Shown one piece after another: positions 1 to 64,000 of a DNA stretch of 64,000 nt (position 1 is the first letter of the stretch; the number at the start of each line of letters is the position of its first letter). This DNA comes from Leidyana gryllorum EB-2025a (taxonomy: Eukaryota; Protista; Apicomplexa). Where the stretch lies: assembly GCA_048772705.1 (NCBI GenBank), contig JBLWGC010000194.1, positions 62,001 through 126,000 on the forward strand, in the 5' to 3' direction. The notes below the pieces were generated by a model. That model searched no databases, was not told where the DNA came from, and saw nothing but the letters and a program-made list of their open reading frames with translations. Made by a program: the position numbers and the translations under genes.

Positions 1-1622
1 TAGTGGTAGTGGTAGTGGTAGTGATGGGTGGCTGAACAATACCGCTGCTGGTCGGTCCTTCGACTTCAGTTGTAGAGCCTTCGACGCCAGAACCAGTGGT
101 AGTGGTAGTGATAGGCGGCTGAACAATACCGCTGCTGGTCGGTCCTTCGACTTCAGTGGTGGAGACTTCGATGTCAGAACCAGTGGTAGTGGTAGTGGTA
201 GTGGTAGTGATGGGCGGCTGAACAATACCGCTGCTGGTCGGTCCTTCGACTTCAGTTGTAGAGCCTTCGACGCCAGAACCAGTGGTAGTGGTAGTGATAG
301 GCGGCTGTACAATACCGCTGCTGGTCGGTCCTTCGACTTCAGTGGTGGAGCCTTCGACATCAGAACCAGTGGTAGTGATAGGTGGCTGTACAATACCGCT
401 GCTGGTCGGTCCTTCGACTTCAGTGGTGGAGCCTTCGACGACAGATGCAGTGGTAGTGATGGGTGGCTGTACAATACCGCTGCTGGTCGGTCCTTCGACT
501 TCAGTGGTGGAGCCTTCGACGACAGATGCAGTGGTAGTGATGGGTGGCTGAACGATACCGCTGCTGGTCGGTCCTTCGACTTCAGTGGTGGAGCCTTCGA
601 CATCAGAACCAGTGGTAGTGATGGGTGGCTGTACAATACCGCTGCTGGTCGGTCCTTCGACTTCAGTGGTGGAGCCTTCGACATCAGAACCAGTGGTAGT
701 GATAGGTGGCTGAACGATACCGCTGCTGGTCGGTCCTTCCACTTCAGTGGTGGAGCCTTCGACGACAGATGCAGTGCTAGTGATGGGTGGCTGAACGATA
801 GCGCTGCTGGTCGGTCCTTCGACTTCAGTGGTGGAGCCTTCGACATCAGAACCAGTGGTAGTGATGGGTGGCTGTACAATACCGCTGCTGGTCGGTCCTT
901 CGACTTCAGTGGTGGAGCCTTCGACATCAGAACCAGTGGTAGTGATAGGTGGCTGTACAATACCGCTGCTGGTCGGTCCTTCGACTTCAGTGGTGGAGCC
1001 TTCGACATCAGAACCAGTGGTAGTGATAGGTGGCTGTACAATACCGCTGCTGGTCGGTCCTTCGACTTCAGTGGTGGAGCCTTCGACGACAGATGCAGTG
1101 GTAGTGATGGGTGGCTGTACAATACCGCTGCTGGTCGGTCCTTCGACTTCAGTGGTGGAGCCTTCGACATCAGAACCAGTGGTAGTGATGGGTGGCTGTA
1201 CAATACCGCTGCTGGTCGGTCCTTCGACTTCAGTGGTGGAGCCTTCGACATCAGAACCAGTGGTAGTGATAGGTGGCTGTACAATACCGCTGCTGGTCGG
1301 TCCTTCGACTTCAGTGGTGGAGCCTTCGACGACAGATGCAGTGGTAGTGATGGGTGGCTGTACAATACCGCTGCTGGTCGGTCCTTCGACTTCAGTGGTG
1401 GAGCCTTCGACGACAGATGCAGTGGTAGTGATGGGTGGCTGAACGATACCGCTGCTGGTCGGTCCTTCGACTTCAGTGGTGGAGCCTTCGACATCAGAAC
1501 CAGTGGTAGTGATGGGTGGCTGTACAATACCGCTGCTGGTCGGTCCTTCGACTTCAGTGGTGGAGCCTTCGACATCAGAACCAGTGGTAGTGATGGGTGG
1601 CTGAACGATACCGCTGCTGGTC
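1..1622 (-). repeat. Mucin repeat block D: 81-bp (27-aa) units TEVEGPTSSGIVQPPITTT(GSD/ASV)VEGST, with poly-Thr expansions near the window start
   Basis: 81-bp period (e.g. tgggtggctg at 541 and 622); gtggta runs at 1-25 and 182-210 encode poly-Thr. Confidence 0.95.
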
Positions 1623-4600
1623 GCTTCCGGATTGGTGGTCGAGGCTCCCGTGACCATTGTGGTGGCAGGAGACTGGACAACACCAGAGGTAGCGATACTT
1701 TCGCCTGTTTCCAAACTATCTGTCGAGAAGAGTTGGACAGTTCCCACAGGAGTTGCCTCGCCCGCCGTGGAAGTGATACCTGTGTGATCCTCATCTGGCT
1801 CTGAAGAGGCTGTCAAGAGCAGAGTAGTGGTCGAGCTCTCTAATTCAGTACTGAGGGTTAGCGATATGTCAGTGGTGCTATCAGATCCCACTTCCGACGA
1901 AGTCCAGTCTGATTTTGGGCGAGTGGTAGTGACTGGTGGCTGAATCTCAGCGGTGCTGGTGGTAGACTCGACCTCAGTGCCAGAGGCGGTGGACTCAGAG
2001 GCAGTGGTGGAGACACCAGTTGCAGTACCAGAGGCGGTGGACTCAGAGGCAGGAGTGGTCGGTGTGGTAGTGACTGGTGGCTGAATCTCAGCGGTGCTGG
2101 TGGTAGACTCGACCTCAGTGCCAGAGGCGGTGGACTCAGAGGCAGGAGTGGTCGGTGTGGTAGTGACTGGTGGCTGGATCTCAGCGGTGCTGGTGGTAGT
2201 CTCCTCGGTCACGACCTGTTCGGTACCCACAGGAGTAACTATCGGTTCCTCTGTACTCGCAACTGTAGACTCAGAGGCAGTGGTAGCAACAACAGTAGCG
2301 GTCGAAGTGCCAGTGGACTCAGAGGCAGTGGTGGAGACGGCAGTTGCAGTCGAAGTGCCAGTGGACTCAGGGGCAGTGGTGGTCGGTGTGGTAGTGATTG
2401 GTGGCTGAATCTCAGCGGTGCTGGTAGTAGACTCGACCTCAGTGCCAGAGGCGGTGGACTCAGAGGCAGGAGTGGTCGGTGTGGTAGTGACTGGTGGCTG
2501 GACCTCAGCGGTGCTGGTGGTAGACTCGACCTCAGTACCAGAGGCGGTGGACTCCGAGGCAGTGGTGGTGACACCAGTAGCGATCGAAGTGCCAGTGGAC
2601 TCAGAGGCAGTGGTGGTCGGTGTGGTAGTGACTGGTGGCTGAATCTCAGCGGTGCTGGTGGTAGTCTCCTCGGTCACGACCTGTTCGGTACCCACAGGAG
2701 TAACTATCGGTTCCTCTGTACTCGCAACTGTAGACTCAGAGGCAGTGGTAGCAACAACAGTAGCGGTCGAAGTGCCAGTGGACTCAGAGGCAGTGGTGGA
2801 GACGGCAGTTGCAGTCGAAGTGCCAGGGGACTCAGAGGCAGTGGTGGAGACACCAGTTGCAGTCGAAGTGCCAGTGGACTCAGAGGCAGTGGTGGAGACG
2901 GCAGTTGCAGTCGAAGTGCCAGTGGACTCAGAGGCAGTGGTGGTCGGTGTGGTAGTGACTGGTGGCTGAATCTCAGCGGTGCTGGTGGTAGACTCGACCT
3001 CAGTGCCAGAGGCGGTGGACTCAGAGGCAGTGGTGGAGACACCAGTTGCAGTCGAAGTGCCAGTGGACTCAGAGGCAGTGGTGGAGACACCAGTTGCAGT
3101 CGAAGTGCCAGTGGACTCAGAGGCAGTGGTGGAGACACCAGTTGCAGTCGAAGTGCCAGTGGACTCAGAGGCAGTGGTGGAGACGGCAGTTGCAGTCGAA
3201 GTGCCAGTGGACTCAGAGGCAGTGGTGGAGACGGCAGTTGCAGTCGAAGTGCCAGTGGACTCAGAGGCAGTGGTGGTCGGTGTGGTAGTGACTGGTGGCT
3301 GAATCTCAGCGGTGCTGGTAGTAGACTCGATCTCAGTGCCAGAGGCGGTGGACTCAGAGGCAGTGGTAGTCGGTGTGGTAGTGACTGGTGGCTGAATCTC
3401 AGCGGTGCTGGTGGTAGACTCGACCTCAGTGCCAGAGGCGGTGGACTCAGAGGCAATGGTGGTGACACCAGTAGCGATCGAAGTGCCAGTGGACTCAGAG
3501 GCAGTGGTGGTCGGTGTGGTAGTGACTGGTGGCTGGATCTCAGCACTGCTGGTGGTAGTCTCCTCGGTCAAGACCTGTTCGGTACCCACAGGAGTAACTA
3601 TCGGTTCCTCTGTACTCGCAACTGTAGACTCAGAGGCAGTGGTAGCAACAACAGTAGCGGTCGAAGTGCCAGTGGACTCAGAGGCAGTGGTGGAGACGGC
3701 AGTTGCACTCGAAGTGCCAGTGGACTCAGGGGCAGTGGTGGTCGGTGTGGTAGTGACTGGTGGCTGAATCTCAGCGGTGCTGGTGGTAGACTCGACCTCA
3801 GTGCCAGAGGCGGTGGACTCAGAGGCAGGAGTGGTCGGTGTGGTAGTGACTGGTGGCTGGATCTCAGCGGTGCTGGTGGTAGTCTCCTCGGTCACGACCT
3901 GTTCAGTACCCACAGGAGTAACTATCGGTTCCTCTGTACTCGCAACTGTAGACTCAGAGGCAGTGGTAGCAACAACAGTAGCGGTCGAAGTGCCAGTGTA
4001 CTCAGAGGCAGTGGTGGAGACGGCAGTTGCAGTCGAAGTGCCAGTGGACTCAGAGGCAGTGGTGGAGACGGCAGTTGCAGTCGAAGTGCCAGTGGACTCA
4101 GAGGCAGTGGTGGAGACGGCAGTTGCAGTCGAAGTGCCAGTGGACTCAGGGGCAGTGGTGGTCGGTGTGGTAGTGACTGGTGGCTGAATCTCAGCGGTGC
4201 TGGTAGTAGACTCGATCTCAGTGCCAGAGGCGGTGGACTCAGAGGCAGTGGTAGTCGGTGTGGTAGTGACTGGTGGCTGAATCTCAGCGGTGCTGGTGGT
4301 AGACTCGACCTCAGTGCCAGAGGCGGTGGACTCAGAGGCAGGAGTGGTCGGTGTGGTAGTGACTGGTGGCTGGATCTCAGCGGTGCTGGTGGTAGTCTCC
4401 TCGGTCACGACCTGTTCGGTACCCACAGGAGTAACTATCGGTTCCTCTGTACTCGCAACTGTAGACTCAGAGGCAGTGGTAGCAACAACAGTAGCGGTCG
4501 AAGTGCCAGTGGACTCAGAGGCAGTGGTGGAGACGGCAGTTGCAGTCGAAGTGCCAGTGGACTCAGGGGCAGTGGTGGTCGGTGTGGTAGTGACTGGTGG

Positions 4601-7600
4601 CTGAATCTCAGCGGTGCTGGTGGTAGACTCGACCTCAGTGCCAGAGGCGGTGGACTCAGAGGCAGTGGTAGTCGGTGTGGTAGTGACTGGTGGCTGAATC
4701 TCAGCGGTGCTGGTAGTAGACTCGATCTCAGTGCCAGAGGCGGTGGACTCAGAGGCAGTGGTAGTCGGTGTGGTAGTGACTGGTGGCTGGATCTCAGCGG
4801 TGCTGGTGGTAGTCTCCTCGGTCACGACCTGTTCGGTACCCACAGGAGTAACTATCGGTTCCTCTGTACTCGCAACTGTAGACTCAGAGGCAGTGGTAGC
4901 AACAACAGTAGCGGTCGAAGTGCCAGTGGACTCAGAGGCAGTGGTGGAGACGGCAGTTGCAGTCGAAGTGCCAGTGGACTCAGGGGCAGTGGTGGTCGGT
5001 GTGGTAGTGACTGGTGGCTGAATCTCAGCGGTGCTGGTGGTAGACTCGACCTCAGTGCCAGAGGCGGTGGACTCAGAGGCAGTGGTAGTCGGTGTGGTAG
5101 TGACTGGTGGCTGAATCTCAGCGGTGCTGGTAGTAGACTCGATCTCAGTGCCAGAGGCGGTGGACTCAGAGGCAGTGGTAGTCGGTGTGGTAGTGACTGG
5201 TGGCTGAATCTCAGCGGTGCTGGTGGTAGACTCGACCTCAGTGCCAGAGGCGGTGGACTCAGAGGCAGGAGTGGTCGGTGTGGTAGTGACTGGTGGCTGG
5301 ATCTCAGCGGTGCTGGTGGTAGTCTCCTCGGTCACGACCTGTTCGGTACCCACAGGAGTAACTATCGGTTCCTCTGTACTCGCAACTGTAGACTCAGAGG
5401 CAGTGGTAGCAACAACAGTAGCGGTCGAAGTGCCAGTGGACTCAGAGGCAGTGGTGGAGACGGCAGTTGCAGTCGAAGTGCCAGTGGACTCAGGGGCAGT
5501 GGTGGTCGGTGTGGTAGTGACTGGTGGCTGAATCTCAGCGGTGCTGGTGGTAGTCTCCTCGGTCACGATCTGTTCGGTACCCACAGGAGTAACTATCGGT
5601 TCCTCTGTACTCGCAACTGTAGACTCAGAGGCAGTGGTAGCAACAACAGTAGCGGTCGAAGTGCCAGTGGACTCCGAGGCAGTGGTGGTGACACCAGTAG
5701 CGATCGAAGTGCCAGTGTACTCAGAGGCAGTGGTGGAGACGGCAGTTGCAGTCGAAGTGCCAGTGGACTCAGGGGCAGTGGTGGTCGGTGTGGTAGTGAC
5801 TGGTGGCTGAATCTCAGCGGTGCTGGTAGTAGACTCGACCTCAGTGCCAGAGGCGGTGGACTCAGAGGCAGTGGTAGTCGGTGTGGTAGTGACTGGTGGC
5901 TGGATCTCAGCGGTGCTGGTGGTAGACTCGACCTCAGTGCCAGAGGCGGTGGACTGAGAGGCAGTGGTAGTGACACCAGTAGCGATCGAAGTGCCAGTGG
6001 ACTCCGAGGCAGTGGTGGTGACACCAGTAGCGGTCGAAGTGCCAGTGGACTCAGAGGCAGTGGTGGAGACGGCAGTTGCAGTCGAAGTGCCAGGGGACTC
6101 AGGGGCAGTGGTGGTCGGTGTGGTAGTGACTGGTGGCTGAATCTCAGCGGTGCTGGTGGTAGACTCGACCTCAGTGCCAGAGGCGGTGGACTCAGAGGCA
6201 GTGGTAGTCGGTGTGGTAGTGACTGGTGGCTGGATCTCAGCGGTGCTGGTGGTAGTCTCCTCGGTCACGACCTGTTCGGTACCCACAGGAGTAACTATCG
6301 GTTCCTCTGTACTCGCAACTGTAGACTCAGAGGCAGTGGTAGCAACAACAGTAGCGGTCGAAGTGCCAGTGGACTCAGAGGCAGTGGTGGAGACGGCAGT
6401 TGCAGTCGAAGTGCCAGGGGACTCAGAGGCAGTGGTGGTCGGTGTGGTAGTGACTGGTGGCTGAATCTCAGCGGTGCTGGTGGTAGACTCGACCTCAGTA
6501 CCAGAGGCGGTTGACTGAGAGGCAGTGGTAGTGACACCAGTAGCGATCGAAGTGCCGGTGGACTCCGAGGCAGTGGTGGAGACGGCAGTTGCAGTCGAAG
6601 TGCCAGTGGACTCCGAGGCAGTGGTGGTGACACCGGTAGCGATCGAAGTGCCAGTGGACTCAGAGGCAGTGGTGGTCGGGGTGGTAGTGACAGGTGGCTG
6701 GATCTCGACTGTGCTAGTGGTAGTCTCCTCGGTCACGACCTGTTCAGTACCCACAGGAGTGACTATTGGTTCCTCTGTGCTCGAAACGGCAGACTCAGAG
6801 GCAGTGGTGGTGACACCGGTAGCGATCGAAGTGCCGGTGGACTCAGAGGCAGTGGTAGAGACACCAGTAGCGATCGAAGTGCCAGTGGACTCAGAGGCAG
6901 TAGTGGTCGGGGTGGTAGTGACAGGTGGCTGGATCTCGACTGTGCTAGTGGTAGTCTCCTCGGTCACGATCTGTTCGGTACCCACAGGAGTAACTATCGG
7001 TTCCTCTGTACTCGCAACTGTAGACTCAGAGGCAGTGGTAGTGACACCAGTAGCGATCGAAGTGCCAGTGGACTCAGAGGCAGTGGTAGTGACACCAGTA
7101 GCGATCGAAGTGCCAGTGGACTCAGAGGCAGTGGTAGAGACACCAGTAGCGATCGAAGTGCCAGTGGACTCAGAGGCAGTGGTGGTGACACCGGTAGCGA
7201 TCGAAGTGCCAGTGGACTCAGAGGCAGTGGTGGTGACACCGGTAGCGATCGAAGTGCCAGTGGACTCAGAGGTAGTGGTAGAGACACCAGTAGCGATCGA
7301 AGTGCCAGTGGACTCAGAGGCAGTGGTAGTGACACCAGTAGCGATCGAAGTGCCAGTGGACTCAGAGGCAGTGGTAGTGACACCAGTAGCGATCGAAGTG
7401 CCAGTGGACTCAGAGGCAGTGGTAGTGACACCGGTAGCGATCGAAGTGCCAGTGGACTCAGAGGCAGTGGTGGTGACACCGGTAGCGCTCGAAGTGCCAG
7501 TGGACTCAGAGGCAGTAGTGGTCGGGGTGGTAGTGACAGGTGGCTGGATCTCGACTGTGCTAGTGGTAGACTCAGCTTCGGAGGTGGACTCCGAGGCAGT

Positions 7601-10600
7601 GGTGGTGACACCAGTAGCGATCGAAGTGCCAGTGGACTCAGAGGCAGTGGTAGTGACACCAGTTGCAATCGAAGTGCCAGTGGGCTCAGAGGCAGTAGTG
7701 GTCGGGGTGGTAGTGACAGGTGGCTGGATCTCGACTGTGCTAGTGGTAGTCTCCTCGGTCACGACCTGTTCAGTACCCACAGGAGTGACTATTGGTTCCT
7801 CTGTGCTCGAAACGGCAGACTCAGAGGCAGTGGTGGTGACACCGGTAGCGATCGAAGTGCCAGTGGACTCAGAGGCAGTGGTAGAGACACCAGTAGCGAT
7901 CGAAGTGCCAGTGGACTCAGAGGCAGTAGTGGAGACACCAGTAGCGATCGAAGTGCCAGTGGACTCAGAGGCAGTGGTAGTGACACCGGTAGCGGTCGAA
8001 GTGCCAGTGTACTCAGAGGCAGTGGTGGTCGGTGTGGTAGTGACTGGTGGCTGGATCTCAGCGGTGCTGGTGGTAGACTCGACCTCAGTACCAGAGGCGG
8101 TTGACTGAGAGGCAGTGGTAGTGACACCAGTAGCGATCGAAGTGCCGGTGGACTCCGAGGCAGTGGTGGAGACGGCAGTTGCAGTCGAAGTGCCAGTGGA
8201 CTCAGAGGCAGTGGTGGAGACGGCAGTTGCAGTCGAAGTGCCAGTGGACTCAGAGGCAGTGGTGGAGACGGCAGTTGCAGTCGAAGTGCCAGTGGACTCA
8301 GGGGCAGTGGTGGAGACGGCAGTTGCAGTCGAAGTGCCAGTGGACTCAGGGGCAGTGGTGGTCGGTGTGGTAGTGACTGGTGGCTGGATCTCAGCGGTGC
8401 TGGTGGTAGACTCGACCTCAGTACCAGAGGCGGTGGACTCAGAGGCAGTGGTGGAGACACCAGTTGCAGTCGGAGTGCCAGTGGACTCAGAGGCAGTCGT
8501 GGAGACGCCAGTAGCGATCGAAGTGCCAGTGGACTCAGAGGCAGTGGTAGTGACGCCGGTAGCGATCGAAGTGCCAGTGGACTCAGAGGCAGTGGTAGTG
8601 ACACCAGTAGCGATCGAAGTGCCAGTGGACTCAGAGGCAGTGGTAGTGACACCAGTAGCGATCGAAGTGCCAGTGGACTCAGAGGCAGTGGTAGAGACAC
8701 CAGTAGCGATCGAAGTGCCAGTGGACTCAGAGGCAGTGGTAGTGACACCGGTAGCGATCGAAGTGCCAGTGGACTCAGAGGCAGTGGTGGTGACACCAGT
8801 AGCGATCGAAGTGCCAGTGGACTCAGAGGCAGTGGTAGAGACACCAGTAGCGATCGAAGTGCCAGTGGACTCAGAGGCAGTGGTAGAGACACCAGTAGCG
8901 ATCGAAGTGCCAGTGGACTCAGAGGCAGTAGTGGTGACGGGGTGCCAGTAGCGATCTCGAAGTGCCAGTGGACTCAGAGGCAGTGGTAGTGACACCAGTA
9001 GCGATCGAAGTGCCAGTGGACTCAGAGGCAGTGGTGGTGACACCGGTAGCGATCGAAGTGCCAGTGGACTCAGAGGAGTAGTGGAGACGCCAGTAGCGAT
9101 CGAAGTGCCAGTGGACTCAGAGGCAGTGGTAGTGACACCGGTAGCGATCGAAGTGCCAGTGGACTCAGAGGCAGTGGTGGTGACACCGGTAGCGATCGAA
9201 GTGCCAGTGGACTCAGAGGCAGTGGTGGTGACACCAGTAGCGATCGAAGTGCCAGTGGACTCAGAGGCAGTGGTGGAGACACCAGTAGCGATCGAAGTGC
9301 CAGTGGACTCAGAGGCAGTGGTGGTGACACCAGTAGCGATCGAAGTGCCAGTGGACTCAGAGGCAGTGGTGGTGACACCAGTAGCGATCGAAGTGCCAGT
9401 GGACTCAGAGGCAGTAGTGGAGACGCCAGTAGCGATCGAAGTGCCAGTGGACTCAGAGGCAGTAGTGGTCGGGGTGGTAGTGACAGGTGGCTGGATCTCG
9501 ACTGTGCTAGTGGTAGTCTCCTCGGTCACGACCTGTTCAGTACCCACAGGAGTGACTATTGGTTCCTCTGTGCTCGAAACGGCAGACTCAGAGGCAGTGG
9601 TGGTGACACCGGTAGCGATCGAAGTGCCAGTGGACTCAGAGGCAGTAGTGGAGACGCCAGTAGCGATCGAAGTGCCAGTGGACTCAGAGGCAGTGGTAGA
9701 GACACCAGTAGCGATCGAAGTGCCAGTGGACTCAGAGGCAGTGGTGGTGACACCGGTAGCGATCGAAGTGCCAGTGGACTCAGAGGCAGTGGTGGTCGAC
9801 ACCAGTAGCGATCGAAGTGCCAGTGGACTCAGAGGCAGTGGTGGTCGACACCAGTAGCGATCGAAGTGCCAGTGGACTCAGAGGCAGTAGTGGTCGGGGT
9901 GGTAGTGACAGGTGGCGGTGGACTCTCGAGGCAGTGGTAGACGACCAGTTCAGTCGAAGTGCCAGTGGACTCAGAGGCAGTGGTGGTGACACCAGTAGCG
10001 ATCGAAGTGCCAGTGGACTCAGAGGCAGTGGTAGAGACACCAGTAGCGATCGAAGTGCCAGTGGACTCAGAGGCAGTGGTGGTGACACCGGTAGCGATCG
10101 AAGTGCCAGTGGACTCAGAGGCAGTGGTGGTGACGCCAGTAGCGATCGAAGTGCCAGTGGACTCAGAGGCAGTAGTGGTCGGGGTGGTAGTGACAGGTGG
10201 CTGGATCTCGACTGTGCTAGTGGTAGTCTCCTCGGTCACGACCTGTTCAGTACCCACAGGAGTGACTATTGGTTCCTCTGTGCTCGAAACGGCAGACTCA
10301 GAGGCAGTGGTGGTGACACCGGTAGCGATCGAAGTGCCAGTGGACTCAGAGGCAGTGGTGGAGACACCAGTTGCAGTCGAAGTGCCAGTGGACTCAGAGG
10401 CAGTGGTGGAGACACCAGTTGCAGTCGAAGTGCCAGTGGACTCAGAGGCAGTGGTGGTGACACCAGTAGCGATCGAAGTGCCAGTGGACTCCGAGGCAGT
10501 GGTGGTGACACCAGTAGCGATCGAAGTGCCAGTGGACTCAGAGGCAGTGGTAGAGACACCAGTAGCGATCGAAGTGCCAGTGGACTCAGAGGCAGTAGTA

Positions 10601-13600
10601 GTGACACCGGTAGCGATCGAAGTGCCAGTGGACTCAGAGGCAGTAGTGGTGACACCAGTAGCGATCGAAGTGCCAGTGGACTCCGAGGCAGTGGTGGTGA
10701 CACCAGTAGCGATCGAAGTGCCAGTGGACTCAGAGGCAGTGGTGGTGCACGGTAGTGGAGTGACCAGGTAGCTGGATCTCGACTGTGCTGGTGGTGCCGG
10801 AGGTGGACTCAGAGGCAGTGGTAGTGACACCAGTAGCGATCGAAGTGCCAGTGGACTCAGAGGCAGTAGTGGTCGGGGTGGTAGTGACAGGTGGCTGGAT
10901 CTCGACTGTGCTAGTGGTAGTCTCCTCGGTCACGACCTGTTCAGTACCCACAGGAGTGACTATTGGTTCCTCTGTGCTCGAAACGGCAGACTCAGAGGCA
11001 GTGGTGGTGACACCGGTAGCGATCGAAGTGCCAGTGGACTCAGAGGCAGTGGTAGTGACACCAGTAGCGATCGAAGTGCCAGTGGACTCAGAGGCAGTGG
11101 TAGTGACACCAGTAGCGATCGAAGTGCCAGTGGACTCAGAGGCAGTGGTGGTGACACCGGTAGCGATCGAAGTGCCAGTGGACTCAGAGGCAGTGGTGGT
11201 GACACCGGTAGCGATCGAAGTGCCAGTGGACTCAGAGGCAGTAGTGGAGACGCCAGTAGCGATCGAAGTGCCAGTGGACTCCGAGGCAGTGGTGGTGACA
11301 CCGGTAGCGATCGAAGTGCCAGTGGACTCAGAGGCAGTGGTGGTGACACCGGTAGCGATCGAAGTGCCAGTGGACTCAGAGGCAGTGGTGGTGACACCGG
11401 TAGCGATCGAAGTGCCAGTGGACTCAGAGGCAGTGGTAGTGACACCAGTTGCAATCGAAGTGCCAGTGGACTCAGAGGCAGTAGTGGTCGGGGTGGTAGT
11501 GACAGGTGGCTGGATCTCGACTGTGCTAGTGGTAGTCTCCTCGGTCACGACCTGTTCAGTACCCACAGGAGTGACTATTGGTTCCTCTGTGCTCGAAACG
11601 GCAGACTCAGAGGCAGTGGTGGTGACACCAGTAGCGATCCAAGTGCCAGTGGACTCAGAGGCAGTGGTAGTGACACCGGTAGCGATCGAAGTGCCAGTGG
11701 ACTCAGAGGCAGTGGTGGTGACACCGGTAGCGCTCGAAGTGCCAGTGGACTCAGAGGCAGTAGTGGAGACACCAGTAGCGATCGAAGTGCCAGTGGACTC
11801 AGAGGCAGTGGTAGAGGCAGTGGAGGCAGTGGTAGTGACACCGGTAGCGATCGAAGTGCCAGTGGACTCAGAGGCAGTGGTGGTGACACCGGTAGCGATC
11901 GAAGTGCCAGTGGACTCAGAGGCAGTGGTAGAGACACCAGTAGCGATCGAAGTGCCAGTGGACTCAGAGGCAGTAGTAGTGACACCGGTAGCGATCGAAG
12001 TGCCAGTGGACTCAGAGGCAGTAGTGGTCGGGGTGGTAGTGACAGGTGGCTGGATCTCGACTGTGCTAGTGGTAGTCTCCTCGGTCACGACCTGTTCAGT
12101 ACCCACAGGAGTGACTATTGGTTCCTCTGTGCTCGAAACGGCAGACTCAGAGGCAGTGGTGGTGACACCGGTAGCGATCGAAGTGCCAGTGGACTCAGAG
12201 GCAGTGGTAGTGACACCGGTAGCGATCGAAGTGCCAGTGGACTCAGAGGCAGTGGTGGTGACACCGGTAGCGATCGAAGTGCCAGTGGACTCAGAGGCAG
12301 TAGTGGTCGGGGTGGTAGTGACAGGTGGCTGGATCTCGACTGTGCTAGTGGTAGACTCAGCTTCGGAGGTGGACTCAGAGGCAGTGGTGGTGACACCAGT
12401 AGCGATCGAAGTGCCAGTGGACTCAGAGGCAGTGGTGGTGACACCGGTAGCGATCGAAGTGCCAGTGGACTCAGAGGCAGTAGTGGAGACACCAGTAGCG
12501 ATCGAAGTGCCAGTGGACTCCGAGGCAGTGGTAGTGACACCGGTAGCGATCGAAGTGCCAGTGGACTCAGAGGCAGTGGTGGTGACACCGGTAGCGATCG
12601 AAGTGCCAGTGGACTCAGAGGCAGTGGTGGTGACACCGGTAGCGATCGAAGTGCCAGTGGACTCAAAGGCAGTAGTCGAGACGCCAGTAGCGATCGAAGT
12701 GCCAGTGGGCTCAGAGGCAGTAGTGGTCGGGGTGGTAGTCGGGGTGGTAGTGACAGGTGGCTGGATCTCGACTGTGCTAGTGGTAGACTCAGCTTCGGAG
12801 GTGGACTCAGAGGCAGTGGTAGTGACACCAGTAGCGGTCGAAGTGCCAGTGGACTCAGAGGCAGTAGTGGAGACGCCAGTAGCGATCGAAGTGCCAGTGG
12901 ACTCAGAGGCAGTGGTAGTGACACCAGTAGCGATCGAAGTGCCAGTGGACTCAGAGGCAGTAGTGGTCGGGGTGGTAGTGACAGGTGGCTGGATCTCGAC
13001 TGTGTAGTGGTAGACCTAGCGATCGAAGTGCCAGTGGACTCAGAGGCAGTGGTGGTCGGTGTGGTAGTGACTGGTGGCTGGACCTCAGCGGTGCTGGTGG
13101 TAGACTCGACCTCAGTACCAGAGGCGGTGGACTCCGAGGCAGTGGTGGTGACACCAGTAGCGATCGAAGTGCCAGTGGACTCAGAGGCAGTAGTGGAGAC
13201 GCCAGTAGCGGTCGAAGTGCCAGTGTACTCAGAGGCAGTGGTAGAGACGGCAGTTGCAGTCGAAGTGCCAGTGGACTCAGAGGCAGTGGTAGAGACACCA
13301 GTAGCGATCGAAGTGCCAGTGGACTCAGAGGCAGTAGTGGTCGGGGTGGTAGTGACAGGTGGCTGGATCTCGACTGTGCTAGTGGTAGACTCAGCTTCGG
13401 AGGTGGACTCAGAGGCAGTGGTAGTGACACCAGTAGCGGTCGAAGTGCCAGTGGACTCAGAGGCAGTAGTGGAGACGCCAGTAGCGATCGAAGTGCCGGT
13501 GGACTCAGAGGCAGTGGTAGAGACACCAGTAGCGATCGAAGTGCCAGTGGACTCAGAGGCAGTAGTGGAGACGCCAGTAGCGATCGAAGTGCCAGTGGAC

Positions 13601-16600
13601 TCAGAGGCAGTGGTGGTGACACCGGTAGCGATCGAAGTGCCAGTGGACTCAGAGGCAGTAGTGGTCGGGGTGGTAGTGACAGGTGGCTGGATCTCGACTG
13701 TGCTAGTGGTAGACTCCTCGGTCACGACCTGTTCGGTACCCACAGGAGTAACTATCGGTTCCTCTGTACTCGCAACTGTGGACTCAGAGGCAGTGGTAGT
13801 GACACCAGTAGCGATCGAAGTGCCAGTGGACTCAGAGGCAGTGGTAGAGACACCAGTAGCGATCGAAGTGCCAGTGGACTCAGAGGCAGTGGTAGAGACA
13901 CCAGTAGCGATCGAAGTGCCAGTGGACTCAGAGGCAGTAGTGGTCGGGGTGGTAGTGACAGGTGGCTGGATCTCGACTGTGCTAGTGGTAGACTCAGCTT
14001 CGGAGGTGGACTCAGAGGCAGTGGTAGTGACACCAGTAGCGATCGAAGTGCCAGTGGACTCAGAGGCAGTGGTGGTGACACCGGTAGCGATCGAAGTGCC
14101 AGTGGACTCAGAGGCAGTGGTAGAGACACCAGTAGCGATCGAAGTGCCAGTGGACTCAGAGGCAGTGGTGGTGACACCAGTAGCGATCGAAGTGCCAGTG
14201 GACTCCGAGGCAGTGGTAGTGACACCAGTAGCGATCGAAGTGCCAGTGGACTCAGAGGCAGTGGTAGTGACACCAGTAGCGATCGAAGTGCCAGTGGACT
14301 CAGAGGCAGTAGTGGTCGGGGTGGTAGTGACAGGTGGCTGGATCTCGACTGTGCTAGTGGTAGTCTCCTCGGTCACGACCTGTTCAGTACCCACAGGAGT
14401 GACTATTGGTTCCTCTGTGCTCGAAACGGCAGACTCAGAGGCAGTGGTAGTGACACCGGTAGCGATCGAAGTGCCAGTGGACTCAGAGGCAGTGGTAGTG
14501 ACACCGGTAGCGATCGAAGTGCCAGTGGACTCAGAGGCAGTGGTAGAGACACCAGTAGCGATCGAAGTGCCAGTGGACTCAGAGGCAGTGGTAGAGACAC
14601 CAGTAGCGATCGAAGTGCCAGTGGACTCAGAGGCAGTAGTAGTGACACCGGTAGCGATCGAAGTGCCAGTGGACTCAGAGGCAGTGGTGGTGACACCGGT
14701 AGCGATCGAAGTGCCAGTGGACTCCGAGGCAGTGGTAGTGACACCAGTAGCGATCGAAGTGCCAGTGGACTCAGAGGCAGTGGTAGTGACACCAGTAGCG
14801 ATCGAAGTGCCAGTGGACTCAGAGGCAGTAGTGGTCGGGTCGGGGTGGTAGTGACAGGTGGCTGGATCTCGACTGTGCTAGTGGTAGTCTCCTCGGTCAC
14901 GACCTGTTCAGTACCCACAGGAGTGACTATTGGTTCCTCTGTGCTCGAAACGGCAGACTCAGAGGCAGTGGTGGTGACACCAGTAGCGATCGAAGTGCCA
15001 GTGGACTCAGAGGCAGTGGTGGACACCGGTAGCGATCGAAGTGCCAGTGGACTCAGAGGCAGTGGTGGACACCGGTAGCGATCGAACTGCCAGTGGCGAA
15101 TCTCAGCGGTGCTGAGTGGTAGACTCGCTCAGTGCGAGAGGCAGTGGACTCAGAGGCAGTGGTAGGACACCAGTAGCGTCGAAGTGCCAGTGGACTCAGA
15201 GGCAGTGGTGGAGACGCCAGTAGCGATCGAAGTGCCGGTGGACTCCGAGGCAGTGGTGGTGACACCGGTAGCGATCGAAGTGCCAGTGGACTCAGAGGCA
15301 GTGGTAGTGACACCAGTAGCGGTCGAAGTGCCAGTGGACTCAGAGGCAGTAGTGGAGACGCCAGTAGCGATCGAAGTGCCGGTGGACTCAGAGGCAGTGG
15401 TGGTGACGCCAATAGCGATCGAAGTGTCAGTGGACTCAGAGGCAGTAGTGGTCGGGGTGGTAGTGACAGGTGGCTGGATCTCGACTGTGCTAGTGGTAGT
15501 CTCCTCGGTCACGACCTGTTCAGTACCCACAGGAGTGACTATTGGTTCCTCTGTGCTCGACACGGCAGCCTCAGAGGCAGTGGTGGTGACACCAGTAGCG
15601 ATCGAAGTGCCAGTGGACTCAGAGGCAGTGGTGGTGACACCAGTAGCGATCGAAGTGCCAGTGGACTCCGAGGCAGTGGTAGTGACACCAGTAGCGATCG
15701 AAGTGCCAGTGGACTCAGAGGCAGTGGTAGTGACACCAGTAGCGATCGAAGTGCCAGTGGACTCAGAGGCAGTGGTAGTGACACCAGTAGCGATCGAAGT
15801 GCCAGTGGACTCAGAGGCAGTAGTGGTCGGGGTGGTAGTGACAGGTGGCTGGATCTCGACTGTGCTAGTGGTAGTCTCCTCGGTCACGACCTGTTCAGTA
15901 CCCACAGGAGTGACTATTGGTTCCTCTGTGCTCGAAACGGCAGACTCAGAGGCAGTGGTGGTGACACCGGTAGCGATCGAAGTGCCAGTGGACTCAGAGG
16001 CAGTGGTGGTGACACCGGTAGCGATCGAAGTGCCAGTGGACTCAGAGGCAGTGGTGGTGACACCGGTAGCGATCGAAGTGCCAGTGGACTCAGAGGCAGT
16101 AGTGGTCGGGGTGGTAGTGACAGGTGGCTGGATCTCGACTGTGCTAGTGGTAGACTCAGCTTCGGAGGTGGACTCCGAGGCAGTGGTAGTGACACCAGTA
16201 GCGATCGAAGTGTCAGTGGACTCAGAGGCAGTGGTGGTGACACCGGTAGCGATCGAAGTGCCAGTGGACTCAGAGGCAGTAGTGGTCGGGGTGGTAGTGA
16301 CAGGTGGCTGGATCTCGACTGTGCTAGTGGTAGTCTCCTCGGTCACGACCTGTTCAGTACCCACAGGAGTGACTATTGGTTCCTCTGTGCTCGAAACGGC
16401 AGACTCAGAGGCAGTGGTGGTGACACCGGTAGCGATCGAAGTGCCAGTGGACTCAGAGGCAGTGGTAGTGACACCGGTAGCGATCGAAGTGCCAGTGGAC
16501 TCAGAGGCAGTGGTAGTGACACCAGTAGCGATCGAAGTGCCAGTGGACTCAGAGGCAGTAGTGGTCGGGGTGGTAGTGACAGGTGGCTGGATCTCGACTG

Positions 16601-19600
16601 TGCTAGTGGTAGTCTCCTCGGTCACGACCTGTTCAGTACCCACAGGAGTGACTATTGGTTCCTCTGTGCTCGAAACGGCAGACTCAGAGGCAGTGGTGGT
16701 GACACCGGTAGCGATCGAAGTGCCAGTGGACTCAGAGGCAGTGGTAGTGACACCGGTAGCGATCGAAGTGCCAGTGGACTCAGAGGCAGTAGTGGAGACG
16801 CCAGTAGCGATCGAAGTGCCAGTGGACTCAGAGGCAGTGGTAGTGACACCGGTAGCGATCGAAGTGCCAGTGGACTCCGAGGCAGTGGTAGTGACACCAG
16901 TAGCGATCGAAGTGCCAGTGGACTCCGAGGCAGTGGTAGTGACACCGGTAGCGATCGAAGTGCCGGTGGACTCAGAGGCAGTGGTAGAGACACCAGTAGC
17001 GATCGAAGTGCCAGTGGACTCAGAGGCAGTAGTGGTCGGGGTGGTAGTGACAGGTGGCTGGATCTCGACTGTGCTAGTGGTAGTCTCCTCGGTCACGACC
17101 TGTTCAGTACCCACAGGAGTGACTATTGGTTCCTCTGTGCTCGAAACGGCAGACTCAGAGGCAGTGGTGGTGACACCGGTAGCGATCGAAGTGCCAGTGG
17201 ACTCCGAGGCAGTGGTAGTGACACCGGTAGCAATCGAAGTGCCAGTGGACTCAGAGGCAGTGGTAGTGACACCAGTTGCAATCGAAGTGCCAGTGGACTC
17301 AGAGGCAGTAGTGGTCGGGGTGGTAGTGACAGGTGGCTGGATCTCGACTGTGCTAGTAGTAGACTCGACCTCAGTACCAGAGTGGACTCAGAGGCAGTGG
17401 TGGAGACCCAGTAGCGATCGAAGTGCCAGTGGACTCAGAGGCAGTGGTGGTGACACCGGTAGCGATCGAAGTGCCAGTGGACTCAGAGGCAGTGGTAGTG
17501 ACACCAGTAGCGATCGAAGTGCCAGTGGACTCAGAGGCAGTGGTGGTGACACCAGTAGCGATCGAAGTGCCAGTGGACTCAGAGGCAGTGGTGGTGACAC
17601 CGGTAGCGATCGAAGTGCCAGTGGACTCAGAGGCAGTGGTGGTGACGCCAGTAGCGATCGAAGTGCCAGTGGACTCCGAGGCAGTAGTGGTGACACCAGT
17701 AGCGATCGAAGTGCCAGTGGACTCAGAGGCAGTGGTAGTGACACCAGTAGCGATCGAAGTGCCAGTGGACTCAGAGGCAGTAGTGGTCGGGGTGGTAGTG
17801 ACAGGTGGCTGGATCTCGACTGTGCTAGTGGTAGACTCTCGGAGGTAGACTCAGCTTCGGAGGTGGTCCGGTGGACTCAGAGGCAGTGGTGGTGACACCA
17901 GTAGCGATCGAAGTGCCAGTGGACTCAGAGGCAGTAGTGGGAGACGCCAGTAGCGATCGAAGTGCCAGTGGACTCAGAGGCAGTGGTAGTGACACCAGTA
18001 GCGATCGAAGTGCCAGTGGACTCAGAGGCAGTAGTGGAGACGCCAGTAGCGATCGAAGTGCCAGTGGACTCAGAGGCAGTGGTAGTGACACCGGTAGCGA
18101 TCGAAGTGCCAGTGGACTCAGAGGCAGTGGTGGTGACACCGGTAGCGATCGAAGTGCCAGTGGACTCAGAGGCAGTAGTGGTCGGGGTGGTAGTGACAGG
18201 TGGCTGGATCTCGACTGTGCTAGTGGTAGACTCAGCTTCGGAGGTGGACTCAGAGGCAGTGGTAGTGACACCAGTAGCGATCGAAGTGCCAGTGGACTCA
18301 GAGGCAGTAGTGGTCGGGGTGGTAGTGACAGGTGGCTGGATCTCGACTGTGCCAGTGGTAAGACACCAGTAGCGATCGAAGTGCCAGTGGACTCAGAGGC
18401 AGTGGTAGTGACACCAGTAGCGATCGAAGTGCCAGTGGACTCAGAGGCAGTAGTGGTGACGCCAGTAGCGATCGAAGTGCCAGTGGACTCAGAGGCAGTA
18501 GTGGTCGGGGTGGTAGTGACAGGTGGCTGGATCTCGACTGTGCTAGTGGTAGACTCGGCTTCGGAGGTGGACTCAGAGGCAGTGGTAGTGACACCAGTAG
18601 CGGTCGAAGTGCCAGTGGACTCAGAGGCAGTAGTGGAGACGCCAGTAGCGATCGAAGTGCCAGTGGACTCAGAGGCAGTGGTAGTGACACCAGTAGCGGT
18701 CGAAGTGCCAGTGGACTCAGAGGCAGTGGTGGTGACACTGGTAGCGATCGAAGTGCCAGTGGACTCAGAGGCAGTGGTGGTGACACTGGTAGCGATCGAA
18801 GTGCCAGTGGACTCAGAGGCAGTGGTGGTGACACCGGTAGCGATCGAAGTGCCAGTGGACTCCGAGGCAGTGGTGATGACACCGGTAGCGATCGAAGTGC
18901 CAGTGGACTCAGAGGCAGTAGTAGTGACACCGGTAGCGATCGAAGTGCCAGTGGACTCATAGGCAGTGGCGGTAACACCGGTAGCGATCGTAGTGCCAGT
19001 GGACTCCGAGGCAGTGGTGGTGACACCGGTAGCGATCGAAGTGCCAGTGGACTCAGAGGCAGTAGTGGTGACACCGGTAGCGATCGAAGTGCCAGTGGAC
19101 TCAGAGGCAGTAGTAGTGACACCGGTAGCGATCGAAGTGCCAGTGGACTCCGAAGCAGTAGTGGTGACACCAGTAGCGATCGAAGTGCCAGTGGACTCAT
19201 AGGCAGTGGTAGTGACGTCTGATGCGATCGAAGTGCCAGTGAATCCGTCAGTAGCCGTGTTGATGCCGCCGGAAGTGGTTTCCTCTGTCTCGGACGTGAT
19301 GATAATCTCCGTTGACGTGTCGCCATGACTGGTACTGGTCAATATTATCTCTGTAGTGGAACTTGACAGTTCGTGCTCAGTGTTGGACGAAAGGTCATCA
19401 GTGGAAGTGATGGTCGGGATGGTGGTGACAGGTGGCTGGATCTGAATGGTGCTGGTTGACTCCTCGGTCACGACCTGCTCAGTACCCACTGGCGTGACCA
19501 CGGGTCCCTCAGTATTTGAAGTAAGCAATGGTTTCTCAGAGACAGTGTCAGTGACACCAGTGCTAACTGGAGTGGCAGTCGACTCGGAGGCGGTGGTGGG

Positions 19601-22600
19601 AAGAGGCGTGTTGGGCGATTGGATCTCGAGAGTACTTGTTGTTGGTTCCTCGGTCAACACCTGCTCAGTACCCACGGGTGTGACCACTGGTCCTTCTGTA
19701 ATCGAAGTAATTGACTCGGAGGCGGTGGTAGTGACACCAGTGGTAACAAGAGTAGCAGTCGACTCGGAGGCGGTGGTAGTGACACCAGTGCTAACCGGAG
19801 TGGCAGTCGACTCGGAGGCGGTGGTAGTGACACCAGTGGTAACCGGAGTAACAGTTGACTCGGAGGCGGTGGTAGTGACACCAGTGCTAAGCGGAGTGGC
19901 AGTCGACTCGGAGGCGGTGGTAGTGACACCAGTGGTAACCGGAGTGGCAGTCGACTCGGAAGCGGTGGTAGTGACACCAGTGGTAACCGGAGTGGCAGTC
20001 GACTCGGAGGCGGTGGTGGGAAGAGGCGTGTTGGGCGATTGGATCTCGAGAGTACTTGTTGTTGGTTCCTCGGTCAACACCTGCTCAGTACCCACGGGTG
20101 TGACCACTGGTCCTTCTGTAATCGAAGTAATTGACTCGGAGGCGGTGGTAGTGACACCAGTGGTAACCGGAGTAACAGTTGACTCGGAGGCGGTGGTAGT
20201 GACACCAGTGCTAAGCGGAGTGGCAGTCGACTCGGAGGCGGTGGTAGTGACACCAGTGGTAACCGGAGTAACAGTGGACTCGGAGGCGGTGGTAGTGACA
20301 CCAGTGGTAACCGGAGTAACAGTCGACGCGGAGGCGGTGGTAGTGACACCAGTGCTAAGCGGAGTAGCAGTCGACTCGGAGGCGGTGGTAGTGACACCAG
20401 TGGTAACCGGAGTAACAGTCGACTCAGAGGCGGTGGTAGTGACACCAGTGGTAACCGGAGTAACAGTCGACGCGGAGGCGGTGGTAGTGACACCAGTGCT
20501 AAGCGGAGTAGCAGTCGACTCGGAGGCGGTGGTAGTGACACCAGTGCTAAGCGGAGTGGCAGTCGACTCGGAGGCGGTGGTAGTGACACCAGTGGTAACC
20601 GGAGTAACAGTTGACTCGGAGGCGGTGGTAGTGACACCAGTGGTAACCGGAGTAACAGTTGACTCGGAGGCGGTGGTAGTGACACCAGTGCTAAGCGGAG
20701 TGGCAGTCGACTCGGAGGCGGTGGTAGTGACACCAGTGGTAACCGGAGTAACAGTCGACTCGGAGGCGGTGGTAGTGACCCCAGTGGTAACCGGAGTAAC
20801 AGTCGACTCGGAGGCGGTGGTAGTGACCCCAGTGGTAACCGGAGTAACAGTCGACTCAGAGGCGGTGGTAGTAACACCAGTGGTGACCGGAGTAGCAGTC
20901 GACTCGGAGGCGGTGGTAGTGACACCAGTGGTAACCGGAGTAACAGTGGACTCGGAAGCGGTGGTAGTGACACCAGTGGTAACCGGAGTGGCAGTCGACT
21001 CGGAGGCGGTGGTGGGAAGAGGCGTGTTGGGCGATTGGATCTCGAGAGTACTTGTTGTTGGTTCCTCGGTCAACACCTGCTCAGTACCCACGGGTGTGAC
21101 CACTGGTCCTTCTGTAATCGAAGTAATTGACTCGGAGGCGGTGGTAGTGACACCAGTGGTAACCGGAGTAACAGTCGACTCGGAGGCGGTGGTAGTGACA
21201 CCAGTGCTAAGCGGAGTGGCAGTCGACTCAGAGGCGGTGGTAGTAACACCAGTGGTGACCGGAGTAGCAGTCGACTCGGAGGCGGTGGTAGTGACACCAG
21301 TGGTAACCGGAGTAACAGTGGACTCGGAAGCGGTGGTGGGAAGAGGCGTGTTGGGCGATTGGATCTCGAGAGTACTTGTTGTTGGTTCCTCGGTCAACAC
21401 CTGCTCAGTACCCACGGGTGTGACCACTGGTCCTTCTGTAATCGAAGTAATTGACTCGGAGGCGGTGGTAGTGACACCAGTGCTAAGCGGAGTGGCAGTC
21501 GACTCGGAGGCGGTGGTAGTGACACCAGTGCTAAGCGGAGTGGCAGTCGACTCGGAGACGCTGGTAGTGACACCAGTGGTGACCGGAGTAACAGAGGACT
21601 CGGAGGCGGTGGTGGGAGGAGGCGTGTTGGGCGATTGGATCTCGAGAGTACTTGTTGTTGGTTCCTCGGTCAACACCTGCTCAGTACCCACGGGTGTGAC
21701 CACAGGCCCTTCTGTAATCGAAGTAATTGACTCGGAGGCGGTGGTAGTGACACCAGTGGTAACAAGAGTAGCAGTCGACTCGGAGGCGGTGGTAGTGACA
21801 CCAGTGGTAACCGGAGTGGCAGTCGACTCGGAGGCGGTGGTAGTGACACCAGTGCTAAGCGGAGTGGCAGTCGACTCGGAGGCGGTGGTAGTGACACCAG
21901 TGGTAACCGGAGTGGCAGTCGACTCGGAGGCGGTGGTAGTGACACCAGTGGTAACCGGAGTAGCAGTCGACTCGGAGGCGGTGGTAGTGACACCAGTGGT
22001 AACCGGAGTAACAGTCGACTCGGAAGCGGTGGTGGGAAGAGGCGTGTTGGGCGATTGGATCTCGAGAGTACTTGTTGTTGGTTCCTCGGTCAACACCTGC
22101 TCAGTACCCACGGGTGTGACCACAGGCCCTTCTGTAATCGAAGTAATTGACTCGGAGGCGGTGGTAGTGACACCAGTGGTAACAAGAGTAGCAGTCGACT
22201 CGGAGGCGGTGGTAGTGACACCAGTGGTAACCGGAGTGGCAGTCGACTCGGAGGCGGTGGTAGTGACACCAGTGGTAACCGGAGTAGCAGTCGACTCGGA
22301 GGCGGTGGTAGTGACACCAGTGGTAACCGGAGTGGCAGTCGACTCGGAGGCGGTGGTAGTGACACCAGTGGTAACCGGAGTAGCAGTCGACTCGGAGGCG
22401 GTGGTAGTGACACCAGTGGTAACCGGAGTAACAGTCGACTCGGAAGCGGTGGTGGGAAGAGGCGTGTTGGGCGATTGGATCTCGAGAGTACTTGTTGTTG
22501 GTTCCTCGGTCAACACCTGCTCAGTACCCACGGGTGTGACCACTGGTCCTTCTGTAATCGAAGTAATTGACTCGGAGGCGGTGGTAGTGACACCAGTGGT

Positions 22601-25600
22601 AACCGGAGTAACAGTTGACTCGGAGGCGGTGGTAGTGACACCAGTGGTAACCGGAGTGGCAGTCGACTCGGAGGCGGTGGTAGTGACACCAGTGCTAAGC
22701 GGAGTGGCAGTCGACTCGGAGGCGGTGGTAGTGACACCAGTGCTAAGCGGAGTGGCAGTCGACTCGGAGGCGGTGGTAGTGACACCAGTGGTAACCGGAG
22801 TGGCAGTCGACTCGGAGGCGGTGGTAGTGACACCAGTGCTAAGCGGAGTGGCAGTCGACTCGGAGGCGGTGGTAGTGACACCAGTGCTAAGCGGAGTGGC
22901 AGTCGACTCGGAGGCGGTGGTAGTGACACCAGTGCTAAGCGGAGTGGCAGTCGACTCGGAGGCGGTGGTGGGAGGAGGCGTGTTGGGCGATTGGATCTCG
23001 AGAGTACTTGTTGTTGGTTCCTCGGTCAACACCTGCTCAGTACCCACGGGTGTGACCACAGGCCCTTCTGTACTCGAGGTAATTGACTCGGAGGCGGTGG
23101 TAGTGACACCAGTGGTGACCGGAGTAACAGTGGACTCGGAGGCGCTGGTAGTGACACCAGTGGTAACCGGAGTAACAGTGGACTCGGAAGCGGTGGTAGT
23201 GACACCAGTGCTAAGCGGAGTAACAGTGGACTCGGAGGCGCTGGTAGTGACACCAGTGGTGACCGGAGTAACAGAGGACTCGGAGGCGGTGGTAGTGACA
23301 CCAGTGCTAAGCGGAGTGGCAGTCGACTCGGAGACGCTGGTAGTGACACCAGTGGTGACCGGAGTAACAGTTGACTCGGAGGCGGTGGTAGTGACACCAG
23401 TGGTAACCGGAGTAACAGTGGACTCGGAAGCGGTGGTAGTGACACCAGTGCTAAGCGGAGTAACAGTGGACTCGGAGGCGCTGGTAGTGACACCAGTGGT
23501 GACCGGAGTAACAGAGGACTCGGAGGCGGTGGTAGTGACACCAGTGCTAAGCGGAGTGGCAGTCGACTCGGAGACGCTGGTAGTGACACCAGTGGTGACC
23601 GGAGTAACAGAGGACTCGGAGGCGCTGGTAGTGACACCAGTGGTAACCGGAGTAACAGAGGACTCGGAGGCGGTGGTAGTGACACCAGTGCTAAGCGGAG
23701 TGGCAGTCGACTCGGAGACGCTGGTAGTGACACCAGTGGTGACCGGAGTAACAGTTGACTCGGAGGCGGTGGTAGTGACACCAGTGGTAAGCGGAGTAGC
23801 AGTCGACTCGGAGGCGGTGGTAGTGACACCAGTGCTAAGCGGAGTGGCAGTCGACTCGGAGGCGGTGGTAGTGACACCAGTGGTAACCGGAGTAACAGTC
23901 GACTCGGAGGCGGTGGTAGTGACACCAGTGCTAAGCGGAGTGGCAGTCGACTCGGAGGCGGTGGTGGGAAGAGGCGTGTTGGGCGATTGGATCTCGAGAG
24001 TACTTGTTGTTGGTTCCTCGGTCAACACCTGCTCAGTACCCACGGGTGTGACCACTGGTCCTTCTGTAATCGAAGTAATTGACTCGGAGGCGGTGGTAGT
24101 GACACCAGTGCTAAGCGGAGTGGCAGTCGACTCGGAGGCGGTGGTAGTGACACCAGTGGTAACCGGAGTAACAGTGGACTCGGAAGCGGTGGTAGTGACA
24201 CCAGTGCTAAGCGGAGTGGCAGTCGACTCGGAGGCGGTGGTAGTGACACCAGTGGTAACCGGAGTAACAGTGGACTTGGAAGCGGTGGTAGTGACACCAG
24301 TGCTAAGCGGAGTGGCAGTCGACTCGGAGGCGGTGGTAGTGACACCAGTGGTAACCGGAGTAACAGTGGACTCGGAGGCGGTGGTAGTGACACCAGTGGT
24401 AACCGGAGTAACAGTGGACTCGGAAGCGGTGGTAGTGACACCAGTGCTAAGCGGAGTAACAGTGGACTCGGAGGCGCTGGTAGTGACACCAGTGGTGACC
24501 GGAGTAACAGAGGACTCGGAGGCGGTGGTGGGAGGAGGCGTGTTGGGCGATTGGATCTCGAGAGTACTTGTTGTTGGTTCCTCGGTCAACACCTGCTCAG
24601 TACCCACGGGTGTGACCACAGGCCCTTCTGTACTCGAGGTAATTGACTCGGAGACGCTGGTAGTGACACCAGTGGTGACCGGAGTAACAGAGGACTCGGA
24701 GGCGGTGGTGGGAGGAGGCGTGTTGGGCGATTGGATCTCGAGAGTACTTGTTGTTGGTTCCTCGGTGGCGATAAGCTCCGTGCTGATGGGAGAGAGAGTG
24801 TCCGTTTGAGTGAGTGTGACCGTTGCACTCGACTCCAACGCAGACGAGAGATCGGTTTTTGAGACGAAAGTTGATTCTGCTGAAGTAGTCAAGATTGAGG
24901 TGACGCTTGACCTTGATGTGGTAGGGGTAGCTATCGGGCTTGTGGCAGGCGGCTGTGTTTCCTCACTGCTGGTTGTTGCAGTGGTTGACTTTTCCGGCTC
25001 CGTTCCTGTGGTTTCGACAGCAGTTGTCAGTTCATCTGTCGAAGTGAGTTCAGATTCTGTACTTGGGGAGGAAACTTCAGGGGTACTTGAGATCTCTATC
25101 TGGGTAGTACCCATTTCTGTAGAGAAGGGAGTAGTTTCAACAGTGGTGACTGTTGCGGTGGGAATGGAAGACATGGTAATAGTTCGAGTGTCCAAGAGTT
25201 CGGTAGTGTCCGATGCGGTCTCACTACTTGTGATTGTCTCAACGGTAGTGAGAGTACTTGAGGTTTCCAGTGTAGTCCATGACTGCGTAAGTTCTTCCGT
25301 CGACTCACTGGTCGAAGAATGAGTGTCCACCTCGGTAGAAGTATCTCTCGGCACTTCAGTAGCACTAGTTTCCTCGACAGTAGTGTCAAGGAGGATCGTG
25401 GTGCTGGATTCCTCCGTGAGGTCCGATGAGGGGGTGGTGTCCAGAAGTATTGTGGTCGAAGACTCCTCAGTACTGTCCAGTTCTATCGTGGTGTGTGTTT
25501 CTTCAGAAGTTGAATCAAGCTCAAGTCCAGTAGTGCTCTCCGGTTCGGAGCATTCTGGATGGCAGCCTTCTGGACACTCGCACTCTTCCTCACAATCTGG

Positions 25601-26600
25601 AAGAGGCTCGTTGTCGGAGCACTCGGCTGCCGGGGCGGCAGGCACAGGGGCTATATTACGAGGTAAGAACAACTCGACTGTTTCGGGTTCATCATACGAG
25701 ATAGTGAGCTCGTCCTCCGTGAAAGCTCTTGGACGCTGTGTCGGTCCACCTGTTATGACCTTTTCTTTAGGCTCGCTCAAGAGTTTGCAGAGCGATTGTA
25801 CAGGCGAAATAGCCTTATAGCAGGTTTTCGGGCCCGCTACGACATGATCGGACCGCGGTAAGCCTTCGCATGATGCCTTGTCGCCGCAGAGACACTCATA
25901 AGTTTGCGACGACACTGCGGCTGGCTGACTGAGATGGATAGAGCACCGCTGCGGGAAGGAGGAGTCAAAGGACCACGAGACACAGTCTTTCAACTCGGCA
26001 CATTTGTGTTGGCACTCTTCCACAGAGGTGGCAAAACCTTCAGAAGCAACCCCGGAGATATCTACCTTCGCCGATATTTCCGCTCCGACCACTGTGCAAT
26101 CTGCGTTATCGCGAGACACAATACCGCAGTGTGCGGAGAACCACGGCCAATCGGAATCATTGGACTCCAGAGCCAAATAGGCGATACGGCAAGAAGCATC
26201 ATCAGCATCTCCCGCTATGGCGACCACCAAGTGAGCGTCTGCAAAGGGGGTGGGTGGGTGATGGCAACTTGAGTTGGCGGAGCGAAGTCTTACCCTCAAT
26301 GTTTCGGCCGACACCATCGTGCGTACAATAGTGAGCAGGGTCGGCAGCGTAAGCAGTAAGACATTCAGTGACCGAGGTGAATACGACAATGTTAGGAGGG
26401 AGGTGGTGATGAGGAGGCAGAGATTGGCAACGACATTGGCCACTATGCGGGTCGTAGCTTGGATTGTATGTCCAGAGGCGTCGAGTTTCGATCAGATTCC
26501 CCAAAGACAATACCTTGGTAACATTTGAGTACACCACACTGCTAACTTCTGCAAGAATCAGCAGCGGGGCACTGCACAAGAAAAGTATGCTGCTGTACAT
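1..26600 (-). CDS. Giant secreted/surface mucin-like glycoprotein with N-terminal signal peptide, Cys-rich head and PAN/Apple domain (3' end outside window; >8,800 aa)
   Basis: ATG at 26600 gives MYSSILFLCSAPLLILAEVSS (signal-peptide-like). A GTAAG...TTGCAG intron at 26239-26293 joins ...NIE to DAHLVVAIAG of the 2872-aa ORF. Thr/Ser/Glu/Pro repeats follow down to position 1, with no in-frame stop seen in 1-~8940. Several frame breaks occur between ~8940 and ~18360. Confidence 0.88.
1922..6520 (-). repeat. Mucin repeat block C: 93-bp (31-aa) units TTTASESTASGTEVESTTSTAEIQPPVTTTP mixed with 48-bp STTASESTGTSTATAV units and higher-order repeats
   Basis: Directly visible; grades into block B around 5950-8450. 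Confidence 0.9.
6520..19230 (-). repeat. Mucin repeat block B: 48-bp units TTTASESTGTSIATGV with spacer AVSSTEEPIVTPVGTEQVVTEETTTSTVEIQPPVTTTP
   Basis: Near-identical 48-bp units (plus strand gtgacaccagtagcgatcgaagtgccagtggactcagaggcagtggta). This block contains all the frame-disrupting indels. Confidence 0.95.
19560..24770 (-). repeat. Mucin repeat block A: 48-bp (16-aa) units TTTASEST(V/A)TP(V/L)(T/S)TGV, interspersed with a longer spacer ITSITEGPVVTPVGTEQVLTEEPTTSTLEIQSPNTP
   Basis: Directly visible coding tandem repeat with an intact frame. Confidence 0.95.
25820..26100 (-). other. PAN/Apple domain within the mucin head
   Basis: C...SVEECQHKCAELKDCVSWSF...RC...VVAGPKTC matches the Apple CxxxC-x5-C-x2-W/F-x-F and terminal GPKxC pattern of apicomplexan microneme adhesins (MIC4-type). 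Confidence 0.75.
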
Positions 26601-26989
26601 GTTGGCAGCGAACGAAAAAGACGTCAGGGATCGTTTGTGATCTCAACCCTGGCAGTACAAAACAATTCAGCTAGCTGCTCGAGTATGAGAAAAAAGTATT
26701 GAGATCTTTACGTCCCACGTCTCCGCGTCGCCCGTATCCCTTGTGCTATTCGCAAAATGATTTCATTGTTCGCGATCGGGCAAAAATGAAATAGGTCTAA
26801 TCATGACCAGGTTATGTTAGAGTGCACAAACTGAACACACAGTGCTAGAATCCTCAGCAGGTAGGAGTACCCCAGCTTGCTGCATGATGCTTCGGAATAG
26901 CTCCTTCCCCTCCTCAGTCTCCCACATGCCCGCCTCATTACCTTCGCTCGGTCTGAAAGCGAGTGTTGTATCGACAGATTGATCTCAAC

Positions 26990-27718
26990 TCACATCTTTT
27001 TTATCACGCGGGCTGGATTCCCCACTGCGATGGAGAAGTCAGGTATGTCGCGGGTCACCACCGATCCTGCCCCGATCACACAACATTTCCCAATTCGGAC
27101 ACCCGGTGTGATGACACACCGGCCGCCTATCCATGTGCGGTCCCCAATCTTCACTCCCATTGCATTTTCCAGTCCGAGCTCGCGCATCGTGGGATCTATC
27201 GGGTGATTGGCCGTGTAGATCTCAACATTGGGACCAATAAAAACACTGTTGCCTATTACAACAGGAGCTTCGTCCAGAATACCGAGATTATAATTGGCGT
27301 AAAATCCCGCCCCGATGTGGATATTGAATCCATAGTCACATCGAAATGTTTTCTCGATGTAGATCGGCTCTTCCATTGTTCCCAACAACTCCTTCAATGT
27401 AGCGTTACGTTCTTTCCCGTCTTCGGTGGGCAACTCATTGTACCGCGCAACCAACCGTTGCGCACGCAAACGGTATGATTGACAAATCGGCGTTGTAGCA
27501 AAGTAGGGCAACCCCAATGTCATCCGCTGCACTTCATTCAGCAGCTTCGGATCAGACGGGGCAAACGGCAAGACTTGTTCATCCCATGGTAACACGCAAG
27601 GTATACGACGCTGGTAGGCAGCTGGCAGGCATTCAGAAGCCAATTCAAAGGTGGGGGGGCCTTCAGCCGCGGGCGCGTCCAGCACTAATGCCAACGGACT
27701 GGGGTAGTCGGAATTCAT
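26990..27718 (-). CDS. maa: Maltose/galactoside O-acetyltransferase (Maa/LacA hexapeptide-repeat family), intronless
   Basis: FRCDYGFNIHIGAGFYANYNLGILDEAPVVIGNSVFIGPNVEIYTANHP...WIGG...PGVRIG...IGAGSVVTRDIP...AVGNPARVIK are canonical Maa motifs. Confidence 0.92.
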   Translation of the reverse strand: MNSDYPSPLALVLDAPAAEGPPTFELASECLPAAYQRRIPCVLPWDEQVLPFAPSDPKLLNEVQRMTLGLPYFATTPICQSYRLRAQRLVARYNELPTEDGKERNATLKELLGTMEEPIYIEKTFRCDYGFNIHIGAGFYANYNLGILDEAPVVIGNSVFIGPNVEIYTANHPIDPTMRELGLENAMGVKIGDRTWIGGRCVITPGVRIGKCCVIGAGSVVTRDIPDFSIAVGNPARVIKKM

Positions 27719-27820
27719 TGGAACTGCTGTCTATTACAATTACGATTGTTTGCGAAAACATTTGGGTTGGGACTGGGTGCTGCTGGATAGGAGGTGCAGA
27801 TCAAGGGTGCTGTCTCCACC

Positions 27821-28054
27821 ATGTCGGATCTCACAACTGGACAGTGGATATGGATTGGGATTGGAATCGCCGCAGGGGTTCTAATTCTGTGCTGCATAAT
27901 TAACATCATATGTGCGCCAATGTTCAAAGCTTGCCAATGTTTTTTCCGGTGCCTATGCCTCCCATGCAGGTGTGTGGCCAAGGCTTGTGGGTGTGCGGGA
28001 AAATGCTTTGGGCATCTCGGTGACCAAGACGACGGAAGAAACCCGGAAGTGTAG
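27821..28054 (+). CDS. Small single-pass membrane protein with Cys-rich juxtamembrane tail (paralog 1)
   Basis: MSDLTTGQWIWIGIGIAAGVLILCCIINIICAPMFKACQCFFRCLCLPCRCVAKACGCAGKCFG; aligns with the adjacent paralog. Confidence 0.75.
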   Translation: MSDLTTGQWIWIGIGIAAGVLILCCIINIICAPMFKACQCFFRCLCLPCRCVAKACGCAGKCFGHLGDQDDGRNPEV

Positions 28055-28107
28055 TTTTTTTTTGGTTCGTGACGTTCCACCCTCTGCTTTTACAGCATCG
28101 CGCAAAC

Positions 28108-28323
28108 ATGGGAGCTACAATGTCCACTGCAGCAGTCGTTGTGACTGTAATTGTATGCGTCATCGCCGCCTTGTTACTTTTGTGCCTTCTGTCGTGTGTT
28201 TGCCGCACGGTCTGTGCTTGTTGTAATTGCCTTTTCAAGATACTCTGCTGCCCATTCAAGTGCATTGCCAAGATCTGCGGATGCGGTGCCAAGTGTTTCG
28301 GCGATGACGACGACAAGGTCTAG
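28108..28323 (+). CDS. Small single-pass membrane protein with Cys-rich juxtamembrane tail (paralog 2; start at 28108 or 28120)
   Basis: MSTAAVVVTVIVCVIAALLLLCLLSCVCRTVCACCNCLFKILCCPFKCIAKICGCGAKCFGDDDDKV; shares the LCxPx(R/K)CxAKxCGCxxKCFG motif with paralog 1. Confidence 0.75.
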   Translation: MGATMSTAAVVVTVIVCVIAALLLLCLLSCVCRTVCACCNCLFKILCCPFKCIAKICGCGAKCFGDDDDKV

Positions 28324-28375
28324 GGCTCAGGTCAGCAAATGGGTGCAAGTGCACGTGCGGCATTTTTGGTAATGA

Positions 28376-30606
28376 ATGTCGTCGGCAAAGCCACCTGCCA
28401 AGCCACCTCCCCCCTTGAAGGTCAACCCGACAACTCCCGCTTCCAAACTTCTCCACAACAAGAATATTCCCAAAGCCCCAATCAAGTCCCCAAGCGAGAT
28501 TTCAAGGTCCGGAGCCCCTTCTGCCTCCAACGACCTCGCAGCCAGCGCTGCCAGTATAGATATCAGAAGTACTTTCAGTACGGATGATAAGCAACCTATG
28601 GGCTCACAGTTGTTACATTCATCAAACTCTCCACTGCTCAATAACCGGTCATCCTCCCAGGTTGAAATATTCCCATCACGTAGCAATTTGGACCTCCCAC
28701 CTCCGTCACCACTGATTTCGCCCAGCGATCTGGAAGAGAGTAGCAGCTCAGACTCCTCAACTTCGAAAGCACCGACACCAGCCATACCTCCGGTGCTACG
28801 AGAGATATTGGGAACTTTGATTATTCCACCCGTAGAAAGGCCGCGATGCACGTCCCTGCAGTGTTCCACTACGAATTGCTGCGGGAATCTACCACTCGAC
28901 AGCTCTCGGAAGACGACTCCTCTGTGCTGTGCACCAGCTGACGGTCCTACGCGACGCGCTGGAGGATACTCGTCATGTCTGCGAGATCCGCGTCTCCGAA
29001 CCACCGCTAGCTCATGTCTACAGACGTTGGGTCCAGCCGTTGACAAGATGCAGGATGCACTTCCCAAGCTGGAGCATCTTTTGGGAGTGAACGTGGCCAA
29101 AGTGCGAAGTCTTCGACACACTGGAGGAACCATTGTCCAACATGTTCACGATCTGTTGGCGGAGATTCTGGGATATCATCCGCCTCCTGAGTGGGTGCAA
29201 CAGATCAGTCAGCTGCTGTCAACAACAGCGCTTGCCCCCGCCTCCGAGGGTGCGGTTCCGGCAGAGGTTGGGGGGGCAGCTGAAGGAGACCGGCGGTATT
29301 CGACCAGGCGACTTTTGGCCACGCCGCCTCCATCACAGGGACCAGAAGGCACAAAGACTACAACAGGGTTGGCATTGTTGCGTCAATCATCCAGACAGCT
29401 CAAGAAGGATTTGAGTCGTTTGGGTTCGAGTGACAAACCTCCCGAGCCTCCAGCCCCGAGCCGCAGTTCTCTGGCAATTCCCGAAGAGGAGTCCCCGGCA
29501 GTCATCATTGAAGGACTGCGGACGCAACTGCGGGAAACCGAAGAGTATGCGGATAAGTTGAATGAGTATTGGACCACCAAGAATGAGAAGATCGTTCAGA
29601 GTTTCAATGAGACGATGGAGAATTTGCAGGCGAGATTCGCTGCGGAGTCCAAAGCTCAGACATTGGCTGCTGATGCTAAGCTACGGCAGGAGCTGGAAAA
29701 GCTGCAGATCTCCGAGGCGGCAGCTCGAGCCGAACTCGAACATCTGAAGGTAAAGTGTTCCAAAGGGCAGGCAGCTACACGACATCTTCCTTGTCATCGC
29801 AGGACAATCTTGAGGCCACCGAAACGAACCTGAAGGGCGAGCAAGGATCACTATCCGAAGCCCGTCGAGTCATCGCAAATATGACCGAACGTTTGAAGAA
29901 GGCAGAAGAGGATAAAGACAAAGCCGAGGAGAAATTGAAGGAAGAGAAAGATCAGCACTTGGCAATGCGAGAGCAGATCGAAGAGACCGTAGACGAAAGT
30001 CAAGCTCAAATCGATCAGTTGCAATCTCAGATCGCGAAATTGCAGGACTCAGCGATCGAAGCAGAGCAGGTGAAGGGCCGATTCCGCAGCGAAATGGCCG
30101 CAGTCAAAGGGATGCTCGACACGCTACAGAGTCGTGTAGAGCAGTTGCGTACAGATTTGAGACACTCCGAAGAGCTTCGGGAGGTTCTGGAGCGGGAGTT
30201 GAGGGATCAACGGGAATTCCTGGAGAGCGCTGAAGCAATGGTGATCGCGGCTGATGCCAAAGTGGCCAAACACGAAGCTGAGGAGAAACGGTGTTTGGAG
30301 AAAGCACAGAAATGTAGAGCCAAAGGTTTGGAGTATCGCAAGTTATGGCATCAGACTCGTGATCGGATCGGAGAAATCGATCTGATAGCTCGAGAAGTGG
30401 AGAGTTGGAGAGGGGATCAAGAGCAACAAATCAAACGGATGGAGCAGGGATGGAACAAAGATCGGGTGTTAATGGTTGAACAAGACGAACAACTCTCAGA
30501 ACTATTCCATCAACTGAGATTCTTCGCGGACTTGGCCGGCAGCTACGCAAAGGAGGTGGAGAATCTGAAAGATACTTTACGAAAAGTGTCAGCACCATTA
30601 TCGTGA
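28376..30606 (+). CDS. Hypothetical protein: Pro/Ser-rich N-terminus and long C-terminal coiled coil (2 exons)
   Basis: The 485-aa and 283-aa ORFs are joined in frame by a GT-AG intron at 29750-29802 (HLK|DNLEATE). The C-terminal half is E/K/Q/R-rich and heptad-like. A further short exon is possible after GTGAGT at 30603. Confidence 0.8.
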
Positions 30607-30840
30607 GTATCGGTGGTCGTCCGCCTTTTTTCCTTTTCTTCAAAAAGCGTCTAATTTCGACATCACCCGGGCTCGATTCCGGGTAAATCCAAAATGATAG
30701 CAGATGAGTTCGTCGGGCTAACGCTACCTCTGTGCTACGACTTGAGTCCTCTCTCAATGTCTTGGCGCGCGCAGCTGCCCTACGCAGTCAGCCCTGGTGA
30801 CAATGCCGTAACGTTTGGTGTGCCCGAATTGAGGAGACTC

Positions 30841-30912
30841 CCGAATGGAGGAGACTCGAACCCCCGACCGTCAGAACTTGAGTCCGTAGTCGTTACCATG
30901 CGCTACTGGTGC
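30841..30912 (-). pseudogene. Degenerate tRNA-like element (CAA anticodon arm, intact T-arm/B-box; acceptor and D stems do not pair)
   Basis: Minus strand reads GCACCAG TA GCGC ATGGTAA CGAC T ACGGA CTCAAGT TCTGA CGGTC GGGGG TTCGAGT CTCCT CCATTCG. It has near-canonical tRNA spacing, an A-box-like TAGCGCATGG and B-box GGTTCGAGTC. Confidence 0.3.
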
Positions 30913-31834
30913 AGTCGTCGAACATGACGTGGCACCGCAGACCAGTGCACAGCTTAGACGTGCGTGTAAGACGTGGTGGGGCCTTCTGAGGGGTCCCACA
31001 CCTGTTCTCCATCCTCGACTTGCCCTCACCCGTGAGCTGGTGGCTGGGTCTTGGCACTCGTGTTTTAGGTGGGATTCCAGCCGCCGAGCTGCGGGTTCCG
31101 AGTGGAGTAGCACCGCTCGCTACCGGATCACTATACTCACTGTAGTCATTCGCCAGTCGAGGCGGCTGGCCCAGGGTGAAGTGCAGGGCCGTGGATGCCA
31201 TCCTGCGACCTCCAGGTGGCCATTGCACCTCTCGCTCCGAGTTGAATTGGGCGTCACCCCATGTTGACTGATAATAGGGAAGACAGCGTCATATGATTGT
31301 TGATCAGGTGACAGAGAGGTGCTGGGCTGTTTGTTGTAACTAGTGCATTACACTTGTTGCTTGCTGCTGACACCGTTCGACAGACATATACCACTGAAGA
31401 CCTCTCGTGTCTCAAGCTGGCTCCCTATCAGTCGTTTGAGATTGGTTCATTGGCCGAGTCCCCAAGTCTCGTCCTACCCATCTACTGACAGCCGGCATGT
31501 GCTGGGCGTTCAACCGTGGCGGTCCGTTTTGAGAAGAATGCCAATGGATGCCGGCCTTCTTTGGGACCCGCCAATCCGTCGCCAGCCGCGGCTACATATC
31601 TGATCCGACGGTTATGGGATTGTATTCGACCACTGTGGCTGTCCAAGGAGGAGAGAATGGATTTCTGTCAAGTTTATGTGGGTTTGCCCGGATGAGCACT
31701 AGTCTACTGTTGCCGTCTGAGCCGAGTGTACTCACCCTCAGTCTTCAGCGGTTCTCTAGAGGCACCATGTTCGGGGCTCTCTCGTAGAAGTTTGCTCTTC
31801 TTTTACTTTTTTGCGGCCTGAAGGGCGAGTTGAC

Positions 31835-32851
31835 ATGCTGTCTTTGTCGAGAAGGTCGAAGCCGAGGGTCAAAACCGTCCTTCCCAAAGCTGAAGTCCGC
31901 GGTCACGAACATCTTAAGGCTGGCCAGTTCCGCCATATAAATGAAACTTTGTATACTGAAAGCTCGGAACAGTCTCTGCTCCGCATGAGGAGAGATCGTC
32001 AATATGACTTTGCAGCGAAGGTACGTACAGACGCATCGTGGTTGTGATATATTGGTACCAATGGATGCAGTATCACGAGGGGTACGCGGATCAGCAAAAG
32101 AAGTGGCCCAAGCATCCGCTCGATACCATCATTCCTTGGATTGAGAAGACCCTGCGTAAACGAACTGACGTGGTTGTTGACATGGGCTGCGGTGACGCTC
32201 GCATTTCGCGAGATTTGAAACCTCACGGTCGCCCCGTCGTCTCTGTGGACTTTGCTCCTCCACCATCAGCCCAACTCCCTCCCACAAGAGATTCGGCAGA
32301 GGAGTACCTGGCCAAAGGAGGCTTAATTCTTGGGAATGTGAAGAAGGTCAAAATGCTCCCGGCTGATTGCGCCAGGGCGGTCGTCTACTCTCTCTCGTTG
32401 ATGGGTACTGATTGGCCTCACTTCCTCGCTGAAGGCTACCGACTGTGTCAGCATGGGTGAGTTAGCGGCGGCACGCAGATTTTTCACATCCACGTCTGCC
32501 TGCAGGGGCTATCTAATCGTCGCAGAGATAACGTCTCGGATCAAGTCGGCGGACAAACTCATCCGAATTTTAGAGAGAAATGGACTCAAATTGGTCAAGA
32601 GAGTTGACTTGGAATCATACTTTTGTGTCTTCTTCTTCAAGGTCAAGAAAAGCCAAGAAAGTGGAGCAGCACCCTCAACGGAGGATGCTCCTCCTTCCAA
32701 GAAGAAACGAAAATTAGACACTTCCGTGGCTGTGCCCAGTACTTCGGCCACTTCCACCACTTTGCTGTTCGACCCGGATAGTATCAGCAGCAATCTCCTC
32801 GCCCCCTGTCTTTACCGGAAAAAGTCTTCCGGAACGGAAGTGACCAGGTGA
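31835..32851 (+). CDS. RRP8: Ribosomal RNA-processing protein 8 / nucleomethylin (LSU rRNA m1A methyltransferase), 3 exons
   Basis: GQFRHINETLYT, YHEGYADQQKKWPKHPLD, DMGCGDA, LSLMGTDW, IVAEITSR and C-terminal PCLYRKK; introns 32021-32070 and 32457-32505 restore the frame. Confidence 0.92.
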
Positions 32852-33429
32852 CTGATCTCCCAGAAAGCTGAACCAAGCAGCAGTGTTGTTGTATCATGTA
32901 ACCAAATAAGAGTTAACTTTCCCCTCAATGTTAGTCATTTTAATCCACCTGTGTCCGATGCCCTTTCTGAGAAGGTGCGTGTGATCCGCTGCGCTCGTTG
33001 GCAGATATGGTTATTTTTGGCTTTGGGGTCTCGGCGGAGCTATTACCTTCGAGCCCTACGCACGCGCACTCTACGGAAAGTCGAGCGGGGAACTGTCATG
33101 AACTGGTATTATTGGCACGCAACGGCAACGCTACGCACACGTGTGTCCCCCGTGGTTGGGGGTACTGTAGCGGGCTCAGGGTGTTTTGGAAGGCTCAAGG
33201 GCAACGATTGCCCCAAGAGTGGTCGGCTTGACTCCATGTGACACAGCTGTCTGAGGCAACGTGCCTGGTCTGGGTCTGGCTTGCCACGACGAAGCGGACA
33301 TCTACCCACAATGATGACTGTACTCGAGTTCAGTACCGGGTTTTGGTCTAGTAGCGGGGACTGGATATGCTTGGAGACTGCGCAGAGTGAATTCTTGATG
33401 GCAAGGCGCTGTCGGTAAGATAATCATGC

Positions 33430-34110
33430 ACGCCAATTCGTCTTTGATTATGGCGAATTGGTTTGGGGAAACCTTCCCGTGCTGCGGTAGGGGTCCGAGC
33501 TATCATTTCCACTAAACGGTGGTGTTTCCGTGTTGCTTATTTCGGGATATTCTATTGGTGGGTCTAATGGTGGCGATAAGCGACATCGGGTGATCTCCGC
33601 CGTGTCCGCGTTTCCGCTGTTAGAGATGAAAGAGGCTTTGTGCGAAGGAGTGTCGTATGCGATACAGTATCACCGGGTTAGACCAGGCGGAAGAGAACGT
33701 TCTTTGTTGCTGCAAGTGATATGGATGGAGTCTTCTTGGCGAGTATGCGATCTCCAGGTTTGAGGAGGCGCTAGTATTCTGTTGGTGTCCGTGGTGACTG
33801 CAGCTGTGGTTTTGTCTTCTCCTTTGTCGAGATCTGAGATCTTCTCTTAGGTATTCTAAGTAAGTGCCTGAAAGTCCCGTGTGGTTTGGGCCGGATCCCT
33901 TTTCCTCCATAGAGGGAGGCGATTGCGCAAGTAGGCCTTTTTTGATTGGTCATCGGGGGTGCCGATGTGGGTTATATGTCCCTTACACTGTCTGGAACCA
34001 CCAGAGGTCACAATTCAGTGGGGTGGGCAAAGGGAAGAGGTTCGATCGGTAGAGATTTGCGAGTTGACTATTTCTGCTGTGAAGTAGGTTAGAGACTGGG
34101 TAATTGAGGC
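33430..34110 (-). mobile_element. Probable decayed LTR-retrotransposon (Ty3/gypsy-like) integrase C-terminal remnant
   Basis: Across stops and frameshifts on the minus strand, in order: YPVSNLLHSRNSQL (~HPQSNGxxERxNxTL), V*GTYNPHRHP (~aYNxxxH), SLYGGKGIRP (~LyGRxxRxP), YLEYLREDL, RLLKPGDRILAK (~lxxGDxVl), FSSAWSNP (~klxpxWxGP). No intact ORF. Confidence 0.4.
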
Positions 34111-34218
34111 GTAGTGTTGGTTGTATTCATGTAACTATTAAGGGTTAACAAAAGAAGGATTGAATACCCTTGCACGGGTTGACGAGAAGCTTCTTTTTTT
34201 GGGCGAGATTGACTGAAG

Positions 34219-36911
34219 ATGAGCGCCGATAGACGCCGTGCGGCCTTCGCATATCGCTCCGTATTCGACTTCGCGGAGGTGATGGAACATTTCATACAAC
34301 CAAACGTGTTGGGTAAAGAACATGTTGATCGGTTGCTCCGTGCATGTGCTGAGTACCCACTTTCGGGCCTGGAAGATATCTCTGTTGTACCTGATTGGCC
34401 TGAGATCGTTCCAAGTCTCCCGCAAGCTGCCTATCAAGTGCTCCGAGACCTTAACTTCCGCACATGCACTCTGCAACTTGTTCACGAGAGCCTCAGTGGA
34501 CGTGAGTGGTTTATCTCCATAACAGCTTCTCACGTGATATCGGACCCCTAATGTATGCAGGTGGTGACTCCAAGAAGCTGCTTCTACGACTTCAAGACGG
34601 CCTTGAAGTGGAAACCTGCATTATGCGGTATGGCTCTGACGAGGCGTCGGTGAGTCACTGTGATGCATATGTTTAACGTCTTGTGATACGTCTGTTCATT
34701 GTCTACGGTCGCTCCGTTTATCTCTCGGAGACGTCTCATTATTGCTTCTGCGGCGTTTAATTGTTGTGTATCTCAACAGGGGCACCGCAAAGACGAGTCT
34801 GGTCACCTCCACTTCAACAGTCGACGTAGAGCGACAGTTTGTGTTTCATCGCAAGTCGGTTGTCGGATGGGATGCACCTTCTGTGCGACGGGGACGCTGC
34901 AAATGCGCGGTAATCTGACTGGTGGCGAGATTTTGGAACAGATTCTGTTGGCGAATGCGATTGAGCGTCGCGACAGACTCACTGATGATCCGACCGAAGC
35001 GGCGGACCCCTCTGTAAAGAAGTCCATCCGCAATGTTGTCTTTATGGGCATGGGGGAGCCGTTGGACAATTACCGGGAGGTGATGCGTTGCGTAAGGTGA
35101 GCGACGCCGTCGGCCGACCCCAAAGATTATCTGTCTCTCTTTAGGTTGCTGACGAGTTCGCGGATCATTTCCGTTGCGCCGTACCGGGTAACCCTGTCCA
35201 CCGTTGGGTACTCCCCGTCGCGCATCAAAGAGTTGATCAAGGACGCCCCAAAGATCTCGCTGGCACTCTCACTTCACGCACCAACGCAGGAGTTGCGCGA
35301 TCAGATTGTTCCCACCTCCAAAGTGAACAAGTTGGAGTCCATTCTGGAGGCTTGTTATGAGTTTGTGGATCATCAACGCTCGTTGTCCAAATCCAATCAG
35401 AAGCGTCAGAATCTGCTGGTCGAGTATTGTGTGATTTCGAACACGAACGACTCGGACGAGACTGCGCATCAATTGGGTCGACTCCTGGAACCGTACAAGG
35501 AGAAAACGATGTTAAATTTGATTCCATACAATAAAACAGACGTGGGACGCCCGTTAGAGTAAGCGACCGTCCGAAAATGACACCCCCGTCACTCTTCAAT
35601 GACGCAGAACTCCATCACCTCAAAGGGTCACGGCATTCCATCAGATCGTTCGCGGATACGGAATCCCGTCATTTGTTCGACAAGAATTCGGGGCTGTAAG
35701 TTTCTTTAGTGTGACGCATCATCGCTCCGCCTTGGCAGGACATTGATGGAGCGTGCGGCCAATTGGCATCGAAACACTCCATGGACACCGTGTCGGAAGA
35801 CGCCCCCGACATGGGGTGTGTCGGTACGAATGCCTCGATGGTGAGCGATCATGCCCGGTACGAGGACGTACCTACCGACGGCCGCGATACCAATCTGAAT
35901 GACTTCCAATCGGTGGAAGAAGCAGAAGCTGATGAGGAAGACGGAGAAGACGTCGACCGAATCCCCCAACAGATTGGAGAAGGCGCACAGTCAAACCCAA
36001 CCATTCCAGCAGGAGAAGAAGAAGAAGGAGAACAGTGCGTGGACGGGGAAATCGTGGAGGATCAACTCCACGACATCGAACGAGATGGAGCCCTCCCCGT
36101 CGCCAGCGAACTTGACACTCAACAGCACCCCGCAATCGAAGTTCATCAAGTTGTGCTTTCACCCCCAATTCTACAAAAGACCCCCAACACACTCCAGCAA
36201 GAAGAGAACGGTCCCTCATCGGAAACTCTAGCTGAGTCTGAACTCCCGGAGAAAGAGCCACCACTATCAGAACGCTCGTGTCTCTCCGGTAGTGGCCAGC
36301 CTCAGCACTCTCCCGAGGATCATCCAGACGAGTCTGGCCTGCCCACAACGCAACCGCCACCAATCGAAGGCACACACGAAAATTATGCGACCCCTCCAAG
36401 CGTTGATCAAGGTTTCGCCACAACGGAGTATCAACACGAAGGAAGAACAGAAGTTGTGGAAGCGGAAAGTACCGAACAGCAACCCACTGGATCCGATCGC
36501 CCGGCCCCGGATTCCAGCGAGTTTGTCTGTACTGACGATCTTCCGAAAAGAGAATCAGAAAATAATGACAATGACTTGAAGACTGTTGTCAACCAACGAT
36601 GCCCGTCCAAAGATTCTCTTCGGGAATCTATCTCGGACAATAAAGGCGATCATGGGCAAAAACTCGAAGACCGACCCACCTGTCCGCAAGATGAAGCAAA
36701 GAGCGAAAGCAGTGCGAAGGTTGACTCCGCTGCCGATCTGTACCGGTCAATGGACAACTCTGTAGTCGAAATGGCTAGTAAAGCGTCACCTGTTGCTGGC
36801 TCCGCAGCACCTTGGCGGACAGTGGTATGTGTGGCAGTAGGCGGCTGTGCAATTGTAGTCACAACTATTTGCGTTGCACGAGCCTTACGGGCACGACGAG
36901 CACGCTCGTAA
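34219..36911 (+). CDS. rlmN: RlmN/Cfr-family radical-SAM RNA methyltransferase with ~380-aa acidic extension and C-terminal transmembrane anchor (6 exons)
   Basis: KLLLRLQDGLEVETCIM, TVCVSSQVGCRMGCTFCATG (CxxxCxxC), NVVFMGMGEPLDNY, LALSLHAP, LNLIPYN, VRQEFGA|DIDGACGQLA. Introns ~34502-34560, 34650-34779, 35098-35145, 35559-35607, 35696-35738. The frame continues without a stop into ORF 35763-36911. Confidence 0.92.
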
Positions 36912-36964
36912 ATTGAAATAGTTAGCGATCGCGCGCGTTTGCGTGTGTCTTCTACTGTATATGG

Positions 36965-38360
36965 ATGGACTACGAACATGAACCTGATCCTCTATTCGCC
37001 GGGTCTCGACCCACCTTCCAGTCCGTCGCCGATGCCGCCTCAAACGCTCAGACGAGCTCACAGGCTGCTTTGCGCGAGGGACAGGATGAACGAGATGCAC
37101 TCCAGCAGCAGCATTTGGCGGAACACCTTTTAGAGGAAGACCTGGCTGAAGCGGCCGAGCGTGAAGCCGCACGCCGGGAAGAGGAGGAGGAACAGCTCCA
37201 CGCAGCTGAAGAAGCGGGAAACGGCTGGCTGTCGCATACAACAGGCGGCTGGCTCAAATTGAGTCGCCAGTCCAAGAATACTGTTCCCGATGCCCTTCTA
37301 GCGCAGGCCAGGGGCCGCGATCGGTCCAAAGAAGGCGCCAACACATGGCATTCACGCTTGTCCATGGGGGAGCACGGAGCCGCCGCATACTCAGTGCTCG
37401 GCGGATTTCCTCAGGGAACTTCCGAGGCATGGTGAGCCGATACTTGAGCAGTGTGTGATGCAGATATCAGCAATGCGCCCCGTGAGGGTTTGCCTTCAAA
37501 AGTGTCCTTCTGTGACCCGGAGGCTGTTGTCGCTGGTACCGATGAGGACTTGGATCTGGTGATGGAGTCTCTGCAGATCTTCCAAGAGACTGCCCTGCGT
37601 ATTGAGGATTGCCACGAGCTGCGTCCAGATGCAAACTCCGCAAGAACCTCGTACTTCTTCGGAATGGTCATTTGGGGCCCGAACAAACCAGTAGGAGCTT
37701 CATTGAAGACCGCCGTCAACGAAACCTTCGAGCGTTGGCCATTGGGACACTATCAGGACGATTTTACGTACAATCCTTGTGATGATTCGATCCTTGCTGC
37801 CTTTGATCTGTCCAGACCGGGACATTACTACGGCGCTCTCAAAGGTAGGGACAGTGATTTCCGCGATTCTTATTGCCTTCTGTTGATAGTATCGGATTTG
37901 GTCTCTACGAAACTCCCGGAAAGCATTTTGAATGAAATACTTTACGCTTGGGATCACGGTAGGGTCGCTTTCGTCAACTCACAGAGTATTGAATCGATCA
38001 GAATTGAATACTCCCTCTCTGCGTCCATCAGAAGCTGTTGGGATAGCGCTTGGGACACTGCGACAATACCTCACACAAGAAAGTAAGATCCGAGTGCCTG
38101 AATCGATTGCAAAACTCTCTGCAGTTCGAAGTCCGCGACAGCGCAGTCAGCTGATTTTGGTTGTGATAGTCAATTCCCTGGTTCTATTGTTGTTTGCCGT
38201 GATGATGGGGAAAGGAATGAGCTCAGCTACGAAAACTCAGGCTACCGGTCAGAACACGACGAAAGAGAGCGAGCCGCGCGCAAGCGGGCGGAGGAGAGGT
38301 CGCAGACGTCGTCAGACCGAGAGAGAATCGTCTGGAGCTGATTTGATTGAGACTATTTGA
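36965..38360 (+). CDS. MOLO1/TPM-domain-like single-pass membrane protein
   Basis: Introns 37432-37470 and 37959-38001 (and possibly 38083-38124) give FPQGTSEACNAPREGLPSKVSFCDPEAVV...FERWPLGH...CDDSILAAF, resembling MOLO1 motifs (CDP, WxLG, CDDxVL). A C-terminal TM (LILVVIVNSLVLLLFAVMMG) and basic tail follow. The N-terminus is uncertain. Confidence 0.6.
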
Positions 38361-38432
38361 TGGTTAGTTGGCATATGTTTTTAGATTTGATTGAGACTAT
38401 TTGATGGTTAGTTGGCATATGTTTTTAGATTT
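38340..38432 (+). repeat. Perfect 44-bp tandem duplication spanning the stop codon of the upstream gene
   Basis: gatttgattgagactatttgatggttagttggcatatgttttta occurs twice in tandem. Confidence 0.9.
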
Positions 38433-38705
38433 TGTTCCAATGAAGACGTTTGCTTTCAAGTGACTGAGTATAAATGAAGCTTCGGTGTGAGAAATATAGA
38501 AGCATTGTCAAAGGTCTGATACTTAATTGGTCAACGAATTAGGAGTTGTTCTAATCAGAACTGCGAGAGCAGATCTGAATCCAACTGTAAGCTTTGGAAT
38601 ATGAAATTTCCAGATTGAGCCATTGAGGTCTTGAAAATAAATCCCAGTGAATTAGATCTCCCCTGACAGCGTGGGCTGCTGTCATTAAGTTTAAGTCCAT
38701 CATTG

Positions 38706-40858
38706 TCAGCATATTCCTTCTCCTTCGCGGTAGAAAGTGTATCTTCCATTTTCCAAGTATTCAAAGAAAGCGCGTGACATGTCAAGAATATTCATATTAT
38801 CATCAACATCGTAGATATTTAGAGTTCCGTTACCGCCCCAGGGATTGACCGGGACCCACGGTATAGTGTAAAAGCCATATGCGAAAGTGGCTAATCCTCC
38901 GGCTTGGATGCGCCTTGGTTCGTGGGTATGGCAGCCTCTGGGTCTCGAGTGTACACCGCAAGCCTCCTCAACAGCAACTTGGCTCATGATCTCCTGAATT
39001 TTCAGCAAGTTCAACTCGCCACCGAAGAGCGTCGTTGGGCGTGCCATCGCAGATGTGGGTTCCATCGCCCATCGCATCAAGTGCTTGATATCATATGCAC
39101 GAAGAACGGGAGTCAGACGAATCATATAGGTAGCAACAGCCCCCACGAAGGCCGCTGCATGATTGGTGTTGGTGGATTTGCCATAATGAGTCGCGGAGCG
39201 GAGACTCTCGTCTTCGAAATCCGCCTCAGGAGAGGCAACAGCCATTTTGAACGAAGGATCGGTAGTTGTGAGGATGTCAGCTGCTGGTGCTCCCAGAGTC
39301 ACACAGTTTTCGCCGTAGTTGGAGGTGCTCAAGCGAGCACCTCTTTCAGTGGTTCCAGCGACTGTGATGAAGTTTGGATAGTTCCAGCAGGCCGGGTACA
39401 CATAGCCGGTTCTACTGGTTGGACCCACAGAGCGTCCCTCATTGCCGGCTCTGTGCACCGCAAGGACGCCGGCATCGTGCAACGCACCGTAAGCAGCCTG
39501 AGACACCATGTCTGGTACCTTTACGGTGGACGACCATTCAGAGTGGCTGACAGAATAAGCGAATGAGGCAAAATAAGGTGTGAGAGGGGCTTACAGATGG
39601 ACAGTGACCCTGGCATTGATAGACAGAGCCCAGTCGATGCATTCGGCGATATTGTTGCTGGTGGCAGCTGTTCCCCAACTGCACACCGCCAACTTGACGC
39701 CATTGCGGGTGACGGAGGACACTCCCAATCGATTGGCATTTGTGGCAGCTATAACGCCGGCGCTTTCGGTGCCTTCCCGGCCAGTAGCGTTGGGCTTCTG
39801 TCCGGTTTTGTAACCTGCTGTCCAGCCATAAATGTCGTCAATGTAGCCGTTCTTATCATCATCGACCCCAGGTTTGCCGTTCAACTCAGCTTCATTGACC
39901 CAAATGTTCTGCTGGAGGTCGGGATGCTCGAACCAGATTCCAGGACATATGATGACCATGACAGGGACTTTCGGGAACACGCCGTCCCCATGGCGATAGA
40001 AGAGCCTATACACTTCCCTGCACAACACATAACAAGACCGCTTGACGCTGGAACTCACTTCAGGTGCCACTGCTGATCGAAGTACGGGTCGTTTGAAGCA
40101 CTAAAGCGAGCGGAAGTCTCATCCAGATCGTCGAGCTCCATCTCAGGCTCAGAAGGAGTGTAGCCAAAGTGTTCATTCACCATGTCGTCCATAGACATGA
40201 GTAAGCGTCGTTGACTCTCCCTTGCAACCTCTTCTGGAATCTCTTCGACTTCTCCGTCTTCTTCCTCTGCAACTTCAATCCTCTCGATTTCAAAGTTAGA
40301 TTTCAAGAAGAACACATCATCTTGGAGATCGACAGCGGAACAATCTTCAATCACTCCCCCGTAATCGACTCTAATGATCCGAATGTATTTCATGATCCTA
40401 ACAGTGGGCACACATGCTCTCGATCTCGCAACCCGTCGGGTGTAGTGGCACTCGCCATCGTCTTCAGCCATACAGCTTTGGGCCCAGTGAATTTTCTCTG
40501 CCGATAAGTCCTGGTTTGCAGCCATTCTCAGGTACAAAGTCGGTAGAGCCTTGGGACTGCCGCTTCCCAGCGCGTCTTGTACTCCCCGAGCAAGTTGGTC
40601 ATCGAAAGATAGGGTTCTGCTTCGCGCAAAAGGATAACCACCTCCCGGAGCTGGAACAGCTGTTGCATCGGTTGGGAGGGTTTCATTGAAGTAAGCCGCC
40701 GCGTTGATTGTCTTTTTGTATTTGTTTTGGACAGCAAAGAGACCCAGTGAGTGGTGCTCATTGGTGTACCAAGGCATCATCAGTGGTTGAATTATTCGCA
40801 TCTCAGCCTCACACTGTGGGGCTAAGAGGGAGAAGAGAAGAGTTGTCAAGAGTTTCAT
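38706..40858 (-). CDS. Secreted subtilisin-like (S8) pseudoprotease 1, 3 exons
   Basis: Signal peptide MKLLTTLLFSLLAPQCEA; prodomain; NDPYFDQQWHL; HPDLQQNIWVNEAELNGKPGVDDDKNGYIDDIYGW; RAGN; YPACW. Introns 40018-40058 and 39547-39594. Triad positions read IICPG, REGT, TNTNH. Confidence 0.88.
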
Positions 40859-41189
40859 CGTGCTCGAAGCTTTGATTCGAGATCGGCCGACTTTCTCAAT
40901 TGCGAGCGGAAAGGTGGTCGCACACACATTTGTGTGCGCCTAAGTCTGGCTTTTGGTGTTATTTACATAACGTTCGTTGACTCGACGTGCGCGTTCTTGC
41001 GTTCCGTCAAAGCGTCCATCGCGAAACACTCAAGAGTGGGTGCCTATTTCTCTTGCACAAAGCATGATCGGACGGCCGGTCATTTCTCAGTTGGGAGTGT
41101 TTGAGTAGTACTAGACCACCCTGTAGCGACTAATTTACCTCTGTCACGGCAAGCCTTGCTCAGCAGGTCGCTTTTGTTATCCGCTGATC

Positions 41190-41260
41190 ACAAGCGATAC
41201 TGACTACTTGTCTCGGCGCAAGTGTTCGTTGAGACAAGCGATACTGACTACTTGTCTCGG
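41190..41260. repeat. 27-bp direct repeat (44-bp spacing) with internal hairpin
   Basis: acaagcgatactgactacttgtctcgg at 41190-41216 and 41234-41260; GAGACAAG-N12-CTTGTCTC inverted repeat at 41231-41258. Confidence 0.8.
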
Positions 41261-41594
41261 GCAATTGGTGCGTCACAGTTATAAAGACTGTGAGTGATTG
41301 CTGTTAGAACTGACGGTCGGATTGATATGTTAGTGTTATTGTGCCCAATGTATTTATTACAAACACACGTTGATTCAATGCTTTCAGTTGTTGTTCTAAT
41401 TCAGTCTGAAGATTCATTTTCGTTGGCAAGAGATGGCCTTGTATGGTGCCTTCAATGTCTGGGACAATGAAGGAAGCGAATTAGGTGCCACGAGCGGCAC
41501 AGTCAATGACGATTGCAGTAGTAAAGAGATTAGTGGAGCGAGCCAATGTCTAATGAAAGCGAATTTCCTTTAATTTCGTCGGGGTACAAGTAAA

Positions 41595-43740
41595 TTACTT
41601 CATTGCTCGGCCAGATAATTCTAGGGCCAACTCTTTAAAATCAATGTCGAATAGATCTTGGTCATCATCACAAGCTGTCATTCCCTCATATTGGTAAAAC
41701 TCCCAAGTTTGATTGTAGAAATGATTGAACACCGCTTTAGATCGCCCCAATTCGCGCATCCGATCTCCGTTGACGTGATGGGCGATGAACTCGCCTTCGA
41801 GTTCTTCGATTTCACCCTCGATGGCTGCAGTAACGAAATAGTAGTTGGTCGATTGGCCGGGCCCCAGCAGTCTTGGGGTGATGTGCTCATAGGTCAAGCC
41901 CCCAAAGGCCCGGTTGAGCAGGGCGACGAGGTTCTCAGGTTCCATGTAGCGCCACACTTCGATGCCTTCCGGCCATCCACCATATTGGGTTTGGCTGGCG
42001 CCAGGCTTACTACGCGCGGCATGTCGGAAGATTGCGTCGAGGTCGTAAGCGTTGACGTATGGCTTGTATTGCATGATATTTAGGGCCCACCCCGCCAGCA
42101 TGGCTGCGCCGTACCGATGGTCGCTCTTAGTTGTATATTCGTCCCACTGGCCCGCGAAGTAACGGTGAGCAATGGTTGTGATCCCAGCCCCAGGACCCAT
42201 AGTCTTGATGGCAGGGCCCGTGTCAGCATTATTCACCCGAGCGCCGTTCTGGTCGTAAGTGCCCACAACGAAGTGATTGGGGTACTTCCAGCATGCCGGA
42301 TAAGAATAGGCGGTACCACTGCAGGTGACCACCTTGTTCTTGTTGTCTGCCGGCATGAAGATCGGCTTCCCCATCTCCGCCCACCGATCAAAGGCGGCCT
42401 TGTGATCCGCACTGATCGTCTGCGGCGTGGTGGAGGACCAAGCGTTGCTGAGAAGAAACAATGGATGAAGAATTACGCACAAACACCTCCTTACTCGTAT
42501 ACGATGACATTAGCTCCCACTTTTTCCAGGAACTCGAAGCACTCCCGATCATAGGCGTCGCTCGTCTTGTTTGTGATGTCGTGATACCGTTGGCAATGGA
42601 CCACGTCGACATTGTAGCCGACCATACCAGCGATGCCGATCCCGTTGTTCCATAGAGCCCCGAGAATTCCTGACAGTTCAGCGCCGAGCGGAGACACCCC
42701 ATATGGCTGTTGACCGACCATACCAGCGGTCCATCCGTACATGTCATCGATATATCCATTTCCATCATCGTCGACTCCTGGCATGCCGTAGTGCTCCGCA
42801 TAGTTGACCCAGTGGTTGCCAACAGGCGGTTCCCGGCTGTGGGTGGCCCAGTCCATCATATCGTCATGGGGAAGATCAGTTCCAGTGCTGATTATACCGA
42901 CGCGGGGTGTGAAGTGCGGGCCGTAGTTCCGAACCATATATTGGAAGTGCCACAAGTTGCTGTCGAAGAGAAATCATACATTTGAGTGTGAGCTAATGAA
43001 TAACCTCACCCGTGGTCCATATACCACTGCGATCCTCTCAGTGGATCGTTGGGCCACTGTAGCACGCGACTCTGTGAGACTGCTGTTGGGTCCTGCAGCA
43101 GCCGTTCCATGAGCAGATTGGCTTGACCATTTCTCGCGTTGTCCACCCTGATGCTGGTTATGGGCAGCACCGTTGATATGTACTCGAGGTCAGCTTGAAT
43201 GTCTTCGCGACGGCAATGGACAAAGTTGTTAGCATAGTCGAGAAGAATCAATCTCAGACTTGTGGTCGTGATGACTTCCGGGCGACATTGCGAGCCTTCC
43301 TCCCACTCGCCAAACCCACAATCCTCAGCGTGCATGTACAAGCATCTTCTGACCTCCCCGATCTTCTCCGAAAAATCCTCGTCGAACTCCGGCCGGGCGT
43401 AGCGCAGAAGCAGTCCTTTGCCCTTTCCTAGATGCTCCTTCGTTGGGTTGTAGAGTTCACCAACCATTTCGGCCGCCTGGGAACGTAATGCGGGCTTTTC
43501 CAATGGAAGGCGGACTGCGGTATTCAACCATTTCTCTCTGGTTGACGACGGCTTAATTGTGCGGTTGTAACTTATAGTAAGATTCGCGAACTCTGTTCCG
43601 ACATTCCGGATCTTCAGCAAGACTAGTTTCACCCCCTCCGCATAAGTCGGCATTTGTACCAGAGGAGCCATAGTCATCTTGAATGGAGATTCTGCCAGAC
43701 ATCCCACGGCAGCTATAATTGTAGTGGCTAACCACTTCAT
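41595..43740 (-). CDS. Secreted subtilisin-like (S8) pseudoprotease 2, 3 exons
   Basis: Signal peptide MKWLATTIIAAVGCLA; PNDPLRGSQWYM; GVDDDGNGYIDDMYGW; NNGIGIAGM; PADN; YPACW. Introns 42960-43009 and 42448-42494 sit at approximately the same positions as in paralog 1. Triad positions read IISTG, PLGA, SDHRY. Confidence 0.88.
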
Positions 43741-43892
43741 TGTCAAGAGAAGTAGAAATCCGAATCGAGAGAGATCAAAACAATTCCGCAACCAATACCG
43801 CCGCACACGTCTCCCTGTCCCTCGAATCCCGTTTATTTGGCGGTGTGCGCCAATCCCCCGGAGTCAACAAACGCATCATTCAACCCGCTCTC

Positions 43893-44480
43893 TCATCGAA
43901 TCTCGCAGCACCCACACATTCTGCTGGGGGGCACATCCGTTCTCACGCTGGGGGCCAGAGAGAGACTGTAAGCTCTATCAAGTGCGGCACACAACGACTT
44001 TTGGCGGTGCGATGCCAACACCTCGATGCCGTGACTCACGGCCCTCAGTTTGTGGAACGATGTCTCACGATCGTCAACACGAGCGGGACCGGTGAGCGGG
44101 CGGGTCTGTGAGGGGATGGGTAGCGTCGGCAAACTTTGATTTTGTACTGTCGACCTTCCTGCTGGTCTCACTATTGGGCAACAAGTCATCACACAAAGGT
44201 CACACAAATATCGAATGTGAGTCCACACCGTGATGGCTGCTGGTGGTGGCTGAGGGCTGGGCTCTATCAGGTTGCCTGCAATCAGGTTCTCTGCCTCTTC
44301 TACCTCGATCGCTTCGATCAGAGGATCGTTCGACAGCATCGGGCCCGACGTCGTCTGATGTAGGTGGTCCACCCCACTCGAGCGGCCATCAGACAGTCCG
44401 TTCGAAGAGAGCGCCGAGGTGCGTTGAGCCGTCTCTGCCGACGCTCTCCGAGAGGGCGGTCCAGGCATGTGTGGATGCAT
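43893..44480 (-). CDS. Possible small hypothetical protein (low-complexity, with Cys cluster LCDLCVMTCCP)
   Basis: A 195-aa ORF fills the gap between the LARP and subtilase genes. No recognisable domain; boundaries uncertain. Confidence 0.3.
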   Translation of the reverse strand: MHPHMPGPPSRRASAETAQRTSALSSNGLSDGRSSGVDHLHQTTSGPMLSNDPLIEAIEVEEAENLIAGNLIEPSPQPPPAAITVWTHIRYLCDLCVMTCCPIVRPAGRSTVQNQSLPTLPIPSQTRPLTGPARVDDRETSFHKLRAVSHGIEVLASHRQKSLCAALDRAYSLSLAPSVRTDVPPSRMCGCCEIR

Positions 44481-44688
44481 GTGTGGCGGAGTGTCACTGT
44501 GGGGGTGTGTGATCTGGTGCGGTCCACATTTGGCCAGTCTGGTCCCCAGTGGGGACGGCCTTTCATGATTTTTTGTTTATTTATTGTTTGATCATCTAGC
44601 AAGGGATAGAGAAATGGTAGGATGGAGATAAATAACGAAAAAAGAGGAGAGGAGTAGCAAGGAGAATGTGGTGATCTTCTTCTGGCCG

Positions 44689-46208
44689 TCACGGCTGAGC
44701 TTCAACCGTACATTGGAAAGAACGCAACGTCTCGGGTGTATAGCGACGATACTCTGCAACAGCGCGTGACTGTGTCTCAGTGTGAATTCCTCCCTCCTCA
44801 CCACGAGTACCGTAGCCCACATTGCAGAGCTTAGCTGATTCAACTAATGCGGGGAACTCGGCTGGATCGACTTCCTGAAAGACATCAAATTCTCAGTCGC
44901 AGTAAGCAATCGGGGCTGTCACACTCACCTTGTTCTGGAACCCCTGACCCAAGATAATGGGGGGCTGCTGTTGTCCATTCCACTCGCCCCGCATCGGTCG
45001 TCTGTTTCCTCCGCGAGCATTGCGAGGACGCCCTCGGCCACGGGCCCCCTCAACAGAACCCCGAGCATCCGACCAATTGCGTGTGTTGTTTGGATATCGT
45101 CGTTGACCGCGTGGCATAAAGGAGCGGCCTCCTCTACCCGAAGCCTTCCTCTGCCTCTCCATGCCCGCCATGTTGTTCATCATGTTTGGTACAAAAGCAC
45201 CTTCAACGTTATATGAGTGATTCGGACGAGTCATGAAAGACTGGAAGGCGCTTTCGGACTTCATTCCCACCTTCAGGCTTGCTCCCTGCAAACACAACCG
45301 ATTAGATACGATCAGCTCACATGAGTGGCCACAGACAACCAGCAGGTAGAGACACCGAGACACGGAAACGCACACCCGCACACCCGGTGTTATCACGCAA
45401 GAGACGTGTAGTGCAGCGCGTACCTTATACTCCTGGGTGCGCAGCCAGAGAGCGGTCTCAGTGGCCTCTTGAGCACTGGGGAGAGTGACGAACCAGGTGT
45501 GGGTTGGACCAACGACCTCTTCTCTCACTTCCAAGATGGCTGATTCGCCGGCCTCTGCTAGACATGGCGCAGAGGCGACGAATGCCTTGAGTTCCGCGGC
45601 CTCGGCTTCGAGGTCACGCAGAATAATTGTACTGCGAGGCGCTTTCATCACAGGATAAAGAATCCCTGCCTGCTCGTCAACACGCAGTAAATGAGCTCCC
45701 ACAGCCTTGGCAGACTCGATCAAAACTTCTTTATTGACCGGTAGCGCGGCAATCGCAGGGTGTCTGAGTAGCGCCTCCACATTGAGGCTGACCTCCTGGG
45801 GAGCGCAATTCGCTACTCCGCCTTCGCCAGCCGCGCTCGGCCAGAGGGCGCCCGTCAGCAGCAAGGCGATGGAAGGATCAACAGAGATATTTTGACGAGA
45901 GAGGAGCTTGCGGAGCTGCGAAAGGAGAAAACGGTGTCAGTGGTACGGACAGTCAGAGGGCGCGGGTTTTTGATCCCGCGGCTGGTGATGGTACTTACCC
46001 GTGAGGTGAGTTCGGTCCTGAGCTCTTCGGGGGAAAGGTCCAAGCCCTCAGAAGGCTCGGGCTGCAACGCACCAAAGTGTATGGGAAAGGAAGACGGAGT
46101 GGCGGGGGAGGCCGGCACGGCCGTGACGGCGGCCGATGGGGAATCGGTCGCCTTGCTGGGAGACTCTATGCTGGGCGTTTCGCCCTCCCGGACCATAGGT
46201 GTGGCCAT
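44689..46208 (-). CDS. La-related RNA-binding protein (LARP4-like: La motif + RRM, RG-rich tail)
   Basis: TSR|LRKLLSRQNISVDP (La motif), RSTIILRDL...TWFVTLPSAQEATETALWLR...|GASLKVGMKSE (LARP4-type RRM), RGRGR region, EFPAL. Introns 45916-45998, 45286-45423, 44875-44928. Stop at 44689. Confidence 0.7.
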
Positions 46209-46732
46209 TCGAAGCTGAGACGCGAGGCGCCTTCCGGAAAATTTTTATCGTCAAGACACCACAGATGCTGAATTGATCGTATGTTGCTGGCTGTCCACCA
46301 GTCTCAATCTGGGGTTCGCTGGCTTCTGGGAGGACCCTTGTTGATTCGCCTGGTAAGGACGTCTTGCGGTCCAGCCGCGACCAGATCACGCGGTAGCAAG
46401 GCTCGATGTGAGACGCCACTACGACCAAATATTTCTTCCCAAACAATCCGCTGGTCATTCGTTACAGACGACGCGGGTGAGAAGTGCGTGGGTCTTCTTC
46501 GTGTGTGATAGGCTGGCTATAGTTGCTGACTCCCCACCGACGTTGTCCATCATTGTTCAAGGGAAGGTTTTCACACGGATTTGGAATGAGTGAGCACTGG
46601 GGCACCGTTACAGCGTTATGAAAGAGATTGGGTGGTTAGGCAGGTATTCGGTGATGCAATCGGCGTTCTCCGCCACCTCATTGTCCCTTTCTGCAAAGCC
46701 CGTCCCTCAATTCTCGAAACCACAGTAATCCA

Positions 46733-48469
46733 TATGTGTGGTGAGCAGATGTTCGAACTGTGTATGCGTACCGCTGCAAATATAGCAATCAAGCCCCTAC
46801 ATCGTTGCTTCTACAAGTGGTTGGCCCGGCAACTGGCTTTACTACGTGAGATCCAACATGAGAAAACGCAAATTTCTGCTTAGCTGGAATACCTTGTTTG
46901 TTGTACTCAAATGTACTCCGATTCGTAGTCTGGTTCGGCGTGGATTTCAAGCCTATTGCTTCTTCCTTTGGTGCGATGTTGGTCGAGGAGGGGGCTCAAC
47001 ACGTCTTGAGTATGCCCCAAACAGAAGTTTGGGATAAGTGGGCGGCGGGGTGGATCAGACGGGCGCCGATGTCTCTCAAGGTGAGTCAAAACCCTACAAT
47101 ATCTACGTGATTCGTCCGTATGCGACGACTTTGAACACATGGAAGTATCCATATTTTGTCTTATGCTGTCGAACATAGTGTTTGACCCGAGTGTTCTCTG
47201 TCCTAGCGAGGGTGTGTGTCCCACTTCTGACATTTCCGGTTGTGGTTCCGCAGGCTATGGAGTTCATAAGCTCCTTTGGACGTTTTTGGCCGGAGAATGC
47301 AACCATACTGAACACGAAACTTGTCAAGCCCAAATCGGCCGAGCTGCTGCTGGCCACGGTCTCAGATGATCTTTCTGAAGGCTTTTCACCTTTAGGGGGA
47401 CATGATCGCGCCTGGGTGTACTCCCCCCGATGCGTCGGTACCCGATTGCTCGTCAAGAAAACCGTATTGTGTGAGGGAGCTTTCTACACCTACCTGATGT
47501 ACCGAGCCTGCGCTTTACTGAACGCGGGGTCGGAGAGTGTGAAAGACTTCCCGTCGGAACTCAAGGATATGGTGCTCAAGGCAAATACCCCTGAAGACTG
47601 GTTCAATGTCATCGGATCACTAAAAGAAGAGCAGGCCAACTTGATGACCTTGCTCAGTTTTATACCGCCTGTATATAGTGTGGAAGTTGCCCCAGATCGA
47701 TCTTGTTGTTTCGTGGAGATGGATAATCTGCTACATTCCTCCCCGCGAGGAGACTTTCACGGGCCCATATACTGTGCTATGGACATCAAGATTGGTACAC
47801 AGTTATGGGGGCTGGATGCAGATGACGACAAGAGAGAGAGGATGATAAAAAAAGCAGCGGTAAGACGGATGGACTGACAGACGACAGATTCTCCACAGAG
47901 CACAACAGGGGGACATACTGGGCTCCTTCTGATAGGCTATCGTTGTCTCTCGGCTCCTCATGGAGACGTTGTCGCCAATGTTACTCGGAAACACACACGA
48001 TCTATTGTATCAGAACAAGCGCTCAAAGACCGTAAGTTGAAGGAGTTTTGTCGTTTCCTCACTGTAAATGCGTTGGGCTTCGCAGACTTGGAATGTTTCT
48101 TTTCGTTAGCTTCTGTCGAGATGCTCAAACGTATTAGAATGCGACTTCAGCGGCTGTTGAATTGGTTTCGTCGGCAGCGGTGGGCTCACTTTCACAGTTC
48201 ATCCTTACTGATAGTATATGATGCGACTGGGTATCACGGTGAAGATTCTTTGCGGATACGGTAAGGCGGATCGCGTGTAAGAAAGGTCACAACATTTCAC
48301 ACAGTTTGATCGACTTTGCTCATGCTTCTTTATATCATACTGAAGTTGATGAGAGTGAGTTCAAACATTGGGTCAAAGTAGTAGACAGCTCTCGATTCCC
48401 TCAGGTTTCATCAAGGGGTTGAGCACGTTGCTGAAGTATCTGGAGGAGCTAAGCCAAAAAAGAGAGTAG
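46733..48469 (+). CDS. Inositol polyphosphate kinase (IPK/IPMK/IP6K family), multi-exon
   Basis: PIYCAMDIKIG (resembles the PxxxDxKxG motif), SSSLLIVYD, IDFAH, GFIKGLSTLLKYL; stop at 48467-48469. The 5' exons (46733-47080) and start are uncertain. Confidence 0.85.
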
Positions 48470-48491
48470 TCAATATATAAAGTGGAACGCC

Positions 48492-50346
48492 ATGCTGGTG
48501 CGTCTGGAGGACTTACATGATTGTCTCAAACTGATATATGACAATTTGAATAACAGACCAGTTGTGGCTCTGCAACAAAGTGACGTTCTCGCTCTTGTCG
48601 CACCCTCATGTTTCGGGGAGTTCTTCTCCACCATCCACAAGGAGATTGACCTCCTCTCGGGCAAGCCATCTGTAAGGCTTGAATCAGAGCATTTCGGTTG
48701 GTCAGCTCTCACTTTCAGAAGTCCTACACTTCCCCAAGCGATGCACTGTCGAGAATTAACGAGATGCAATATGACTTCTGGCCCCACAGTAAACCAGAAT
48801 CCCTCGACAGCTTCAATAAGATCCCTATTGAGACTCGGGGACAGCTCATATGTAAGTCGAGTCGCTCTCAAATCTACAGGAGACGTCAACTTTAGATGAC
48901 TCCCTCATCGACTTGTTGGCCGTGCGACTAGAAACCAAACAGTCGGGGCGGCGCAGTGCTTGGGTTGTACCTGAAAGCGAAGCACTGGAGGTAGGTCACC
49001 TGTGCAGCAGTCTCGCAACCGCAACCTTTGCAGTCTGAACGTTGGGCCTGTGTCCAACGGAAGGTGGCGTCTCTGGCCAAGGCACTGGGGGTCTCACAGG
49101 CCCCTCCTCGGATTACGTCGGTTGCCAAGTTGGAGGAGTTCCTCATCCAACTCATGCCCAAGGTGAGCGTTTTAAAGCCCGCCCGGTGCTCGATTCGCAC
49201 ACGCTAACAGATGGAGGAAGCCTGGCCGAAAGTCAAGCCGAAGAGCGGGAAAGGCTTCCCTCACCTGCTGATAGGGAAATGGAACAAGAACGATGCTGAA
49301 GCCCGGGAATGGATTGCATTGGTTGATCGACTGGACGCAGAGTATGTATCGCGTAAAAATGTGATGCTGACGCGATTGAATGTCACTACGCAAGCGTTCA
49401 TGTGGTCCGACAGAGCTCGAGTAAGTTTCGGTGCGCGCACATAAGCTTATGGACGATCGTCACAGGGACACTTTGACGACTTTTGTGGCGACCTGGCAGG
49501 CGTGCTGGCATGGAGCGAGGGGATCAACAGACGGAGAGGTGTCACTTGCTACGAAGTGCTATCAGCAGATAAGTATGTCGCACACTTCTCAAGTTTGCTC
49601 CTCCCATTCAATTCTAATCCTCGCAGGCGACTTTTGGCACCAAAGAAGATATCGGAACTGTACATTCCGTCTCCGTTGAAGAAAATTCAAGTGGGCGAGG
49701 TTCCCAATCGCGGAGGTGTCCCCGAAGGTTTCGCTGTTCAAGATGTCACCAAAGATGTTCACAAGGCGAATGTGGCACTGCAGCAGAAGGATCAACCGCG
49801 ACGACCCCCTCCCAATGCAGCCCCGGCTCCCGCTGCGGCCAGTGGCGGGTAAGGCACCCTATCTTTGATCAAAATTGTTCCAGACGCCCGGCCCCCGGGG
49901 GCTCTACACAATGGATCGGAAGCAGTGCTGCTGCAGCAGAGCCGAAACGTGCCAACACTTGGAAGAGGAGTGGACCAGCAGCCGCTGCTGCGTCTCAGAC
50001 CGCACGGACCAACGGAGGGGTGTACACAGGCGCTCAGGGAAGCTACTCTGGGAACGGTCGAAGACGGTTCCCGGCAGGGGCTTTCGATCCCACATTGGAC
50101 CAATGTCAAACCTCCCCAACGGGCGGGCAGCGAAACGCGGCCGCTTCGCCGACGGGAAGCGGGGGTCGCACAGTTTTTGTGGACCATTCTGTGCCATCGC
50201 CTCGTCAGCAGGGTGAGTGACACATTTCGTCGATGAACTGTTGAGCAACGGGTATCTTTGCTTTGATAGGAGGCGGTAACTGGGGAGGCCGGCCCCAAGA
50301 CGCTAATCCGTACTCAAATTGGAATCCTCGCCAAGTATACCATTAG
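48492..50346 (+). CDS. FAM98: FAM98-family protein (RTCB tRNA-ligase complex subunit), multi-exon, Gly/Arg-containing tail
   Basis: EYVSRKNVMLTRLNVTTQAFMWSDRAR (~EYxxRRxMLxKRLDVTVQSFxWSDRAK) and LKKIQVGEVPNRGGVP (~NKVLxGxVPDRGGRP); the last exon GGNWGGRP ends with TAG at 50346. Confidence 0.8.
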
Positions 50347-50426
50347 AGAGTGCTTTTTGGTGCACCTATAAATCCTGACAGTGAATATTTTGTATATAAA
50401 CAGAGATCGATCAATCCGTAATTACA

Positions 50427-51157
50427 ATGCCCGTCAGCAACATTGTTTGCCCATCCGATGAGAAAGAGGTGTCCCCCCAAGGGCAGTTGAAGAGCTCTCC
50501 CACTTTATTTGAACTGAGACCGACGATTCCATCCCATACTCTGACTCTCAGTGATGCCACTGAGATTATTGTGAGTCCGATGGAGCCGGCGGACTACCCG
50601 GCTGTGAGGGCTCTGATGCCGAGTAAGTGTTACGAGTCTGAGTGGTGAATGATTCACATTCATTCTCGGCAGAGGTGTCGCGATGTTCGGAAGTATTCGA
50701 CAACGATGCGGTGTTCCAAATGCTCAACTTACCAACATTGTGAGTGGGAGGAGAAGTGTTTCTGACTGTTTGAGTTGCATTGATTATCAGTTTCCCCTTT
50801 GTGGGTAAATTGAACGATGGGACGGTCGTTTGCTACGCCGAGCTGCATCGATTGGCTCACTTAGGACGAGGGTTCGATGGTCGACTTGAGAAGGTGTTGG
50901 TTGTGGAAGAAATGAGGGGCAAGAAGGTGGCTCAAATCTTCTGTGAATATCTGATCAATTTGGTGAGCCCCATTTTTGTTGACGACGGCGGCAAGGAGAC
51001 TATCTATGACTGACTTTTTCATATCAATCTTCAGGCTCGGACCAAATATCAGTGCGGACGCCTGGACCTGACGGTGGAGAAGCCGGACGCGAAGAAAGTG
51101 TACGGTAATCTTGGATTCAATCATGTCGATACGGAGGTCTGGAGACTTATGCTATAA
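50427..51157 (+). CDS. GNA1: Glucosamine-6-phosphate N-acetyltransferase, Apicomplexa-type GNAT, 4 exons
   Basis: YAELHRLAHLGRGFDGRLEKVLVVEEMRGK...CGRLDLTVEKPDAKKVYGNLGF; introns ~50623-50672, 50740-50790, 50962-51034. Confidence 0.75.
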
Positions 51158-51258
51158 GTGGGACAGAGTGTCTACACATTCACACTCCAGGAACAGGTCG
51201 AAGCATTTGAACCTCCACAGCTTGGTGCCTTTTTGCGAATTCGTGGTTACACTCCACT

Positions 51259-54200
51259 TCAACTCGGAATGAAAGCTAATGAGTGCAGATGCTCTATAGT
51301 TGTCCGGGTGGTGTCCAGCACCGCCGTGATAGGGTTCTCTGGCTCGTTTTGAAAGCTGGTGTTATGCATAGCCTCGAGAACACCGAAGAGCGCCCTCTGG
51401 AGTCCCATCCGCTGGTCAGCACTGACAGCATTTGCCATCTCTTGGCTCAGTGCGTAGGACACTCCCCCAGCGACTGCAGTCAGATATCCTGCCAAAGTGT
51501 CAATCATCACTGTCATGGCAAAGCACGCGCTCAAGACCACCTGATGAGAGGAAAGCGATGATAGACAGACAAAGTCAGTGAATAATGAGCTGTCCGTACC
51601 TCTTGCCACTTCTCTTTGAAAGGGTCATCTCGATGGGAAGGTCGACACTTCAGTAAGGTGGCGAGATGTTCAGCATTTATAAGGATGCTGGCTATGAGGT
51701 CAGGAATGCGTTGATTGCGACAGTTTCTCACAAAGCCATCCCGTGTGACAGTGATACTCATTTTCTAGCTTTTTTTGTTTCTTAGATAGAAGGTATGTGA
51801 GTCAACAATTGCGGCTCCAATTCTGCAACAATCCCTTTTGTGTCACTCACTTTTGTTGTACACTTACTCAGACATCTCAGGATAATTATCGTCAGTTGTT
51901 GCCGCGATAATTCAGTATCATCCAAACAATCGTTCCGAACATCCAGCCCAGAATCCAACCACTGTGTCGGGACGGCAATATTGAAGTCGGGGCCGTGAGC
52001 AGCCATCGCGCGATACTGTTCATTGCGAACGGACGTCACGAGCTTCAGCAGAGCGGAGAGTCTATCAAAGATCTCAGACCCCTGCACCCGAGGACGGTGC
52101 ACAATCCGATCCGCTTGATAGTCTTCAGGCCCAAGCAACACGGACAACAGTTTATGTACCACCAAAACGTACCAGCCAGCAGCGTCAAGAAGTGTACGCA
52201 GAGCTGCTGTCTCAGCTTTAGATGGACCACTCGGAGACATTGACACCGTTTTTGCTGCCACCTTGGTCTTGAGCAGGGATGGCTGCCCCTTTCGAATCTT
52301 GGGCAGCTCACTCTCCTCATGAGCGATGGCCTCTTCCAATGCCTCTTCCACTGCTTTCCACTGAGACGCTTCCCGCAAGGCATCCCCGCCGACCACCATC
52401 ACCGGTTCATTCTCGGCGCGCTTGTCCTCGGGTCTCATAGCTCGCTCCTGTTTGCTTCCTTGACCATTGTTGAAGTGTGCCAATGTCTCCTGAAGGAGTC
52501 TCCATGCGGAGATCTCCAAAACCCACAGCCATTCGGACTGACACGTCGCATATACGAGCTGCTTGTGGAAGGAGCTCATAGGGGCGTCTTCAAGCACTGT
52601 CTGGAAGTCCAGCTTGACGGGAAGAGGGCCATCGTGGAGAGTGATATATAAAGACCGGAACACAACTTGAACGGACCGCAGTTTATCCTCAGCAACCAGT
52701 ATAACAGAAGCATTGGGCTTCATCTCAACTGGTGACGAGAACTCGCTCCACACGAACTGATGCTCAATAGTTTGGCGGCCAACAATCCAGCCGTCAATTC
52801 CGCAGCATCGGAGAAGCAGCATGTGGCATCGGAACGCCAACAGTTTGGCTTTGAGCAGATCGGCGGGTCTGATCCTTTCAGTGAGCTCCAATACCCTTAC
52901 GACCGTCCGCAAATTGGTGGTGAGACTCGTTCTCAAAAGATGAATCTCATCATCTTTGAGCAGGAATTGGGTACTCAACACACCATTCACCAGAGACAAC
53001 GCACACATGAGACGACTCCGTCTCAAATTGCCCCAGCGACCAAACACTGTTCCATCCGTTGACTGGAGATCTTTCAATATATTCTCCGCCCACGTGAACA
53101 ATTTCACCGCTGTGGCCGGGGCCCGCTTCCCTTCAAGTGCCTGCAACATTTGGGTCTGAGAGAAACAATGAGAGCGTTAGTGAAATTGAGGCGGTGAACA
53201 AACTGACCTGTAATGGCGAGTTGAAGGCCGGAAGGTCCCAAATCGCCACGTCCAGAGCCTCTGTGGTCGAGTCCCACGCTTTGAGGCTTCGCTTCACCAG
53301 ATACCGGTCGTACTCTGTCGCGGTATACATCAAACAATCGAGAGTCGCCGACAGTCTCTCAGCATGGCGCAGTGACGAGGCAGCGGCACCAGCGCTGGTG
53401 AAGTCCGAATTGCACATCAAGAAGTCGCTGCTGTGACGAGCCAGACGTCCAGCGTCGCATGCCAAGGCACATATGGCCACGACATGAGTCCGTGACAGAG
53501 GCAGCTCGCCATTCTCCTCGTCTTCCGAGTCGTTCTTTAACACACTCATACTCCGTTGCAGCATCAGCTGGATCAGGTCACACCATAAGAGTGCCCATCC
53601 AATTGCCAAATTTGCCCTGAGCAGTCCTTCGCGAGTGACTGGAACGTCTTGACCTAAAATCTCCCGCATCTTAACATCTATTGGGGCCACAAACTCGTCG
53701 CAGAACTTTCCCAGCTGAGTCATCGGGTCCTACAGGCGGCAAAGAGAGGTGTGCGACGGGGAAATGAGAAAAGAGGTTCGCTCACCTGGATGAGCGATTG
53801 GCGTATAGACTCGAGCACAATTTTGGCAGCGGCTATGTACAAAGCAAAAGCCGACTCTTGAAAGTCGTAGATAATGTCTGGAGCTCTTGTGGCTGCCGTC
53901 AAGGACATTGTTTCCAGACATCGTTCGACAGCTACCAGAAACTTTGGTAAGCCACCAGGCGCTGGTGTAGCGAAACTTCTGGCCAGTTTGATAGCGGTGG
54001 CTTGAGATGCTTTCACACGGGCGTCCGCGAATAGAGCCCATCTCTTCGTTCGATCCTTTTTGGATGCCAAGCACAAACCACACTCGAAGTCATCGTTCAG
54101 ATCCACGAGTTTGGCGGAGAATTCCGCTTGCAGCAGTTGGCATTGAGATGCGTACCAGTCGAGCAAACACCTGTGCACAGCGTCCGAGTCGGCAGGACTC

Positions 54201-57200
54201 AGCTCCATCGTGATGACTTCACTGATGTCCGTGTTTCTCCTGGGAGCAATGGCAACGAGAATGGGCCGAATAGCCGGCCGCTTGTAGAGGGCTGCCAGAC
54301 ACTCGGCGGCGTAAATGCTCTCCTCGATGATTGGTGTGAGATAGGCGGCAAACTCGGCGTCGCCAGAGGGTCCGCTGGCCAGCCCAATGGGGATTGACAG
54401 CGCATTAGCGGCAGCCAAGGCCGCTGAGTTTTTAACTTTGGCCAATGACTCTGTGCGCAATTCCAGTACTTTGATACTTGCCAACCCAAAGAGCGTTCTA
54501 AGGACTCTTATGCACGGTGGCGCATCGTCCCAATTGTTCTCAACAGCTGAGAAGGATCTGCCAGCCGCCACATGCGAGACGTCCCTCAGTATTATACTCT
54601 GGCGATTGGTCACCATCCCTAACAGCACTTCACCGGGTGATATCTCCTGAACCTTTGGGGGATACAGTTGTGCCCGCAGTGCCCGCGGCTGGAGCGAGTT
54701 GGCCAAAAAGTCAAGGATCTGGCGACGAGGGGCACGCCGGTTGGGATCATCTCTCGCTACACACGGGGGCTTGTCTGTCAAGGCCGGCGTATGACGGGTC
54801 ACATGGGGACATTTCTGAAATTAAAAGAAAGAGTGATCTCCACAGAGTCTTTCTAAGAAAGACTTACCAAACGACTGGCTTCTTCCTGCCAGACATAGGA
54901 GGCTGAAACGGTAGTTGATGGGGGCATAGTCTTGGGTGGGACATCAAAGTGGGTAACCACTGTCTCTTCGAAAGCCCCGTGTAGAGAAATCGGAGTGAGA
55001 GCATTCAGCTGGAAGAGACGCCATAGTGCCGGTCCCTGAGTTTTCGGGGGGCGCCGAGCGGCTGATTCTTCCCACCTGCTGCGTGTGCTCGGGTCCAGAA
55101 CATCACAAGGCATCGACACCTTTGGCAACCAGCCACTGCTGCGCAACATATCCGGATCTTCGACCACTTGTGCCGCCTCGTCAGAGAGCCATTTGGCGAA
55201 TAGCCGCTGCACTGACTCACAGACGTCCTGGTGATCCTGTAGAGCGCGAGACACGTCATCTCCACACTTGGCCGAAACCACACAAAAGATGGGTAGTAAT
55301 GCAGTTCGGGCTAACGCCGTCTCGGTGTGGGCGGCCATCTGATCGACCAACAGAACGATCAGCGGATCGACGTCGTCGGGCTCCACACTCCAGGTGAAAT
55401 CATCACCTCTCCGACACAACGCCACCGAGACGCCTCTGGCTGTCACCGCTGGCAGTCCCGGCAGCACGTCCACATAGATGCGGTCGACCGACGACCCCAC
55501 TCGAGATCTGTCTCGGTCCCTCCGTTCCCTCGGGAGCTCTGCCCACATTTGTGCAAAGACATCTTCGCGGAACAACAGGTGATACAAAGTACAGACAGCG
55601 GATTCGAAAGTTGACTTGATCACTCGGGTCTCCCAACTCTCCATACGAACGTCACCTCTGAGCAGCCGGCAGGCTCTCCTGAGGGAGACATAGAGAACTT
55701 GGAACCACGGCGATGTATCCGACAACAAATGAGACGCGAGATAGACTTGAGCCTCTTTCCAATTGGGTATCTCGTTCACGTCGGCAGTCAGTACCGTCGT
55801 GGCAAAATCACAGAGGAGAGACGCGAGCCTCCAGCAGGAGAGACTGTATAATTGTGGTGTACACAGCCAAATCAGCACTTCTCCTTCGATGAATCGGAAA
55901 AGCTGTTGCCAGCCGGGGATCATAGCTGAAGGAGCCCTCGGGAAGGGCGCTCGGACGCTCATTAACTCAAAAAGGGCGTGCGACTGCTCCGCAGCCAACA
56001 CGAGGCGACGGAAGCAGTGCAGTGTTGCACACAGGTAATCGGATCTGAGAGTGCGTGCAGACACTGCGCCCAAAGCCTGAGTGTGCTCAGATATGATGTA
56101 TACATCCAGACGTAGGTGAGCCAATCTTTGGAGGAACTGACGGACCACTGCGTCCCCACAACCGTCGGTCATAAATGTTGCCATCACAGACAATGCGGCC
56201 ACCTTTAAGCCGCTCAAACCCCGAACCCAACGTGCTCGCGTCTCAGTGTCTGCGTCAGACAGTCCACATTCTATGCCGAGCTTTTGTGAAAGCGCAGAGG
56301 AATCGGTGCCGAGGATGTTAAGAGCCATTGTACGAGTCTCGTTATTCGAGACCCAACACTCGTCGCCCACTTCGGCGGCCGGTGTCGTTGGGTCTGACAG
56401 CGGAGACACCAGGGCCGCCGCTGCCAGACACCGGAGGTATCCATCCCAGACAGAGACGGCGTAGGACGGATCTGCCCGACCGTTCATACTGAGGGCTTTC
56501 GCCAAATCACCCACCCCGGCGTCAGCGAATACCACCGAGCGACTGATGTGTTCATGGGGCAACTGGCTCAAGGGGCCTTCAACGTTTAGAAAGCGACTGG
56601 CCAATGTCAGCAACTCCTCTTCGCCCAGGAAGTACATAGTGGACGCTGTGAGATGGGCGATCGCAGCACAGGACGTCAGTCTCCTGATGCTGTTCTCCGC
56701 GGCGGGAAATTGGCTTGCGTTTGTGGGAACAGTTGGCATAAGGAGCTGTTGGGTAAGCGGAGCCACTCTCGAGAGGATTGAATGTGTGGTGGGGGCGGGA
56801 CCGGGCGGCGGCACTGCTCCTTCCTTGTAGGGCCATTGGCCCATCAAGAGAAGGATCAAATCCATCATGACCGGAGCGAGAGACGGCAGTCGACGTATGA
56901 GGGCATCGAACATCATCAGGGCTGGGGCCAGCACGGGACGTCGAACAGACTCGCCAGAGTATACCATCGCCTTCACCAAGCGCGCGTTGGCTTTGAGTCG
57001 TTCTTCGTCGGCTGTTCCATCAGACTCCAGGGCGGTGAGTCCTCGCAAAGCTCCGGTTGCACCAATATAGAAAGGACGGAAAGACCGAGCGTAGACTTGG
57101 AGAATGAGATTGTCGAGCGGTTCGAGAGGATCGCCGCGTTGCAAAAAGGTCTCCATTAAAAGGGGTAAGACATCCCACTTGCTGAGTCCGCAGGTGAAGA

Positions 57201-58608
57201 CGTCGTCGGCCACTCCGGACGGCTGGTCACTGTCACTTCGGATACCCACAGCGACCCATTGGACCAGCCGAGCCCATTGGTTCTCACTGCTGAGAGATTT
57301 AACAATCTCACTCGCCTGCAGATGCGGGGGAGCAGTGGCGAGTACACATGGGCGGTTGAGAATTGGCAGATCCATATTGATATCAACACGCAGGCGCGCC
57401 AGTTCGTTATCCATGGTGGCAACGAGTATATGGGCAACGAAGGGGGTGAGCTCGAAGAGAGGAACAGTGTAGGTTTGCTCGAAGAGATTCTGCTCGACGA
57501 ACAAATCAAACTCGTTGACATTAATTCCCTTCTCTGCGCCGCGTACGCTTTTGGTATCCCAGCTTCTGTGCGCGACGATGTTCGGGCACAGTAAGGCCAA
57601 ATATACAAAGTCAGTGATGTCTTCGGGGAGGTGGCAAGTGCTGCAGCTGGCGAGCAGTATAGTAACGAGGTCTTTGACTCGTCGAAGGCAGGCCTCATGT
57701 GACAGCTTGAAGAAGGGGGCCAGATCCGATAACAAGAGCGGGCAATAGGAGGGGACGCCCGTTAAGGCAATACCGACTCGTTGCAGGTTACTAGTGTACA
57801 GTGCTAATCGTTGTTGCAGAATCTCTCGGTACCTCATATGCTCGCGGATCTCTTCCATGGCCAACATGAGTTCGGCGCATGTTTTTCGAATGAGATCCTT
57901 TTGGACCCACCGCACTGTGAGCGCTCGAACTTCGCGGATCTTCCTTTCCTGATCCACTTCTTCAATCAATGAGGACCGATATACACTCGTGGCTGCCTCG
58001 ACCGAAATATCGATCAAACAACGGAGTTGATACTTTCTGTTGCGATGGAAAGTCTTGACACATTCTGTCAAAACCTCGAAAGGCCATGTGGCTTCCATAA
58101 AACTTGATCCCGGCTGTGGTTGTTGTTGCGAAGGGTTCATTAACTTCTCGAGGACGTGGACCACCGCCTTTCGCAAACTTGGGAGACTCTGCTGGCGTTG
58201 AGACACGTCGATCAGCAGATGGCAGGCTGCAACTTGGTCTATGCTCAAAACCAAGGAGAGCATATCAACCCACAACGAGAAGCAGTGAGTTGGTAATTGT
58301 GGTGTCCATCCGGCATCCGCCTCCGAGTGCTCTCCGATGAAGGCTTTGACAAACTCGGGTGCATATTTCTGTGCTTCTTCCAGGATAGTGGGGCATGGAA
58401 CGCCCGTGTATTGAGGGCTTACACCTGCTCCCTGAGACACTATGGATAACAGCTGGTCTTCCACCTTCAAGATTCGGGCCGCGGGTTCACTCCATTCGCT
58501 CTCAGATGCGTCCCAGGCCTGCTCCAACAGCGCCTTTACGTCGGCCGTGTAGACCTTGAACGCATCCATCGAAAAAAGCAAGACACCTTTTTGCACACCC
58601 CCACTCAT
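51259..58608 (-). CDS. Very large (~2,300 aa) alpha-solenoid protein, probably Nup205/Nup188-family scaffold nucleoporin (6 exons)
   Basis: The 1251-, 360-, 196-, 455-, 76- and 116-aa ORFs are joined in frame by GT-AG introns (54815-54867, 53730-53785, 53156-53207, ~51765-51850, 51541-51599). The protein is Leu-rich and helical. The segment DYLCATLHCFRRLV...GWQQLFRFIEGEVL...YSLSCWRLASLL resembles Nup205/Nup192. The gene itself is well supported; the family call is moderate. Confidence 0.55.
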
Positions 58609-58753
58609 ACATCATCACACATCCACCACTCCCCACGATCTGGGTACAATCCTCACTGACTTGTTGATGAACTTATAACGAGTCATGGCTGATAAGTCGT
58701 GTTTTTCACATATTAGAAGGTACTTTGTTAGCACAGGTGTCATGTACAAACGC

Positions 58754-59493
58754 TCAGTGTCTCGCTTTAGGGGACAACTGGAGCTTTGCGTAACGGTTCC
58801 GAGAAGCGGTCTCGTCAAAAGCCACACGAGGCCATCCAGCAGGCCACTTGCCAACGGCTTTGTAGATATCCTCCATCGTCACTGCCTTTTCTTCCCGACG
58901 CTCAGCAGTCACTTCCTCACTGGCCTGCGCGGCGCGGGCGGCCTTGTTTTGCTCTTTCTTGTGCTTCTTATCGGTCTTCACAACAGGACTCGCTGTGGCT
59001 TCCTGGGGTGGGGGACCGAGCTCGGGATAGAGACTGGGGTCGGTTATGTCGTGCATCTTGTTACGACGGATCAGAACAGGCACATCACCAGGCTTCGCTT
59101 TGGGGGCTGCCACAGGCGCAGCCTCACCTTCCTTCTTCTTGCTCTCCCACTTGAAGTTACCTCGACCTTTGTTTGAGGGCAAATCAATCTCGTCCTCATC
59201 CTCGGACTCTCCAGCGGGCCGCAGGATGGCGGGCCGGGCACCACTCACCTCTTCAACGAGCTCCTCCTCCTCACCTACTGTCCATTGCTCCAAGACCTGA
59301 GAGAAGACGGCTGTAAAGGGACACCTGAACCAACGCCCGCACTCACCTTTGGCTTTACCACATCGAGACTAACTGGAGAAGGAGTAGTACGTTCGTTTAT
59401 GTTTGTTGCACTCCTCTCCCCAGCAGCAGCCTGTCCCTGCTTCTCAACATGCTTCTCTTTGGTCTTCTTGAGGAAGGCGGTGAGTTTACTCAT
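58754..59493 (-). CDS. Hydrophilic charged protein, possibly CDV3-like (2 exons)
   Basis: An intron at ~59297-59347 joins the 72-aa and 179-aa ORFs. KLTAFLKKTKEK, EQW, DITDPSLYPELG and NRYAKL loosely follow the CDV3 motif order. Confidence 0.55.
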
Positions 59494-59674
59494 TGAGGCG
59501 CCCTCAAAATTTTGCCTTCAGAATACAGAGGCGGAATTGACTTCACCATCCCGATGCACCTATGGTGTGATAGTACAGATCATTGATAGAGAGTATTTGC
59601 TGTAGTTAATTGCCCCCTGCTGCTGAAATCACTCGATCACCATTCCTACTTTCGAGTCCAAATTTTGAGCCAAA

Positions 59675-61077
59675 ATGTCCAACCCACCAACTGAACAAGA
59701 CCGAGTTGACGGACCCGAAGAAACAGTCGAAACGGCCGCCACAGAGGTGAAGAAGAAGTCAAAGGGGAAGAAGCGCGGCAAGTTGGCCCCCGGCGTTAAT
59801 GAACTACCCGAAGTTCTCAATCCCGAAACTCGGAGACTCAAGCCATGGCCAGCTGTTAAGGAGAGTCGCCAAACCTGGCCCCCCACGATCCCAATTAACA
59901 AGTGCTACAACAAGGGCTCATTCCCTGTAGGCGAAGTGATGCCTCACCCCGGAGCCAATGGTGCGACCCGCATGACTGATGAGGAAAAAAGAGCCCTGGA
60001 CCGGGAGCGGGAAGTTGATTATGACGACATCCGACGCGCGGCTGAGGCACACAGGCAAACTCGCAAGTATGTCCAAGACTTCATCAAGCCCGGACTCACT
60101 ACGCTGGATGTGGTGCAACGACTGGAGGCAAAATCTAAGGAGCTCATTTCTGCGAATGGCTTGGAGGCCGGTTGGGCGTTCCCCACCGGCATTTCCATCA
60201 ACCACTGTGCAGCACACTACACGCCTAACTATGGCGAAGACGATGTAGTAATCAAGGTGAGCTCACAACATACTTTTGCACGCCTTGTTGATATATTGAA
60301 ATGCGCAGTACGATGACGTCTTGAAAATTGATTACGGTGTCCATGTTGGTGGACGACTGGTTGACTGCGCGTGGACAGTGGCCTTCAATGAGCGTTATGA
60401 CCCATTGTTAGCGGCAACGCAAGATGGAACCAACACTGGATTGAAGGAAGCGGGTATCGATGCTCGCTTTTCCGAAATCGGAGCGGCAATTGAAGAGGCT
60501 ATCAGCAGTTATGAAATTGAACTTGACGGGAAGGTGAGTCTACTGTCTCCAGTTCGGAGTGTCGCACACGCGTTTGAAACTGCAGACGTATCAAGTGAAG
60601 CCTATCAGCAATCTGAATGGTCACACGGTGGAGAAGTATCGCGTTCATGGCAACAAGTCGTTGCCCATCGTGGCGACCGATATTGAAGACCGGATGGAGG
60701 AGGGAGAAGTGTACGCCATCGAAACATTTGCTTCGACTGGTCGGGGGAAAGTGGACGACCAAGGCGCCTGCAGTCATTACATGCCGAGTGCTGAAGCGGT
60801 TGAGAATTTGGACAAATGCCGACCACGAGGGCAGGCTCGCGCCTTGTGGCAGGGTATACTTGCAAACTTTGGCACACTGGCTTTCTGCAGGAGATGGCTG
60901 GATGATGCTGGATTCCCCAAGCATCTGCTGAATCTGCGGAGCTTGGTGGAAGACGGATTAGTCAATTCTTATCCCCCTCTGGTCGACGTAAATGGATGCT
61001 ACACATCCCAGATGGAGCACACAGTGATACTGAGGCCAACCTGCAAAGAGGTGGTGACTCGCGGACCTGATTACTAA
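59675..61077 (+). CDS. METAP2: Methionine aminopeptidase 2 (3 exons)
   Basis: [90 protein letters not shown]; introns ~60256-60309 and 60534-60585. Confidence 0.97.
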
Positions 61078-61117
61078 TTGATGCATGTGAAAGGACCCTA
61101 AAAAAAGTCAGTAGTCA

Positions 61118-64000
61118 ATGTGGTTCCTGAGGTTGGAGGTGCTATGGAGCCTCGCATTAGCCATTCAACAACAGAGGCCTAGGCAGATAAATCCAGTCTC
61201 TGTACTCCTCCCTCACACTGATTCCAGTGTTCCAGAGCACCGTGTGAATGTGACTCTCCAAGCATATGGCGGTTGCTACCGATGGCGTGTTCAGAGACCC
61301 ACTATCGTTAAGATACGGGACTTGAAACCGGAAGAGCTGTCTGACATGAGTTCCGACAAACGTGAAGCCACAGGACTGCCCACCATCACTGAAACCGAGC
61401 CTTCTGAAGCTATACAAACAGAGGAGTGTCACAACGCTGTGATGGTCAGCCAGTTCATGACAGAGCGTCGCTTGAACCGCGAGAAAAGTTGGGTTTTCGC
61501 AGAAGATATATACGAGGGCGACATTGGAGTTAAGTGTGAAGTGTATGTCACTCCAATACACACTATTGGTATTGAGTCAACGGCAAAATCGCTGACTGTG
61601 GGTGGAGTGGAGACACTGAAAATCAGAGCTCTCGATCGAGAAGGGAATGTTTTCACATCTCTGGAAGGTCTCCGCTTCCAATGGGAAATCGAGGACCCCA
61701 AAGTGATCAGTATTGCGTCACTCAAGAATGATATCTACCGACCCACCACCGCTCGCCGTCAAATCCATGAAAAGGGAGAACAGTCGGACATCATATTGTT
61801 GAAGGGACTGCGAAGCGGACGCACCAATGTGCGAGCTCGACTCTTGGAACCCGGCTACGAGAATGTCCCCGATGCCACTGTGTGGCTCGATGTCATTGAA
61901 CCCATTGTGGCCGTCCCAGGCACCGTCTACACACCGCCACTGGGCGCCTTTAACATCGGATTGAAAGTGTTGAGGGGTAAGGAGACTCCATCGCAAGCCG
62001 CTCTCGTCGCTCTTCCGAACACTGACTTCCGATTCGATCTGTTGGCGACTGACGAAACCACGTCGGAGGCGATGGAGGTCCATCCTCGCGAAGGACGGGT
62101 CCGAATTCGTCGTGAAACCGCAGTGGATGGCGAAGACCCGTTCCTCGTCCAAGTTTCGGACTCCCGGAATGCCAACAATACTGACATTACAACGATTTTC
62201 ATCGCCGAACCCCATGCCTTCCGCCTCCATCATCACCCGCTGCCTCAGCTGTTGCGATCGCTCTTGGGCCCGTCAGCCACAGAAGGAGATGCTCTGCCAC
62301 AATTGGAGCAGTTGGCGCTGCGAAGCACTCGAGCTGGGCACAATAACGAAGTTTCAGATGCCATCAAAATGTCGAGTGGGCCCTTGGGAACGAGGTCAGG
62401 GAGACGTGGGAACTTGTTGATGAGCGGAAGCAATGGTTCGAGTACATCAGTGTGGTATCTGCCCTTCAACCAGTCAAGTGTCGTGAGCGTTGAGGCTTTG
62501 ACTAAAGAAGGCCAAGTGATGATCATTCCCGAGAACGCCAAAATCGACGTCCATGTGCTTGACCAGAACGGGGCGGATGAGACTGAAGACACCGTGGAGT
62601 GGCACAGTACCCATGGAAACCTGGGGGTTGTGAGACCTCGTCGTAATGTTGGAGATGTGGGCATCATCAAAGTTGCCTATGAGGGAGTCACTGACACTGA
62701 CACCGCAGCCAAATATGCGCCAGAAAGACCGGTTATCGCATCACAGAAATACATTGTCGTGGAACCCATTCGAATCAATGGGATGCCAGAGATGCGCAAT
62801 CCAAAAGACTCTAACAACGGATCGGAACCACCCTCGTCCCCCATCCCTATCATTCTACCTGTCGACTACACCGCCAATTTTCTTCTGACAGGGGGTAGTG
62901 GCAACTACAATGTTTACTCCTCCAATCCCGAGGTGTGCAGTGTCCGAACGAGCAATGACAACGAGAATCGCGCGATATTGAGTGTCAGCAGTGGCCATAG
63001 GAGTGATGGCGCAATCGCAGAGATTCTCGTCGTAGACGAAAATAATCATCACAATCATTATCGCGTTCATTGCTTGTCTGGAGAAGTTGAGTCGATAATG
63101 TACGATCCCTCAATCACTCAGATCCCGATTGATCCGACCCGTACACGTCGCATTCCCGTACGCGCACGCGCTCACATCCCCGAATCGTTACTGGAAAATC
63201 CTCCCTTCTCTACTTGGGTCCACCCGGACGCCTCCAAACGAGATTTAGAAGACGCAGCCCTCCTCAACGGTCGACCCTTTGGGCTTTATACACAGTGTGG
63301 CCAGCGGGCTTGGACAATGAAGCACACCTCATCACGCTCTGAAGTGACCACCAAGTCAGTTGCGTCTCCGGAGCGCGAACTGTATGAGTGTGACGTGGTG
63401 GAAGTCAGTATGCCCGAAAAGCCTCTGCACATTCAGCTCTTCGGTGCTTTGAGTGCAAATCAGGCAATCGTCGCGACCACCAGCACGGACATTGAGTTCT
63501 TCTCTCACCTGCAAGCATATGTGCCGGCTGAGGAACGTCTCAAGCGACTGAACCTCGGTGCTTATTTAGCTCCAAACCCCGCAACAGAGGAACTAAGTCG
63601 GGTGACATCGAGTCGATTGGGACACAGCGTCAGTCTCGCACTGGGCGGATCGATCGAGATTGATCTGATGGGCGGCCCGAGTTCGAAACCAGAATGCCAC
63701 CGGTCCTTCAAGTATCACGTCTCACTATCTGATGTGATTGATATAGTTCCGTTGAAGCGTCCCACAGACACAACATTGCCTTTCTTGTTGGTGGACGGAG
63801 CCTTCCAAGTCACATGTCTGCAAAAGTCCCCCATGGTGGGCTTGGTTTTCACGCTCGAGAGCAGTTGCACAGAGGAGGCTCTGGAGACTCGAATCAACAT
63901 TGGCTGTGCAGTTCCTCACTTTATCAGAGTTGTCCCTGATGACAGCCACCAAGAGTACCCTGTGGAACCGCTGGCCCCTCTGGAGCCAGTGACAAGTGGA
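61118..64000 (+). CDS. NUP210: Nuclear pore membrane glycoprotein gp210/NUP210 (5' part; runs off window)
   Basis: This frame is missing from the ORF track, apparently because it has no stop in the window. It reads MWFLRLEVLWSLALA (signal), INPVSVLLP...VNVTLQAYGGCYRW, KCEVYVTPIHTIGI, IRALDREGNVFTSLEGLRFQW, GEQSDIILLKG, LTGGSGNY, which match gp210 N-terminal Ig-repeat motifs. Confidence 0.88.
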   Translation, partial: MWFLRLEVLWSLALAIQQQRPRQINPVSVLLPHTDSSVPEHRVNVTLQAYGGCYRWRVQRPTIVKIRDLKPEELSDMSSDKREATGLPTITETEPSEAIQTEECHNAVMVSQFMTERRLNREKSWVFAEDIYEGDIGVKCEVYVTPIHTIGIESTAKSLTVGGVETLKIRALDREGNVFTSLEGLRFQWEIEDPKVISIASLKNDIYRPTTARRQIHEKGEQSDIILLKGLRSGRTNVRARLLEPGYENVPDATVWLDVIEPIVAVPGTVYTPPLGAFNIGLKVLRGKETPSQAALVALPNTDFRFDLLATDETTSEAMEVHPREGRVRIRRETAVDGEDPFLVQVSDSRNANNTDITTIFIAEPHAFRLHHHPLPQLLRSLLGPSATEGDALPQLEQLALRSTRAGHNNEVSDAIKMSSGPLGTRSGRRGNLLMSGSNGSSTSVWYLPFNQSSVVSVEALTKEGQVMIIPENAKIDVHVLDQNGADETEDTVEWHSTHGNLGVVRPRRNVGDVGIIKVAYEGVTDTDTAAKYAPERPVIASQKYIVVEPIRINGMPEMRNPKDSNNGSEPPSSPIPIILPVDYTANFLLTGGSGNYNVYSSNPEVCSVRTSNDNENRAILSVSSGHRSDGAIAEILVVDENNHHNHYRVHCLSGEVESIMYDPSITQIPIDPTRTRRIPVRARAHIPESLLENPPFSTWVHPDASKRDLEDAALLNGRPFGLYTQCGQRAWTMKHTSSRSEVTTKSVASPERELYECDVVEVSMPEKPLHIQLFGALSANQAIVATTSTDIEFFSHLQAYVPAEERLKRLNLGAYLAPNPATEELSRVTSSRLGHSVSLALGGSIEIDLMGGPSSKPECHRSFKYHVSLSDVIDIVPLKRPTDTTLPFLLVDGAFQVTCLQKSPMVGLVFTLESSCTEEALETRINIGCAVPHFIRVVPDDSHQEYPVEPLAPLEPVTSG

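Follow-up and report, generated by a model that had tools for sequence, protein, structure and literature searches.

Two neighbouring, secreted SUB1-like S8 subtilase homologues of Leidyana gryllorum lack the catalytic triad and are probably maintained as non-peptidase proteins

Egress and invasion of apicomplexan parasites are controlled by SUB1-type subtilases, which are drug targets. In Leidyana gryllorum, two neighbouring genes in the same orientation on the minus strand, here called A and B, encode secreted subtilisin-fold proteins (positions 38706-43740 of the window, the 64,000-nucleotide stretch of DNA that was analysed), and a first-pass annotation had proposed that both have lost all three catalytic residues. 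The locus raises the question of whether these proteins are still enzymes, decaying copies, or proteins kept for something other than catalysis. With a probability of about 0.7, the sequence evidence points to A and B being non-peptidase homologues that selection has maintained despite the loss of catalysis, within a lineage-specific subfamily of SUB1-like S8 subtilases with three-exon genes. To our knowledge, dead enzymes of the S8 family have not yet been described in this apicomplexan lineage.

The predicted products of both genes are ~685 amino acids long and start with a signal peptide and a disulfide-bonded prodomain, followed by a SUB1-like S8 domain and a C-terminal domain (Table 1). 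Signal peptides were assigned by eye (MKLLTTLLFSLLAPQCEA; MKWLATTIIAAVGCLA). The open reading frames are intact as originally described, with 0 stops in the coding frames compared to 2–18 per exon in the other frames. All four introns are 41–50 nt long, in phase 2 and of the form GTRAG...YAG, and their proposed equivalence between the genes was confirmed, intron 2 falling in the same alignment column and intron 1 at most two codons apart. Homology searches, alignments and structure models were made exon by exon. A Pfam scan of six ORFs neighbouring A and B returned no match.

Table 1. Features of genes A and B, in positions of the window.
Feature	Position	Strand	Description
Gene A	43740-41595	-	3 exons, 682 codons; triad-less S8 homologue with Ser/Leu/Arg at Asp32/His64/Ser221 (paralog 2 of the first-pass annotation)
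Gene A exon 1	43010..43740	-	signal peptide, N-terminal strands, prodomain with 4 conserved Cys
Gene A intron 1	42960..43009	-	50 nt, GTGAGG...ACAG, phase 2
Gene A exon 2	42495..42959	-	S8 N-half: IISTG (Asp32 to Ser), Ca-loop GVDDDGNGYIDDMYGW, SPLGAE (His64 to Leu)
Gene A intron 2	42448..42494	-	47 nt, GTAAGG...CTCAG, phase 2
Gene A exon 3	41598..42447	-	S8 C-half: PADN oxyanion Asn, YPACW, SDHRYGAA (Ser221 to Arg), then divergent C-terminal domain
Gene A stop codon	41597-41595	-	
Gene B	40858-38706	-	3 exons, 687 codons; triad-less S8 homologue with Cys/Glu/Asn at Asp32/His64/Ser221 and His at Met222 (paralog 1 of the first-pass annotation)
Gene B exon 1	40059..40858	-	signal peptide, N-terminal strands, ferredoxin-like prodomain (model residues 85-196), acidic linker
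Gene B intron 1	40018..40058	-	41 nt, GTGAGT...TGCAG, phase 2
Gene B exon 2	39595..40017	-	IICPG (Asp32 to Cys), Ca-loop GVDDDKNGYIDDIYGW, GREGTE (His64 to Glu; His67 to Glu)
Gene B intron 2	39547..39594	-	48 nt, GTAAGC...GTCAG, phase 2
Gene B exon 3	38709..39546	-	RAGN oxyanion Asn, YPACW, KSTNTNHAAA (Ser221 to Asn), then C-terminal beta domain
Gene B stop codon	38708-38706	-	

Assignment to the S8 family was supported by sequence comparisons and, for part of gene B, by a structure model. Among PDB sequences, exon 2 of gene B matched Plasmodium SUB1 chains best (E 1e-16), and exon 2 of gene A matched MCP-01 and, just behind it, SUB1 (E 1e-11). By exon 2 sequence, the closest solved relatives of both genes are chains of Plasmodium SUB1 (PfSUB1/PvSUB1; PDB 4lvn, 4tr2, 8coy, 8pol), which also has the nearest folds to the model of gene B exon 3. 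Exon 3 of gene A aligned to subtilisin BPN' (phmmer, E 3.5e-5), and gene A aligns over its full length to paralogues from the same genome. The alignment to the S8 profile PF00082 that had been suggested as a check worked out for one gene but not the other: exon 3 of gene B scored 36.2 bits, above the cut-off of 21.8, and the gene B locus (C194:101063-101941) 57.9 bits, whereas gene A reached 16.7 bits with exon 3 and had no match with exon 2. Scored exon by exon, gene A lies below every Pfam cut-off and would escape Pfam-based annotation altogether. The AF2 model of gene B exon 3, which represents only half of the S8 domain, matched the C-terminal half of SUB1 and MCP-01 over ~180–200 columns (E 6e-10 to 1e-9) with a query-normalised TM-score of 0.49. 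Other hallmarks reported initially were also recovered: YPACW is present in both genes, and the Ca2+-binding insert GVDDDxNGYIDDxYGW, identical to the family consensus at 14 of 16 residues in each, sits between the Asp and His motifs as in SUB1-type subtilases. The core disulfide Cys of the S8 domain is retained in both.

Two lines of evidence speak for a prodomain: the family alignment, in which four Cys are invariant across 10 sequences that are 21–30% identical, and the AF2 model of gene B exon 1. In this model, residues 85–196 form a beta-alpha-beta-beta-alpha-beta unit of medium confidence (pLDDT 70–92), for which the PfSUB1 prodomain (4lvn_P) ranked second among ferredoxin-like folds, although the match was weak (E 0.056, target-normalised TM-score 0.51). 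Profile searches with exon 1 gave no match among PDB sequences and none in Pfam.

To place the active site, triad columns were set with MAFFT and HMM alignments from active paralogues, namely 9–10 genes of the same genome that keep Asp, His and Ser and have an identical gene structure. Under the family motifs VIDSG, GHGTH and GTSM fall IICPG, REGTE and NTNH in gene B and IISTG, PLGAE and DHRY in gene A, in agreement with the triad loss claimed for each. At positions 32/64/221/222, the residues are Ser/Leu/Arg/Tyr in gene A and Cys/Glu/Asn/His in gene B. A local phmmer alignment of gene A exon 3 to BPN' was shifted by three residues and put Thr instead of Arg at Ser221; neither alignment gives Ser at this position. 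In the model of gene B exon 3, helix F starts at Thr127-Asn128, the equivalent of Thr220-Ser221. Further active-site and cleft residues have changed in both genes, including G63, H67 and M222 as well as the SLG-equivalent segment. The oxyanion Asn (Asn155) is where the first-pass annotation had located it, in RAGN of B and PADN of A, both under the family SAGN. As predicted proteins, A and B cannot use the classical Asp-His-Ser mechanism, and they are better named non-peptidase homologues than proteases in annotation.

The pair is exceptional in its own genome. Roughly 20 S8 loci were found in the 15.5 Mb assembly, including a subfamily of ~11–12 genes in which A and B are the only triad-less members found. 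The idea of a pseudoprotease family was not borne out, as the genome holds no third gene like A and B and the pair lies inside an otherwise active subfamily. No active S8 gene accompanies them in the 64-kb window, where the S8 profile finds the gene B locus only. A profile of A and B exon 3 retrieved no orthologue from 1.84 billion (1.84e9) representative proteins; the best match scored 72.6 bits, the top matches were bacterial S8 peptidases, and neither A and B themselves nor their paralogues were returned. A and B had also been described as old, diverged duplicates. Old and diverged S8 homologues they are, but support for a shared duplication is mixed: on exon 3 their sister grouping received 81/73 and a long-branch warning, exons 1 and 2 yielded a polytomy, and the AU p was 0.21. 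Residues unique to the pair (13, 4 and 11) are barely more than in other pairs, and gene B resembles the C35 array of the same genome (37–41%) more closely than it does gene A (26–29%). The C35 array also holds a true pseudogene with an intact triad and a broken frame, the opposite pattern to A and B.

What such proteins might do can be framed by comparison with bacteria. In Clostridioides difficile, CspA and CspC are S8 pseudoproteases that regulate their active paralogue CspB (PMC7200643, PMC6636752, PMC12880746). Both systems share an S8 fold and a retained prodomain, each predicted in A and B, a disrupted triad and adjacent genes. However, CspC and CspA are intracellular spore proteins with an active CspB partner and a demonstrated function, whereas A and B are secreted, have a proposed role and are adjacent to no active subtilase gene. 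A specific kinship was not detected, with no Csp chain among the PDB matches at E 0.01 or better. By this analogy, we infer that A and B function as soluble, non-catalytic binding or regulatory proteins. They would enter the secretory pathway and fold with the assistance of their own prodomain. Because they cannot autoprocess, the prodomain would stay attached and occupy the pseudo-active cleft of a pro-protein that persists as a single chain, except where an active paralogue cleaves it in trans. Members of the C35 array carry a Thr-rich stalk and a hydrophobic C-terminus; since A and B have neither stalk nor anchor, they are expected to be soluble. They would bind rather than cut, most plausibly as partners or modulators of active surface subtilases or of those proteases' substrates, much as CspC and CspA control CspB.

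Other functional proposals are harder to sustain. It is unlikely that A and B serve as decoys for host (gut) serine-protease inhibitors or as structural or adhesive wall components: a secreted, soluble, stable Ca-bound S8 fold would suit either role and fast evolution could suit host-parasite conflict, but a subtilase without activity could not remove its own prodomain, which would leave the inhibitor-binding cleft blocked and so speaks against decoys, as judged from subtilase maturation and the Csp pseudoproteases (PMC7200643). Nor are the cleft segments conserved, and an adhesin or wall component is disfavoured by the lack of a stalk or anchor and by the fact that no adhesive or repeat domains were found in A or B. 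Quite improbable, in turn, are two alternative readings. In one, A and B are a eukaryotic counterpart of the Csp system: a soluble, prodomain-locked pair, perhaps joined as a heterodimer, would detect a ligand or cue from the host gut through its altered pseudo-active sites (Cys/Glu/Asn/His in B) and thereby activate the surface-anchored SUB1-like array. In the other, B would have converted the subtilisin scaffold into a new Cys-His or metal centre.

A and B can also be compared with eukaryotic proteins. Plasmodium SUB1 resembles A and B in its Ca-binding loop, its ferredoxin-like prodomain (a weak model match) and its secretory route, but it is an essential protease of egress that processes itself and retains the full Asp-His-Ser triad. 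In A and B all three residues are replaced, and both proteins carry extra N- and C-terminal domains common only to their own subfamily. PCSK9, also secreted and of the S8 family, works by binding alone, and its prodomain never leaves the active site; unlike A and B, it keeps the triad, self-cleaves once and is of kexin rather than SUB1 type. PfSUB1-ProM and other stand-alone subtilisin prodomain inhibitors are non-catalytic SUB1-family derivatives that regulate subtilases (PMC6993865), but ProM is a prodomain alone, whereas the protease fold of A and B is complete. Plasmodium SERA5, a secreted papain-like pseudoprotease with a substituted nucleophile, plays a non-catalytic role in a subtilase-controlled pathway (PMC5500368). 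Like A and B it is a secreted apicomplexan protease homologue, but it has a clan CA fold and a single changed catalytic residue. Since S8 pseudoproteases are already known from CspA and CspC, A and B extend a known type and are a solid but unsurprising example of pseudoenzymes, whose importance would depend on evidence of a regulatory or sensing role. A basal relative with an expanded subfamily and two dead members that appear long maintained would nevertheless be a natural system for the SUB1 scaffold and prodomain without catalysis and for the regulation of subtilase cascades.

Evidence for maintenance comes from the pattern of divergence. A and B evolve several-fold (6–12x) faster than their active paralogues. 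For exon 2, their terminal branches measure 1.6 and 3.0, compared to a median of 0.26; the exon 3 values are 4.8 and 10, compared to 0.79. As pS is ~0.75 for all paralogue pairs (NG86), dS is saturated and omega unmeasurable, so the excess of non-synonymous divergence was used instead. This excess over active pairs amounts to 0.2–0.35 per site (NG86); had it been neutral, 16–25 stops would be predicted, and 0 were observed (P below 1e-7). In exon 3, A and B keep 35–44% of the columns that are invariant in active paralogues, as low as an unrelated S8 subfamily, and constraint outside the core appears weak. The claim that both genes were kept intact and did not undergo recent pseudogenisation is therefore backed by saturated synonymous sites, long branches, the absence of stops, conserved Cys and Ca-loops, and intact splice sites.

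The same data bear on whether A and B are decaying, non-functional pseudogenes, with triad loss merely part of the decay. Very long branches, the few family-invariant columns kept, a gene A under the Pfam threshold, the failure to find an orthologue among the 1.84e9 representative proteins and the existence of a decaying copy in the C35 array all fit this reading, which is nonetheless very unlikely given six exons without stop or frameshift, four intact splice sites, retained signal peptides, 4 prodomain Cys, core Cys and Ca-loops, and the at least 16 stops that neutral excess divergence would have left. The genuine pseudogene of the C35 array, moreover, looks the opposite. The variant that remains is very recent death only, less than ~0.02 substitutions per site ago.

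That A and B are still enzymes with a re-tooled centre, a Cys-His type or metal site formed in B, is extremely doubtful: B has chemically reactive residues at all four positions and both genes retain the oxyanion Asn, but A offers no common solution with its Ser/Leu/Arg/Tyr, the different residue at each site resembles drift at released positions, and the cleft-forming segments have diverged too. Each gene also has a length feature of its own, an 11-residue insertion after the Asp motif in exon 2 of A and an acidic linker in exon 1 of B that is ~25 residues longer than in the paralogues.

Direct sequence reading with a numerical check resolved genes A (paralog 2 of the first-pass annotation) and B (its paralog 1) as two co-oriented subtilisin (S8) homologues. 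Their open reading frames are intact, as the first-pass annotation had stated, with 0 stops in the coding frames compared to 2–18 in each of the remaining two frames of the same exons. All four introns (50 and 47 nt in gene A, 41 and 48 nt in gene B) lie in phase 2, and each shows a pyrimidine tract along with GTRAG at its donor and YAG at its acceptor site. Their equivalent placement, also noted earlier, held: intron 2 occupies an identical alignment column in A and B, and intron 1 matches within two codons. Searches, alignments, trees and folds were all run per exon.

Features of the window, in window coordinates
Feature	Position	Strand	Note
Genes A and B	38706-43740	minus	
Gene A start (ATG)	43740	minus	
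Gene A exon 1	43740-43010	minus	
Gene A exon 2	42959-42495	minus	
Gene A exon 3	42447-41598	minus	
Gene A stop	41597-41595	minus	682 codons
Gene B start (ATG)	40858	minus	
Gene B exon 1	40858-40059	minus	
Gene B exon 2	40017-39595	minus	
Gene B exon 3	39546-38709	minus	
Gene B stop	38708-38706	minus	687 codons
Perfect direct repeat, 27 nt	41190-41260		A-B spacer; spacing 44 nt
Perfect tandem duplication, 44 nt	38340-38427		~280 nt downstream of gene B stop
Giant repeat-built gene	1-26443		
Open frame, 2872 aa	17825-26443	minus	in giant repeat gene
Six long ORFs flanking A/B	28376-29830, 35763-36908, 44896-45864, 51785-58608		

Exon 2 of gene B matched the catalytic domains of Plasmodium SUB1 (E 1e-16), and exon 2 of gene A matched deseasin MCP-01 and SUB1 (E about 1e-11). 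Against Pfam PF00082 (cut-off 21.8 bits), gene B scored 36 bits with exon 3 and 18.5 bits with exon 2, and gene A only 16.7 bits with exon 3, its exon 2 having no match in Pfam; from the window, a whole-genome Pfam scan for S8 picked up gene B alone. An AlphaFold model of gene B exon 3, based on an 11-sequence family alignment (mean pLDDT 70, 75–92 in the S8 part), matched the C-terminal half of MCP-01, PfSUB1 and PvSUB1 with E about 1e-9.

The triad register was determined from exon-wise MAFFT alignments and from HMMs of active paralogues alone (subfamily members keeping Asp/His/Ser), and the results agreed. At Asp32 (subtilisin numbering), the active paralogues read VIDSG, B IICPG and A IISTG; at His64, GHGTH, REGTE and PLGAE; and at Ser221, GTSMA, NTNHA and DHRYG, respectively. 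Asp, His and Ser are replaced by Cys, Glu and Asn in B and by Ser, Leu and Arg in A, the same residues by both methods as those originally proposed, and the claimed oxyanion Asn is present in both genes, with RAGN in B and PADN in A aligned under SAGN of the active paralogues. In the model of B exon 3, helix F begins at Thr127-Asn128, equivalent to Thr220-Ser221, supporting the alignment register at this site. The one dissenting result, a local phmmer comparison of A with subtilisin BPN', was shifted by 3 residues and placed Thr at 221; Ser stands there in neither register. Segments of the substrate cleft are also altered in A and B, namely the exon 2 stretch beyond the conserved Cys and the exon 2/3 junction (the counterpart of Ser125-Gly127). 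Asp, His and Ser are kept at every other S8 locus from the genome scan. On these alignments, the observation of triad loss is correct and robust.

The duplicates are all old, since synonymous sites are saturated in every pair, including active-active pairs (pS about 0.75). The dN of A/B was 1.5–2x that of active pairs, and their end branches were 6–12 times longer than in active paralogues (1.63 and 3.03 vs a median of 0.26 for exon 2; 4.8 and 10 vs 0.79 for exon 3). Of the exon 3 columns invariant among active members, 44% were kept in B and 35% in A. These are signs of relaxed or changed constraint. Both genes nevertheless retain structural features, several of them listed in the first-pass annotation: the Ca-binding loop is 14/16 identical in each, the core Cys residues, YPACW, signal peptides (as judged by eye) and splice sites are present, and the prodomain Cys are invariant (4/4) across ten sequences only 21–30% identical. 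The excess divergence of A/B amounts to 0.2–0.35 per non-synonymous site, and neutral accumulation would predict 16–25 new stops per gene (P(none) < 1e-7). A young true pseudogene provides the contrast: member 5 of a tandem array on contig C35 of the same genome (about 285000-287300) still has Asp/His/Ser, but its exon 1 contains two TGA codons and its exon 3 is frameshifted between GAPGTRIY and CTGSVEHH. On this evidence A and B are protein-coding genes, retained for a role that is not classical catalysis; that they are maintained non-catalytic subtilase homologues and not recent pseudogenes, as first suggested, is well supported, though a very recent death of either is conceivable.

In a model of B exon 1, residues 85-196 form a confident beta-alpha-beta-beta-alpha-beta unit (pLDDT 70–92), for which the PfSUB1 prodomain was the second-best PDB match, albeit weak (E 0.056) and amid other ferredoxin-like folds. 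In B the prodomain is joined to the protease by an acidic linker that exceeds those of the paralogues by about 25 residues. Most likely, A and B are secreted, soluble, Ca-stabilised S8-fold proteins that use their own prodomain as a folding aid. For want of nucleophile, base and Asp, they would leave the prodomain uncut, and each would persist as a single, prodomain-locked chain except where an active paralogue cleaved it. Their action would then be binding, for example modulation of active surface subtilases or of their substrates. A role as decoys for inhibitors is less attractive, since the uncleaved prodomain would fill the cleft. The best-studied precedent comes from Clostridioides difficile, in which the CspC/CspA pseudoprotease pair governs active CspB (PMC7200643, PMC6636752, PMC12880746). 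Among Apicomplexa, SERA5 (PMC5500368) and SUB1-ProM (PMC6993865) set the example of protease relatives that work without catalysis. Dead S8 homologues are already a known kind, to which A and B add; a literature search found no paper connecting gregarines to subtilisin pseudoenzymes.

By Pfam scan, the genome (15.5 Mb, 237 contigs) contains roughly 20 S8 loci. A and B fall in one subfamily with a common three-exon structure, comprising an N-terminal strand segment and prodomain in exon 1 plus a C-terminal domain; other members are the seven-gene array on C35 (274000-293000), one or two genes on contig C115 and one on contig C121. In most array members a stalk rich in Thr and Pro leads into a hydrophobic C-terminus (GPI- or TM-like), and the first member has a long TTTPATxP repeat. 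Neither the Thr-rich stalk nor the hydrophobic C-terminus occurs in A, B or C115. The C121 paralogue (C121:35580-37660) is divergent, with an intact triad, Asp replacing the oxyanion Asn (PAGDDG), a 7-residue loop deletion past the His motif, GSS in place of GTS and a long branch; it may be a protease that has been weakened or has specialised.

Neither sister duplication with one triad loss nor independent losses is established. A and B grouped in the exon 3 tree (support 81/73, with a long-branch warning), and an AU test did not reject their monophyly (p 0.21). Exon 1 and exon 2 gave polytomies, unique residues common to A and B were barely more than for other pairs, and B exon 3 shares 37–41% identity with C35 genes vs 26–29% with A. 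The proposed "family" shrank to two genes: the genome holds no further A-like or B-like genes, an A + B exon 3 profile had no match above 72.6 bits among 1.84 billion cluster representatives (the best being generic bacterial S8 peptidases), and a word search blind to proteins >488 aa was blank. Within the reach of public data, A and B alone make up the pseudoprotease family.

None of the six flanking ORFs had a Pfam match at E <=0.001. In the giant repeat-built gene a 48-nt (16-aa) unit recurs about 400 times, alongside 81-, 93- and 231-nt variants, and GC skew is +0.3 over 24 kb; its inferred protein, rich in Thr/Ser/Gly/Val, resembles a giant surface protein of mucin type.
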